From Paecilomyces variotii (Eukaryota): a DNA stretch of 64,000 bases. Numbering within the stretch: the stretch's first letter is position 1; every line of letters starts with the position of its first letter. Where the stretch lies: NCBI GenBank assembly GCA_004022145.1, contig RCNU01000003.1; one strand, 5' to 3'. The position numbers were made by a program, and so were the translations under genes. The notes under the pieces are model-generated. The model worked only from the letters and a program-made list of their open reading frames with translations, was not told where the DNA came from and made no database searches. This document shows, one piece after another, positions 1 to 64,000 of the stretch.

Positions 1-812
1 TCGGCGTCTCTGATCATCCCCGCCACGCTCTACAACGCCCTGACCGGCCTGAGATCTGATCATGACACCGATAAGAACATCCTCTTTCTCTCTCATGGCA
101 CTGCAATCATTTTGCTCATCATCTATGTGATGTACTTGTACTTCCAGCTTAAGTCGCACTCCGACCTCTTCGAGGAGGCGAACAACGAGGAATCGGACAT
201 TGAGAACCAGGAAGAAGGGCACACCGAGGAGCATCTGCTCAGTCCCTTTGCGGCTGGTGTTGTCCTTATTATCGTGACGCTCCTTGTCTCTGTCTGTGCC
301 GACTATCTTGTTGGAAGCATTGACAGCCTTGTAGAGAAGACCGGAATGAGTAAGACTTTTATCGGTCTTGTCCTTATCCCCATCGTTGGTAACGCGGCCG
401 AGCATGTGACGGCGGTGGTTGTTGCGTGGAAGAATAAGATGGACCTGGCTATCGGTGTCGCAGTCGGAAGCAGCTTGCAGATTGCTCTATTCGTCACTCC
501 GTTCCTGGTTGTGCTCGGTTGGATCATCAACGAGCCGATGACTCTGCACTTCGAGACCTTCGAGACAGTTGCCTTCTTTATCTCTGGCCTGGTGGTGATC
601 TTCCTTATCCAGGACGGCAAGTCTAACTACCTGGAAGGTGGTCTGTGTTTAGGACTGTATGTGTTATGATCTTGGCTTTTATGTCGTTACAGTTTGCTGA
701 CTTTTATAGGTATATGATCATGGCTATTGCATTCTACGTCTACCCGGATACCCCCAACAAAAAGGATCCCATCGGCGGACTTGCGAACGTCGTAACCAGA
801 TCCTTCCAGTAA
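1..812 (+). CDS. VCX1: Vacuolar Ca2+/H+ exchanger (CAX family), 5'-truncated by the window edge
   Basis: Alpha-2 repeat PIVGNAAEH and GSSLQIALFVTP motif. Intron 657-709 (GTATGT...GCTGAC...TAG). Last exon 710-812 reads YMIMAIAFYVYPD...SFQ*. Confidence 0.93.
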
Positions 813-1673
813 AGGCAAGCGGATACTATATGTGAAGGCCAGTGATTGAAACCTCACGTCTCTCATGTGTATCGATACGTGTGTTGCAATTCTGGGAGAC
901 ACTACACACTACTCAATCTTGTCTCTGTCGTGTCACTCTTTGGCATTTCTCACTCATTAGCACCTTGTACTTTGTTCCGGACCGGTTTGAATTTCTTCCC
1001 TTGTAAATTTGCGGCATCGGACACTCCACTATTTGATTTCCTCGGCTGGATCATTCGTTTGCAACGGTTTTTTTCTTTCCCGGGAAGCAGGGATTACCTC
1101 TGACACGGGAGTAACTATAAGCATGGATACTGCCTGGGGCTGCGCAAAAAAGAAGGTTCATTCACTCAACCGATATAGGAGATGATGCAGATGTATGTAT
1201 TTTAGATTGTTCAATTCATGACTTGCACAGTATCACAGTTGCGGGTTATACTTCGTGGCTGTTGATTTTTCCCGTACTATCCTGTTCCCTGATCCCTCAA
1301 GACATTAGATAAATCCTCGTTTTATCGGCACATAAATGACATGGGGATGATACTCTGCGTACCTTACCATTTAAATCGACAAAAGCTCGATTTTAGTTTC
1401 CTTGTGGTGGTAGTTGACCTAGGTAGTTAACATAGTTAGTTGGATCCTTGTTTCGTCATACGGCTGACTAAGCTAAGCGGAGCGGAAAATCACTCCCAGT
1501 TGGAAATCTCGGCGAAACTTGGAATCGATACTGCGGCACGCCTGCGCATCTCGAGCAATCAACTTGAGTGCTTCCTCTCCCATCCGCTCTGATCCTGGAT
1601 AGGAGAGGCTCAATTCCATCTTCCGTCGTCGACTTATTCGGAACGGACTCCTCAGGAGGATACGTACGCAACG

Positions 1674-2949
1674 ATGCCGCCCCGATTGAATCTGTTCACC
1701 GCACGGAGTGCAGTCTCCGCTCTCCGCCAGCCCTCCGCATTATTTTCAGGTTATGTCAATGCCAACAATAGCGCTGCTTCTTCTCGACTGTTTTCGCGAA
1801 ATGGATCTGCTCCCCAGTTCGCTGGGCTTGCGTCCTCTGGAAGAGCTCAGCGGAGGATGAACTCGTCCAACTCTGGTGCGAAGGACCAGGCTCAAGAGCA
1901 GCCCAAGGGCCCGACTCAGGACCCTTTGCCTCATGTCAACGAGGAGGCTGCGGCCATCGATAAGATTCTGAGCGGGAAGAAGTGTGATGGTTCTGCCCCG
2001 GGTAGTCCCGAAATGGAACATGGTTCGCCGGTCGAAGAGGTATAACCTGCTTCTATATGATTTTCTTTTTAGCTATCAATGGAGCTTCGCTGACGACAGT
2101 TTTGTCACAGATTCTGAGCCGTGACGAAGAAGCCAAGAAGTACGCACCGAAAGTATTGCAGGCTCAAATAAAAGGGTCGAAAGGCACCCGATCATATTCA
2201 ACTTCGGCCAGACTCCGACAACAGGAACTGAAGAATAGCGTGGCTGGCCCGGATGATCGGTCGACGTCTGTGGTCGCCAACATGATTGCACAAGCGACGC
2301 AGGAAGCTGTTGAGAGGCAGCCTGGTCTGAAGTTCGATATGCCTGAGCTGCCTCTTCCGAGAACGGAGAACTTTAGACATCGTTATGACCCCCTAGTTGA
2401 GCAGTTTACGAAGCTGCTCATGGAGGATGGAAAGCTGAGTTTGGCTCAGAAGGTATGATTCATCTCTAGGTGTTACTAGAAAAATGGTTGTGAGCTGGGG
2501 ACTAATTCTGCTTTCCTGTTTAGAACATGGAATACATCCTGAACCACCTCCGTAGCGCCTCGCCGCCCCAGATCAACCCCAAGCGCCGTCTGCTGCCCGG
2601 CCCCCCCGCTCCTCAGTTACCTCTTAACCCCATTCTATACCTGACTCTGATTGTCGACTCCGTCGCTCCTCTGCTCAAGATCCGACAACAGAAGGGTATC
2701 GCTGGTGGTGGTGCGGCTCTGCAGATCCCTGTCCCATTGGCTATGCGACAGCGTCGTCGTACTGCCATCAAGTGGATCCTCGACGCTGCAGACAGACGCC
2801 GTGACAGCAAACTGGCCGTGAGAGTCGCTAACGAGCTGACTGCTGTTGCTGAAGGCCGCAGCAGCGTGTGGGACAAGCGGGAGCAAGTGCACAAGATTGG
2901 TATTGCTGGACGCTCCAACCTCAAGTTGGTCACCCGCGGAGGTCGATAA
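1674..2949 (+). CDS. RSM7: Mitochondrial small-subunit ribosomal protein S7 (uS7m)
   Basis: Exons 1674-2039, 2111-2452, 2524-2949 join in frame. Arg/Ser-rich presequence. S7 motifs LLMEDGKLSLAQK, IPVPLAMRQRRRTAIKWI and VWDKREQVHKIG. Confidence 0.92.
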
Positions 2950-3498
2950 ATTTGTGGGGATTAATCATCAAGGACCGTCATGATCTGGAGTATTGACGGC
3001 AGACGGGTGCCATTTGTACGTTTAGAAGATTCCATTGTCTTCGGAGCAACTATTGCGTGTGTATATCTATAGCAGTGAATTGGTTCTATCGTTTGTGACA
3101 TCTCTTTTCGGTTCTCATTGCTGCGGTTCTAAGGTAGATCTGATCAGTTCCAATGAATATATCCCAAACAGGAGACATCCCGAGTGTAGATTATCTGAAA
3201 CAACAATGGCTGCGATGGGTCCAGCGCTAATAGCATGCTTCTAAGGACCATCATTCTAATTGTTATCTTTGCCGCACAGCCTCCCCCAGGTGGGAAGAGA
3301 TGGCACCTCACGGTAGCATCGAAAGAGGATGCCGGAATTGCCAGGCGACTGATTGGCCTATCTGATGAGGATGGCTGTATGTATGGTACTGTCATCCATC
3401 ATTTTTATGCTCAGCCCCGTGTAATATTAGTCATCTCTGCATATCAACCTGCTCAGCCCATCAGCCCCTCGCAGCCTCAGCTGGCCATATAAGCGTAG

Positions 3499-4807
3499 GA
3501 TTGTCCTCTACGATATCTGTTTCCTCATCTTCTTCACTACCAAGCGGAAGGGCTCTCCTCGCGCAATCATCACCACCACTGCCCCTGGGGCCTTTTTAAA
3601 GAAGCCCCAGCGATTCGACCATGTCGACCACCAGCGCTCAGATCAACGCCAGCGTTAAGAACATCGCGGGTTTCTTCAGACCAGCGATACAGGCCACATG
3701 CCGCAGCGTACCATAATTTCCAGCAGTTTGATTCTTCTTTCTATTCTATTGATTTTCTACCCCAGTCTCATCCGGATCTTCAATTTGATTTCTCTTCCGT
3801 CCCGTCTGAGCAATTAGATTGCTCGGGTCTTGCTCAAGGTCTCTGGGACGATTCGTATCTGGAGACACAGCAAGAACAGCTTTCTCAACCATCTTTATCA
3901 TCATTTTCTTTCGATCAGTTTGGTGTCTCGGATTCCCAAGATACCTCTTCAGTCCCTACGCCGCTTGATCAATTTCTTGCATCTGCGACTACATCTGTTC
4001 CTCACTCTGAAGCTGGCGAGGTCTCTTTCACTGGACTTATTTCATCTGCCGAGATCTTTCCTCAGGATTTGGCAGAATCACAGTCTTTCTCTGAATTTCC
4101 TGGCCAGTTTGATTCTTTCTGTTCTCCTTCTGAAGATCTCCTTTCATTGGCGAGAGAGGATTCTCACGAGGGACAATTGGTTCAGACAGAAGGTTCGTTG
4201 AGTGGTTTGAGATTTTGTTCTTGTTTCCTTTTACTAAAGAGTAGAGACAGAGCATCAAGATTTAATGAGTGGAACTATCCTTCAACAACCCACGTTCAAC
4301 CCGAGAGCTGAGCGCCTTTCACCCTCTCGACCTTCACCGAGCTGTCTCTCTTTCTCAACCTTCCAGCTCGGTAATCGACTATCAGCTAATAGGGACCATG
4401 CATCGTCTCTGACTTCTTCGCGTACTGCTGACCATTATCAAACTTCTCAAACTTCTGCTTCCGAAGCCCAGCCAACCAGTCCGTGCTATTCCTCATCTAA
4501 CTCAGCATCCAACCGTGAAACCGTTCTCGAGCCATCGAGGCGAGGCAAGCGGTCGTTTGACGAGAGCACGTTGCCTAGTACGAAAAGCGCGGAGAATTCG
4601 GAAGAAGATAAAATCGTTGAGAAAAGACGACGCAATACTCTTGCCGCGCGCAGGTTCCGTCAGAAGCAACAGGATCGAGTTACGAATCTGGAAGCGGAAC
4701 TGGCCATAGTTACGAAAGAGCGCGATGAGCTGAAGATGCTGGTTGCGAGGTATCAAGGGGAAACGGAGGCGTTGAGGAAATTAGTTGCTGATGGCAAGAA
4801 AACATGA
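3499..4807 (+). CDS. jlbA: bZIP transcription factor of the JlbA/IDI-4 (Gcn4/Jun-like) type; true start unresolved
   Basis: Basic region EKRRRNTLAARRFRQKQQDR plus leucine zipper in 4265-4807. Upstream frame is open 3499-4192 with an acidic/aromatic stretch and joins in frame via intron 4193-4244 (acceptor 4250 is also in frame). No in-frame ATG before 4265. The start coordinate is the frame opening, not a demonstrated start codon. Confidence 0.8.
3621..3716 (+). promoter_or_regulatory. Out-of-frame uORF (31 aa, MSTTSAQINASVKNIAGFFRPAIQATCRSVP) overlapping the bZIP gene's open frame
   Basis: ATG in good context (gaccATGt) downstream of TATAA at 3488-3492, stop TAA at 3714-3716. A second out-of-frame uORF runs 3698-3817. 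Confidence 0.55.
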
Positions 4808-6023
4808 TTCTCCGCATATGGATTGATAACTTTCGAAATAATATGATGGTAATACAATCTCATTCACTATTAAGGACTTTTTCCACCCACCAATGTAGTC
4901 CATGTCACTCGCCGTAACCTACATATCCTCGGGAAATCACCCCCTCTTCTGTATCAGAACAGTTAGCATCAATCCGCACAGAAACCACAACCGATAACTG
5001 ATCACCAAAAAGACGTGAAAATGCGAAGCACTCAGACGATGTCGGCCATCAACTCAACCCCGAAAAGCATTCTCTTCCTAGATCTTATGGGGGTTCCTCA
5101 TATGATAATGATAGTATAATCAGAAATGGTCTGTAATATCTTCATAGTGCCCCAGGGTCTTTTGTCCTTATCGGACAATGCCTCGCAATTGCGTTCATAT
5201 AGATATATGGGGAGGGGGTGCCTTACCGAGTAATATATCTGAGAGAAAAAACGGATGAATGATATACCTGCGAATTATTCTTATCATGAGAAGATGTAAT
5301 CGCGAAAGAATACAAAAGCAATATAAGACATCTAGGAGATTGTCTAACTAACTATATGTTGCTTACGATCAGTTTATACTGTTAATCTGTATACTACAAC
5401 ACTATTATAATAATAGCAATTGCTACGAGAATCGAAGTGATTACTCAGTATCTCTCATCTTTTAATTAATACTTCTGTAGTCATCTTTTGTCGAATGTTA
5501 CTCTTTCTTAGGAGTGTTATGTCTTGTGCGAATAGATGTTGATTCTATTCGTGTTGGATAGATAGTTAGTTACTGGTCCATATGCTAACCCTGCTAACAG
5601 TGACAGGGGTGATGAAGTTCGTATGGCTAGATGTGGTAAGTCGTCCTAGTATAATGATGGATTGCGAAGGATGAGCAATTCTTATTCTTATTCTTACTCT
5701 CGAGGTCCAGGGAGTAGAATCACAGTATCTAATTCGATGAGAAATATATCGAGTTGTCTTTCTTCGTCGGAGGACAGATAATATCTTGTTCTTTTTTTTT
5801 TTTTTTTTTGCAACTTAACTATCTACTGCATTTTGGGTATTCCGTGCCTGCTAACTATTCCCGTCTATTATTAATTTCCCAGGAAGCCTTGCATCTCTTC
5901 TACGCAGCAGCTGAGAAAAAAGTCCGCACAGCCTAACTAACTGCATAAACTTAATTACGGACGCTTATGCACAGTGTCCGTATTGTAAGGTGAGATACAC
6001 AGATTGAAACGGGATTAGCGCGA

Positions 6024-6032
6024 ATGAGTCAT
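6024..6032. promoter_or_regulatory. Perfect Gcn4/CpcA/AP-1-type site ATGAGTCAT
   Basis: Exact 9-bp consensus about 1.4 kb upstream of the SPX transporter ATG. Function not shown. Confidence 0.3.
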
Positions 6033-7389
6033 TCTTGCTCATCGTGAGTGATTTTGCGCTAAGCCTGTCTAGACTCGGGACTTGTGGGGATTGATGCATT
6101 GGGGTCTATCTTTAACTCATCTGGGACTAACTTACGGGATGTGCTATGTTGAAGCGGTGTCTACGGAGTAGAATACTATTATGTTCTCTAGATTGCGGAA
6201 GTCGGGAGAGTTGCTGTGTTCTGGGGATGCAGGACAGGAATAACTTGGAGCTGCTTGGCTGGTTTGAGTCTAGAGTATTGGGCCATAGTCTTACTGTAGC
6301 TTTTTTTGAAATACAGCTGTCGATATTTTGGACTCTCTATTTTTCTCCGGATGAAATAGAACAATAAGTCTGACTTCCATATTCGATTACCTGAAATGGA
6401 GACCAGACCTATCCTGTGATCTCCGTGGCTGCAGCTTTGGAGAGCTACTCCGCACGGTCATGCTGTCTTAGCCACCAATGATGTTGCATGGTACACCGAT
6501 CAATAAGAGTGAGATTTACCATCCCAGGAAGGGAGTTGATTTTAAACGCCTGGAAGATCCTCCATGGACTAACAGTCAATGTTCTCGTTCCATGATCACA
6601 ATGCTACTCTCTCTGTATGGAGTTGATTCATTATGAGAGAGAGCTTGGCCAGTGCTGCGGCGGCTGCCGGGATAGCGCGCAAGCTAAGAATGACAGTCAG
6701 CATGATTTCCGAGACAGCTGGTCTCAAGACCTCAGCACAGATGGATGTATCGAGTGTCATTGATATTATCCCCATTGAAGCTCACAGTCCAGCGCGGAGG
6801 ATTTGCGTTAGATACTTGAACTTCCGATCGCGGGGTCGCGGAAACGCTGCCGGCCTGTAGGTCGTGAACGTGGACAGCTCCTGTTCTGCTCTCGCCGCCC
6901 GAGCAAGACCGCAACTAACTAGCCTCAATCTGGGGTCTGCCCTGATAACGAATTCAAGGCCACGTCCCACCGCTACACCACCTTCTCCGCCCATCGCTCT
7001 CACGACCGGTTGATTCTTAATGTGTTGCGGAGAAAGTGGCACGCCTCAGGCTGTCTTCGTTCCCCTCCGCGGGTGCCTTCTCCGATCACGACGCTGCCGT
7101 GGCTCCATCTCCCACGCAGAGCATCGAGCTCGTCGACTTCGATCGGGCGCACACCGGTGAGCGCAGGCAGCTTGCCACCTTCCGGGATTCTGACACCGCC
7201 GAGAGACACGGTCCTGAGGTCGGATACAAGGATCGTCTGCCTGAAACAGGGCAGGGGCTTGGTCGTTCCGGACGCGGAGAAAAGGACGCAGACGACCTTT
7301 GTCAACAGCACGTCGAACGGAAAAGATACTGGGAAGAAGCAGTTAGACATCGCGTTCAGGTCGCGCGGGGCGAGAGAAAGGAAGCCAAA

Positions 7390-10260
7390 ATGAAGTTCTC
7401 CCACAGTCTTCAGTTCAACTCCGTTCCGGACTGGAGTGCCTACTACATTGGATACAGCAATCTGAAGAAATTGTACGATTGACAGACGACCCTTATCGCT
7501 CAATCGATACAGATGCTAACCGCACTCTTCTCAACAGGATCTACGGTCTGGAAAAGCAGGTCCACCAACCGGATGGACAAGATGCCGGAGATGTCGAATC
7601 CGCTCCCCTCCTGGATTCATCCATTGATACAGATACGATCTTTCGACGGGCTCTCGACGCGGAGCTGGAGAAAATATGCTCGTTCTATCAGGTCAAGGAG
7701 ATGGAAATCTTTGCTGAAGTCGAAGACCTGGTGAAAGACGAGCGGGCCTATGCTGCTGACACCGATGGCATCAACATGGATCCAGTCAGCGAGACCGTCA
7801 TCAAGGCGCGAGGGTTGAGTTTCAATTCGAGACAGCGGCCCGGCAGCTTCTATCGGACTCTGACCGTGGCCCGTGGTCGACGTGCAAGCACAATTAGTGA
7901 ATCTGCCGGTGAGGAGGAGGAGGGAGATGATGGTGATAGTGATGACGAAGATCAACCAGAGTCCCCGAACGGAACGAGACGAAAACGCTCCCCGTCTCGG
8001 TCTTCTCGTTATCGAGACTATGATCCCTCAGAGGGAAATCCTAGCGAACTCGGAGATTCGAGGCTGCTAGCAGACTCGAGGATTCTGGGCTCGGAAGGCC
8101 GGTCCACAGGTCGCCCGGCACTCCACGAAGACCACTTGCAGGACCCGCGGTTTATGATGCTATACAACGCCGGCGTGACACTGAAGAAACGGGCCATCAG
8201 TGTCTATGTGTCTCTCTGTGAGCTGAAGTCGTATATCCAGCTCAACAAGACGGGTTTCTCGAAGGCGGTGAAGAAATACGACAAGATACTGGATCGGAAC
8301 ATGCGTCGTCAGTATATGAACACAACGGTCTCTCCCGCATACCCCTTCACGGATGCGACAATGCGGAAGCTGGACGAGAATATTGCCCAGGTCGAGAAGG
8401 TATATGCAGATATTGTAACCAAAGGTGATGTTCGCCTGGCAAAGCGTGAGCTGCGTCTGCATCTCCGAGAACATGTGGTATGGGAACGGAACACCGTCTG
8501 GAGAGAGATGATTGGAATCGAAAGAAAGGCGCAGGCAGCAAATATGGGAATTCGTAGGACTCTGCTGGGCGGAGACCAGTCTCCTTCTACTGCTCAACGG
8601 CAAGGCGATGTGGAAGGGACTGAAATTACCGAACTCAAGACTCCTCTTGGTCGCTACAATGTCCCAGGATGGCTCTGCAGTTTGAGCTTCGGAACCCTGA
8701 TCGCTATTCTGATAATTTTCGCTGTGCTCCTAAACGTCCCGATTCTGAAGAAACCCGAACAACAAAATTGTCTCGCTATGCTGGTCCTTGTCAGCTTACT
8801 GTGGGCTACTGAAGTAGGTATCGCCGTCCCTTGCACTTCGACCCGTACTGACTAGTTACTGTCAGGTTATTCCCCTATTCGTTACTTCGTTGTTGATTCC
8901 TTTCCTCGTAGTGGTTCTGCGTATCATGAGGTCCGAGAGTAAGCCCCATGAACGTCTAGAGCCAAAAGCTGCAACCGCCGCGGTGTTTGCGTCAATGTGG
9001 ACTCCTGTCATCATGCTGCTGCTTGGTGGATTCACCATTGCTGCTGCGTTGTCGAAGTACGATATTGCCCGTCGGATGGCGACCTTTGTTCTCAGCAAAG
9101 CCGGCACAACCCCCCGGACCGTCCTTGTCACCACCATGTTTGTCAGTATGTTTTTGAGTATGTGGATTAGCAACGTCGCGTCGCCGGTTCTGTGTTATTC
9201 CATCATTCAGGTAAGCCCATGTACATTATACTCTTATTTCGACTTGCTAATGCGAGATAGCCTCTGCTTCGAAACCTGCCTGCGGACTCGAACTTCTCCA
9301 AGGCTCTCGTTCTAGGAATTGCTCTCGCTGCAAATATTGGAGGCGCTGCATCGCCCATTGCCTCTCCTCAAAACATAATCGCATTGCAAAATATGTATCC
9401 CAGTATCAGCTGGGGCACGTGGTTCTTCATTTCAATTCCAGTTTGCATTTTGTCGATTCTCTTGATCTGGGCACTCTTGCTCGCCACTTTCCATCCCGGG
9501 CGAGGCACCATCATCGTCCCCATTCGGCCCGTCAAGGACAGGTTCTCCGGCGTACAGTGGTTCATTACTATCGTCACCGTCGCGACGATCATCCTGTGGT
9601 GCGTTAGCCATCAGCTTGAACACATATTCGGTGACATGGGAGTCATTGCCATTATTCCGCTCGTGCTCTTCTTCGGAACGGGTATCCTCACCAAAGAAGA
9701 CTTCAACAACTTCCTCTGGACGATCATCATTCTCGCTGCCGGTGGCCTCTGTCTGGGCAAGTCTGTCACCTCGTCAGGTCTTTTGCACAATATCGCTGGT
9801 GCCATCACCGACAAGGTCGACGGGTTGAGTCTCTATGGTGTACTCCTGGTCTTCGCTTCATTAATTCTCGTGATCGCCACTTTTATATCTCATACAGTCG
9901 CCGCTTTGATTATTCTCCCACTTGTCCAGCAGGTTGGTGTTGGGATGAACGACCCACACCCGAACTTGCTCGTCATGGCCAGCGCGCTGATGTGTTCCGT
10001 CGCTATGGGTTTGCCGACAAGTGGATTCCCCAATATGAGTAAGTCGCCTTTTCAATCCGACTTCGTCCATTTTCATTTGTTATGTGGAGTATCCGCTAAT
10101 CCATCTACCCTCAGCTGCTATTATGATGGAAGTTCCCCAAACCGGCCAACGCTACCTCCGCGTCCAACACTTCCTCACTCGCGGTATCCCAGCCAGTCTG
10201 CTCTCTTTCGGTGTGGTGGTTACTCTCGGATACGGCCTCATGGTCGTGGCGGGCCTATAG
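7390..10260 (+). CDS. PHO91: SPX-domain low-affinity phosphate transporter (Pho87/Pho90/Pho91 family)
   Basis: SPX start MKFSHSLQFNSVPDW and LKSYIQLNKTGFSKAVKKYDK, followed by a DASS-like membrane domain (SMWISNVASPV, LPTSGFPN). Exons 7390-7472, 7538-8813, 8866-9210, 9261-10038, 10115-10260 are all in frame. Which yeast paralog it corresponds to is uncertain. Confidence 0.93.
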
Positions 10261-10723
10261 AGACGGTTTCCGTGCCCAAAGTCTCATGTCGCGTTTTCCT
10301 GTCATGTTTTCGATCTAATGACGACCTAGAATGCCTTGCCTGGATCTTGCGCATTAGATATATACCTACGCCATTTTCAATTCTTTTGTCTCTGATTGGG
10401 TACTGTGATAGCGATGTCCGCTTAAGCCGTCAATATATACTATACTACAGGCTTGGAAGACGATAACATGTTTTCCTAGGGATAATTATATTCTAGAATC
10501 TTTCAATATGCAAATCAATCAAAACCGAACCAGGATGTCTCGTCTAGTGCGGGGTTAAAATGCGTATTGCTATCCTAGGCGCCAAGACAAACAAAGAAAA
10601 GGAGGTCGGTGAAAGCCGTGTAATCATGAATCCATCCATCTCCTCTGCAGATCTGCAGTCTTTCTCTCTACCTCCAGATTGGCCTGGATTTTTTTTTTTT
10701 TCTCTTCCCATCAGTTAGCTACA

Positions 10724-12298
10724 ATGGCCTGCGCACTTCAACCAGAAATGGACCAGGCCACAGCAGATCTTCTTATCCAGCTGCAACTTGAAGATACGGG
10801 CCTTTATTTCGAAACGTCTAAAGGGAAATCCCGAGTTCTCACAGATGAAGAGTTAGCATTTCAGTTGCAATCCGAAGAGTTGACAAGCGTTTCCCAATTC
10901 CTCTTCGACAGGCGGATGGCTGTGAGTTTTGCAGCTGCAGTTCAAGCAGACGGGCAGATTCTAGTCGAGAATTCAGTGGAAGAAGAGCGCGTCGCCAAAG
11001 ATCGTGATATTGCTCGTCGCTGGAGAGAAAACGACCGTTTCGCAGCGACAGAAGATGCCCAGTCAAGCCAGGACTCGACGGCCCTCGATGATGAAACCCT
11101 AGATAAACTCCAGGTGTTATACGTCTCCGGCCCTGAACCTTTCTACGACGATATAAACAGCATTGAACCCGCCAGTAGCGAGGCCGAATCATCTTCTTGG
11201 GCAGAAAAGCGAAACCGCCAGCCATCTTCATCATCATCATTATCGCGAATACGTCGTTGTGTAGCTTGCAGAGAAGAAACAGACTTTGTTAACGTGGCCC
11301 GCGTACCCTGTCGTCATGAGTATTGTCGTTCCTGCTTGAAAGATCTCTTCGAGGCTTGTCAAACAGATGAATCCTTATTCCCTCCGCGCTGCTGTGGACA
11401 GCCCATCGTCATGAACATCGCTCGCATATTTCTCACACAAGACGTGGTGCAACGGTATGAGAAGAAGAAGATCGAGTTTGAAACCCCAAATAGGGTATAC
11501 TGTTACTCGGCCGAGTGCTCTGCCTTTATCAATACATCCCATATCGATGGGGAGATAGCTACATGCCCTGACTGTGGGTTGACAACCTGTACGAGCTGCA
11601 AGGGGCGAGCACATGTCGGTGATTGTCCGAATGATACTGCTATGCAACAACTTCTAGCTACTGCGCAGGAGAATGGATGGCAACGCTGTTATTCCTGTTG
11701 GAGAATGGTCGAATTGGAGCATGGTTGCAATCATATGACGTTAGTAACCCACTTCTTCTCTCTTCGCTGCTCCTGATGGCTAACTAAAGACGATGATAGC
11801 TGTCGATGCGGTGCCCACTTTTGCTATAACTGTGGAGAGCGCTGGAAGAACTGCAGATGTGAACAATGGGATGAACACCGTCTTCTTGCACGCGCATATC
11901 AGATAATCGATCGAGATCGAGAAGTGAACCCTCCTCCCATTGCCGACCCTCCTCTTCCGGATGAAGATCATCCTGAACTGGAAATTGGTGGACCTCAACC
12001 AGAAATTCATCAGCCTCAGCCAGACGAAGAGCCTCGCGCAACTGCAGAAGCAGAAGCAGAAGCACTACTACCCTTGCAGGAAAGGCCCGTCACTCACACC
12101 CAGACACCAAGAGACATATTGGTCGCTAGAACAATCCAGGAGCTCAAAGAGAACCACGAATGTGACCATGATAGATGGAAATTTGTACGCGGCCCTCATG
12201 TGTGTGAAGAATGCGTCCATTATCTGGATCAATATATCTTTGAGTGCCGTCAATGCAGGCTTCAGGCTTGCAATCGGTGCAGAAGGAATAGGTTGTGA
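10724..12298 (+). CDS. RBR (RING1-IBR-RING2) E3 ubiquitin ligase with an extra C-terminal Cys/His zinc-finger-like domain
   Basis: RING1 CVAC...CRHEYCRSC, PPRCC, IBR YCYSAECS...CPDC...CTSC, RING2 RCYSC...GCNHMTCRCGAHFCYNC across intron 11740-11799. Confidence 0.9.
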
Positions 12299-12598
12299 TA
12301 GTATCAACATGATTGGGGGGTGCTAATGGGAGTTTCTAACCTAATTAACTAGACTAACTGATGTAAGATTCTCGGCCATATTGATATTTTATGTACGGAT
12401 GGGTGATTATGTGTAGCTTGATAGAGGAATGATAGAAAGATTCATCATTATAAGCACCGCCGTTTTCAATTTGGTGTCGAAAAAGATGTCACTACCTCCT
12501 ATATCCCGTACTGTGGAACCTAGCAGGTTATACGTTGTTAGACATAACTTAATTCAACATCCTCGGGTAGCTAGTGTACAGTTAACTATACCTTGCAT

Positions 12599-12847
12599 TC
12601 AAAGTGTTGGTGCCAGGAGCGTGGCAGCACATGCAGCCTGGCAAGTTCCAAACGCTGCATTACAGGCGACGATTGACGCGGGCGCAGAAGCTCCCAGGGT
12701 CGCTCCCCATGTAAATCCCGCTGCAGAATAACATGCCGTTACCACAGCCGCGCATCCAGCTTGGCATACACCGTACGCCGCTGGTCCCGCGACGGCTCCA
12801 GTGGCTAAGTAAAAGATAACACAAATAACTGCAGATAGAAACTTCAT
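12599..12847 (-). CDS. Small secreted Ala/Gly/Cys-rich protein (resembles the family often annotated 'zygote-specific' or cysteine-rich protein)
   Basis: 82 aa. Signal peptide MKFLSAVICVIFYLATGAVA. Mature part GPAAYGVCQAGC...ACY...ACN...TCQAAC has six Cys. Confidence 0.8.
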   Translation of the reverse strand: MKFLSAVICVIFYLATGAVAGPAAYGVCQAGCAAVVTACYSAAGFTWGATLGASAPASIVACNAAFGTCQAACAATLLAPTL

Positions 12848-13417
12848 TTTTCGAGAGTAATAGATGGGTAACTTGAGTTGTCTCCAGAAGGTGGATGTTT
12901 AGCCCCTGGCTATGAAGTTCGTTGATGTTGTTCGCTGGTATGAAAGTAGAAAGAGGACATGGAGGGGCTAACATGTTGAAGTACTTATATTGTCTAACCC
13001 CGCATCCTCTCAGCCTTGCTGTGCCGCAGTTTGAGCGTCTTTGTATATTCTCTGTAGGCTGAAGCTGCCTGGAGCCTGGATTCTCCACCAAGCGCAGGCT
13101 GTTCACCTCCATTGTTGGAGCTCGCTCAGGCAGAGGCGTGGGAGAACTCCGCCAGGGTGATCCTAGATAGCAATCTTCGAGATATATGGTTGATCTCTCT
13201 AATACCTACCTACCTAGTTATACAATGTATCAATAAGTCACATGATACTTTTAATAAGATACAACAAAACAGCGGATGTTTTACAAATATTCTTTGAGTG
13301 AAATATAGCTATTTACTACAGAAAAAGCACAACACTGCATAGTATAACAACGAGTCATAGCTTAACTGCCTGCTACTTTCACAGACCCACAGTATTCTAG
13401 CATAAAGAGCTCGTGAT

Positions 13418-13466
13418 TTGTTTTTTTTGTTTTTTGTTTTTTTTTTTTGTTTTTTTTTTTTTTTTT
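13418..13466. repeat. Interrupted poly-T tract
   Basis: About 49 nt of T broken by single Gs. Confidence 0.85.
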
Positions 13467-13646
13467 AGGTGTGTTGACTCTGGCTTGCGCAGGATCATGC
13501 CTACAGCAACACCAGACGCGTTAAGATCTTTTATGCTTTATATGACTCACTGCGCTCCCACAAAGATGACACACACTGAATTTTCTGATACTTTAAGACA
13601 CCCCCTCTTTCTGTCTCCATTTTTGAACCAACCCTCAATCCAAGAT

Positions 13647-14487
13647 ATGGTTTCTCGTCGGGCCCGCAAGGGTATATCTCGCGGTGAGCGAGATCGGAAG
13701 AAAGAACAAAATAAGAACTTAGCTCAACCCTCTGCAGTACAGAAGAAGCTGCCATCGAAGTCGAGAAGGGATCGAAAGAAGGCAATTCAACAAGCTTCAA
13801 AATCTACCGTAAGTACATACATCCAGTACCATCTCTCTCTTTAACAGAATCTGAAAAAACAAAAAACAGGCTGGAAATCCGAAGGAAATACACACAACTC
13901 CTCAACCTGGCGATATCTACAACGGGATCCCAACCACGGCTATTGAAAAGGTCTTCTCCTTAGCCCTTCAATACCGACATATGAACCCCAGCATAGATGT
14001 CATCACCAGCCTTAGCAAGACAAAACTAGACAGAGATATCGTCTCTTGCCTCATAGAATCGGCACTTCGACTTCTTCCTCCACCCACTACACCAGAAGGA
14101 ATCAAAAAGCAACAACAACTATCTGAAAGAAAGAGAGAACTTGCTCAAAAATCTGAGAATGAATTCATCGACGCTCTTCGCAAAAAGGGTTACGAGTTCC
14201 TAACTGAGAAAGAGCAACAAAAGAAGGGAGATAAGACCGGGGTAACTCCCGACGTCCGATTTAAAGACCCTGTCAATATCTCTGGACATGTTTGTTCTTG
14301 GCTGGAATATAAGAGCTTTTTCGGGTTTCGAAAAAATCCTTTTGTAGCCACGAAAAATAGGAAGCAGTTGAGGAAGTATGCGATGGAAATCGGACCAGGT
14401 GCTGTCGTGTACAAATTCGGGTATGAGATGGGGCATTTGGATATGGATGGAGTTAAGGCTTTTCGTGAGAGTGATCTTTTGGCGTAA
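13647..14487 (+). CDS. TPD-domain / CDIN1 (C15orf41)-like PD-(D/E)XK nuclease-fold protein
   Basis: Motif E...TPDVRF...SWLEYKSFFG...QLRKY...GPGAVVY. Basic N-terminal exon 13647-13808, intron 13809-13869, exon 13870-14487 in frame. Alternative upstream in-frame ATGs from 13497. Confidence 0.78.
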
Positions 14488-14927
14488 CTACAGTAGCTAG
14501 GGCCTACAGTAGCTGAGGCGTGGAGGAGGGACACTCGTTACAGGAGACCAGCGATTGGTTTTAATAAAACACTACTGCTAGACTTCTTGCAAGTACGTAT
14601 ATATCTTTACACGAATCAGAGATTAAGCTTTGAGGTATATATCTTAACACCTCAAATTTCAGGGCACTCTTAGTATAAGGTTACCAAGTATAGCTAGACC
14701 AGGTAGACCAGCTCTACTCTGCTTTTCACCAGCGGTATTCTTACTGTGGTAAGACTCTGCCTTGCTCTAGCCCTTCTTTGCTTCCCCTCAACTCCTCATC
14801 TCCTGACTTCTCTCCTTATGTATGTACATACAAATGAGATCCGTTCTCCTATTATCATGCTCTATTTTACACAGACCTCCCCTACCCAATAGCGCCGTCA
14901 CGTCATGTTACTCCTGGATTTAATGGC

Positions 14928-14959
14928 AAAAAAGGAAAAAAAAAAAAAAAAAAAAAAAA
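14928..14959. repeat. Poly-A tract
   Basis: AAAAAA-GG followed by about 24 A. Confidence 0.85.
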
Positions 14960-15247
14960 GGAGAAAAGCATCTTATCAGTAATTTCTATCAGAGATGGAC
15001 AAAATAACCAAGCATAAAGAGGACAAAAGAGCAAAGAAATATCAAGAAATCATGAGAAAATAGTCTAGTATCATGCAATAAGAACAATGCATATCCCACA
15101 CTCTCAGATCAGCCAACCAAGAACTCACCGCGCTTAACTTGAAAGCCTCGTAAGGATAACTTGACAACGTAACTGAAAAGTTAGGAGCCGAAGAATATCG
15201 GAGGAGCAATAGCATGTAACTTACCTAGATAGGTTCTTACCAGCATT

Positions 15248-16123
15248 CTAGCCCTTGGCAACAGGTCTTATTAGCATGCTCGGGTACACAAACTCGGGCG
15301 GCGTGACCACGTAGATCGGGAGGCCACGATACGTCCGCGAGTTGTAATTGTAGAACAACGCCGTGAGATGGATGTCTTGGACCTGAACCCGCCAACTGCC
15401 TGGGCAAGAGAAGTAGTTCATTATCGAGGCATCGTCCCGGAAACCGAAGCGTACAGACTTGCGCAGCTCTGTAAACTCGTGTCGCAGGCCCAAGATGTGC
15501 CCGATTTCGTGGGCGAAGAAGTTGGCCATGTACTTCTTGTTATCCTCGCGAAAAGCTGCACCGTAAACGAACAGCGTACGGCTCTCAGGTGTGTCGGCGT
15601 TGGGGAAGAAGGATTGAGCGAGGGTTCGGTTGTCCCTGCTCGCTGGCATCTGGCGATAGACGAGCCGGAACGTGGCCGGACAGTCGCGGTCTACAAGCCT
15701 GAACGTCACACCGGTGCCCTTCCAGAGGGCTACCGCTTCGACGAGCTTGCCCGTGGCGTAGGTGGCCTTGTCGCGGGTTGGGAAGCTTTCGGCGCAGACG
15801 GTGAAGGTGACGGTCGAAGCCCTTACCCACCGCCAGATGGCCGTGCCCATCCCGAGACGGATCGAAGTGATATCTCCGCCGGCAGACTCCTCCTCGGTGG
15901 CGCAGTAAGTCTGAGGTAGGCAGACTTCAGTGTGTCTGGTGTTGAAGAGTCCAGAAACTAAACCAGCGACCCTGGCCGCCATTTCCGCGAGGACGCCGGT
16001 AATAGTGAACGAACAACCACTTCGGAGAGGAGCATCAGGGACATCAGGTTCGGGTTCCCTAATGACCTGCTCGTCGGCACAGTCGATGATCGACTTTGTT
16101 GGTCGGAAGAGTTTTCCAAACAT
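15248..16123 (-). CDS. Metzincin (matrixin-like) zinc metalloprotease, no signal peptide
   Basis: HEIGHILGLRH (HExxHxxGxxH), Met-turn SIMNY, LAQSFFP strand. Intronless 291-aa ORF. Confidence 0.88.
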   Translation of the reverse strand: MFGKLFRPTKSIIDCADEQVIREPEPDVPDAPLRSGCSFTITGVLAEMAARVAGLVSGLFNTRHTEVCLPQTYCATEEESAGGDITSIRLGMGTAIWRWVRASTVTFTVCAESFPTRDKATYATGKLVEAVALWKGTGVTFRLVDRDCPATFRLVYRQMPASRDNRTLAQSFFPNADTPESRTLFVYGAAFREDNKKYMANFFAHEIGHILGLRHEFTELRKSVRFGFRDDASIMNYFSCPGSWRVQVQDIHLTALFYNYNSRTYRGLPIYVVTPPEFVYPSMLIRPVAKG

Positions 16124-17206
16124 TTTGATGGCACGTAATCTGTGAAGAAGAGAATAAGGACCAAGAGACAGGAACGCTTCCCTGGATAGCTGATTGTGCC
16201 TCGAAGAACGCGCATGCTGGGTATCATTATATACGTCGGATAGACGTCGACATAATAAAACGTTTTTTGAATCCTGAGATTAACAGTTGCCCTAATACTC
16301 CAAACCATTTCGACTTATTCTGATGTGGACTGCTGTCTTTGGGAAGCCGCAAGAACGACACAATATCTGTCGCAAGGCATCGAACCATATACATTGCTGA
16401 AGGCTGAAGGCAGACGGCGATATCCGTTGCTTGAAAAAGTTTCTCTTCATATTGATCAGACTTATCTCTCCAGGAGGGAGAGTTGTGGCAGTGAGAAAAG
16501 ATGTTAGGAATCTTCCACTTATGTGCAGACTGTTCGCAGTGTGGATCGTTTTTCGATAAAACTTTTGTCTCTCCAGTATACTGCTGTAAAAGTTTTGGGC
16601 TTCGGTGGTAGATGTAAGTCCAATGACGGCGGTTGCGAACAAAAGTTTTAACCCCATCGGTCAGGTACTATCAAGATTCGCCAGCAAACTTAGTTACTTG
16701 GCTAAAATCAGTTGCCGTTTTCTGAGAGCTGAGAGCTGTGGCTGGCTGATAATACCTGGCGCTAACTAACTATTTCAAATACTTTATGTCAGTACTAAGT
16801 ATCAGCGCGAAGAGATCATCACCCGTTTCTTATTGTCCCTTGAGCCTGAAAAAAGAAAAGATAATAATGATATATCAACCTGAGTACGTGTCGTGTCCTG
16901 CACCCCATGCCTGGTAGATGGGCTTGTCAGTGTAATGCCTATAGCCTTATATAGCGAGAGCAGTTCTTAGACGTTGCCCAAGAATCCTAGTCTTGCTTCC
17001 TGGCGCAGCAGTTTAGCTCCTAGAATGCTCCCTAGGGGTTAGGTCGTGACAGTCAGGAAAACGAAGTATCATGGACTCTATGGAATAGACCGAATTTGAA
17101 ATATGTATGTATATATGTATGTACAAGTACATCCAGTAGCTAGAAATATGATCTTGAGTAAATCGCTAGCCAATCTAATCCGCAGACCCTGTGATATCTA
17201 TATTTG

Positions 17207-18558
17207 TTACGCTATGTAAGAAGATGACAATGGAGACTCTGCCTTGTTGCCCTTATTAATTATCTCCGTCCTGTGGTCGCCCCTTCTGCCTCTCCGGTCT
17301 GTGCTGCCGAACCTGCTGTGGAAATCCCCAATCTTAGCAACCAGCTCGGATTTGGGAGCTGGACGAACCGCTTGCTTGGCCCAAAGGAAGTGATCTCGGC
17401 GAAGCATGCGGTCGGCGCCACCGGCCATGTCTCCCTGCTTGGATGTCTCTGAGAGGCCTTTTTCGAGCTTGTTGCGGTGCATCTCCCGCACGGCCTCAAT
17501 GGCAGCCTCCCAGACAAAGTCTCGGAGATCGGAGCCTGTGTAATCCTGCGTTGACCTGGCGATTTCGGCCAGGTCGAGATCCGGGTCCGTCTTCTCACCA
17601 GCCAGATGGATTTGCAGGATCCTCTCACGGCCTACGACATCAGGGATGTCAACCATGATGCGTCGTCCCAAGCGGCGGAGAATCCCCTCATCGATGTCGA
17701 AGGGCCGGTTAGATGCCGCGATCACCATGGGCTTGTTGGCACCCGCGGCGTTGATGCCGTCCATCTCGGCCAGGAACTGGTTGAGGTCGGATAGATGGCC
17801 GCGGCAGTTTCCCTCTGCTGATCGGGATCGGAAAATGGAGTCGGCCTCGTCGACGAAGATGATGCAGGGATAGTGCCGGCGCGCATATGCGAACATACGC
17901 TTGATTTTCTTCTCGCCCTCGCCTACGAACTTGGATCGGATGTCCGCACCGGAAATGGCAAGCATCCTGGCGTTGGCTTGTTTAGCAAGCGCCCGGACAA
18001 GAAGAGTCTTGCCGGTTCCTGGTGGCCCGTATAGGAGGACTCCAAGGCTCGAGGACTTGGATAAGATCCCAACCTTGAAGGCTTTGGGGTCCTGGATCGA
18101 CAAGGTCAGGACGTCGAGTGCATCGAGCACGTCGGGGCTGACGTGGACCTGCTCGAATGTCTCCGTGACATTGCCTAGACCTGTCAGCACAGCCAACGAT
18201 CTCCAACATGAATCGGCTGGGAGACCCCTGTCTGGAGTTCCTTACCAGGCTCGACGATGCATTCGCTGAATTCTCCGTCGCTGTTGTCATCGTCGTTGTC
18301 ACCGCATCCCAAGAGCACGCGCATTCCAAGCGAGGCGTCCCCGAAGGTCTCAATTCGCGCCTTCTTCCCACTGCGGTCCTCCTTGTCGTCGATGTCTTTC
18401 CGCTTCGAAGGACCGCTTGATCCTTCCGCAGTCGAAGAGCTCGCGCCGGACGTATACTCTGGATGCTTGGGATACGATTCAGCCTTACTCGCCTCAATGG
18501 CTCGCCGCAGCATATCCTCCTCTATGATCTCCGTGATCGCAGAGAAGGACTTAGACAT
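17207..18558 (-). CDS. Classic-clade AAA ATPase (Msp1/spastin/Vps4-like) with an N-terminal UIM-like motif
   Basis: Walker A GPPGTGKT, pore loop KFVG, Walker B IIFVDEAD, SRH ASNRPFDIDEGILRR. Exons 18558-18246 and 18174-17207 are joined by intron 18245-18175 (GTAAGG...GCTGAC...TAG). Confidence 0.9.
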
Positions 18559-19288
18559 GGCGCGAAAGAATTGGAGTCGACCGGGGCGGATTCTGTCTGA
18601 TTCGAGAGGAACAGGAGCAAACTAGTATTGATCAAAGACTCTCAAGCGTATACAAAATAGTATACAAAATAGGCGAGGAAACCAGAAACGTTGATTCTCA
18701 TATAAGGCAGTGCTTGCTTTCTGGACAAGAAATGTTATCTTCTATAGTTCGGAATCGCCGTCACAGATTAGCTTGAAAAGCCTTATAACACGTCGAGGAG
18801 TTACCTGCAGACTAAATTTGAGGTCTCTGGTTGCCTTTTTCTACATGTCGGATGGCGGACGCCCTAGCCATTCAGATATCTCAGTGGAAGATATTTCTCT
18901 TTTCGCGCTCTCAGCAAGCTGAGTATTACGTGGCAAATCTTACGCTTGTTTCAGTTGCTGTGAAATGTCGAGGCTGAGATTCATGCCCAACAGTGCCTGA
19001 TTCGCTGTGAAGAACGAGGCAGTGAATGCCTCGACATAATACGTACATCGCGTATCACAGTCAAAATGGCAACTGGAGAACTCGACAATCTAGCTCTTTT
19101 TCTGTCCACTCTTGTCTTGTTTTCCTATACTCTCTTGTTTTCTGTTAGAGATCCAGGCAGACTAACAAGGAGTTCTCCTTTTTGGTCGACTCATTTGCTC
19201 TTTGGATAAGACGTCAACCGAATCAAGCTGTGAATTTACCGCCATTTGCAGACTTCCCCAAAAGACACACGCCCTCAGAACCATAGCA

Positions 19289-21616
19289 ATGCCAGACTCT
19301 TCAGAGCCTTCTGGGATGTCCAATACCGTACGTGGACCCCAAAGAGCACTGAGGGCATCCAAAATAGAAGATGCAAAATGGGAAGAGCACAAAGACACGA
19401 TCAAGAAGCTATACATCGATGAGAATATGAGACTGGACGATTTGGCAAAGCACATGGAGAAGGAGTACAAATTCAAAGCAAGGCAAGTGTACTATTCCAA
19501 CAGCACAATGATCATGTGGTAGCTGACTGCGTTGGATTCTGCTCCAGTGACCAGCAATATAGAATCCAATTCGCCAAGTGGGATCTACGAAAGAACAGAA
19601 GGAAGAATGAGAAACGACCTGCAAGCCCCGGATTAGGTATGTGGCCCTGGCGCGAGGTGTATGAAACGTCCGAGAGCTTGTTTACAAATACCTAAGTGAG
19701 ATACTGAATAATATAACTAGATCAACCAAGAAAGATGATGGGCCCCCCATCCGGTTGTAATGGACCACTGGATAGTTTACAGAGTCGTCGTGGCGCTCAA
19801 CAAAGCATCGATGGGACTAATATGGATGCCTCTATGCAATTTAACTCACTACTAAGCCAACCGTTGGACTTGGACACCTGTGACAACCCCATTCCATCCA
19901 CGTTTGATCCTATATTCTCCGCATCGGACTTTGGCTTTGGTACGGGACCTTGGTCCCCTGTAAGTTTCCCCGCGCCCTTCCATTGTATGAATGAGGCTAA
20001 AGTGGCGTGAACAATCATGGCAGACGACACTATATCCGTTGCTATCAGGCCAACCGTCCCTAATATCTCATCAGAATTCACATGGAACCTCTTTTCCAAT
20101 GGCTGTTCCCTATAATTCACATGCAGCCTCTTTCCCGATGGGCACGTCCTATAATTTAGGACAATCATCCCAGGCATATTATCACAAAGAAAAGTCGCCG
20201 GGCCATGAACGAGTGAACATAATCGACACGGTAAGCAGGAAGCAGTCACAGCTGAGACAGTTTCGTGGCAGCAGCACCGGCAGATCCCCCATGAAGAGGC
20301 AAGCCATCCATCAGGCAGTACAAGCCGGCTCTCTAAATGCTGTCAAACTTTTGCTCAGCGTAGATCCTAAGTGCGCTCATAGTCATACGACGGAAGGCAT
20401 AAACACGATTTGGATCGCAGCTCAAGGAGGCCATGCCAACATCATCGGGCTGCTGATCAACCAACAAGTCGATGTGAACGCTCCCGCAATTGAGAGTAGG
20501 CGTACGCCAATCCATCAGGCTGCTCAGAACGGACATCTGAAGGTCGTCGAACTGCTCCTGGAACACGGGGCTATGGCAGATCCAATCGATTCTGATCATA
20601 TAACACCTCTCTGGAGCGCTGCTCAAGAGGGGCACTATGATATTTGCAAACTGCTTCTGGAAAATGATGTGGCGATCGAGGTCGAATCTTCTGATGCAGC
20701 TCGCCGTCCGATGCATCAGGCAGCTCAATGTGGGCATCTGAGAATCGTTGAGCTGCTATTGTCTTACGGGGCAGCCCCCGACCCGACAGACAATTCCGGT
20801 ATAACTCCCCTTTGGAGCGCAGCACAACAGGGCCACGCCAAGATCGTACGTCGGCTGCTGGAGGCAGACGCAAGGGTTGACGTGACTTCATATGACGGAT
20901 CCCGACAGCCAATTCACCAAGCGGCCCAAAATGGTCACCTTGAAACCGTGCAGGTTCTTCTAGATTTCGGTGCGAAGGCTACACCAGAGGAGGACAGTTT
21001 TGACGACACGACTCCTTCGCCGTTTTGGCTGGCTTGTGGCTCGACGAATGGCAATACCGACATTGTCAAGCTGTTTCTTCATCATGGAGCAGATGTAAAT
21101 TTCTCCGTGGCAAGCTCGGGAAAGAAGCCGCTCCACGCAGCGGCATACAGGGGTCACGTCGACATCACGCGACTTCTTATCGAGAGAGGATGCAATGTCG
21201 ATGCCAAAGAGGATGACGGCTGGACGGCATTGATGTTGGCCTCACAGGAGGGTCATTTACCGTTAGTGAACCTTCTTGTAGAGAAAAGCGCGAATGTGAA
21301 CGCAGAAGAGAAAGATGGGGCAACGTCTCTGTGGATAGCGTCTCAGCAGGGGCACACTGAGATTGTCCGAAGGCTTCTGGAACTGGAAGCCAAGCAACTA
21401 CCCACCAGGTCTGCGCAGAGACGGCCGATCCACCAAGCCGCTCAGAATGGACACCTATCTGTCTTACAGATGCTGTTGAAGGCGGCTCCAGAAGATATCA
21501 ACGCCGAGGATAAGAATGGGGCGACGCCTCTATTACTCGCTGCACAGGAGAACCAGCCGAGATATCTGGCCATAATGAACCATCTGATTTCAATGGGGGC
21601 TAAAGCCTCGGTCTAG
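19289..21616 (+). CDS. Clr5-domain protein with about 13 C-terminal ankyrin repeats
   Basis: Clr5-like WEEHKDTIKKLYIDENMRLDDLAKHMEKEYKFKASDQQYRIQFAKWDLRKN. Exons 19289-19482, 19548-19636, 19721-19959, 20024-21616. The first intron has a GC donor. Confidence 0.85.
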
Positions 21617-22257
21617 CTAGTTCGTGAGGTCATAATCTGTGTGGATAGGATAACTGGCATTAGCCCACCAAAAGGCCTATTGTTATGATTAGGTTATGTA
21701 TGTAGCTCCATTATTCACACCAGCGTTGTAGACTACTCTGTTTCTTCTGCGGTATCAGATTCTCTTTTCTAATGAGTCATGATTCAAATTATAAAACCTA
21801 AGATTCGTGACGATATCGGAGAAATGTAATACAAGAGGTACGTGAAACGCGACGAGATCATAAAGGGTAGTGGTGATATACAGGATCAACTAGGTATAAG
21901 AGTTCAAAGTTGGATCAAACAGAAAAGAAAAAAAGAATAAGTAAAATTACAAAGACAAGACGCCCACAAGGGAAGATTCAAGTTTGTTACCTCGGTAGGT
22001 AGAGTACTTCTATCAAGAAGCCAGGCCAGAGTGAACTAGACCAGACCAGAAAGAAATTCAGATCATCTTTTCGTTCGAGTAGCTGTCGGATGGGGTAGGA
22101 TATGATAGCCCCTCGATGCGTATAGCCGGCGAGGGTCGACTTTATAAAACGGTTGTATCGATCGTGCAGTGTACAGAGCCGGTCGGTAGAAGGTGATGGA
22201 CGCGGAGTATCGATTGAAGAGATTGCGAGAAAGGTATATTGTGTCCTTCTTTTTCGT

Positions 22258-22863
22258 CTATGCACTGCATTTGTTCAAGACCTTTTAGAACTCTAAGCTC
22301 TATCCAAGTGAATTTGGGAAGAAGGAAGGGGAAGAGAAAAAAGAGACAAATTAAGGGAGAGGGAAAACTTACAGCAAAGCCAAGGTCAAATCACCATGGA
22401 TACTAGCCTTCAATTCGACTTCCACGTCCAGATTCAGCTCGAGCTTGAGCTTCAATCCTTCCTCGTCGTCAATAGAGGTTTGCTTGTTCTGGTTATCGGC
22501 CGTCTGGAGACTCTGGTTGGGATTTCCTTCTCGCATGGGGATCTCTCCCCGTTGAGCGCGTGCGTAGGTGACTGGTCCATCCATGGAGGTCTCTGGAGGC
22601 CCGATGCGCTCAAAGGGCTGCATTGACTTGCGTGCGGACTGCGGTGATGCTGTCTTCATACCCTTATAGTTTGGGTCGATGTCATTCTGCTGTTGCTGTC
22701 TCTGCGGCTGTTGCTGTCGTCGTTGCAACTGCTGGTGTTGTTGCGGCTCCTCATCGTCGCTGTATTCCTCATCTGAGAAGTCGGAGTAGTCATAGTCGTC
22801 GCCGGAAGAGTAGTCGTCCTCCTCGACGGGGGCTTGTTGTCTTTTTTTCTCCACGGCCGACAT
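22258..22863 (-). CDS. Hydrophilic, disordered protein with C-terminal motif LKLKLELNLDVEVELKASIHGDLTLALL
   Basis: ORF 22863-22369. Probable intron 22372-22265 adds LA* ending at 22258; the unspliced form stops at 22369. Acidic and Q-rich N-terminus. Confidence 0.78.
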
Positions 22864-24267
22864 TGTATCTTAAGTGTTTTTTTATTATAAAAAGGCGATG
22901 TAGGTTTTGCGAGATGAGTAGAAGGTTATGTAGAAGGATATTTGAAGAGAGTCTGGATAAGATCAGAGGGGGGAAACGAAAACCACTTGAAGAGTACTAC
23001 TCGATGATGTGCAACTATAAACTATTATTGTTAAGCGCTCGATCGGTTTGCCTGCTGTCTTGACGACATCATCCCGCGATGGCTATCATTGTTGGTCTGG
23101 ATGACGATAGATAGATAACCATGACATGACGTCTGGGCTGGGGATCATCGTGGCTGCGTCAACCAGGCACGGTTAGACATACTTAATACTCGTCGAAGTA
23201 TGGTACCATAATTCTCCGACTGGGCGCGTGGCCAACGTCTACTATGGTACCGACATAATTTAATTAGACTGACGCCCCACGCAACCTTCTAGAGTAGAGT
23301 AGACGCTTGGACACTTGAATCGGCCGATCAGATCGATCTGTTACAAGTATGGTATGTATGGCAGATCAACAGAGACATGCATGCACTTTAGCCCCCCGTC
23401 TAGCGCTCCCAACCGTTACGAGGCCCTCATACTCCAACAATGATAATTACCCTAACTGATGCGAGTGTAGAATAATATGCATCCGATCATCCTAACCATC
23501 CAGAAATAGAAACATAAGTAAAAAGAAATCGAAATCTTCGAGCAAGATTGACCAGTTAGCAGCGTTGGCAGACAGTCCCGCCTACAACCCTAAGCCCTAA
23601 GCCCTGTGGCCGTCCCAAAGGATCCCGGACGCCCTTCACGTCATCACGCTTGAGCCATTCAACAATGAGAGCCCATCATATCGTATCGTATCGACAACGG
23701 CCTTTCTGTGCTAAGAATAATTTAATAAAACTTGATCCTACACGGGCTGGATAGACGGCACGTCCCACCGAAATCTGTCAACCACGTCGGACCCGTTGTC
23801 CAGTCTGCTTTCCCATTCCCACTTCCTGTCATATTTGACCCCCCTACCAGGGGTCGCCCTGCGGGACAGTAGAATCGTTATCTCACATCGCTCCTTGATA
23901 TACATCCTCCCACGTTGTTTCTCGCTTAGGGAACGTCATGGGTGTCCGCGTGGGTGCAACCCCTCCCTGTCATGGCCCTCCTTGGTGGAGAGGATGACGC
24001 TGTTTCTACAGATGATGTTCTGGTTGTCTTCATAATGCCTTGCTGCATCTGACGTCGACGGCAACCAGCAGACCAAGGTTTGATTGCGTGGATGATATTT
24101 CTATTCAAGTGGAATACTCTACGTCCTTCGCACGTCCAGACAATCTTGTATGATATTTATATGATATTTATACTTTTTAGTTGAAAAACACAGACCATCC
24201 GTCTTATTATAAGTTCCTATATCCCAGACTTCCTTTCTTATAATTCCATTTGAATCCTTTTCTCGAT

Positions 24268-25065
24268 ATGGCAGACACGGAGAACAAGGAACAGCGTAAC
24301 AACCCTGAAGGTGTCGACACCCAGAACGGCGAGTCTAGCAGCCAGTCTCAACAACCGCAGCAGCGGCAGAAGAGATCCCCGCCCAAGCTGAACAAGAAGC
24401 AAAAGCAAGAAAACGAGGCCAACGGTGTCGAGAACCAGCCGGACGGCGAAGCAGAAGACGCTCAGCCCAACGGTGAAGAGCAGGACATCAAGCAAGAAGA
24501 CCAGGACCAGGACGAGGATCAGGATCAGGATCAGGACCAGGACCAAGACCAGGAACCTGAGCCTGAACCCGAACCTGAACCTCAGCGAAAGCCTCGACGG
24601 CAGCGACGCTCCAGACCGGTTCAGAAACAAGACACTGACACCGAAGAAATCCCACGTCCCGACATGGATTCTCCTGGTGGCCGACGCCAACGCCGCAGCA
24701 AGCGCGGTAGCCAGCAGCAGGGCGATGGCGGTCCTCTCGGTGGCGTGGACGACATTGGAAACACTGTCAATGGCGCTGGTGAACTCGTCCAAAACACCGC
24801 CGGTAAGGCCGTTAACGGCGTCACCAACACGGCAGGCAAGGCAGTCGGCGGTGCCTTGGGTGGTGGCGGAGGGGACAAGGGAGACGACGGCAAGGACGAG
24901 CAATTGCGATTGAGATTGGACTTGAACCTTGACATCGAGGTTCAGCTGAAAGCCAAGATCCACGGTGATCTGACCTTGGGACTTCTGTATGTCTCCTTTC
25001 CATCCCCTTTACTCCGCGGCGGATATTCATGGGCTATTGCTAACATCTCAGATCGTAGGAACTAA
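24268..25065 (+). CDS. Hydrophilic LEA-like protein with C-terminal motif LRLRLDLNLDIEVQLKAKIHGDLTLGLLN
   Basis: ATG 24268 downstream of TATAA at about 24208. (DQ)n and (EP)n tracts and NTAGKAV 11-mer repeats. Intron 24987-25058. Confidence 0.82.
   Translation: MADTENKEQRNNPEGVDTQNGESSSQSQQPQQRQKRSPPKLNKKQKQENEANGVENQPDGEAEDAQPNGEEQDIKQEDQDQDEDQDQDQDQDQDQEPEPEPEPEPQRKPRRQRRSRPVQKQDTDTEEIPRPDMDSPGGRRQRRSKRGSQQQGDGGPLGGVDDIGNTVNGAGELVQNTAGKAVNGVTNTAGKAVGGALGGGGGDKGDDGKDEQLRLRLDLNLDIEVQLKAKIHGDLTLGLLYVSFPSPLLRGGYSWAIANISDRRN
24499..24582 (+). repeat. Coding hexamer microsatellites encoding (DQ)n then (EP)n
   Basis: GACCAG/GATCAG units followed by GAACCT/GAGCCT units. Confidence 0.85.
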
Positions 25066-26162
25066 GAAGTCTTCATACCAACCAAAAACCTCAATGGACC
25101 CATCACGGATACGTCCGTCACTACAGATATAATGGTGTCATGAAAACCTACCTCTGTTCTTCCCTGTTTCACTTTTTTTATCAGCCTTGTTTCTTCACGT
25201 GTACAACTATGTGCTTTTCTGCGATATACGTCTGTACTTTTATACTATATCCGTTGCCTCAAGGCATCATGTAATATGATGCGAAGTTATACGAAGCGAT
25301 GTGATGATACGCTGTTTCTTTTACCTTTGTTTGTTTTCTCAGTTACTAGAAATCTACCTAATGTAACTATACCTCCTGTGAGCCTTCTCTCCGTATAATC
25401 CCTCGCTGTAGACATATTAATCACACTCTGACTATCCTTGTATCAACATTCTGTTCTGTAAGAAAGATCGATTAGGTGGGAACAGCTACAGGATAGAGCG
25501 TTATAGTTCTCTGACAAGATAGATCGCAAGATTGAAGCACAAACCTCGCGTCGTTATATTCTGGGGTAGTAACGAAATTGGCTGCGGAACTTGAGAAATA
25601 TTTATTACTCTAGAGAAGCTGAAGATGGAGTCAATTAAGAAAATTTGGAAAGAAACATCTCAGTCTAAAGTATCTCGCTTTATTTACTGTAGAGTCGCCG
25701 TATCCTATCTCGAGATCGTTGTTATCGCGGAGACATGATACTTACTTAGCGGGGTGCAAGTGTGGAGCGGACGATAGTGCCACGTGCAACTTCGAATTAG
25801 AATTCTACACACATTCAGGTCACCGAGTTAGCGGAGGGAATCATATCGAAATTGCTATGTGCTATATGAAAAGATCTCTAGAGGAGTCTAAATCTATGCA
25901 GTGGGGACACGTTCGTGTGAGATCGTGGTCATTGTGTTTTCCTGAGATGGGAAGAGATCAACCACCGGCTTCGGCATCTCAGCCGAGGCATCAGAAGTTG
26001 AGCTTGGCATCGCCGATGGACAAGGAGATCGGGACCATCTCGTCCATTTCATAACCCGATTGCTCCTGCTCACTAGCAAATTCCAGGGCATTGTTACGCA
26101 AATACCACCTTCTTGCCAATCCGACGATTTACGTATAGAAAAAGAAACCGATTCCTTTCACC

Positions 26163-26858
26163 ATGGCCGAGGACGAGAAGCAGACAGCCGCCGCCAAACA
26201 GCGGATCATCACGCACATGAATTCAGACCATCAAGACTCTCTCGCGATGTTCCTGCAGGTCTACAACCGCCTCAACGCCTCGACAGCTAAATCCGCCCAG
26301 CTCGAAGATGTCAGTCTCTCCGACATGGTGATCAAAGCCGGCGACGGCGCGCAATACACCATCCCCATCGAACCGCCGATGAAGTCCCTCCTCGACGCAC
26401 GCCACCGCTTCGTCGACATGCATGACTACTGTCTGAGCAGTCTGGGCATCTCCGATATCAAAGTCGAGCAATACAGCGCTCCTCGTGGCCATCATACTGT
26501 GATCTTCGCTCTCTGCCTCGCTACATACGTGTCCTTCTCGCGGCGCGAGAACTTCCTACCGGGTTCGCTGCTCTACGATCTGGTGTTTAAGCATTTCCCG
26601 CGTTTTACGCTGTTCTGCTACGATATACAACCGCTTCTTATCTCGTTGATGGTGGCGATCCATGCGTGCGAGGCGACTTACATGGCGCTCTATCGATTGA
26701 GGCCGTATCGCGTACCCTTCCTGTCGGGGTTGTGGTGGACATGGATGACGTCCTGCTTTATTGAAGGTTTTGGATCGTTTCAGAGGTTTGACGCGATCGT
26801 GAGAAAGGAGAAGGCCAAGAAGCAGCAGCAGAAGCCCAATCTGTCGGGCAAACCATAG
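26163..26858 (+). CDS. DUF2470-domain integral membrane protein
   Basis: RIITHMNSDHQDSL...IPIEPPM N-terminal domain. Hydrophobic C-terminal segments with IHACE and FIEGFGSFQRF. Confidence 0.85.
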   Translation: MAEDEKQTAAAKQRIITHMNSDHQDSLAMFLQVYNRLNASTAKSAQLEDVSLSDMVIKAGDGAQYTIPIEPPMKSLLDARHRFVDMHDYCLSSLGISDIKVEQYSAPRGHHTVIFALCLATYVSFSRRENFLPGSLLYDLVFKHFPRFTLFCYDIQPLLISLMVAIHACEATYMALYRLRPYRVPFLSGLWWTWMTSCFIEGFGSFQRFDAIVRKEKAKKQQQKPNLSGKP

Positions 26859-27603
26859 AGAGAGAGCTCTCGTGTCTGGTGGTTGAGGCATGTTTGATTG
26901 TAGATGGAGTGTTGAGTTTCATACCCAGTTAGACGATGTTCTGATAGTAAATAGTGGCAGTTCTTTCTGCATGAATGTGATAAATAATCAGTGAATAATG
27001 ATAATAAGGCCGTTGTGTTTCGAGGTTTAACTCTCAGTATAGTAGTAGTAGTACTGTAAGTACTTAGAAAAATCACAGTACGAATTGGGAATGCTCGGCT
27101 GGCGGGCGTGTTGTGCGCTAGTCCACATTAGGGTTAGTGCGCACTTTCGGGTAGGGCATTTTCGACAAGCGAGCCACACTGCGAAATTCAAGACAGCCGA
27201 CGACAAGCACTTAACAATCGACCACCCACCCACATTGCCCGCGCCGTTGTTCTGGTGAAGGACTGCAGGTTACGAGGTTAGTATATTTGATGCCGTTGTC
27301 GCCGTTTGCATTCTCTCGAGACGAAATTGGACAACTTCGTGGTCGGGTGATACTCCGCGGCGGATTGATGGTGTCGATATCTCGTGAAGGAACCAAAGGT
27401 CAACAGAGCTTGGGTCAAAAGAGTCCTCGCGAGGAAAGCAGAAGAAAGAGAAAAAGAGAGACCTCGCGATCTATCACCTGTCTACGAAGTTTCCTACGTT
27501 CATCATCGAGAGGATTTTTTCTGCCGTCGTTGTGCCTCAAGAGAATCGCTCACTGACATCTGAATTTCCAACTCGACAGTAGTCCAGTCCATCAACCGCA
27601 AAT

Positions 27604-28313
27604 ATGGGTATTTCTCGCGACTCCCGTCACAAGCGCTCGGCCACCGGTGCGAAGAGGGCCTTCTACCGCAAGAAGAGGTATGGCACATAATGCAATACTG
27701 CAGACTTCAAGCCTGCGGGTTGTCGAGGAGTTTTCCCTTGTTTTCTTCTGTGCGGTTTCTGACGGTTCGATCTTTATACAGAGCCTTCGAGAAGGGTCGC
27801 CAGCCTGCCAACACCCGTATTGGCACCAAGAGAATCCACCTTGTCCGCACTCGTGGTGGTAACCAGAAGTTCCGTGGTCTCCGTCTGGACTCCGGTAACT
27901 TCTCCTGGGGTTCTGAGGGTATCTCCCGCAAGGTCCGCGTGATCGTGGTCGCCTACCACCCCTCCAACAACGAGCTGGTCCGCACCAACACCCTCACCAA
28001 GTCCGCTGTCGTCCAGATCGACGCTGCTCCTTTCAGACAATGGTACGAGGCCCACTACGGCCAGCCCATCGGCCGAAGACGCCAGCAGAAGGCCGCCGAG
28101 ACCACCGAGGAGAAGAAGAGCAAGTCCGTTGAGAAGAAGCAGGCTGCCCGCTTCGCCGCCAGCGGTCGTGTCGAGCCCGCCCTCGAGAGACAGTTCGAGG
28201 CTGGTCGCCTGTACGCTGTCATTGCTTCCCGACCCGGCCAGAGCGGCCGTGTGGACGGTTACATCCTGGAGGGTGAGGAGCTGGCTTTCTACCAGCGTGC
28301 TATCAGGAAGTAA
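27604..28313 (+). CDS. RPS8: 40S ribosomal protein S8 (eS8)
   Basis: MGISRDSRHKRSATGAKR exon 27604-27677, intron 27678-27781, then SNNELVRTNTLTK and SRPGQSGRVDGYILEG. Strongly biased codon usage. Confidence 0.99.
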
Positions 28314-28994
28314 AGGTCCGGCGGGTAAAAAGGGTGGTTTCGGAGTTTCTTGTCAGCAATATTACTTCCAGAAAAAATCTCATGATCTGGGCGTCCGCGG
28401 ATGCAATGTCTGTAGAACTCTGAGCTGTCGAACCAATCGGAATGATTTCATTTTCTTACGCTTTGTTACTCCTGGAGGGCGTGTCCACACAATATCGTTT
28501 GCTGGGGATCCCGCTGGGTGTAGGCATGATGGTTACTACCGGTATTTAACGTCTCAGGAAAAAAAATCAATCAGTGTCAGTTTCAGCAACTAGTCCAGAC
28601 AATCAACCGGGTCTTGATCAAGTCGTCCCAGCAGCGGTGCGTTCAAGTTCCGACATAGTATCTACCTCACTCTGCCCACTTCATTGCGAGACTAGCCCTG
28701 CCATGTAATAATATATTCTTCTGACTTTGCCTGGTCGCCTCTGACATCTCAACTTCCTCAATGAATGGGGGAATTATCAGCATCATGTTCACTGACGCGA
28801 AGGTTGTTCCCTATCGTCTCGTAGCCCGTGGTGCTTGCGGTAAGCGTAGGCCTTGTACTCCACCGGTAGTCCGCAATGTCCATCTTATCGGCAGGCGTTC
28901 TTCCTTCCGAGGACGGCCTATAAATCAATTCAAATCAACTACGCCGTGCTACATTCTCCTAGACGTATCTACTTCTTATGCTACAGATTGTAGC

Positions 28995-30176
28995 ATGAGA
29001 TTCAGATGTCCTGTTCTTTCGACGACATTCCATCGACCCAATACGTCAGCGGGTAACTATATCGCGGGTTATAGCTGCCTCCGCAAAGAACCCCTCCCTC
29101 TGTTACTACGAACTGTCAGCACCATCATATCCCAACACGCTCACTCCATAGAGTCGAGCAAAAGAAACCACCACAAAATGAACACAATACCAGACTCCCC
29201 CGCCCTGGTCAAAGGCATCAAGACGCGGATATGCATGATCTCCGACACGCACACTTATGCCCCCTGCCCGCCACAGCAGACGGGGAATCCTTATCGCTAT
29301 CCGCTGCCCAAGGCGGACGTGCTCCTCCACGCGGGCGACATCACCATGGTTGGACGCAAAATCGAACACCGCAAGATGATAGACATGTTGAAAGAGGCAG
29401 ATGCGGAGGTCAAGATCGTCATTGCGGGGAACCACGACATTACGCTGGACGAAGAGTATTATAAGGAATTTGGCTACACTCGACATCGATGGGGCGGGAG
29501 TGGTGGTGGCATGGACGGCATCGAGGACCCCGCGGAGATCAAGCGGATGTATACGGGTGAAGAGGCGCGGAATGCGGGAATCGTCTATTTGGAAGAAACG
29601 CTGAAGACATTCACATTGAAGAATGGAGCTCAATTCACCTTGTATGCGTCGCCGTATCAGCCGGAGTTCTGTCGATGGGCGTTCGCGTACGAGCGGGATA
29701 TTGACCGGTTCAATCCCTCGCCTCCGGTTGCAGAATTCCAGGCCCCTAATCCGGTGCCGAGTTTCCCAGATGTCGATATCATGTTGACTCACGGTCCGCC
29801 GTATGGTGTTCTAGATAAGGTGGCTTTTGGTGGACAGCACGTTGGTTGTGAGCATCTGCTCAGGGCAGATGTGCGGGCAAGACCGCGCTTGCATGTCTTT
29901 GGACACATTCACGAGGGCTACGGTGCAGAGCGGATAGACTGGGAGACTAGGACATCGACCAAACTCGAGCAGGATATCGAGGATGTACTCGATGCTCGAT
30001 GCGCGTATTTTGATCTGAGCAGTAGTGGAAAGAAGCCGCTAAGATTTGGGGACGAGACATTGTTTGTGAATGCGAGCGTGGTGACGGTGAACTATAAGGC
30101 GATAAACGCTCCGTGGCTCGTGGATCTGGATCTTGAACCAGCTACAGAAGATGTGAATCCGGATGTAGAAGCATAG
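28995..30176 (+). CDS. Calcineurin-like metallophosphoesterase (MPPED/239FB-like)
   Basis: Motifs SDTH, HAGD, AGNHD, THGPP and FGHIHE. Start is ATG 28995 or 29178. TATAAA at 28919 argues against the ORF-track start at 28761. Confidence 0.9.
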   Translation: MRFRCPVLSTTFHRPNTSAGNYIAGYSCLRKEPLPLLLRTVSTIISQHAHSIESSKRNHHKMNTIPDSPALVKGIKTRICMISDTHTYAPCPPQQTGNPYRYPLPKADVLLHAGDITMVGRKIEHRKMIDMLKEADAEVKIVIAGNHDITLDEEYYKEFGYTRHRWGGSGGGMDGIEDPAEIKRMYTGEEARNAGIVYLEETLKTFTLKNGAQFTLYASPYQPEFCRWAFAYERDIDRFNPSPPVAEFQAPNPVPSFPDVDIMLTHGPPYGVLDKVAFGGQHVGCEHLLRADVRARPRLHVFGHIHEGYGAERIDWETRTSTKLEQDIEDVLDARCAYFDLSSSGKKPLRFGDETLFVNASVVTVNYKAINAPWLVDLDLEPATEDVNPDVEA

Positions 30177-30553
30177 AGAGAGAGGAAATGTCTTCTACAG
30201 CGAAGAGGCTTGGTAGGGTCTGGAATAAGCGATAAATGCTGCCTTAGAAGATCTGGAGGATGATTGTACAGTACATACAAAGTACACTCCCAGCCTCCGA
30301 TATCAGATGAAAGAAAACCGCCATCAGGCAGTCACTTCGCGTATTACCAGCCACCGCTACTTCCCACAAGACCTCCAGGACTCACGAGACAGCCCTTTAG
30401 CTAGCGAAGTCCAGCGCACAATGTTCTCCTTTGACATACTTCCTGCCACTTCGTTGAATCCCAAAAAAACCACATCTCAAACTATCTACCATCATCACCA
30501 CTCCTCAAACTGCGAGCAGATACGAGAATAGAAATTCAAAGAAAACCCTCACT

Positions 30554-31768
30554 ATGGCAGACTCGTTCACTCTCCCTATCGACGAAACCCCTAATCCAGC
30601 TCCGCTGGACCTCATCCTCTCCAACGAGGCCACTATCACTGCGTCCATCTCCATGACCCTCGAGCAGTCTCCTCGTGGACTCGCAGAAGACAGACCGCCT
30701 CCACTGTCCGCTGAGCCTGGTCCTCAGATTGACTACAAGCTGCTCCAGGCTGTCCTCAGCAGGACCAGAGGGCTCCTCGCCCCAGAAGACCTCGAGGCCA
30801 TCTCCAAACTCATAAGCATCCGCAAGAAATACTGGATGGCACTGAGTGGATACACTCAAATCCACAGACAGATCCAGGACATCTGGGTCCAGCGACAGAG
30901 ACTAGTCGACCAGGTGGAATCCATCAAACTTGCCGCAGCGCGGTGGTTGTCGACTTTCGCGGCGCAGATGCAATCGCCTCGTTTTAGGGGAATACGTCCG
31001 GAAGATGTTCGTAACGCTTACAAGGCCAAAGTTCAGGCCCTCCTTCGCCAGAACGCAAATTCTCAACTGCTGAACGCTAAAGAGGCTCGTGATGCAATCG
31101 GGCGGTACTATATCTACGCCAAGGGGGTTATGGGCCTTTCATCGAAGTTCATTGAGGTCAAATTGGAGACTATGCCGATCATCTACAAGGCGCAGAACGT
31201 GCTGCTGGCTTTCTGGGGTGATGAGCTGGCTGCGGCGGCTGAGGTGACGTCTGAACCCGTCTATGGAAATCCGACTGCCCATGAGCTTCCTCCCGTTTGT
31301 CAGGGAGATGGAACTGGAAACCAGTCGAAGCGCGAGAAGAGAAGCTACGATATGGTCGATAACGAGAATGACGGACAGCAGACGATCCCAGAACCGAAGA
31401 GACACCATGGGATCGAGGCGGCATCTGCCCCTGTCTATGAAAATGCAACTGCGTATGAACTTCCTCCGCATTGTCAGGGAAATGGAACTGGTGCTGGTGC
31501 TGGTACTGGTACTTCCAGCCTTTCCGCTGCTATTCAGGTCGTCGAAAATGAGTCCTCCATCTCCGTTGTCGATAACACCCGTACTTCGACGAAGGCTAGT
31601 GGGAATCAATCGAACTGCAAGAAAAGAGGCTGCGATATGGTTGATAATGAGAATGATGGACCGCAGACTATGCCAGAGCCAAAGAGACACCATGGGATTG
31701 AGGAGGATGAGAGTTGGTGGGGAGAACTGAAGCCTCTGGGCGAACCCCTCGAAGCAGACTACTGGTGA
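30554..31768 (+). CDS. Hypothetical protein with an internal tandem duplication
   Basis: 404-aa intronless ORF, helical-looking N-terminal half, two copies of PVYxNxTAxELPPxCQGxGTG and DMVDNENDGxQTxPEPKRHHGIE. No family recognised. Confidence 0.65.
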   Translation: MADSFTLPIDETPNPAPLDLILSNEATITASISMTLEQSPRGLAEDRPPPLSAEPGPQIDYKLLQAVLSRTRGLLAPEDLEAISKLISIRKKYWMALSGYTQIHRQIQDIWVQRQRLVDQVESIKLAAARWLSTFAAQMQSPRFRGIRPEDVRNAYKAKVQALLRQNANSQLLNAKEARDAIGRYYIYAKGVMGLSSKFIEVKLETMPIIYKAQNVLLAFWGDELAAAAEVTSEPVYGNPTAHELPPVCQGDGTGNQSKREKRSYDMVDNENDGQQTIPEPKRHHGIEAASAPVYENATAYELPPHCQGNGTGAGAGTGTSSLSAAIQVVENESSISVVDNTRTSTKASGNQSNCKKRGCDMVDNENDGPQTMPEPKRHHGIEEDESWWGELKPLGEPLEADYW

Positions 31769-31774
31769 TAGAAT

Positions 31775-31968
31775 GGAGCAATAGAGGGCGCCTTTGTCCA
31801 GATGCCCTTCTTCATGATTCACTGGTTATTCAGGTAGTGGGAAAGTACCTTTGGGGGACTCCCTCGAAGGAACAATAGAGGTCACCCTTGGTCAGACATT
31901 CTTCTTCATGAGATACGATTCACTGGTTATTCAAGTGGTAGGAAAGCACCTTTGGGGAAATACGGAAG
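31775..31968. repeat. Imperfect ~95-100 bp tandem direct repeat (two copies)
   Basis: Copies at about 31775-31868 and 31869-31968 share CAATAGAGG...CTTCTTCATGA...GATTCACTGGTTATTCA...GGAAAG...CCTTTGGGG. Confidence 0.8.
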
Positions 31969-33002
31969 GACCAATTACAAGGTAATGATATTGATAGATT
32001 CTAGATACGGCGCTAGGTTTGGTCGCGAGCTTAATGAATTTCATTTCAAGTTGTGAATGGATACTGTTTCTTTTGTAGCCATATAATTGTATGATTCTTA
32101 TGGTTCTATTGTTCAACTCGGTTTCAAGTCCTATATAACTGCTCCCTATTAAACCCTACTACCCCCTTATTATCTACAGTTTGAACCCACGCAAAGCATA
32201 CGAGCTGCAACCAACGCCAGAAGTAGCCTGAAGCTCGAACCAGGCACAAGCCAACGGTCCCAGGCACCTGACTGCACTTAGGCAATAACATGGAATTTCC
32301 TAATCCAGAAATACACCGCCTTCGAAGCCATATAAACAGCTCTTATCAACTGCAATGCATCGAGGGTTCGACTCCAGGCGTACTCTTGATTCAGTATATT
32401 CACCAGGGGCCCATACGCGCTCATATCCGCGGTTCAAAGGGTTCAAAAAAATAGATTTCCATGGGCATAACCCGTAATCTTTTTTCTGAGATGAAAAGAA
32501 CCACAAAAAAAGGTCCAGGGACCATGGCGCTGTTATCTCCCGCCCTCCCGGAGTTTGTCCTGACCATAGTACCTGGCGAGCCTTTCTTTGGAGGGGAATT
32601 TGGGGACCGGGGGGGCCCGCAGTCCTTAACCACTAGTCCACTGACTCGTTAGAATAGAATATTCATACATTGATATATATATCTACTCTCTGGAGGAAGT
32701 CAGGTGATGGCTGGGGAGTTGAAATGGACCAGAGACAGCACGCAAGCCCCCATCTCTACGGCATAGATATACTCTTTCTTTGCGATTCCTTCTCTTCTCG
32801 TCGTGCATGGCCTGTACTATGTTCCTTTTTTTTCTTTTTAATTCTCTATTTGTGCTACCCAGAAACCGCGCATGGCTAGTTGCTAGAAGATGGTGATGTG
32901 CAACATTGGATTGGTCCGGCGACGCTAGAGTTCATCTTTGGATTATCGGCATACATATAAGTTTGATATTGAAAGTATTCTGCAGTGGACAGATGGGCTG
33001 AA

Positions 33003-34040
33003 TTACTTCCCAAAAACCTCCTTCAGAACCTCCACAACCAAACCATACGCCTCCTCCCTCCTCTTCTTCTCAATGTTCCCCGTAAACTTATCAAAAGCAT
33101 GTCCCACCCCTTTCAACTGCACATTCATCACCTTCCTCCTCCTCCTCCTGCTCTCTTTGCCCCCTTTACGCTTCCCACCACTCTCCTTCAACTTCTCCGC
33201 CAATTCATTGCCCTCTGGCGCCAACGTATCCCCCTCACAGGTGATAATCACCACCGTATCCGGAAAGTCCTCCTCATCCACAAAAGAAGGCGAAATGAGC
33301 GGATTCCGCATAACGGACCTGTCCCGCACACTATCCGGAACATAGCACGCGTCGAAAATGCGCCCCAGGGCTGGATGGATCGGATACCGTGGTTTAGGGA
33401 CGATTTTTGCTTCAGGGAGGATAGTCAAGTTCGTTACGGGGTAGAATGCCACAGTGGCTTTGATATCGAAGTCATCTTCTCCAGATGGGAGGAGGAGATT
33501 CTGTCTCAGTTGTTTCTGGAGAGAGGACGATGCGACAAGAGCTAGATTCGCACCGGCGCTAAAGCCAGATAGGACTATATTATGCGTGTCGAATCGTGCA
33601 GATTGGACCGTGATGATCCAGTGGAGGACGTCGAAGACATCCTCTGGCGCCGCGGGGAAGGGATGTTCGGGTCCCTTGCGGTAATCGGCGTCTAGGACGG
33701 GGATTCCTGTTGCGTTGGCGATGTGCGAACAGTATCTGGCATCGGAACCGAGAGAGGGAATGACGAAGCCGGAGCCGTGGAAGTTTATGATTATTGGAGT
33801 TGGGTTGTTATCGTCGTTATTGGTATCGTCGTTGTTAGTGCTGGTGTTGTTTTGTTCAGGGGTATATAAATCGGCGAGGATGAAGCGGCCTGCGTCGCGA
33901 GAGGGGATGCGAAGACGCTGTTTGTTTTTGTATTTTGGTTCTGGATGGAAAACGCGGGTAATATTGGCGATTCGGACGATGCAGCGGATGACAACAGCGA
34001 TCAGTTTTAGGCGCATGTAGCTGAGGAGAGGGAGGGTCAT
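33003..34040 (-). CDS. Alpha/beta hydrolase, hormone-sensitive lipase-like esterase
   Basis: Oxyanion HGSG, DYRKGPEHPFPAAPED, nucleophile GFSAG, catalytic D (CEGDTL) and H (GHAF). Confidence 0.92.
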   Translation of the reverse strand: MTLPLLSYMRLKLIAVVIRCIVRIANITRVFHPEPKYKNKQRLRIPSRDAGRFILADLYTPEQNNTSTNNDDTNNDDNNPTPIIINFHGSGFVIPSLGSDARYCSHIANATGIPVLDADYRKGPEHPFPAAPEDVFDVLHWIITVQSARFDTHNIVLSGFSAGANLALVASSSLQKQLRQNLLLPSGEDDFDIKATVAFYPVTNLTILPEAKIVPKPRYPIHPALGRIFDACYVPDSVRDRSVMRNPLISPSFVDEEDFPDTVVIITCEGDTLAPEGNELAEKLKESGGKRKGGKESRRRRRKVMNVQLKGVGHAFDKFTGNIEKKRREEAYGLVVEVLKEVFGK

Positions 34041-35134
34041 AGTTTTATACTTTTTCTTTGGGGTTGGTTAGTATTTGAAGGTGCAAAATGAGGGCAGGAC
34101 CGCCGACTCTGCGCTGTGATCGGTTGCAGATATTTACACTTATATCTTGAGGGAAGGTAGATAGAGGAATTAGACGTCTTGCTTCAAAAGACAGAAATTG
34201 GTTCGAAGCTGATTGAATCAGGCCACCAGCGCTCTTCCCCCGCTCCCCCTCCCCCACAATCCGACTGAAACGCGGAGCCTTTTTATAATAACTAGTCAAA
34301 TGTTGAGAGACGCTTAAATAGACTACATGTATTGATGTGGGGCTGCACAGAATAGCCGCGGTAGCTTAACTATTTGATAGTTTCTTCCCTACTCTAGCCG
34401 CGGTAGGGACTAATTAGGTATCATGCTTCAATGGCATAAATACGATATGGATAATTAGGTAAGGACAACCAATTGATTGGTGACTGTCCAAGCTGCAGCC
34501 TGGAGTAGATAACCGGTCTATGATTGAGCACTTGGAGTTTCATATTACGAGATTAACAAGTCGAAACTCAAGGCCAGCGCTACCAAGTCACAGTCTGGGT
34601 GATATCCCCAAATGCCATTTTCAATTCCATGCCACACGATAAACCGCTACAAGGCAACCTCACATACAGGTAATCAAGGAGAACGCTGGTATTGTAATAT
34701 ACATACATGAGAAGAATATGAAAAGCAGCACCCAAGGTGCCCGAAACCCGGACCAAACGAAAAGAGATGTGATCGAGATAAAGAAGAGAATAAAAGAAAA
34801 GAGGTATCTAGCAGTCGTTATAGACCTGTGTACGTCGGGCTTGATGCTGTGGTCAAATAGAAACTCGAAAAAATAAGACAAAATTCACGAGGGAAGAAAT
34901 GACACTATCTATCTAGGATAGAACAGAGTCAAGATGAGAGAGTCAACAGAAAGGAAAAAGAAGGAGAGGTATCCACAGTGGTGTAAAATGAACGTGAGAA
35001 TAGAGATAGAATTCCGACATCAGGCCTTTATGCTGAAAACATTATTCACACAAGATTCGAAGGGGAAAAAGAAAAAGAAATGCCATGTCCCGTCGAAAAT
35101 ATAGATGAAAGAAAAAAAAAGGAACGTCACGTAT

Positions 35135-38100
35135 TTACTCCTCGCGGAGCGGTTCATTGAACCCGTTTCCGCTGCCTAAGCTTCCGTTGAGATCTCCCAT
35201 GCCGAGACGGCCGTTCTTTCGTCCGACGCTTTTCAGCAGACTGAACCGCTTCATGACGGAATCCCGTACACCGCCAGTGTTCGTCGCGGGTACGCTGTGG
35301 TTCGACGAAGGACTGGCGATCACTGACTCTTTAATGGATTGGCTACGGCTGCCTGACGTCTCAGGACGCTCATGGTTGCTCGCTGAAGGAAGAGCGGATC
35401 TGCTTGCATTCGATGGTCTCTCTCGTTTGGAAGAGGTGCGGTGCATAGACGAGGTACGATGCATTGAACTGGAACGTCTCCTGTCAGGCTGGCTGCGACG
35501 AGATGCAGTCGACGCTTGTCGGCGTGGGGTTGCGTGGGCATCTTCCATCGGTATCTCAGCCGCGGAGACGGAAGGACTGAACTTGTGCGACTTGTCTCCG
35601 CTAAACCAGCTTCTGCGCTTCGAGTGCGTATCGCTCCTGCCTCCGCGAGAACGGCTGGTCGTCCGACTATGGATGGTGGCAGCGTCGTCGTCGTCATGAA
35701 TGGTCTCTCCATTAGACTTGGCCTCGGAAGGACGTCTGCCGTCAGAATGGCCGTTGACCGTCACGACAGACCCAGACGCCAGATGGTGAGCCCGCTTGAA
35801 GGGGTTCATGATACTGATGCGATGGCCGACAGAGTGCTTGTCACCATGCTTGCGGTCTTGGGAACGGCTGGAGCGGATAAGCTCCTGCTCAGGGCTAGTA
35901 GACCGCTGGTGGGGAGACTGTTGTTGACCATTGCCAAGGCTAGGACTGCGGTAGCCAAGTAGATGAGGGGACTCCTGTGACTGTGACTGCGACGGCGGTG
36001 GTTGAGCCGAGAGCGACGCAAGCTCAGGTGCAAACGCCTCCTCGAACCGTCGTGTAAGTTCTGCCTGCGTGGCTAGGTGAGCCGGCCGAGAGAAGAGGTT
36101 CAGGCAGTGTTTGATAGCCAAGGCATGATCGATAAGAGCCACAGCCAGAGCATTTTCTAGCGGGTCAATTGGCCTCACAAGCTCCTCCTGCTCCTCCAGT
36201 CCCTCCTCTTCCTCTTCCCGAGGCTGCTCTTCGGTTAGGAACTGCCGGTACAATGCCACACAGCTGGGCGAAGACGAGTTCAACTCGAGCAATTGACTAA
36301 GAGCCTCAGTCAAGGCGGAAAAACTAGGGTCATCGCCCGCTTTCGCGCGCTTCTCCAGAAGAAGAAGTTCCTGCGTCTTGCGCCACGTACGCTCAATAGC
36401 AGTCTGCAGAGGCGACAGCGCTAGGTCATCCGCCGCAACAATCTCGCTTCTGCGTAGGATGTTCGGGAAAGGTTCCGCAGTCGTAAAGATAGTCTTTTCA
36501 ACCCATTGCTCCTTCACGTCAGTTCCACCAGTGTGCTTCTTCGAGGTCATCGAGAATTGGTTCGGGACAGAGATCAACAGATGTTCCCGCACGGTGCTCG
36601 GAAGCTTTGACCGCTGATACACCGGATGTCCCATATCTCGGTGGACGCTAACAGAATTGATCTGCAGGAATTGCCCCTCGAGATCGTCAATCTCACCCGA
36701 AGACATGATCCGTGCTGCAGGATGTTGTTTCCGCATGCGGTCCGTGAAGGCTGCCATGCGTTCATAGGGATACGCCTCGTAGATATACTCCTTGTCCCGA
36801 AGGGTAGCCGGGAAACCCAGGCCCTTGTACACGACCCGGAAGTAGCGTGGGAACTGCTTGTCTTCCTTGGCCACGGCGTCGTAGATCCTGGCGATGGAGC
36901 TGTGTGTCCTCGAGAGTTTGGAAAAGTCCATAATCGTAATCTCATACTGGTACGCTAGCTCCCTGTAGCAAGCAAGGGCGTGGGCCCAAGCCTTTCCATC
37001 TTCGAAATATTGGATGATCTGGAAGTAGAGTGCTTCCTTCCTCTCGAACGACGACTCCTCTGGAAGTGGGGGGTTGAACACTGCAGGAACAAGTTTGTTG
37101 GGATCCCACTCGTACAGATCGGCATGGAACTGAAGAGCAAGACCGGCCTCAATGTAGTTGCGAGCAGCAGCTTGCACATCAGCGAGCTCATGCACGTATC
37201 GGATGAAAATATCCTCACGGCCCATATCCTTCATGAACTCCATCAGCTTGAGCGTATGTAGGCTCTCGTTCATATCGCCGCTGTGAGAAGCCACGAGCAG
37301 ATCCAAGAGCTCGTCGATAGTGGCAATGAACTCTCTCACAGAGGCTGAGAGACCTTCGTCTGAAGTACGACTAGCGTGGAAAAGATCGAGCAGCTCATTG
37401 ATGAACAGCTTCTGCGTAATACTCTCATTCATATGCTTTGTCTTGAACAAGTGGTCGAGACTTGAAATGACCTCCGTCTCGATAATCGCCAGATCCTGGT
37501 TCAGATTCCATTCACTGATGATCATCGTCTGCAATACTTCCACAGCAACATGTCGCAGGCCCTCATGAACACTGAGACAAAGCTCAATGATAGGCGGCAC
37601 AAGGCCAGGAACATACTGGACCTGGTAACCACCTAGCCTCTTCAGACCAAACCGCTCCCTCTCTTCGTCGGTGGTCTCCCAGCCGATAGCCTCCCAGCTC
37701 CGGCGCAGCAGCTCGGCTCCTAGTTCGCGAACGTCACCACCGATTTTCCAAACCGCCCGACGCTTCTGCTCCGGGAAGGTCTCCAGCGCGAGTGCATCAC
37801 TGGAGACGAGCTTCAACAATGTTGCGAAGAAGGCCTCCCACAGTTTCATGTCGAACGTATCAGCATCGTCCGGCGACGGAAGTAGAGACTTGATCATGAC
37901 GGATGAAATAAACTCCAAGCTCTTCATGGCAGCGCGGTGGTTGTAAATATGCACACTGAGCCAGCTCTCAGGGTATGCGTCACAGCTGAGAACTGAGAGA
38001 TGGGATTCCAGGACCTGCGCAAGGAACGTGGACAGCTCAATGGGTTTCATGACAGGCAGCTTCGGGTTCCGGATCTTGGCAATCGCAGCCATAAGGGCGG

Positions 38101-41100
38101 ACAGCTCTACAAGCCCCTCATCGAACTTCTGCTTGGTAGCGGAAGGCTTGACCTGGAATGGGAAGGACTTGCTAAAGAGCAAAGAAAGATAGTTCGTATC
38201 ATCTACGCCCTCGGTTTGGATGGCGCAGTAGGTAGACACGATCTTCGGCATGAACTCGTACAGCAGAGGATCGGGCTGCTTCAAGAGCTCCGCCACAACA
38301 GAGCAGCAGAGTCGCACCTGATCGCGGTATTGGTCAGAGACATCATTAGTGGCGCCCCAATACGGTGCCAGCCAGCTGATGCAGCTCGAAATCAGAGTCT
38401 GTCGTTCGGGCCCTGAGGCGAAGACCGGTATCCGGGTGTAGTTCTGAATCAGGACCAGCTTATAGAGAACAAGCAACCCCTTGACGTCTTTGCAGGAATC
38501 CATGAAGCTCAACGAGATCATAACAACCTCGTCATTGCTGAGGACATTGCTCAGCTCAGGCAGCCAAGTGTGCACGTGCTGGACAATGAGCGTCTTACTG
38601 CCGACCAAGATCGGATTCGGGCTCCTCATCAACCCTTCGAGCGACTTGAAGATTGAATGGATATCTCGACTGAACGAGGTCTGGATCTTTGTGATTCCGA
38701 TCTCTTCTTCCTTGGCCTTCTGTTGCGCTCTGGCGTTCATAATAAACTTCATGAGATGTCGGCCAACTTTGAAGGCAGCGCGCAGATTCCGCGACTGCTG
38801 GGTATCCGTGCTGGCCTGCAGCAGCCGCAGGTAACTCCTGATCAAGCAAGGGGTGGCGAAGGGGAAGTTGAACTGCTTCTCGGCGTAGTGGTCGACCAAC
38901 GGTCCCAGGTTGAAACGGCGGTCGTGCACAATGCCCAGCACCATCACCAAATCGTTGAAGATCAGGTCTTCGTAGTCCTCTTTTCCGGCATTCTCAACCA
39001 GAATACCGAATAGCGCGTCAAAAACTCCACTGAGCTGCTTAACGATTTCGATTTCGGGAACGAAAACAAGCCGCTTGAGGATCTGCAGCACCTCATCCGC
39101 TGACTGCTCTTTCCAGTTAATCAGACCGAGCATGATTTGATCCTGCGAGTATTCAGTACTACAGAGATACGTCTCAATACGCAGCGTAGCCACCGATCCA
39201 GTAACGGTCTCGTCCTTGGTCGACTCCTTCTTGCTAGCTGCGCTCCAGGGAAGAGACAGATAGGCACCTCTGCCGTTCTCAATACTAGAAGTAGTCTTGT
39301 CGTAGGCATGCAAAAGTAACGAATGGGGCCCATCGTGCAGGAACGCCTGCTGGTCCCAGAGCGGCATCCAAGCCAGAGCAAACGGGAATTCTGGTGCATC
39401 GGCTATACTCATAATCAGATGGGAGCCGGGTACCTGATCCGTGGGAATCTTGAGCCTAATGGTCTCATTCCACGAGGCGTCCCGTTCCGCAACCGTGGAT
39501 CGCCAGGCTGTATGGCCGTTGCTGTTCGAAGATGCGTATATGCACCGTTCCACACGAGCTCCCGACGAATTGCGCACTTCGAAAGTCAATTGTAGGTTCC
39601 GCAATCCTGACGCCATCGGGACAGGAACATGACCAGCCTGTGGGTGGGACAGGAAAGCATCGTGTGGGAAGATGGCGCGAGATACAGTGATATAGATGTC
39701 CGATCGTGGCTTCGTCGGAGCAGTCGGGAATCCCATTCTCCTGGTCTGGGTTACATTATGCATGGTGGTAGGATTACTTCGGATCAGCGCATCGGCGTCA
39801 TCGCTAACAAACGGCGATAAATGCGTATGAAGACGCGCTGCCCGCTGCGACCTCGTGTATTTTCCGGTGGGACTGGGAAGGACACTGCGAATGAGCTCAT
39901 CAAAGCCTTCCATATGGTCGTCCTCCTCGTCATCCACACCTATCGGGGACCAGATGTTGATCACCTGCTCGACGTCCTTATTCTGCCTGAAGACCTGAGA
40001 TACCTCAATGACACCAGCTCCAACAGTACGGACAACCATGGCGTCATTAATAGGCGAGTCCTTCCGGTCCTGACTACTCGCCGTGCTACCAGCAGAGGGA
40101 GGTGCCCTGATATTTTCCTTTCCAGACTCAATGCTCGGCGATGCCCGTGGTCTCGAAGTCCAGATCACGCTCCGTCGAGCCTTCAGACTTCCCTTGGAGC
40201 CGCCGCCGTTGACTTGATTCGTGGTCTTGTTGGCCAGTGCCCCATCCCTCGACGCAGAAGACCGTGCTCTCGGGGGTAAATTGGTCTTCGGGTTCTGGGC
40301 TGTCTGCACCGTTGCCACAAGATAGAGCTGAGCATTGCCGCCGGAGACTTCACCAATATCCGTTGCGGTAATTTCGGTGAACAACGTTTTCAGCCTGCTG
40401 CTATGCGCAAGACTCGCAAAACTCTCAGGCGAAGGAATGTCCAAGATGTAGGTCTCGGAGAGTGGCTTCAGCGTTCCGTTATCCAGCTTGGTGCTGAGAT
40501 ACATCGAAACCGTCACGGGGCCGGAATTCGTTCCTGACACTGCATTGACCTCGAAAAGAAGATTGTGCAGTCCGGCAGGCTCTGCATTGGTCGTGGCGCT
40601 GCTGTCCAGCATGCTCATTTCCGATTGAAGCTTCGTCAATTGAATGGCGGAATCCTCCCCAGTGAGCAAGCGACCGCGCTGCTTGGGATCTCTCACGATC
40701 ACCTCCCCGCTCAGCATCTTGTTGCCGCGCACCAGTGTCCACACTGTTTTCTCCCGCAGTGCGGCTCTCTCCTGTCCGGTGAGGACATTGTGCAGCAGTT
40801 GCCTCCGGGCCAGATCCAGCTCCTGGACAATCTCCGACATCTGCTCCAGCACGCTGTATTTCCGGGCGAGCAGCAGCTCGTGCAGATTGGTGGAGTGCCA
40901 TTCTCGCAGGCATGATGCGATCTCATCCACCAGCGGTTCCGACGACGACGTGGGGGTCTCATCCCCAATCTTCAACATCGGTACCGGTGCTGCAGGTTTG
41001 GGCGCATTGGGGTCTCGGGGGCCAACCGACAACGGCGTCAGCGGGAAAGACGGACTCCATGTCGTAGCAGTAGAGTGTCGCTTGAGGGCCTCTTCGTCCA

Positions 41101-41563
41101 ATTGCAGTACCGCGATCTGTGACCCTTTCGAGAATCTGCTCTCCTTCGAGAGCAAACTGTTAAACCCCTCGTTAATCTCCCGTGTAAAGGACGACGTGCT
41201 GTCCCTCTTGTTGTGCTTGTCGCCGTTGACCCCGTTCGGCACGTCCGCGCTTAACTGCGCCTCGCTCTGGACCGGTTTGCGCCCCTCTCCATCCCCGAGC
41301 ACCTCGCGCACCTCGACACAGTTCTTCGGAAAGATGCCGGAGAAGACTCGCGCCTCCAATGTCTGGCCCTTGACGCTGGTGAGTCCGGCGAGGAGGGACG
41401 GCGGGGCGACGAGATAGCCGCGGTACCACTCGCCGTGGACCCCTCCCTGCTCGATTATGTACAATTCATCGCCCAGCTCCAGCGGCAGGTCCGCGGGCGA
41501 CGAGGGTTGGAACGGGTATATGGCGACCGCGAATGCAATGCGAGGCAGAGGCCGCCAGGGCAT
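35135..41563 (-). CDS. DCK1: DOCK180-family Rac guanine nucleotide exchange factor (SH3, C2-DOCK/DHR-1, DHR-2)
   Basis: 2142-aa single ORF. N-terminal SH3 (AVAIYPF...LPLELGDELYI...GIFP), EPLVDEIASCLREW, and DHR-2 motifs YFRVVYKGLGFP and FPNILRRSEI. Confidence 0.93.
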   Translation of the reverse strand: MPWRPLPRIAFAVAIYPFQPSSPADLPLELGDELYIIEQGGVHGEWYRGYLVAPPSLLAGLTSVKGQTLEARVFSGIFPKNCVEVREVLGDGEGRKPVQSEAQLSADVPNGVNGDKHNKRDSTSSFTREINEGFNSLLSKESRFSKGSQIAVLQLDEEALKRHSTATTWSPSFPLTPLSVGPRDPNAPKPAAPVPMLKIGDETPTSSSEPLVDEIASCLREWHSTNLHELLLARKYSVLEQMSEIVQELDLARRQLLHNVLTGQERAALREKTVWTLVRGNKMLSGEVIVRDPKQRGRLLTGEDSAIQLTKLQSEMSMLDSSATTNAEPAGLHNLLFEVNAVSGTNSGPVTVSMYLSTKLDNGTLKPLSETYILDIPSPESFASLAHSSRLKTLFTEITATDIGEVSGGNAQLYLVATVQTAQNPKTNLPPRARSSASRDGALANKTTNQVNGGGSKGSLKARRSVIWTSRPRASPSIESGKENIRAPPSAGSTASSQDRKDSPINDAMVVRTVGAGVIEVSQVFRQNKDVEQVINIWSPIGVDDEEDDHMEGFDELIRSVLPSPTGKYTRSQRAARLHTHLSPFVSDDADALIRSNPTTMHNVTQTRRMGFPTAPTKPRSDIYITVSRAIFPHDAFLSHPQAGHVPVPMASGLRNLQLTFEVRNSSGARVERCIYASSNSNGHTAWRSTVAERDASWNETIRLKIPTDQVPGSHLIMSIADAPEFPFALAWMPLWDQQAFLHDGPHSLLLHAYDKTTSSIENGRGAYLSLPWSAASKKESTKDETVTGSVATLRIETYLCSTEYSQDQIMLGLINWKEQSADEVLQILKRLVFVPEIEIVKQLSGVFDALFGILVENAGKEDYEDLIFNDLVMVLGIVHDRRFNLGPLVDHYAEKQFNFPFATPCLIRSYLRLLQASTDTQQSRNLRAAFKVGRHLMKFIMNARAQQKAKEEEIGITKIQTSFSRDIHSIFKSLEGLMRSPNPILVGSKTLIVQHVHTWLPELSNVLSNDEVVMISLSFMDSCKDVKGLLVLYKLVLIQNYTRIPVFASGPERQTLISSCISWLAPYWGATNDVSDQYRDQVRLCCSVVAELLKQPDPLLYEFMPKIVSTYCAIQTEGVDDTNYLSLLFSKSFPFQVKPSATKQKFDEGLVELSALMAAIAKIRNPKLPVMKPIELSTFLAQVLESHLSVLSCDAYPESWLSVHIYNHRAAMKSLEFISSVMIKSLLPSPDDADTFDMKLWEAFFATLLKLVSSDALALETFPEQKRRAVWKIGGDVRELGAELLRRSWEAIGWETTDEERERFGLKRLGGYQVQYVPGLVPPIIELCLSVHEGLRHVAVEVLQTMIISEWNLNQDLAIIETEVISSLDHLFKTKHMNESITQKLFINELLDLFHASRTSDEGLSASVREFIATIDELLDLLVASHSGDMNESLHTLKLMEFMKDMGREDIFIRYVHELADVQAAARNYIEAGLALQFHADLYEWDPNKLVPAVFNPPLPEESSFERKEALYFQIIQYFEDGKAWAHALACYRELAYQYEITIMDFSKLSRTHSSIARIYDAVAKEDKQFPRYFRVVYKGLGFPATLRDKEYIYEAYPYERMAAFTDRMRKQHPAARIMSSGEIDDLEGQFLQINSVSVHRDMGHPVYQRSKLPSTVREHLLISVPNQFSMTSKKHTGGTDVKEQWVEKTIFTTAEPFPNILRRSEIVAADDLALSPLQTAIERTWRKTQELLLLEKRAKAGDDPSFSALTEALSQLLELNSSSPSCVALYRQFLTEEQPREEEEEGLEEQEELVRPIDPLENALAVALIDHALAIKHCLNLFSRPAHLATQAELTRRFEEAFAPELASLSAQPPPSQSQSQESPHLLGYRSPSLGNGQQQSPHQRSTSPEQELIRSSRSQDRKHGDKHSVGHRISIMNPFKRAHHLASGSVVTVNGHSDGRRPSEAKSNGETIHDDDDAATIHSRTTSRSRGGRSDTHSKRRSWFSGDKSHKFSPSVSAAEIPMEDAHATPRRQASTASRRSQPDRRRSSSMHRTSSMHRTSSKRERPSNASRSALPSASNHERPETSGSRSQSIKESVIASPSSNHSVPATNTGGVRDSVMKRFSLLKSVGRKNGRLGMGDLNGSLGSGNGFNEPLREE

Positions 41564-42260
41564 CTCTGCTGCTTCTGTAGGGGGATAATCTTGGTGTCGC
41601 GCACCAGCCCCGACGTGTCACGCGAGTTCGAGAGAGAGAAAGTCGGACGTTCTGCTCGGGTTATCCGAGAGGTGTTGGGGGCGTGGAGATGGTGTTGGTG
41701 GTTCGAAAGTTCGAAAGTTCGAAAAAGAGACCGACGGGTTCCTCTCTGTTTGTCTCAGGGAGCGACATGCAGGTCGAATATCGCAGAAAATAGCCAGTGC
41801 GGCGCAGTTGCGGTGTGTAACATGCGGCTGAACAGTTGGAAAAGGAAAGAAGAGCTTCTATTCTATTAGATCACAATTGGGAGGGAATCGTCAGTGTCAG
41901 TCGCAAAAGACCCTCTCCAGACATGAGTCGTTGTTCTGCCTCCACGAACGGAGAATTCTCCAATTTTAAAACACCTGTGGAACGAGTATTCGAGCCGTGA
42001 AGCTGGGGGGGATGTCCAAAAGATATCTCTCCAAAGCTTTGCTGGCCAGCCCCTAAGCCGGGACCAGTCATTGCAGCCGGGGGACGCAGGGGAGACAGAA
42101 CAGAGCGGAGTTGTTGGGGATCAGACACTCACTCACCTGGGCACAGCTATCTAATTGATTATTTGAATTAATTTCCCCTCAAGCAGTCCTGGTCACGGAA
42201 AACGACAATGTCTTACTCTCACGGAGCGCATCCAGGGCCCGTCTGTCTGGAGAGGGGAAA

Positions 42261-42292
42261 GAGAGACAGCGAGAGAGAAAGAGAGAGAGAGA
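42261..42292. repeat. Interrupted (GA)n microsatellite
   Basis: GAGAGACAGCGAGAGAGAAAGAGAGAGAGAGA. Confidence 0.7.
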
Positions 42293-42351
42293 GCGTTGGA
42301 GGTTGAACCGCGCAGGTCAGACAAAGTCGGGTCAGGAACCTGTTCCGGGTC

Positions 42352-42395
42352 TAATTAATTAATTAATTAACTTGATATTAATTAATTAAATTAAT
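42352..42395. repeat. Self-complementary (TAAT)n tract in two arms
   Basis: TAATTAATTAATTAATTAA-cttgata-TTAATTAATTAAATTAAT. Confidence 0.8.
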
Positions 42396-43499
42396 CCAGA
42401 CTTCGACTGGAGGAATCAGTTAAGGTTTGGCTCGAGAGAAGAACGGCGGGGCTTTCATCTGTTAGTGAGTGATTCGAGTTCTTCGAGGAGAGGCTGGCTA
42501 GTGCTGTGATAGTCTGGTCTGATTTCTGGGAAGGACGAACAGTCCGTTCTTCAGACGACACTTCTTGGTAAATAATAACTAATGATCATTATAACTACGG
42601 ACTACGAGGAGCAAACGAAGCTGCTGGAAAGACACAAGAAGCCCCTCGCAGGAGACGGTCTCACCGCAACGAGGCCTTTCCTACAAAGTAACTAACGAAC
42701 TAATAGTAATAACCACCAACAGCATCTACCAAAGCAGCAGGACTGTACTGTCGCCGTGGAGGATGCAGGACCCGACACTCAGGACAGTATCAGATGAATC
42801 ATACAGGATCCCACCGTTCGTTCGTTAGCCAAATCATAATTATTCTACTATTCTCTCCAGATCGTTCTCACTTTTGTTCCCCCTGAAAACGTCTGGAAGA
42901 ATCGGAGGCGCCAATCAGATCTCCGGCGACGGGTCCGCGTGTGCGCCAAAAGGGGCCGAGAGAAGAAGAAGAAGAATAACTAACCTACTAGGTATTAGTA
43001 GGTAACACAATCCAGCCACTAAGAGATCCACTGCAGATCGGAGCAGACACGGAAATCTGGATAATACGGTACTGTACATAAGTTCATGTCATATACTCTA
43101 GAGTACAAGTACATTCGATATCTCCGTCCACGCGATCGACTGCTTTTACAAGGTTCACGCGAGAAAGGAAATGGAAGATCCTGCAAAATGCATTCAAGAA
43201 GAGCGAAAGAGAAAAAAAAAAAGAAAAGAGGACGCGGGAGTATGCCTTGGCAACAACAGCTGTATCACATCCGCGACAGGGACGCCGTCCAAAATCATCC
43301 ATTGCGCCCAGATGTTCTCATCTTCATGACCCAGAAACGTCTCACATCCGTGCCCGAGGAAAAGAAGGTGGCAAAGCAAATCAAGTCAAAGCAAGCCCTC
43401 ATCACCAGCATTAGATGTTATGTTGTTATGAACAGAAACGCAATTCGAGGACAGCGGATGAGGCACGCCCAGAAAGAAAAGATGAAAAGGTGAAAAGAG

Positions 43500-43547
43500 A
43501 AGAAGAGAAGAAGAGAAGAAGAGAAGAAGAGAAGAAGAGAAGAAGAG
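43500..43547. repeat. (AAGAAGAG)6 microsatellite just downstream of the sec3 stop codon
   Basis: Six perfect 8-mer units forming a pure purine strand. Confidence 0.85.
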
Positions 43548-43584
43548 CACGACGCATGAAGGCGGTCCATCACCTCATGTCGCT

Positions 43585-46500
43585 TCACCGCTTGAACATC
43601 GCAGTAGCTTCTTCCTTGCGCCACTCCAGGTCCAGCTGGCCCTCGTAGACCGTGTCGATGATCCGCAACGTCCGGTCGTACGTGCTCGCGTATCGAGCCT
43701 CACACTCCTGCAGCACCTTGGCCACCAAGTTGCGACTGAGCGTCGTGTCATCCGACTCGCCAAAGTGCTTCTCGACCCGCTTCCTCAGCAGTTCAGCGCC
43801 CCGACGCACCTCCTTCGCATCGTAGCTCGCAAACACTTTCTTCGCCACGGACCGCGAGTGGCTCGCCCGGGACGCAACGTCGGCGGGATTACTGGTCGTC
43901 GCCATCAGCGACTCGGTCGACTCCACAAACTCAAGGAGCTTGCCAAGCGGTCGACGGATCACCGCATCCATGTACAGCCGCATGTGCTCGCCCATGTCTT
44001 GTATCGCCCGTTCGCGCCAGCGCTCCAGCACTGGAATGCCTCGCACATCCACTTCCTCGACGTAGTGGTTCATGTTCTCGATCAGCAGGATATGGTAATT
44101 CAAGGCCTCCTTGTCCTCCGGGTCGCCAGCGCCCGTCGTAGCACCCGGCTGCTGGCCGGGCGCCTCCTTGGCAATGAATTTCAAGCTCTCCCACATTGCC
44201 TGGTTGATCTTGTTGTACGCCTCGTTGACGCTCAGACGGATATCGGAGAAGTCCTGCTCCGGGGCCGCCAGCATGTTCTCAATGGCAGCAGAGAAGTTCG
44301 GGAACGTCCGCATGAACGAGATGACACCCTTCCGCTTGTTGACCTTGACCTTGGTCTCTTCGATGCCGCGGATCTGATCGTCGACGAAGCGGCTAAACAG
44401 CCCCGACAGCCGGGTGTGCAGTTTCTGGAGCGAATGCACAATGAACTCCTGGTTGGTGTCCTCAAAGTCCGTAATGGCTTTCTCCAACGCGTGTAAAATG
44501 CCGACTCCTTGCCTGCGAGGAAATGTCATGTCAGTGATTGTAGCTAAATCATAGCCAAGGTTCGTTCTTTGCTTACAGTTGATCGGACTTGATGGCCCAG
44601 TCGACCAGGCTCTGGACATCATTCGGCCAGAAGGCATAGATGTCATCCATGATCTGTTCCACTTTCCGCGCCATCTCACGGTCAGGGTCATGCATCTGTC
44701 GGACGCTCATATCGGGTTTCCTGCGGCGCTCAGGATCGCTACCAGCCACCAGATCAGGGAACTCGACGGTGGTGAGTGAATTCAAGTGGAAGAACTGCAC
44801 GATAAAGTTCTGTTCCTCGGCAATCGATCTCACTGTCTCTTGCAGGGTGCCGGCAAATACTTCGCAAGGCTCCAACTTCCCACCCTGCTTCTCTCCGCTC
44901 AGGGAAGGCCGGAGGCCTTGTCCGATCTTCATGGTCTTGCCTCGTCTCACGGTCAGTTTACGGGCAGCCGTCGTGATGCCTTCGCTCTCTTTTTCCTTTT
45001 CTTGATGGGTAAAAAGCAGTTCATGCTCGTCGCCCGTAGGCTTTTTGGCGGCTTTCTTCCAGGCAAAATTATTCTCCCGGAACTCATTCTGATAAGGTCC
45101 CTTGGCTTCCTGTTCATAAAGCCCGATAATTCCGTTCCATTCGGACGTGCTAACTTCCCGGGCAAAGAGCATAAGAGCATTGTAGATCCAAAGCTCCTGA
45201 CGAGCCGCCTCACGAGGGGCGCTGTCCAATCTCAGAGGGTCTTTAGACGCGCTGTTTGCTGCATCGATTACCTTCTGTTCTGCCATCTTGAACGCAATCG
45301 ACATAAACTGCCTCAGGCGCTGCAAGAACAGCCGGGCTTCAGACCGGTACTCCTCCTTCTTCTCTCTGATGGCCCGCATCTGTCCCACTTCCGTATCGGC
45401 ATAGATACCGATACTACCTTGCTCACCAGCAGCGTCAGCCATACGCTTCTTGTTTTGACCGATATTAGAGTCGATCATGAGCAACGCTTTGTACAACGTA
45501 GAGAGTACCACTTCGGTCTCCTTGATGCCATCTGGATTACTGAGAGAAGCCTCCTTCAACGGCTGAAGGGCATCCGAGGAGATGGAAAGAGTCTTCAGAA
45601 GATTCTGCAGCTCATTCTGGAGGAGCTTCTGATTCGCCGTCTGCACCTGCAGACCCTGTGACTGAGCTTCGATAAATGCGACGTCGTCGTTAAGGGTATT
45701 CAGTTCATGCGAATACAGCGTGAGAAGGCCGTCCAGCTCCTCACACTCTTCGATTGTCTTGTCGATGAGCTTCGCGAGTTGGTCTACCTTCCCTTCCTGC
45801 TGCTCCAGATTACCCAACCAGCTGCTAGCCTGGACCCGGCCAATCTCTCGACGCACATCTGCCTCGAGATCTTCGATCTTCTTATCATCGCTCAGTCGAC
45901 CGTTCCATCCCAGGTCTGTCAAAATATCATCAAACTCGGCGCCGCGTCCTTCAAGGACAGCCGGATCGATGCCAAGGGCCTCGCAATACTTGGCGGTACG
46001 GTCTTCGCGGCGTTTCCTGCGCCGTCCACTTGGAGACGGTGACTTAGACCTAGACCTTTCCTCTGTAACTTCTTTCGACGCATCGAGAGCCTCATCTTTT
46101 GCCACCTGGGCTGCCTGTTCAGCCGCAGGTTGGGTAATCTCGAAAGTAGGCAGTTCTTCTGAAGGCGTAACTGCCACTGGTGTAGCTGCTGCTGGTGCAA
46201 CCGCCGCGGGTGCAAGTGTGGGTGTCTCTTTAAGCGGTGTCTCGGGTGCAGTATGCGCAGACTGCATCGAATCGTTGCTGGTCCCGCGGAGCAGCGGCGC
46301 AGGGACGACACCAGTAATACCGTCAGGCTCATTTGCTGCGCTCTTCTTTGCCGCAGCCATCAGTCTCTCAGCAGCACCTCCAGCTCTGGGCTTGAAAGCC
46401 CCATATGCGGTGGCTGCCTTCCGGAGAGCACCAGCGAGGTCTTTGCCGGGTTTCTTTTTTACCATGGGCCCAAGGCCGGGCCGATGCGCCTCTTCCTCTT

Positions 46501-48240
46501 GGGCCTGATCAGCTGTTGGTTCCGTTGCAGATCTTTCTAGTGGCTGAACTGCAGGTGTCGCAATGACGGCTGGCTCTGTAGCCGGTTCGCTAGTTGTACC
46601 TTGCAAAGGAAGACTCAAGTCATCTGCCTTTTCTTTCTGTGCCTGCTCCTCCGCCTCCGCCTCTGCCTCTGCCTCTGCTTGCGCCTCCGCTGACAGTGCT
46701 GATGTGGTTTTCAGGATACTGCTGCTGGAAGAGCCTGGACGAAGAGAGCTTGGATAGTCGGACACATCGCGAGTCTGGAGCCTGTCACTTCCACGAGACG
46801 GCGCCTGATCTCTGCCGGTAGTTTCAGACAACATCGTTCGCTGCCCTAAACTGACTGCTGGACTTTGCGCTGTAGGTTGAGCCTGTTCAGATACAGAGGC
46901 GGGAGTGGTAGGTCGGAGTGTTTCTTTGTCTCGCGGGTAGTCGGGGGCTGCATCTCGAGTTCTGCCCAGTCTGAGATCCACCATGCCTTTGCCATCTCGA
47001 GACGGGGGAGGTCTGCTCTCCTGCATCGCTGTACCCTCAGGCCGTTCAGGCCGCTCAGGTCTCGCAGGGGGCTGGTCTCGCGACGATGAGAGCGCAGGGA
47101 CAGGTAGTTGTTGACCAGGTCTCACAGGCGGTCTTCCCATCTGTTCACGACTCCGTTGGCTACGGAGCATCGGCTCATCTGGACGCTGTCGCCTGGCATC
47201 CTTATTCCCATCACGACTGGGGGCACGACCGGAATATGGAGATTGAGGTCTCCGTGGAGACGGTGGGCGTGGAGGGGGCAATGCGGCGTCTGGACGTTGA
47301 GCAGCCTGGGGGGGCATTTTGGCACCAGAAGCCGCGGCGGACCCTGCCCCAAGGAGCTGGAGTCGTTCACGCTCGTCGAATCCAATGAGGTTGGGGACTT
47401 TGCCTGCAGTGTACTTCTTATAGATTTTCACCAAACTACCGATGAAAAAGTCCTTTTCCTTGGCCGTGGCAGCCTGCCAGTAATATGGCTTTCCAATTGT
47501 AACCACGAATCCAACATTAGAGGCCCATTGTTTGTACTGTTGCTCCTGAGGCGAAGTCGGCTGCAGGGCGGTATATGTTTGAATGGCGGAGAGATCGTCC
47601 AACATCCATGTTTTTCCAATGGAGAATGACCCGTCACTATTTTCTCGAGCTTTGTGCATGCGCACCCTTCCTGATCTCCTAACCGCAACAATAATCACTC
47701 TTGCCTTTTTGTTGTCGGGTGCCGAATTGGGCGGGGCAGGGCTAGATGGATACGCGGCATCTTCTGTGATGCGAATGTGTGTAATGTATGATTCCGCGAC
47801 TATATTCATGAATCACTGATTAGCCATAGGACACGACACGCGGTAACAAACAGATAACACGCAAGTGCGCAGTATCTGGGCAACCTGGCAATCACAATGA
47901 CTGCAGATTCCCGCAACCACAAACACAAACAGCTCTCTCTTTGCCGTCTCTCCCAACCAGAGCCAGCTCTGGCTGCGCATTTCTCCTAGGCAGCCTCGAG
48001 TCTCCCTTTGCAACAAAAGCAGCGGCAACAAGACTTACCTGACCCGTCACTGTCCTGCTTTGAAAAACAGCTCCGGACAATCCTCCGCTTCTCGTCCTCA
48101 AACTTCTCAGCCCTTGACATAGACCCATCACCAGGCCGTGGGCCACTGCCATTGCGGGCATCCCCCATGGGCCGTCGTTCCTTTGGAGGTGAGACGTTAC
48201 TGGGCGGATACCCGCGCAAAGGTTCACGACCGTTCATCAT
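43585..48240 (-). CDS. SEC3: Exocyst complex component Sec3
   Basis: N-terminal PIP2-binding PH domain (ESYITHIRITED, FSIGKTW), coiled coil IEAQSQGLQVQTANQKLL, C-terminal ILLIENMNHY. Exons 48240-48039, 47799-44577, 44512-43585. Confidence 0.95.
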
Positions 48241-48881
48241 CGCGTATCTGGGGGTTCGTGAGAGTTCAGGAGATCGTGGAAGTTGTCATCTTCTGTGTGA
48301 TCAGGGCCAGCACAGTTAAGGAGAAGGCATCAATGAGTAATCGAAATCGTCCTGTCGTCTACAGACAGCACTGAGGTGTCCTGGTGGGTGAGGGAGGAGA
48401 CATCAACTGCTGGCACTGTTGGTGTAGCCACCGTCGGGGATGGAGCAGCTGGAACACTTATGGTACAGCCGCTAGCGGCGGAGACCCGGCGGAAGAAGCA
48501 TGCTTGGGGGTTGCTCAATAGCATCTACTTAGAGTGGCCTGCCAGTGCACACAAGGCTTTTCTACAGGTTCTGGGCTCTAGGATATAGCTAGAGAACGTT
48601 CACAGGAGGTTACGACAACCACCATCTCCATCTATCTATCGTGATGATTGCTTCGTGCCATCTGTTGAGCCTCAATCAATGTCATCAGGATTGCTGCGGG
48701 AGGATCCACGTGAGCAGGACGCTAGGATGTTGCTGTGTCCAATGGGAATGCTGGATCTCCTACCGCCTCGCTTAGCGTGCTTTCTTCCAGTAGGAACTTT
48801 TTCCTGCTGGTGAACTGGAAAAAAGATTGCAAGAGCATCTTCTGAATTACAGAACAGAAGGTTGTGTCACAGACAGGCATC

Positions 48882-50221
48882 ATGGCTCCGCGCAAGGCTG
48901 AGAAGGCTTCCACAGCTGGAAATGCGGCCTCCAAGGCTTCTGCTAAGAAATCAGGCGCAAATGAGGTATGATCTGCAACTTATCTCAGGTGTTATATGTT
49001 GTGTCGCTAACACCGTATGAATAGGCCTCGTTGCCTCCACAACTCATTGCGTCCGTCGCCGCTTTTCTGTCCGAGAACGGTTTTCAGAAGGCCAGCGAGG
49101 CATTCCTCAAAGATCGGAAGGCAGGAAAGACTGCAACGGAATCCAAGGATGTCCCGTCTTTGATCGATCTCTACAAGAGTTGGGAGAGCCAGAATGGCAG
49201 TGCCGGTGCTAAGAAAGCTGCCAGCCCAAGCAGCTCCAGCGAGAGTGACAGCGAAAGTGGCAGCGAAAGTGATAGTGAGAGCAGCTCAGATGAGTCTAGT
49301 GACTCCGACGTTGAGATGGGTGATGCTCCCAAGAAGACCAGCAGCAGCTCCTCTTCATCCTCGTCCTCTGCTTCCTCCTCCTCCTCGGAGTCAGACAGCG
49401 ATGCCGATGATGAGTCCGAAGAAGAAGCCCCTGCTCCCAAGTCTGGTGGCGTTAAGCGAAAAGCCGAATCGAGCTCCTCCGAATCCGAGTCCGACTCTGA
49501 ATCTGAAGATGACGCTCCCAAAGCGAAGAAGGCTAAGATCTCTAAGAAGGAAGAGTCAGAATCCTCCAGCTCTTCCTCCTCTGAGTCTTCTGACTCTTCT
49601 GAATCTGAATCTGAGTCGTCATCCTCTAGCTCCGAATCCGAATCTGGATCCAGCTCTGAATCCAGCTCTGACTCCGACTCCGACTCCGATTCTGATTCCT
49701 CCTCTTCTGACTCGGAGAAGGACACTTCCAAGAAGGCAGACAAGGCCGCCCTGAAGCAGGCAAAGAAGACACCTCTTCCTCCTTCCGATTCTAGCTCGAG
49801 CGGCTCGTCTTCGGACTCCTCGTCTTCTGATGAAGACGCCAAGCAGAAGTCCTCTAGTGACAGCAGTACTACTGTGAAGAGCGCCTCTTCTAGCTCCGGA
49901 AGCTCTTCCGACTCTTCCAACGGTTCTTATAAGAAGGCTGCCTCTGCGACTCCGAGCGGAACCAACAACGGTCCCCAGAAGAAGAAACACACCGGAGCCA
50001 AGCCTACCCCTTTAGCTGAGTTGAGCGCTAAGGCTCTGCCGAACGAACACCCGTCCAACGATTATGTGCCGTACGCGTACGCTGAGAAGGCGTACCGAGA
50101 CCTCGTCGTGACACGTGGAAAGGGATTCACCAAAGAGAAGAATAAGAAGAAGCGCGGCTCCTACCGTGGCGGTCCCATCGATATCGGCCCTAACCCTATG
50201 GCCTTCAAGTTCGAGGACTAG
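48882..50221 (+). CDS. SRP40: SRP40/Nopp140-like nucleolar Ser/acid-rich protein
   Basis: Exon 48882-48965, intron 48966-49024, LisH-like VAAFLSENGF, alternating S/D/E and K tracts, SRP40_C motif RGKGFTKEKNKKKRGSYRGGPID. Confidence 0.92.
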
Positions 50222-50819
50222 ATCCGATGTCCTTCCCTGATACCCGTGTCCACGGACCCGTCAACCAAATTCACCCGATACTCCAACAAAAAAAGTTTTT
50301 TATTTCCTTTCCGGACCTTTGACGCATCTAGCAAGGCGCTAAGTGGAGCAGTTTGTACTACCTTCTTGTGTTGATATTCTAATTCCTTCGAATTCCAAAT
50401 TCCATGTCTCCCTGTGCTGTATTAGACATGTTATGGAAAAGCAAGCAGGTTAGAGATAAAAAGTTACTTCTTTTCGTATAATTAGATTTCAATCTATCTG
50501 GTATCATTTCTTTCTTGGTCGAGACTCAAGAAGTTGGGGGTGTTCAGAGTAGTATACATGATAGGAATATTCAGAAGAATCCGATTAGAAAGAGAATATG
50601 TGTCTTTTGTATTCGCAAACTAGATACATGGTCTATGTAGTTCTATTTCCTGTAAGTAGTCAACTTTTGCCGCTGTACTGTTTCTATCAGCTCCGTTTTG
50701 CACTGTACTTTTTCTTGTGATATGCCAAATATACACATGTACAGTTTATCAAATGCATAGTATAGATTCCCTATCCATGGAACAGAAAGAGAGATCCCAT
50801 ATTGTTGTTAAGACCGTTC

Positions 50820-52634
50820 CTAATCATTACGTCGCCTCCAAGCCGCGTCCTCTTCTAATCTCTTCCATCTCCGATCCCACCCCGTCTCCCTTTCATGAAG
50901 GACATCATCATCCGTAAGCTCATGGAAAGCTTTCTGCGTTCTCAACCGTGCACTTCTGCCCATTTCCTCGGGACCAGGTCGCTCGTAGCCTGATAGGTCC
51001 AGGATCCTCTGGCCTGGAGGGGCAGATTTGCTGGTGTTCAGGTCCAGAGCGAGGTTCGTTTCGTACCAGGTGCGGCAGGAGCCGGTCAGGTCGTCTGTGG
51101 AAGCGAAGTCTAAGCGTACAATGCCATCTACTACGCCTGCGTAAACGGTCGCTGAGGACGGGGAGGGAGATGACATCATGTAGATAGGGCCGCGGTAAGT
51201 GCGATTTGTGCGCGGGTGGAGACGGCCTGAGTTGATGACGATTGGGGGTCGATGGGAGAGGAAGATGGAGAAGTCTCTGCGTGGGTAAGGGATGGTTCTT
51301 GAGGCGCCGTTGGTTTTGTTGTTGTTGTTGTTCTTGTTGCTTTTCATGGGCGGGGGTTTGGAAGATGATGAAAGTTTCGCGTCCAGATAGCTGTATGTCT
51401 TTGGCATGCGGAGGTCGAATATCTTCACGATTCCTTCGGCGCCTGCTCCGACGAGGAAACGGTCATGTCCGAAGGGATGTATGCTGTACATGGGATTAAG
51501 ATCTGTCGTGTCGCGAAACGTGGCATCGTATAGATCGTCAGAGCGGACGTCATGAAGTCTGATTCCGCCGTCGCTCCATGCAGCTAAGAATGTATCTCCC
51601 GGAGAGCCACCTCCGGTGGCTGATATGTTCAATGGTGAAAATGCAGTGACGTGGGCTTTTGGGGTGGTATAATGTACATTTGCTAGATCCTGGGGATCTA
51701 GCAAGAACTGGCGCAAGGTTGACACTTCGCTCGGCGTTATTGTGTACACGGACGCAGAGGAATTTCCAGCGCAAACCGCAAGCCTGTCAGAGGATAAGAA
51801 CTTCGAACATTTTTGACGCGACAGCTCCTGCGACGCGGCCTGCAGCTTTGAAAACGGTTGCACCTCAGGTTCTCTGGTCGTGGTGTGGAAGAAAGCTATG
51901 CTGCCGTCGTTGAAATTTGCGGCCAGGATTGATTGTGGGCCATTGTTCAGTTCAATCGCATCGATCTCGCTTCCATGTGTAATGAACTTTTGCCTATACT
52001 CATGGGTGCCCTTATCCGGTTCTATAGCCATGTGAACAAGGTCGCCGCGGACTCGTCCAAAGATGACATGTTCGTTGTCGACATCCTTTCCTGGGTGGCC
52101 TGGTCGCAGCAGATGTACACCGCAGATATCATCGTAGCTGCTTATATGGTCGAGATCATTGAACATCAGCCATTGCTCGTGTTTTCGACGACCTGACTCT
52201 TTGATCCGCAAGGCCAGTTCATCTGCGGCGCCCCAGGCCAAAACTTCTCTTCTATCCGACCAGCGATCACCCAACCACACCTCATAACTGTCTATTGCAG
52301 GGCGATAACCCAGCGTCGGGTTGTCACGCCTCGTTGCCTGGTGAGCTCCGACCTTGATTGCGTCCGGTGGCGGAATGACAAAACGACCGATGATTGCATG
52401 TCGATCGAGCGCTCGAGCGCGGGAGGTAAGAGCTTGTGTCGCATCCTTCCAGAACGGTGGTGTTTCTATTGTAGGGAATCGGTTCTGGACAAAAGCGCGA
52501 AAGATGCGCGCGTCTTCTGCGGTAATAATGTTGTACAGGCGACGGCAGGTCTGCGCGAGATGGACCAGGGCGCTAGCAGTAGGCAGAAAGGTCGCAATAT
52601 GGTACACAATCTCAGAGGGTAATTCAGAAAGCAT
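50820..52634 (-). CDS. F-box protein with a probable WD40-like beta-propeller
   Basis: N-terminal LSELPSEIVYHIATFL...LAQTCRRLY, plus GGIRLHDVR and GIVKIFDLR blade ends. Confidence 0.85.
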   Translation of the reverse strand: MLSELPSEIVYHIATFLPTASALVHLAQTCRRLYNIITAEDARIFRAFVQNRFPTIETPPFWKDATQALTSRARALDRHAIIGRFVIPPPDAIKVGAHQATRRDNPTLGYRPAIDSYEVWLGDRWSDRREVLAWGAADELALRIKESGRRKHEQWLMFNDLDHISSYDDICGVHLLRPGHPGKDVDNEHVIFGRVRGDLVHMAIEPDKGTHEYRQKFITHGSEIDAIELNNGPQSILAANFNDGSIAFFHTTTREPEVQPFSKLQAASQELSRQKCSKFLSSDRLAVCAGNSSASVYTITPSEVSTLRQFLLDPQDLANVHYTTPKAHVTAFSPLNISATGGGSPGDTFLAAWSDGGIRLHDVRSDDLYDATFRDTTDLNPMYSIHPFGHDRFLVGAGAEGIVKIFDLRMPKTYSYLDAKLSSSSKPPPMKSNKNNNNNKTNGASRTIPYPRRDFSIFLSHRPPIVINSGRLHPRTNRTYRGPIYMMSSPSPSSATVYAGVVDGIVRLDFASTDDLTGSCRTWYETNLALDLNTSKSAPPGQRILDLSGYERPGPEEMGRSARLRTQKAFHELTDDDVLHERETGWDRRWKRLEEDAAWRRRND

Positions 52635-53556
52635 TTCGGATATTGTCAGGATAGCCCGTAGGACATAGTGCTCGATCTGTAGAGGTCCAATGGTTATCGT
52701 CTGTTTCTAGGCCAACACACTACTGTGTATCGCAAAGCAACGCCGAGGTACGGTCTCGTCAGCAAATTAATCGGGGCATACTCACAGCTTGACTTGGCAG
52801 TAGCAAGAGATTCTTATATTCCAAAATCTCCACTCCTCTCTTTCCTGTTTTCTCCAATAAAGCTTGCTCTATATCTCTTTTTATGTGTTGGTATTGTCGG
52901 GAAGTTGAAGCCAACACGCTCTCGCTTAGCAGGTTAGCAATCACTCCTCACACCGACACGCTGCAAACAAAAATGATGGTCCATGTTAATGACATAAATA
53001 TTTTGAATAGAACTGCAGGAGCCACTAGCTAACAGACAACATGTTATAGGTGATTCGATGGCGGGAGGACTTATTCGCCTCCTGTCGTGTGTGATGCTCC
53101 GGTGTTCGCACAGATCTGAGCTGGCGATGTCATCAGCGCCTCTTATCGAAACCTTATCGATAAGATCGATAAGTCCACATCGACGTACAACAGCAACATC
53201 GTTCAACTGCTGTTGGGTCTGAAAGCAGTATCTGTGTCTATGGATCAAAGACATATCAAAGACATCGGGCAGCATCATCCAGGAACGTAACGTGCTATGG
53301 TGACTGTCCGAATAGTTATGATCCTCCCTTGTTGCAGCTTCGGATGCCGGCGCTGACCGCTCTGGGATCCAGCGGTCATTTATGGAAGGTCGTTGCGAAA
53401 CCGTGGGAAGTCAGCTCAATTAACTGCTGCAGGGCATGCTGGAAATATAACCATCTTTCTCCCGCGCTCCAGGGACTCCAGTATAGATAGAACCATCACA
53501 GTCGCTTTGCACCGGCTCCAAACGGTAGCGGCTATTGCATATTGCTATATTGCAAT

Positions 53557-55268
53557 ATGATCCTCTCGCCTGTTTCCGCCCTGGCGGCTCTCGGTCTATT
53601 CATCGTCTGTCTCTATCGATATATCATATATCCAGTCTTTCTGTCGCCGCTTGCGAGGATTCCAAATGCACACCCCACAGCCCCAGTATCTTCGGCCTGG
53701 ATCCTCTGGAGACGTTTCAAGGGTCAGAATAACCGGACGATCCAAGCTCTCCATGAGAAACTGGGTCCAATAGTCAGGCTTGCACCGTCAGAAATATCTA
53801 TTAACACCGTCGACGGAGGCATCAGAACTGTATATGCTGGCGGTTTCGAGAAACATGAGTGGTATCCCAATGTATTCGGGTCTTATGGGTGAGACCTACC
53901 ACACAAGAGTATAGAATAACCAGGAGAAGCAGCAAGGAACTGACCCCAAGCTAGTACCGTCAGTATGTTCACGATGACTGGGAGCAAAGCCCACTCTGCC
54001 CGGAAACGGATGCTGTCCAACATCTACTCCAAGTCTTATCTACGGTCCTCGCCGCAGCTGAAAGTCATATCACACACAGTGATATATGATCGCTTGCTTC
54101 CAATTATACAAGAAGCTGTCTATTCGAAGCTTCCTATTGATTTCCATGAACTCAATCAAGCGCTAACGATGGACTTCGTCTCGGCGTATCTTTTCGGCCT
54201 CCGCAACGGTACGAACTTCCTTCAGGACGTTCCCAGACGGAAGTACATGCTTCACGTCTACCAATGCAGAAAGCCTTTCGAATTTTATCATCAAGAAGTC
54301 CCAAATCTAGTAACCTGGACTAGAAGACTGGGAATTCCTCTGATTCCGAAATGGTGTGACGAAGCGAATGAAGTCATGGATGCTTGGGGTCTGGACATGT
54401 GCAACAAGGCAGACGAGTATCTTGAAGCAACAGACCCGGAGTCTGAACCAACGGTATATAAGCAGTTGAAGCACTCCATGGAGAAGCAGCTTCCTTCCAA
54501 AGAAGCCGATAATGTGGCCTACAGAGTGGCCTCAGAGAAACAGCGCCTTGACATCGCCTGCGAGATGTTTGATCACCTCACTGCGGGCCACGAAACTAGT
54601 GCAGTTGGTCTGACTTATTTGTTCTGGGAGATGTCGAAGCGCCCTGACTTACAGAAAGAACTTCGGGAGGAACTTCTGACTTTGTCTCCCACCATCACAT
54701 ATCCTACGCAGTCATCGACCACCCCTGAACTTCCCTCACCAAAGTCCATCGAGGCATTGCCACTCTTGAATGCGATAGTTACAGAGACATTGCGCCTCCA
54801 CGCTCCGATTCCTGGCATTCAACCTCGTGTAACACCATATCCAGCTTGCACTTTAGTCGGATATGACAATATACCTCCCAACACAAGGGTAAACGCTCAA
54901 GCTTACTCCCTCCATCGGAACCCAGACGTTTTCCCTGATCCTGAAACATGGCAGCCAAAACGATGGCTCAAGCCAGCAGATTCACCGGAACTCGAAGAGA
55001 TGAGACGGTGGTTCTGGGCATTTGGAAGTGGTGGTAGGATGTGCGTCGGAAGTAATCTGGCCCTGCAAGGTAACAATACGCCCAGCTGAACGTAATAAGA
55101 TACATCCAGCTAACGCACTATTTATCTAAAGAGATGAAGCTCACCGTTGCTGCTATTTACACCAACTACACTACCAGCATCGTTGACGATGAGGATATCG
55201 AGGCCATTGACGCGTATACGGTGAAACCAAAGGGTGAGAAACTCATACTCAGAGTCGAGCATATATAG
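53557..55268 (+). CDS. Cytochrome P450 monooxygenase
   Basis: N-terminal anchor, AGHET, ETLR, PKRW and heme motif FGSGGRMCVG. Exons 53557-53888, 53955-55069, 55132-55268. Confidence 0.95.
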
Positions 55269-55717
55269 GACCTCTATTAGTGTTCATTCCCTCAAAGCTA
55301 GGGTTGTTCAGAAACAAAAAATGAAAATCCCTCTAGATCTCAGTAACAAGCTGCTCGCTGAGGCTGTCATTAATCTAAGCAGTTCCAACTATAATTTTCC
55401 GCTTATGCTAAAACACACCAATCCTGTTTTGCTTGATTCAGGTTTTTGTCTGTCTCCGTAGAGCCGAACAGCGATCTCTGTCCGAGGAAGGATTATGGTT
55501 CCGACAATGCCTAAACAGGCTGACCGGCGCAAAAGTATTAGTGGGCCAGAAAAAACAGACACCACGGCGGGGTACCTTAAGAACCAGCAATAACCCCGTT
55601 TATAGTAATAATATTAACATAATAATACTGTCACTTGAAATCACCAAGTATAAATCCATTATCACTGATTGGCCAGCGACATTTCATCATCGTACTTCTT
55701 CAGCACAACTTCCGAAC

Positions 55718-56751
55718 ATGCCCGATAAGGACGCGGGGACACCCCGCGTATACCTCGCTCGTCATGGTATGTTGCTTCCCCCTTTTTTTCACTCTTTACC
55801 ATGCTTGATTATACATATATATAAACAAACAAAGAAAATCAATGTACAAAGAACAAGAAATAGAAACATATCATCCAGCACACAAAACTAACTAACCACT
55901 ATTACACACCACAAGGCGAGACGGAATGGACCAAAAACGGCCGCTACACCGGCGTGACAGAGCTAGAACTGACTCCTCACGGAGTAACTCAGGTCCAAAA
56001 CTCAGGCAGAGTACTGGTTGGACCAGGAAAATTGATTGACCCCTCGCGACTGGCTCATGTTTTCGTGAGTCCGCGAAAGAGGGCCCAGGATACTTTTGAT
56101 CTGCTCTTCGAGGGCGTAGGCAAGCATGACCTTGTGGATAGTGGGAGGGTCACGACGACGGAGAAGTTGGCTGAATGGGGATATGGATTGTATGAGGGGT
56201 TGGTGACGAAGGAGATTAGAGCGTTGCGGAAAGAGCATGGATTGGACCAGGAACGACCATGGAATATTTGGAAGGATGGATGTGAGGAGGGAGAGTGAGT
56301 GTTATTTTCTCTTACTTTTATTTATACCCCCTTTTATTTGAAGTTTGGGTTTTCGAGGTCCGAATTGATTCTGATGCTGATGCTCATTTTTCAGATCCCC
56401 TGAGGAAGTCACAGCTCGTCTGGATAGCCTGATTGAAGAAATCCACGCTTTCCAAGCTGGTAATATGCACGGTGAGAAAGCGGCGGATGTACTTCTCGTC
56501 GCGCACGGCCATCTCCTCCGGGCTTTCACCAAGCGCTGGCTGAAGTACCCAATGGAGTTTCCGCTATCGCTCATGATGGAGCCCGGTGCGATTGGAATCT
56601 TGAGGTATGTTCAAGGCTTTTCTATTTATAGTTGATGGAGACTACACAGGACGTCTTTTGCTAATGGTACATTTCCAGTTACGAGCATCATAACATCGAT
56701 GAGCCCGCTCTCATGGTTGGAATGGCATTTCCCAGTCAAACAGCACGATGA
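55718..56751 (+). CDS. SHB17: Histidine phosphatase (phosphoglycerate mutase family), sedoheptulose-1,7-bisphosphatase-like
   Basis: TPRVYLARHGETEW...GRYTG, SPRKRA and VAHGHLLR. Exons 55718-55766, 55916-56294, 56395-56604, 56679-56751. Confidence 0.88.
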
Positions 56752-57226
56752 GCCACCATACAGGGGGAAGGCGGCGACAACAATTAGACATAGACCTATA
56801 GACTAGAATACGTTCTCCAGCAGGATAGAGATTTTCAGATAGATAGATCTTGGAATTTTGCCTCGCTACCTTTTGGATAGAGATGATCATGTGGTATAAA
56901 TATCGCGGAAGTAGAAAACATGAAAGTAATGTACATATATCAAAAGCCAAAGTTCCAAGCCACTCTATCCTCCAGGCAAGAGAGGCATCTGCATAATTCG
57001 ATACCTCAGTGCAAGCGTAGAAGGGAGCGTTGCTCGTCGTGGTAGTATGTTTATCCCCCAACTCCTATTCATAATGCGAACATAGTATCACAGATTCTAA
57101 CATCCCTTGCACCTATCCTCACACCAAGAGTTTTCTCAGTTGGTCTAATCCCGGTAAAGGAGTCGTCGGCTGGGCGGAGGTAAATGCGCTGTCTCGATTC
57201 GATCGTATTCGATGTATTTAGATCCT

Positions 57227-57720
57227 TTAACCCAGAACACCGTTCTTCTTGCGGGGTCCAGCAACCTTGGGGAACATTCTCATCAGGTGGTAGTTGATGG
57301 TGTTCTTCTTGGTGCCCTTCGATTTCTGTGCAAGAGGAAAATACAGCATTAGCATCATTCCAACCAAAGACCCAATATAACACCGCAAGAGTATATAACA
57401 TACCGGTGCATCCATGCATGCTCGCAGCTGCTGCTCAACAGCAGCACATCCCTCCGCGCTGTATCCGGAAGAAGCCCAGCAGTCTGTTGCAGTCCGAGTT
57501 AGCCCGTCGTTTCCCTTATTGTGTATCAAACCCGCTCGAACAACCCCCTCTGGGTGCCTCGGTCAATTGGATCGAAATTTCAGGCGAACGTACTCAGAAC
57601 AGACGACATGACAGTGATGCAAGAGTTCTGCTCATGCTGGTTTGGGCGACGCACGCGGAGGTGCTGGATGGTCTGCAGACGGACCGGGTTGAGACGAGTC
57701 GGGGCACCCTTAGGAGGCAT
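57227..57720 (-). CDS. MRP10: Mitochondrial ribosomal protein mS37 (twin CX9C)
   Basis: Exons 57720-57594, 57483-57404, 57325-57227 give CITVMSSVLNCWASSG...CAAVEQQLRAC...NTINYHLMR. Confidence 0.92.
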
Positions 57721-58024
57721 TGCGGCGGTTCAAATCAACAAGGAATCACGAGGATAAAAAGAAAACCGGATCGATTCAACCCCTGCTCTGCCGCGGACCG
57801 CTGAGTTGGATGAGCGCTTGATGTTCTCCAACGACGAACCTCGAACACGCGGAAACCAAAGCTTTCGGAGGTGCCAAGACCTTTTCGCCGCCGACACTTT
57901 TCTACTGGCAGGGAATGAGCTGACATAAGCTTCTGGCAGTCGAGGTATATCAGCTCGCCAGCGCTGATAAACTCGGAACTTCCCAGCTTGCAACTTGCTA
58001 CATTATCCCCAGGAGGGTGCACAC

Positions 58025-59653
58025 ATGGAGGCTATCATGGGCGGCCGGACTGTTTCAGCCAGAGGCCTATGCGCCTTCTGCCTGCAAGCCCAACGGCGGC
58101 ATTTGTTGATGTCCGGTTACTCCAGGATATCAAGACCATCTCCGAAGTCGTTCTCTACAGTACCGCCACTTAGACAAGATGCGCCATCTTCAACGAACAA
58201 CGAAGAAAAGCAGTCCGCACTTCCAGACGATGCATCCCGAGAAGAGGGAGCCATGTCCCGGAGACTGGCCGAAATGACTGAACAATCAATGACAGAGGGA
58301 GGTCGATCTGCGCGCAAGAACATACAGGAAGCGGGATTTTCGGAGGAGTTGAAAAAACAACTGGAGGAAAGACTCGCAGCAAGTGCTTTCAAGAGTGAAA
58401 ACGCTGCTGCCATCTCTGTTGCCAATATGCCGTCCAGCGCCGGCCGTGGAACTCAGGATATCGCCGCAGCTCCAGCTTGGACTGGGTCTGAAAGCGTTCA
58501 AGACGCCACTCTCCGCATGCTCGACGACGCCAGCAAGCCAATTAAGACTCCTTACAAGATCCCAAAGCCCGGCCTTCCATCAGTTAGCCTCGCACCGTCA
58601 CCCAAAACCAAACAATCCTCCGGTCAGCGCCTCGCCAGCGCTCGCGAACGCACCATTAACTACTCTCTAAGCCAAGACTCCGGCATGTCGGAAGCAGAAC
58701 GAGAGGCGCTGCGCAAGGAGTTTCGCGAGCGGTTCACCCCGGGAGCCAGAGTCATGCCGATGTCCATCCAGGGCCTACAATCTCTCGCGAACGAACGGAT
58801 AGAAGACGCCATGGCCCGAGGCCAGTTTAAGTATATCCGTCGCGGCAAAGGCCAAGGCACACAGGAAGACCACAATGCCAACAGCGCTTTCATCGACACA
58901 ACGGAATATTTCATGAACAAAATCATCCAGAAACAGGAGATCGTCCCTCCCTGGATCGAGAAGCAGCAAGAACTCGCACGGGAGGTGGACCGATTCCGCC
59001 AACGCATCCGCAGTGATTGGAGACGACACGCTGCCCGGCTTATCGCAAGCCAAGGAGGATCTCTCCTGGACCAGATGAAGCGTGCGCGCGCCTACGCTGC
59101 AGCAGAGTCTCGACTCACCGCCCAGCGGCTGGCGTCAGTAGCATCTGATTCGGATCAATCCGTCACCCAAATCAACTCAGATGGACGCATAGTTCCATCC
59201 CGAACTCCATCATCAGAGCAGGACTCTGCTTCACCACCCACAGAATCATCCGAAGAACCACTTCCTCACCTCCCCCCTCTTCGCGACCCGGAGTACCTCT
59301 CCATCGAGCGCGGCTACCACGAACTCACCATCAAAACCCTCAACGCCTTAACCCGCTCCTATAACCTTCAAGCTCCCGCAATGGCTCAGAAACCATATCT
59401 GAATCTCGAGAGAGAACTAACAAACTGTTACGCGGATGTGGCGCCCTCACTAGCAGACGAAATTAAGCGACGAGCAACGGAGCGGGCGAGGGGACCTGCA
59501 CTGCCGCCGAGCCAGAGGTCCTCTAGTGTGTTCGAGATGCTGGCTACGAAGCAGGCGACGCGAGTTTACAGTGAAGATCCTTCCAAGGAGTACGGGTTCA
59601 AGGATTTCTGGAAGGACCTCTTTGGAAGGAAGAAAGAGGGCCAAACGGGATAG
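58025..59653 (+). CDS. DUF1992 (DNAJC28 conserved domain) protein, probably mitochondrial
   Basis: LANERIEDAMARGQF...DTTEYFMNKIIQKQEIVPPWIE. Presequence-like N-terminus. Start is ATG 58025 or 58037. Confidence 0.85.
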   Translation: MEAIMGGRTVSARGLCAFCLQAQRRHLLMSGYSRISRPSPKSFSTVPPLRQDAPSSTNNEEKQSALPDDASREEGAMSRRLAEMTEQSMTEGGRSARKNIQEAGFSEELKKQLEERLAASAFKSENAAAISVANMPSSAGRGTQDIAAAPAWTGSESVQDATLRMLDDASKPIKTPYKIPKPGLPSVSLAPSPKTKQSSGQRLASARERTINYSLSQDSGMSEAEREALRKEFRERFTPGARVMPMSIQGLQSLANERIEDAMARGQFKYIRRGKGQGTQEDHNANSAFIDTTEYFMNKIIQKQEIVPPWIEKQQELAREVDRFRQRIRSDWRRHAARLIASQGGSLLDQMKRARAYAAAESRLTAQRLASVASDSDQSVTQINSDGRIVPSRTPSSEQDSASPPTESSEEPLPHLPPLRDPEYLSIERGYHELTIKTLNALTRSYNLQAPAMAQKPYLNLERELTNCYADVAPSLADEIKRRATERARGPALPPSQRSSSVFEMLATKQATRVYSEDPSKEYGFKDFWKDLFGRKKEGQTG

Positions 59654-60112
59654 AGACCATGTGCTGTACATAGCATGCAGGCCGTTTCTATGGTCTTCGC
59701 AGCTTTCAGTGTATCATATATTATCATGTATTGTCACGACCTTTATATACCCTTGTGATCTAAGATGAACCAGATAACCCTTTATTGTTGCTATTCTCGG
59801 TCTATCTATCCCCGCTGTCAGTAGAGGCCGTTCATCAGCACTCGGCGAGTTTCATGGGTCTTAAATTAAATATCCAACAAGGAAAGAACAAGAGAAGAAA
59901 ACAGAGAAGACTGTCTCACCGTGTCTACCACTACCGTGAGCTGTAGGAAAAGAGTAGTGACGGAGGGATGTTTGGTGCTAAAACGAGAGAGGAGAAGCTA
60001 GCAACCAACAATCTATGATGACAGATCACTTTCCCCTCATGGTGTGCTTTCAATACCAATAAAACACTAATTCCAGTCCGTTATGCATGATCATCTCGTC
60101 GAATGGCCGCTG

Positions 60113-60871
60113 TCAGACGTTCGGCAGTGCTTTCGATGGGATGGGAGAGACATGAGTGCGACATGGCACATGGCGAGAGTTATTTCTGATCAACGCGTTC
60201 TTGATCGTACTGATGCCATCGGGGCCAGTGATCTCCTGCAACTGGGAATCGTGATCCGGTGCGCTGTCCAGTGTCGGTGGTTTGTCCTGATAGTAGCCAG
60301 GCGGTGGGGTCTCGTCCTCCTGGGTGCGTTCTTCAGAAGATGGACGACCGTCAGGATGCTCAGGTCTGTCTCCTGCCGTATTCGTGGGCGATATTGGCTG
60401 CCCAAGACTCATAGTTTTCCGCAGACGATAGTAGTTCATCCACATACCAAAGGATATTCCCGTGCATAGGACGATGGAAACGAACATCGATATACACCAG
60501 CATATGGACACAACGGTGTCGAATACACCCCAGTCAGGGTTCCCACAGTAGAACAGGGCACAAAGTGAGTGGCCATCGAGGAAGACTAGTACGAGACCGA
60601 CTATTGCACATGCCGTCGTGAGAATTGCACCGGTCTTGTATGCGCGTTGCTTGGTGAAGAGACCGTCCTTGGTGGATACGATCCGCTGTACACGAAGAAA
60701 TATCTCGCCTGAAGTAAACATGATAGTGCATATGAGGCCCATAAGCAGAATGAAGATGAAGTGTAAAGTCCAATAGCCTCCAATGCGGCGGAATGGGCAA
60801 CCGGTGGCCTCACACATAGCCCCGCGCCGCAGATACTGCGAAAACTCGGTATTGGGGGTTGTTGCCTCCAT
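60113..60871 (-). CDS. Hypothetical membrane protein with about 3 TM segments and a PPxY motif in the tail
   Basis: 252-aa ATG-started ORF with three hydrophobic stretches and TPPPGYY. The 3' end is uncertain. Confidence 0.6.
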   Translation of the reverse strand: MEATTPNTEFSQYLRRGAMCEATGCPFRRIGGYWTLHFIFILLMGLICTIMFTSGEIFLRVQRIVSTKDGLFTKQRAYKTGAILTTACAIVGLVLVFLDGHSLCALFYCGNPDWGVFDTVVSICWCISMFVSIVLCTGISFGMWMNYYRLRKTMSLGQPISPTNTAGDRPEHPDGRPSSEERTQEDETPPPGYYQDKPPTLDSAPDHDSQLQEITGPDGISTIKNALIRNNSRHVPCRTHVSPIPSKALPNV

Positions 60872-61746
60872 ATCACGGGCGCTGAAAGCAGATGGGTGGT
60901 GGTGAAATGATTATCTCGTACGTCAGGCGACGGGTGGTGGTAAAGGTGGTGTAGTATATGTGATCTGACGAGGGAAATAGAAGAGTAGTCGGGTATATGA
61001 GGCATGTCAAAGAAGACTTGGATGTTCATCTTACGACATGCGTTCTGATGGCACAACTTATTCCTCACTGGTCATAGATGACGATTTCGTGGAAGGAACA
61101 TGGGGCAATATCTGCCAAATATGGCAGGTTTCAGCCAGTCTCATCTTCGTACTTTCATTTGACTTCCCATTTCGTGGGAGCACGGAATGCTTTTCGAGTC
61201 TCGCGGTTCGAATCACTTTATGATTGTGTTCTTGTCATCTTGTGCTCAGTTATCCTTCAGGCCTTTGTGCGGGCCTTTGTTGAGTCCGAGAGTTGGACTA
61301 GTGAAACGTGATGCAAATATATATATACAAAGTTCACGGCAAGCTCATGTAAAACCCACGTCTAACCACCGATTTTTGTAGAGCAATGGAAGAAGATGGC
61401 TATCAAATGCTGACCGAGAAATGAGTTCTGCATTCATATATGCCTGACCCTGCAGGTTCTAGTCAGAAGTGGTCATCAATATTACCCCAGAACTATCAGC
61501 AGCTAGTTAGCAGGGTTGGCTGATAAGTACAAGTCTGAAGAATAACTCCATACATGAACTTCATTTCCTGTCAAGGAAGTAGTGAGAGGAGCAATACCGG
61601 TTGGACGCGACATCCTAGGATCATAAAATATCTCATAGTATGTTATTACCGAGACATCTTATTGCCTTGATCGTCAGGATTGTTGATTGCCACAGATGAT
61701 GGAATTAGAGCACATATACCAAAGTTCCGCAAAACCTAACATAACA

Positions 61747-61818
61747 TCCCAATTGGTGTAGTGGCTAACATCGCCGTCTTTCACACGGCAGCCAGGGGTT
61801 CGATTCCCCTATTGGGAG
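61747..61818 (+). tRNA. tRNA-Glu (anticodon TTC), intronless
   Basis: Acceptor stem TCCCAAT/ATTGGGA, A box TGGTGTAGTGG, anticodon arm GCCGT-CTTTCAC-ACGGC, T arm AGGGG-TTCGATT-CCCCT. Confidence 0.97.
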
Positions 61819-61831
61819 AACATCATTAGGA

Positions 61832-61841
61832 TTTCTTTTTT
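61832..61841 (+). terminator. Pol III oligo-T terminator of the tRNA gene
   Basis: TTTCTTTTTT begins 14 nt after the tRNA 3' end. Confidence 0.7.
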
Positions 61842-62547
61842 GGTATTTATTTTTCCACTATTCCTCCTCGTACATTCTCTGGTCGCCTTTTTTTTTTTGG
61901 GTTTAAGTTCTCCTAGATCCAGGATGCGGGGTTCTCCTCTTGGTCAGTGGTCTGGAGATCCAATAAATTCTAATATGGAAAACCTACGACAGCGAAATAC
62001 TCGGGTTTCTCGAATAGCAGCCAGGTACACATATACATCAATAATGCCACATGGAACAATTGACCGAACGGAAGATCACACGGTCACACTGCGAGCAGTC
62101 AATTGAATAATTACTGGGCGTTAATCTGACTGAACTAGCTTGATCACAATCACCAAATACTCTGGCTAACCCCGCCCTCCAATCTGGACAGCTCGAGCCA
62201 GCGCTTTGCCGCCGACCATCACGGGCGTCGCGGGACTCTGGCCATCTACTGGCTACAGGGAGTTTCCAGCTGCAGACTCCCCTGCTGCTCTTCACACTGT
62301 CCGTCGATCGGTCTCATCCAATTATCCTGTCCCAACCGCCCTCTCCATCGTCCGCTTTGCAAGTCGTCCAGCAAGCGCAGGCTGTCTGCAGAGTGCAAAT
62401 GGCCTGCGCTGCATATAACGGCGGCCGGCCCAGGTTGCCCCTGGGGCCAAATCGATCTTCTTTCCGTAAGAGATTGACAGGAGCTGTTTCGAATGTCTTG
62501 CGATGCTCCGGGATGATAGTAGCTAGGGGCGAGAGGCTACACGGTAT

Positions 62548-63816
62548 ATGATGCGCCATCGGCCCTCGATGCTCTCGACTCTTGCAGTCGTCTTGTCCTA
62601 CGTTTCTACTACCGGTGCCGTCGCTATCGTCCCCGTTGATCTTCACGTCACGCGCGATACGATCCAAGTACGCTCTGAGTCCCCTGGGCTGGACCGGAAG
62701 CTGCTATCCATCCAGGTCGGTTGCATCGTCGCTGCATACGTGATATCGATCGTTTTCACCCTGAGTCTGTTCTTCTTCGTGGGAAGACGCCTGAGAAGGG
62801 AAAAGCAGACATCTAACCACTCTCTGGAGATGATCATGATGCATCCAGCTAAAGAACCCGTCACCACAGACCCCAGTCCCAGCTCTCCGTTGCCTGGAAA
62901 AGGTGGCTTTGGGATGTCGTTGAACAGCCTGGGCAGAAGCGACCGGATGACCCATGCTTCAGCCGACGACAGCGTGACCAGCATCGACGAAAATGTCGTC
63001 GAGTCGGATCGGAGACGAGCCCAGGAGCAGATGGAGATGCTCTATGCAGCCGTGATGGAACACGACGCGCAGAAAGCAGCCGGTATCCCGACTGTAGAAG
63101 AGCATCACTATCCGGCTCCCAGGTCCCCGTTGCGGAGCCCACGATATGCTGGCTATTCTAACCCCCCAACGGAGGAACCTGTGCTCCAATCAGAAGAGCG
63201 GCTCTCGAAGAAACGTTCTAGCTCGCGGTTGTCGAGACTGTCGAATTTGTCCATCTTCAGCACCAATTCACGCTCCTCCGGGCCTCTGAGCGGCAAGCTC
63301 CGTTCCCCTCGCATCTCGTTGAGGAAGCTACCGATTTCCTCGCCAGTGGGATCGCCCGCGGGGGATGCGTCGGATGCTTATGCGGAGAGCCAGCCACTGA
63401 CTCCGCGTATTTATACCCCGGGGCCGCCTCCTCCAGCGCCCCAGTCTGCGACGTCGAGTAGAACTCCCACTCAGACAAACCACACGCGGGCTCCTGCTCC
63501 TGCTCCGCTCACCTTCAGTAGCCATGGTGCGACCAACAGCTCGTCCACGTTGCCCTTCCGCCAGGCCTTCAACCCGCCTCAGAGCGCTCCGGCTACGAAG
63601 ACAACTATCCTGGAGCGCCCGATCCATGCAGGCGGGCCCCGGACTGGCGTGCCCACTCCATATAGTCCGTATATGCCTTTTACACCGGTGACACCCGTCA
63701 CACCGAGCCGGATGGTGACGCGAAAGGAGCGAAAGCGCATGGAGAAAGAGAACGGTCTACGGGTGCTGAACGAAGATGATATGGTCAAGAGCGACGAAGA
63801 GATCTGGGGAGTGTGA
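62548..63816 (+). CDS. Hypothetical single-pass membrane protein with a Ser/Pro/Thr-rich cytoplasmic tail
   Basis: Signal-like N-terminus, TM segment IQVGCIVAAYVISIVFTLSLFFFVG followed by RRLRR, many SP/TP sites, C-terminal PTPYSPYMPFTPVTP. Confidence 0.75.
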   Translation: MMRHRPSMLSTLAVVLSYVSTTGAVAIVPVDLHVTRDTIQVRSESPGLDRKLLSIQVGCIVAAYVISIVFTLSLFFFVGRRLRREKQTSNHSLEMIMMHPAKEPVTTDPSPSSPLPGKGGFGMSLNSLGRSDRMTHASADDSVTSIDENVVESDRRRAQEQMEMLYAAVMEHDAQKAAGIPTVEEHHYPAPRSPLRSPRYAGYSNPPTEEPVLQSEERLSKKRSSSRLSRLSNLSIFSTNSRSSGPLSGKLRSPRISLRKLPISSPVGSPAGDASDAYAESQPLTPRIYTPGPPPPAPQSATSSRTPTQTNHTRAPAPAPLTFSSHGATNSSSTLPFRQAFNPPQSAPATKTTILERPIHAGGPRTGVPTPYSPYMPFTPVTPVTPSRMVTRKERKRMEKENGLRVLNEDDMVKSDEEIWGV

Positions 63817-64000
63817 TCTTTCCAGTCTCTTTTTCTTCTCATTTCTTGTTTCCCCTTTCGCCTCTGATTGTTTATTACCGGTTACGCTTTTATATACCAT
63901 TGGTTCACTGGATACATGGACCTTCGCACATGATAGTTGATATATCACGCATTATCTGGCCTTGATGGCTGACAGGCATGGGGACACACTAGCTTTTCAT

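Follow-up and report, generated by a model that had tools for sequence, protein, structure and literature searches.

An AUG-less activation-domain frame in a JlbA/IDI-4-like bZIP gene of Paecilomyces variotii and its possible decoding into two proteins

Gene organisation at the locus

The window, that is the whole 64,000-nucleotide stretch of Paecilomyces variotii DNA that was analysed (assembly GCA_004022145.1, contig RCNU01000003.1), carries a gene encoding a bZIP protein on its plus strand (Table 1). Its main reading frame follows an in-frame TAG (3496-3498) and, when read unspliced from 3499, meets no stop up to 4311. Over 3499-4192 it comprises 231 codons, among which there is neither an ATG nor a stop. 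Only three ATGs, at 3621, 3698 and 4265, are found within 3499-4300, the first two of which are out of frame, while the third joins the main frame once 4193-4250 is spliced out. An earlier sequence-only reading had described a stop-free frame from 3499 to the donor at 4193, an in-frame splice onto the bZIP exon, ATG 4265 as the first in-frame ATG and an out-of-frame upstream open reading frame (uORF) stopping at CCA-TAA. Direct reading of the sequence reproduced each of these features, and RNA confirms the donor. The lack of an in-frame start codon for the activation-domain frame is confirmed, and a full-length protein, if made, would need an unusual start or a change of frame. The ORF that begins at ATG 3698 is probably incidental; this ATG is impossible at the same place in P. 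lecythidis, whose model has T-H instead of T-C.

The encoded protein is a bZIP factor by the Pfam gathering cut-off, as residues 121-167 of the translation from 4247 match bZIP_2 (PF07716) with 25.2 bits, above the required 22.3 (E 1.8e-5); bZIP_1 (PF00170) reaches 24.4 bits, under its cut-off of 27.6. The bZIP lies at the extreme C-terminus behind a poorly conserved acidic and Ser-rich N-terminal part, the arrangement by which JlbA/IDI-4 factors are recognised. Outside Paecilomyces, the aligned share of the query is just 14-25% and corresponds to the bZIP. The only Aspergillus proteins among the matches, P0025 and P0026 (E 6.6e-9 and 1.3e-8), likewise align over the bZIP alone (17-21% coverage). 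Both have GETEALR in common with the window protein, and both, as well as P0072, contain LKMRVSKL, which a published primer for A. fumigatus jlbA encodes. Searches of the ESM Atlas returned generic bZIP clusters only. Judged by sequence, the gene resembles the JlbA/IDI-4 family and would be its Paecilomyces representative. Members of this family act in the response to amino-acid starvation, ER stress and signals for cell death. In A. fumigatus, ER stress raises the translation of jlbA, a gene that goes unmentioned in the UTR-mapping paper for that species.

Table 1 Features of the bZIP locus in window coordinates.
Feature	Position	Strand	Remarks
TATAA box-like element	3488..3492	+	GCCATATAAGCGT at 3484-3496; putative function
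Transcribed region (mRNA)	3541..4876	+	RNA contigs; true ends may extend slightly beyond
Leader hairpin	3585..3610	+	-13.5 kcal/mol, z -2.12, 6/200 shuffles fold as well
In-frame ATT, candidate start	3613..3615	+	G at -3, C at +4
uORF	3621..3716	+	31 codons, strong-context AUG; reads MSTTSAQINASVKNIAGFFRPAIQATCRSVP; stop TAA 3714-3716
In-frame ACG, candidate long-form start	3646..3648	+	T at -3
Stable local hairpin	3663..3688	+	-11 kcal/mol, z -4.16, 1/200 shuffles fold as well
Second AUG ORF, weak context	3698..3817	+	39 codons, third frame, C at -3
ATG-free stretch, all three frames	3701..4264	+	0 ATG in 564 nt
CCA-TAA-T (uORF Pro codon, stop, next base)	3711..3717	+	candidate +1 shift site
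Acidic/aromatic, Ser-rich N-terminal domain frame, no AUG	3717..4192	+	exon 1 coding part, open
Sole intron in RNA	4193..4250	+	58 nt, GTTCGT...ACAG; joint in contigs of 4/4 runs
First in-frame AUG	4265..4267	+	start of predicted short bZIP form, 180 residues
bZIP basic region and leucine zipper	4604..4783	+	Pfam
Stop codon TGA of main ORF	4805..4807	+	sequence reading

Transcript structure and splicing

The RNA evidence consists of assembled contigs from four runs belonging to three studies. The contigs start at 3541, 3551, 3555 and 3558, which is 49-70 nt downstream of the TATAA element, and the missing contig cover upstream of 3541 says nothing on the transcription start site. At the 3' side they end at 4873 (X1 and X3), 4876 (X5, followed by adapter letters) and 4769 (X6). 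The acceptor AG of the intron is at 4249-4250, and the spliced junction reads ...VQTE-E-HQDLMSGT. Over ~3541-4190, the long contig pieces of all four runs match the window with 0 mismatches and 0 gaps, and because of this letter-perfect, ungapped match an assembly indel is excluded. Two events that would have restored an in-frame ATG, an indel between 3621 and 3716 and the removal of an intron at 3654-3723, had been named in the sequence-only reading; neither is present in the RNA contigs of any of the four runs. More generally, no joint of an intron rescuing ATG 3621 occurs in these contigs, which are unbroken across every proposed one. Since they contain the 4193-4250 intron alone and are otherwise continuous, the dominant mRNA gives the acidic frame no AUG.

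Assembled contigs drop rare variants, and rare or conditional splicing can escape them, so that the absence of a joint is no proof. It could be envisaged that a rare or condition-specific splice of 3n+1 nucleotides joins ATG 3621 to the main frame, while the unspliced mRNA forms an intron-retaining, non-productive majority. Two candidates, 3654-3723 with 70 nt and 3708-3765 with 58 nt, the latter used by the public model P0004, begin with GT, end with AG and are of suitable length class, and an intron of this kind is assumed in every public model from the three Paecilomyces relatives. However, no two of the three models share a junction (these follow residues 29, 15 and 29 and lead into two acceptors), which is the behaviour of gene finders when an ATG is forced. 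Public models of this gene conflict both with each other and with the RNA. Fungal introns are marked by a G at donor position +5 and a CTRAY branch site, but the donors GTTAAG and GTACCA lack this G and no CTRAY branch site is evident. In addition, splicing out the 70-nt intron would cost the uORF its conserved FFRPAI motif, and splicing out the 58-nt intron would delete QFDSSFYSIDF, a segment retained in the P0005 model. None of the four runs contains such a joint, including X5, which keeps pieces with a depth of ~4.6-4.7 beside others of ~4700-5300, and the corresponding first intron is absent in A. nidulans RNA-seq too. A rescuing splice is accordingly quite improbable.

A further way to supply an AUG would be a HAC1/XBP1-like excision of 20 nt at 3704-3723 (CCG/CAGC to CAG/CAGT), joining ATG 3698 to the acidic domain as M-P-Q-F-D-S-S... 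Splice sites of the HAC1/XBP1 type follow the pattern CNG/CNGN, which both sites match, and as 20 leaves 2 when divided by 3, the excision would bring ATG 3698 into the main frame; moreover, ER stress induces translation of A. fumigatus jlbA. Yet two stem-loops presenting such sites were not found, the fold of 3680-3760 being unremarkable (z 0.85, 160 of 200 shuffles fold as well), ATG 3698 has a C at -3 and cannot exist in P. lecythidis, and the RNA contigs contain no such joint. On the fold, the non-conservation of ATG 3698 and the RNA, this excision was rejected as next to impossible.

Coding signal and the ATG-free stretch

The main frame over 3499-4192 was open in 5 of 5000 dinucleotide shuffles, and the acidic part alone (3717-4192) in 103 of 20000. 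The part upstream, 3499-3716, was open by itself in 813 of 5000 shuffles, an unremarkable result that is on its own no evidence of coding upstream of the uORF stop. Within 3717-4192, three-base periodicity is strong, with A making up 0.03-0.09 of codon position 1 vs 0.28-0.38 of position 2. As measured on protein models of two relatives, the amino acid identity of the acidic frame is 90.3% to P0005 and 85.9% to P0006, with one indel of a single codon. These values fall within the 82-97% identity to relatives of the exon 2 linker, which is located downstream of AUG 4265 and is part of either protein form. In support of the sequence-only reading, three Paecilomyces relatives keep the frame open at 86-90% identity, and on protein models the locus displays coding conservation upstream of the first in-frame AUG, as in the cpc-1 extension and the IDI-4 type. 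No Pfam family matches 3717-4192. Protein searches for close relatives returned the three Paecilomyces models only and no ORF calls reaching upstream in the main frame, and a metagenome contig search for related loci matched 312 pattern stretches, none of them a relative. Openness, periodicity and identity to relatives together suggest that the acidic frame behaves as coding. Among 112 family models, Met accounts for 1.06% of the 22428 residues upstream of the basic region, and 49 of the 112 have at most one internal Met; for want of a matched baseline, nothing is concluded from these figures.

The absence of ATG from 3701-4264 was matched by 2 of 5000 dinucleotide shuffles, and codon-order shuffles of 3724-4191 were free of ATG in 6 of 5000. 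Counted with its flanking ATGs, the gap measures 567 nt and is the longest on the plus strand of the window. Such a stretch is as expected if scanning subunits must cross it. The Met at 4265 is kept in all four close relatives seen, i.e., P0004, P0005, P0006 (DLMSGT) and P0028, and the model of P0028 (179 aa) starts at the equivalent Met (MTRTILQ). A short form from ATG 4265, as previously suggested, holds as an idea.

It has to be considered whether the short protein is the only product, with 3541-4264 serving as a long regulatory 5' leader. PMC8396895 reads A. nidulans jlbA (AN1812) in this way from RNA-seq, where the annotated first intron is absent, the leader is long and the start is at Met175. 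The beginning of the P0028 model at the equivalent Met agrees with such a reading, and a leader that is scanned through needs an ATG-free stretch. However, in a leader that is not translated, a frame of 231 codons would not stay free of stops and in register with the bZIP exon, as indicated by the shuffles, and neither strong codon periodicity nor protein-level conservation equal to that of the translated linker would be expected in it. The composition is also typical of an acidic/aromatic activation domain, and a factor deprived of it would have no obvious activation domain. Exclusive production of the short protein is for these reasons judged improbable.

The uORF and its peptide

The motif FF[RQ]PA[LI] occupies residues 18-23 of the uORF peptide and is present at the same offset in Onygenales gene models. 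Overall, it begins at residue 18 in 7 of 168 proteins compared (the window uORF, two Paecilomyces models and four Onygenales models), a match that uses gene models fusing the uORF to the main ORF. Judged on these gene models, the peptide is conserved across distant species, as is characteristic of conserved-peptide uORFs. Residues 8-17 differ between P. variotii and P. lecythidis in 10 of 10 positions. The uORF frame is coding-like, with C at 0.48 of third positions, whereas the main frame over 3621-3713 has A at 0.43 of third positions and is not. All three Paecilomyces gene models begin at AUG 3621 and need an intron of 3n+1 nucleotides, so the +1 offset is shared.

One explanation that takes these features together is a programmed +1 frameshift at the end of the uORF, where U 3714 of CCA-UAA-U would be skipped, AAU read and the main frame entered. 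Termination is slow after Pro, and with peptidyl-tRNA-Pro in the P site a fraction of ribosomes may shift; omitting T 3714 yields ...SVP-NFQQFDSS. The first 31 residues of the long protein would then be the uORF peptide, and ribosomes that terminate would reinitiate at AUG 4265. Consistent with a shift, the end of the strong-context AUG ORF coincides exactly with the onset of the acidic, T-rich coding signature in the +1 frame, C-rich and codon-like third positions are confined to the uORF frame over the same span, and the +1 offset is the same in all three Paecilomyces gene models. The conservation of the motif and of the peptide length preceding it between Paecilomyces and Onygenales fits either a protein N-terminus or a nascent-peptide effector. 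However, CCA-UAA-U is no known shift site; such sites are UCC-UGA-U in antizyme and GCG-UGA-C in yeast OAZ1. Re-pairing of the P-site tRNA-Pro in the +1 frame is impossible, and 3' of the stop there is no structure beyond chance (z 0.00 for the fold 3' of CCA-TAA; z 0.85 for 3680-3760). The Rfam search gave no match, other than a sub-threshold snoRNA-like one on the minus strand (15.8 bits vs a gathering score of 42, E 0.81), which is taken as chance. The complete divergence of residues 8-17 from P. lecythidis is a pattern seen more in regulatory uORFs than at protein N-termini. Finally, chromosomal +1 frameshifting is very rare in fungi, with three such genes in yeast according to PMC12719033. 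In favour of a shift, Ivanov 2017 (PMC5487733) considered this possibility for cpc-1 too, whose uORF2 invariably occupies the -1 frame. On balance, a +1 shift at this site appears rather doubtful, although it ranks next to a near-cognate start as a source of the long form. A hop from CCA 3711 to CCA 3720 was rejected, since the ribosome would remain in the frame of the uORF and run into TGA after two further codons.

It could be speculated that JlbA/IDI-4 activators throughout the Eurotiomycetes are made by +1 frameshifting at the Pro-stop of a 31-codon leader ORF, the nascent FF[RQ]PA[LI] tuning termination against shift. Shifting would give the full activator, while termination followed by reinitiation 550 nt on would give a bZIP-only protein. 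This generalisation is unlikely; if true, fungi would have their first transcription factor controlled by frameshifting, with a shift site of a new class.

Candidate start codons and two proteins from one mRNA

In-frame near-cognate codons before 3800 are CTG 3517, ATT 3613, ACG 3646, AGG 3691 and ATT 3748. The sequence-only reading had correctly listed four of them and omitted AGG 3691. None of the near-cognate contexts in the window is good. CTG 3517 has a T at -3 and lies upstream of all four contig 5' ends, and ATT 3613 is the only in-frame near-cognate codon inside the observed transcript ahead of the strong AUG 3621. Two hairpins are predicted in this region. The hairpin at 3585-3610 is directly upstream of ATT 3613 and AUG 3621, while that at 3663-3688 starts 14 nt from ACG 3646 and also codes for IAGFFRPAI, part of the conserved uORF peptide. 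According to PMC11165317, a structure located downstream at a defined distance favours initiation at non-AUG codons, the distance being 14 nt in earlier work and 20-23 nt in that study.

Most likely, one mRNA gives rise to two proteins; that both are produced, from which codon the long one starts and how the choice is regulated is what we infer. As the best explanation, it is tentatively proposed that a near-cognate codon starts the long activator and that the short bZIP form is made from AUG 4265 after the uORF. A single mRNA (~3541-4876, with the one intron at 4193-4250) would then yield both proteins through start-site choice. Most scanning ribosomes would initiate at the strong AUG 3621, translate the uORF and terminate at Pro-UAA (3711-3716). 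Whether by scanning again after termination or by having leaked through AUG 3621, ribosomes could reach AUG 4265, since there is no AUG in any frame over the next 564 nt, and would make a short protein of linker and bZIP only. The long form, carrying the acidic activation domain (3717-4192), would begin at a main-frame near-cognate codon in the leader. The best candidate is ACG 3646, over which the hairpin 14 nt on could hold the scanning 43S complex; alternatively, the long form may start at ATT 3613, just ahead of AUG 3621. In response to stress, the balance between the two forms would be governed by the uORF together with its peptide. The products would differ in sequence, as a main-frame start would give the main-frame peptide ...AAYHNFQQFDSS, while a +1 shift would give ...CRSVP joined to NFQQFDSS.

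Several observations speak against a near-cognate start. ACG 3646 is downstream of a strong AUG that is expected to capture most ribosomes, the contexts of ACG 3646, CTG 3517 and ATT 3613 are poor, and CTG 3517, the strongest codon type, is outside the observed transcript. Over 3621-3713 it is also the uORF frame, not the main frame, that is coding-like. As for the hairpin, with four or five candidate codons its suitable spacing from one of them may be coincidental, and since 3663-3688 encodes the conserved peptide motif too, the structure may exist for another reason.

Comparison with known systems

The closest parallels are found in the JlbA/IDI-4 group. For Podospora anserina IDI-4, a CUG start that is conserved in Neurospora has been proposed (PMC5487733), and translation of Neurospora crassa ZIP-1 (NCU08055) depends on eIF2-alpha phosphorylation (PMC10241597). 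Like IDI-4 and ZIP-1, the window gene has a C-terminal bZIP and looks like a member of the JlbA/IDI-4 group. Unlike IDI-4, it has no in-frame CUG inside the observed transcript, CTG 3517 being upstream of the contigs; its AUG-less frame is preceded by a strong AUG uORF with a conserved peptide. As in A. nidulans jlbA, RNA shows no intron connecting an upstream ATG with the bZIP frame, and the first in-frame Met is found shortly before the bZIP. While the upstream frame of A. nidulans jlbA is read as 5'UTR, that of the window shows coding periodicity and protein-level conservation.

Neurospora cpc-1 belongs to a different bZIP family. PMC5487733 describes an N-terminal extension of cpc-1 from near-cognate codons and discusses +1 frameshifting as an alternative. 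The accepted main AUG of cpc-1 gives the full activator, whereas the first AUG of the window gene, 4265, comes after the whole acidic domain. A likeness of mechanism only is seen with C/EBP-beta, as the proteins are unrelated outside the bZIP. There, a long activator (LAP) and a short DNA-binding isoform (LIP) are made from one mRNA, their ratio being set via an out-of-frame short ORF (PMC5487733). The proposal made here is similar in that the ratio would be decided by a short ORF out of frame combined with an upstream start that is weak or near-cognate. However, the downstream starts of C/EBP are reached across ordinary coding sequence, whereas the 564-nt gap in the window is purged of AUG in all frames.

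As in antizyme (OAZ), an AUG-started ORF1 ends at a stop and is followed by an ORF2 in the +1 frame without a start codon of its own. Unlike antizyme, CCA-UAA-U is not the antizyme site, neither a known shift site nor a stimulatory RNA element 3' of it was found, and the protein is unrelated.

Implications for the JlbA/IDI-4 family

The idea of a non-AUG start in the JlbA/IDI-4 group is not new, as CUG had already been proposed for IDI-4 (PMC5487733). New here are the conserved uORF motif FF[RQ]PA[LI] and an ATG-free stretch (3701-4264) followed by a kept AUG 4265. Two JlbA/IDI-4 factors are known to be controlled at translation. As gene models conflict with one another and with the RNA, the N-terminal annotations are probably wrong across the whole JlbA/IDI-4 family. 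The locus bears on a published conflict between a "CUG start" (IDI-4) and a "short protein from Met175" (A. nidulans jlbA). With its single-intron mRNA, conserved-peptide uORF, AUG-less activation domain, AUG-free corridor and conserved downstream AUG, it offers a clean test case for the family.

Gene layout and transcript structure

The absence of an AUG from the 5' part of the main frame of this bZIP gene was confirmed, and the coordinates and codons of the sequence-only reading were all correct when the sequence was read again. Its in-frame near-cognate codons are likewise present, but its list was incomplete, as AGG 3691 had been left out. Across 3499-4300, ATGs occur only at 3621, 3698 and 4265, and the first, in a strong context (gACCatgT), opens an upstream ORF (uORF) of 31 codons, MSTTSAQINASVKNIAGFFRPAIQATCRSVP. 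From 3717, the main frame encodes an acidic, aromatic and Ser-rich product, which gave no match in a Pfam search and is 100% identical to a Paecilomyces variotii model named a bZIP regulator; the window is fungal. Exon 2 encodes a linker followed by a bZIP at the C-terminus (bZIP_2, 25.2 bits versus a cut-off of 22.3).

Features of the bZIP gene and neighbouring open frames
Feature	Position	Strand	Basis
Cation/H+ exchanger-type membrane protein part (putative)	1-669	+	Translation reading only
Multi-exon gene, last part resembling ribosomal protein S7-type domain (putative)	1593-2949	+	Translation reading only
Main frame, opening after TAG 3496-3498	3499, no stop until 4311	+	
uORF, stop TAA 3714-3716	3621-3716	+	
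Hairpin	3663-3688	+	Predicted fold
Intron (58 nt, GT..AG)	4193-4250	+	RNA contigs, 4/4 runs
SPX-type membrane transporter part (putative)	7347-8855	+	Translation reading only

RNA contigs of four runs from three studies (X1, X3, X5 and X6) were compared with window 3400-4900. All skip the intron and are thus cDNA-derived, and the skip fixes the junction ...VQTE-E-HQDLMSGT, the same as in the public models. The contig pieces cover 3551-4190 (X1), 3555-4190 (X3), 3541-4190 (X6), and 3558-4093 plus short pieces reaching 4190 (X5); the long ones match the window with no other letters and no gaps, and no further joint was reported in the four runs. Since the contigs are continuous and letter-perfect, the dominant mRNA keeps all sequence from the uORF to the donor at 4193, with no assembly indel there. 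The sequence-only reading had named a sequencing indel and an intron at 3654-3723 as possible refutations; the long pieces contain no such gap, and the joint was not seen in any of the four runs. Two other introns that would rescue ATG 3621, namely 3708-3765, implied by the public P. variotii model P0004, and its equivalent 3666-3726, implied by P0005 from a relative, were also looked for in these contigs and not seen. The trivial explanations are not supported, and each of the three public Paecilomyces models places its junction differently, a mark of gene finders that have to arrive at an ATG. Contigs lose rare variants, and a rare splice joining ATG 3621 to the main frame is improbable, as it is at odds with the RNA of this gene and of its A. 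nidulans counterpart and would remove conserved sequence; X5 pieces at a depth of ~4.6-4.7 were kept beside others at ~4700-5300, with no 5'-part joint among the records listed.

At the 3' end, the contigs of three runs stop at 4873-4876 and one runs on into sequencing-adapter letters, which suggests a polyadenylation site ~70 nt past the stop codon. Across the bZIP gene, RNA contigs carrying the labels of two different organisms, A and B, are identical to the window. Residue 13 of the uORF is K in the window and E in P0004, one base apart, so the window strain differs from that of the P0004 record.

Coding character of the AUG-less frame

The frame 3499-4192 was open in 5 of 5000 dinucleotide shuffles, and 3717-4192 alone in 103 of 20000, while 3499-3716 is unremarkable (813 of 5000). 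From 3717, A makes up 0.03-0.09 of codon position 1 and 0.28-0.38 of position 2, and T 0.44-0.45 of position 3. Compared with two Paecilomyces relatives, using protein models with predicted N-termini, the acidic part is 90.3% and 85.9% identical, with a single indel of one codon, and the exon-2 linker, which lies 3' of AUG 4265 and hence belongs to either protein form, is 96.5% and 81.6% identical. The rarely open frame, the periodicity and an acidic-part identity near that of the linker are together good evidence that 3717-4192 is translated. These coding signals are at odds with production of the short protein only, which is accordingly doubtful, if marginally less so than the rare splice. 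Over 3621-3713, third positions are A-rich in the main frame (0.43) and C-rich in the uORF frame (0.48).

The uORF peptide and its hairpin

The motif FF[RQ]PA[LI] occupies residues 18-23 of the window uORF, of the Paecilomyces models P0004 and P0006, and of the Onygenales models P0011, P0018, P0019 and P0021; it was found in 7 of the 168 proteins compared, invariably at residue 18. As read from these protein models, whose N-termini are predictions, the uORF peptide is old. Directly after the motif, a single Leu separates P0018 from P0019 and P0021, perhaps because a predicted splice site has shifted, perhaps through a genuine 3-nt indel. Even within Paecilomyces, conservation does not extend to the first half of the peptide, residues 8-17 differing at 10 of 10 positions. 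The hairpin (-11 kcal/mol, z -4.16, equalled by 1 of 200 shuffles) falls on the codons of the conserved uORF motif IAGFFRPAI; what is conserved could therefore be the RNA, the peptide, or the two together. In the Ajellomycetaceae models P0010, P0015 and P0017, the main frame is kept ~40 residues further upstream (RRNA..N..N..A.P.G...DESL..Q.HY.QSLPS), one starting at an in-frame Met and two with a MAVT... leader, and the start problem may take a different form there.

Proposed origin of the short and long forms

Between 3701 and 4264, no ATG occurs in any frame, as in only 2 of 5000 dinucleotide shuffles, or 6 of 5000 codon-order shuffles of 3724-4191. No ATG-free gap on the + strand of the 64-kb window is longer than the 567 nt from ATG 3698 to ATG 4265, and five ATGs lie in the 540 nt directly 3' of the corridor. 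A comparable 556-nt gap is present on the minus strand (49622-50178). Subunits that scan or reinitiate need just such an AUG-purged corridor to reach AUG 4265, whose Met is present in P0004, P0005 and P0006; in a fourth relative, P0028, the model begins with it.

All data fit an mRNA with two products, the likeliest arrangement. Most ribosomes would translate the uORF, and subunits past its Pro-UAA stop, or leaked past its AUG, would traverse the corridor and initiate at AUG 4265 to give a bZIP-only protein, while the long activator would require a non-canonical event. A near-cognate start is tentatively ranked first for this event, because of the family precedent, because fungi use such starts far more often than frameshifting, and because the hairpin begins 14 nt past the in-frame ACG 3646; PMC11165317 gives the hairpin spacing that favours weak starts as 14 nt from previous studies and 20-23 nt from its own. 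Several points tell against a near-cognate start: all candidate codons sit in poor contexts, a strong AUG precedes ACG 3646, CTG 3517 is outside the transcript observed in the contigs, and the main frame lacks a coding look across the uORF.

A +1 shift at CCA-UAA-U, ranked second and rather unlikely, would account together for the strong AUG 3621, the conserved uORF peptide, the fact that the uORF stops exactly where the acidic coding signature sets in, and the +1 offset common to three Paecilomyces species. Yet this site resembles none of the known shift sites, and neither the fold 3' of the stop nor an Rfam search revealed a stimulatory structure: a long-range stem is predicted just 3' of the stop (~3719-3735 with ~3808-3826, enclosing ~75 nt), and the fold of this region is overall no better than shuffles (z 0.00). 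A HAC1-like excision of 20 nt would put ATG 3698 in frame, and CCG/CAGC and CAG/CAGT, 20 nt apart within 3701-3727, resemble Ire1 cleavage sites; the pair was judged a coincidence, and the excision, failing on structure and conservation, is hardly credible.

Probable place in the JlbA/IDI-4 family

The window gene is probably the Paecilomyces JlbA, since the peptide LKMRVSKL, encoded by a published primer for A. fumigatus jlbA (AFUA_5G01650, 'JlbA/IDI-4'), occurs in P0025 and P0026, the sole Aspergillus proteins among the window-protein hits; it is also found in P0072. Etxebeste 2021 (PMC8396895, section 3.2 and Fig. 2G legend) reports that the first intron predicted for A. nidulans jlbA is missing from RNA-seq, much as the rescue introns are absent here, and proposes that translation begins at Met175, behind a long 5'UTR. 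Ivanov et al. (PMC5487733) mention a CUG start proposed for Podospora IDI-4, the codon being conserved in Neurospora; for cpc-1, they describe uORF2 as invariably in the -1 frame, with +1 frameshifting a formal alternative. The AUG-less anomaly has therefore been met twice in the JlbA/IDI-4 family, in IDI-4 and in A. nidulans jlbA, with two incompatible explanations. Excerpts further indicate that ER stress shifts A. fumigatus jlbA to polysomes (PMC3943501) and that synthesis of Neurospora ZIP-1 requires eIF2-alpha phosphorylation (PMC10241597). AUG-less expression has already been proposed for this family, to which the window gene probably adds one more member. In a literature search leaving aside the original IDI-4 papers and supplements, neither a conserved-peptide uORF nor an AUG-free corridor was found described for the family, and these two features are what the window gene adds to the family picture.
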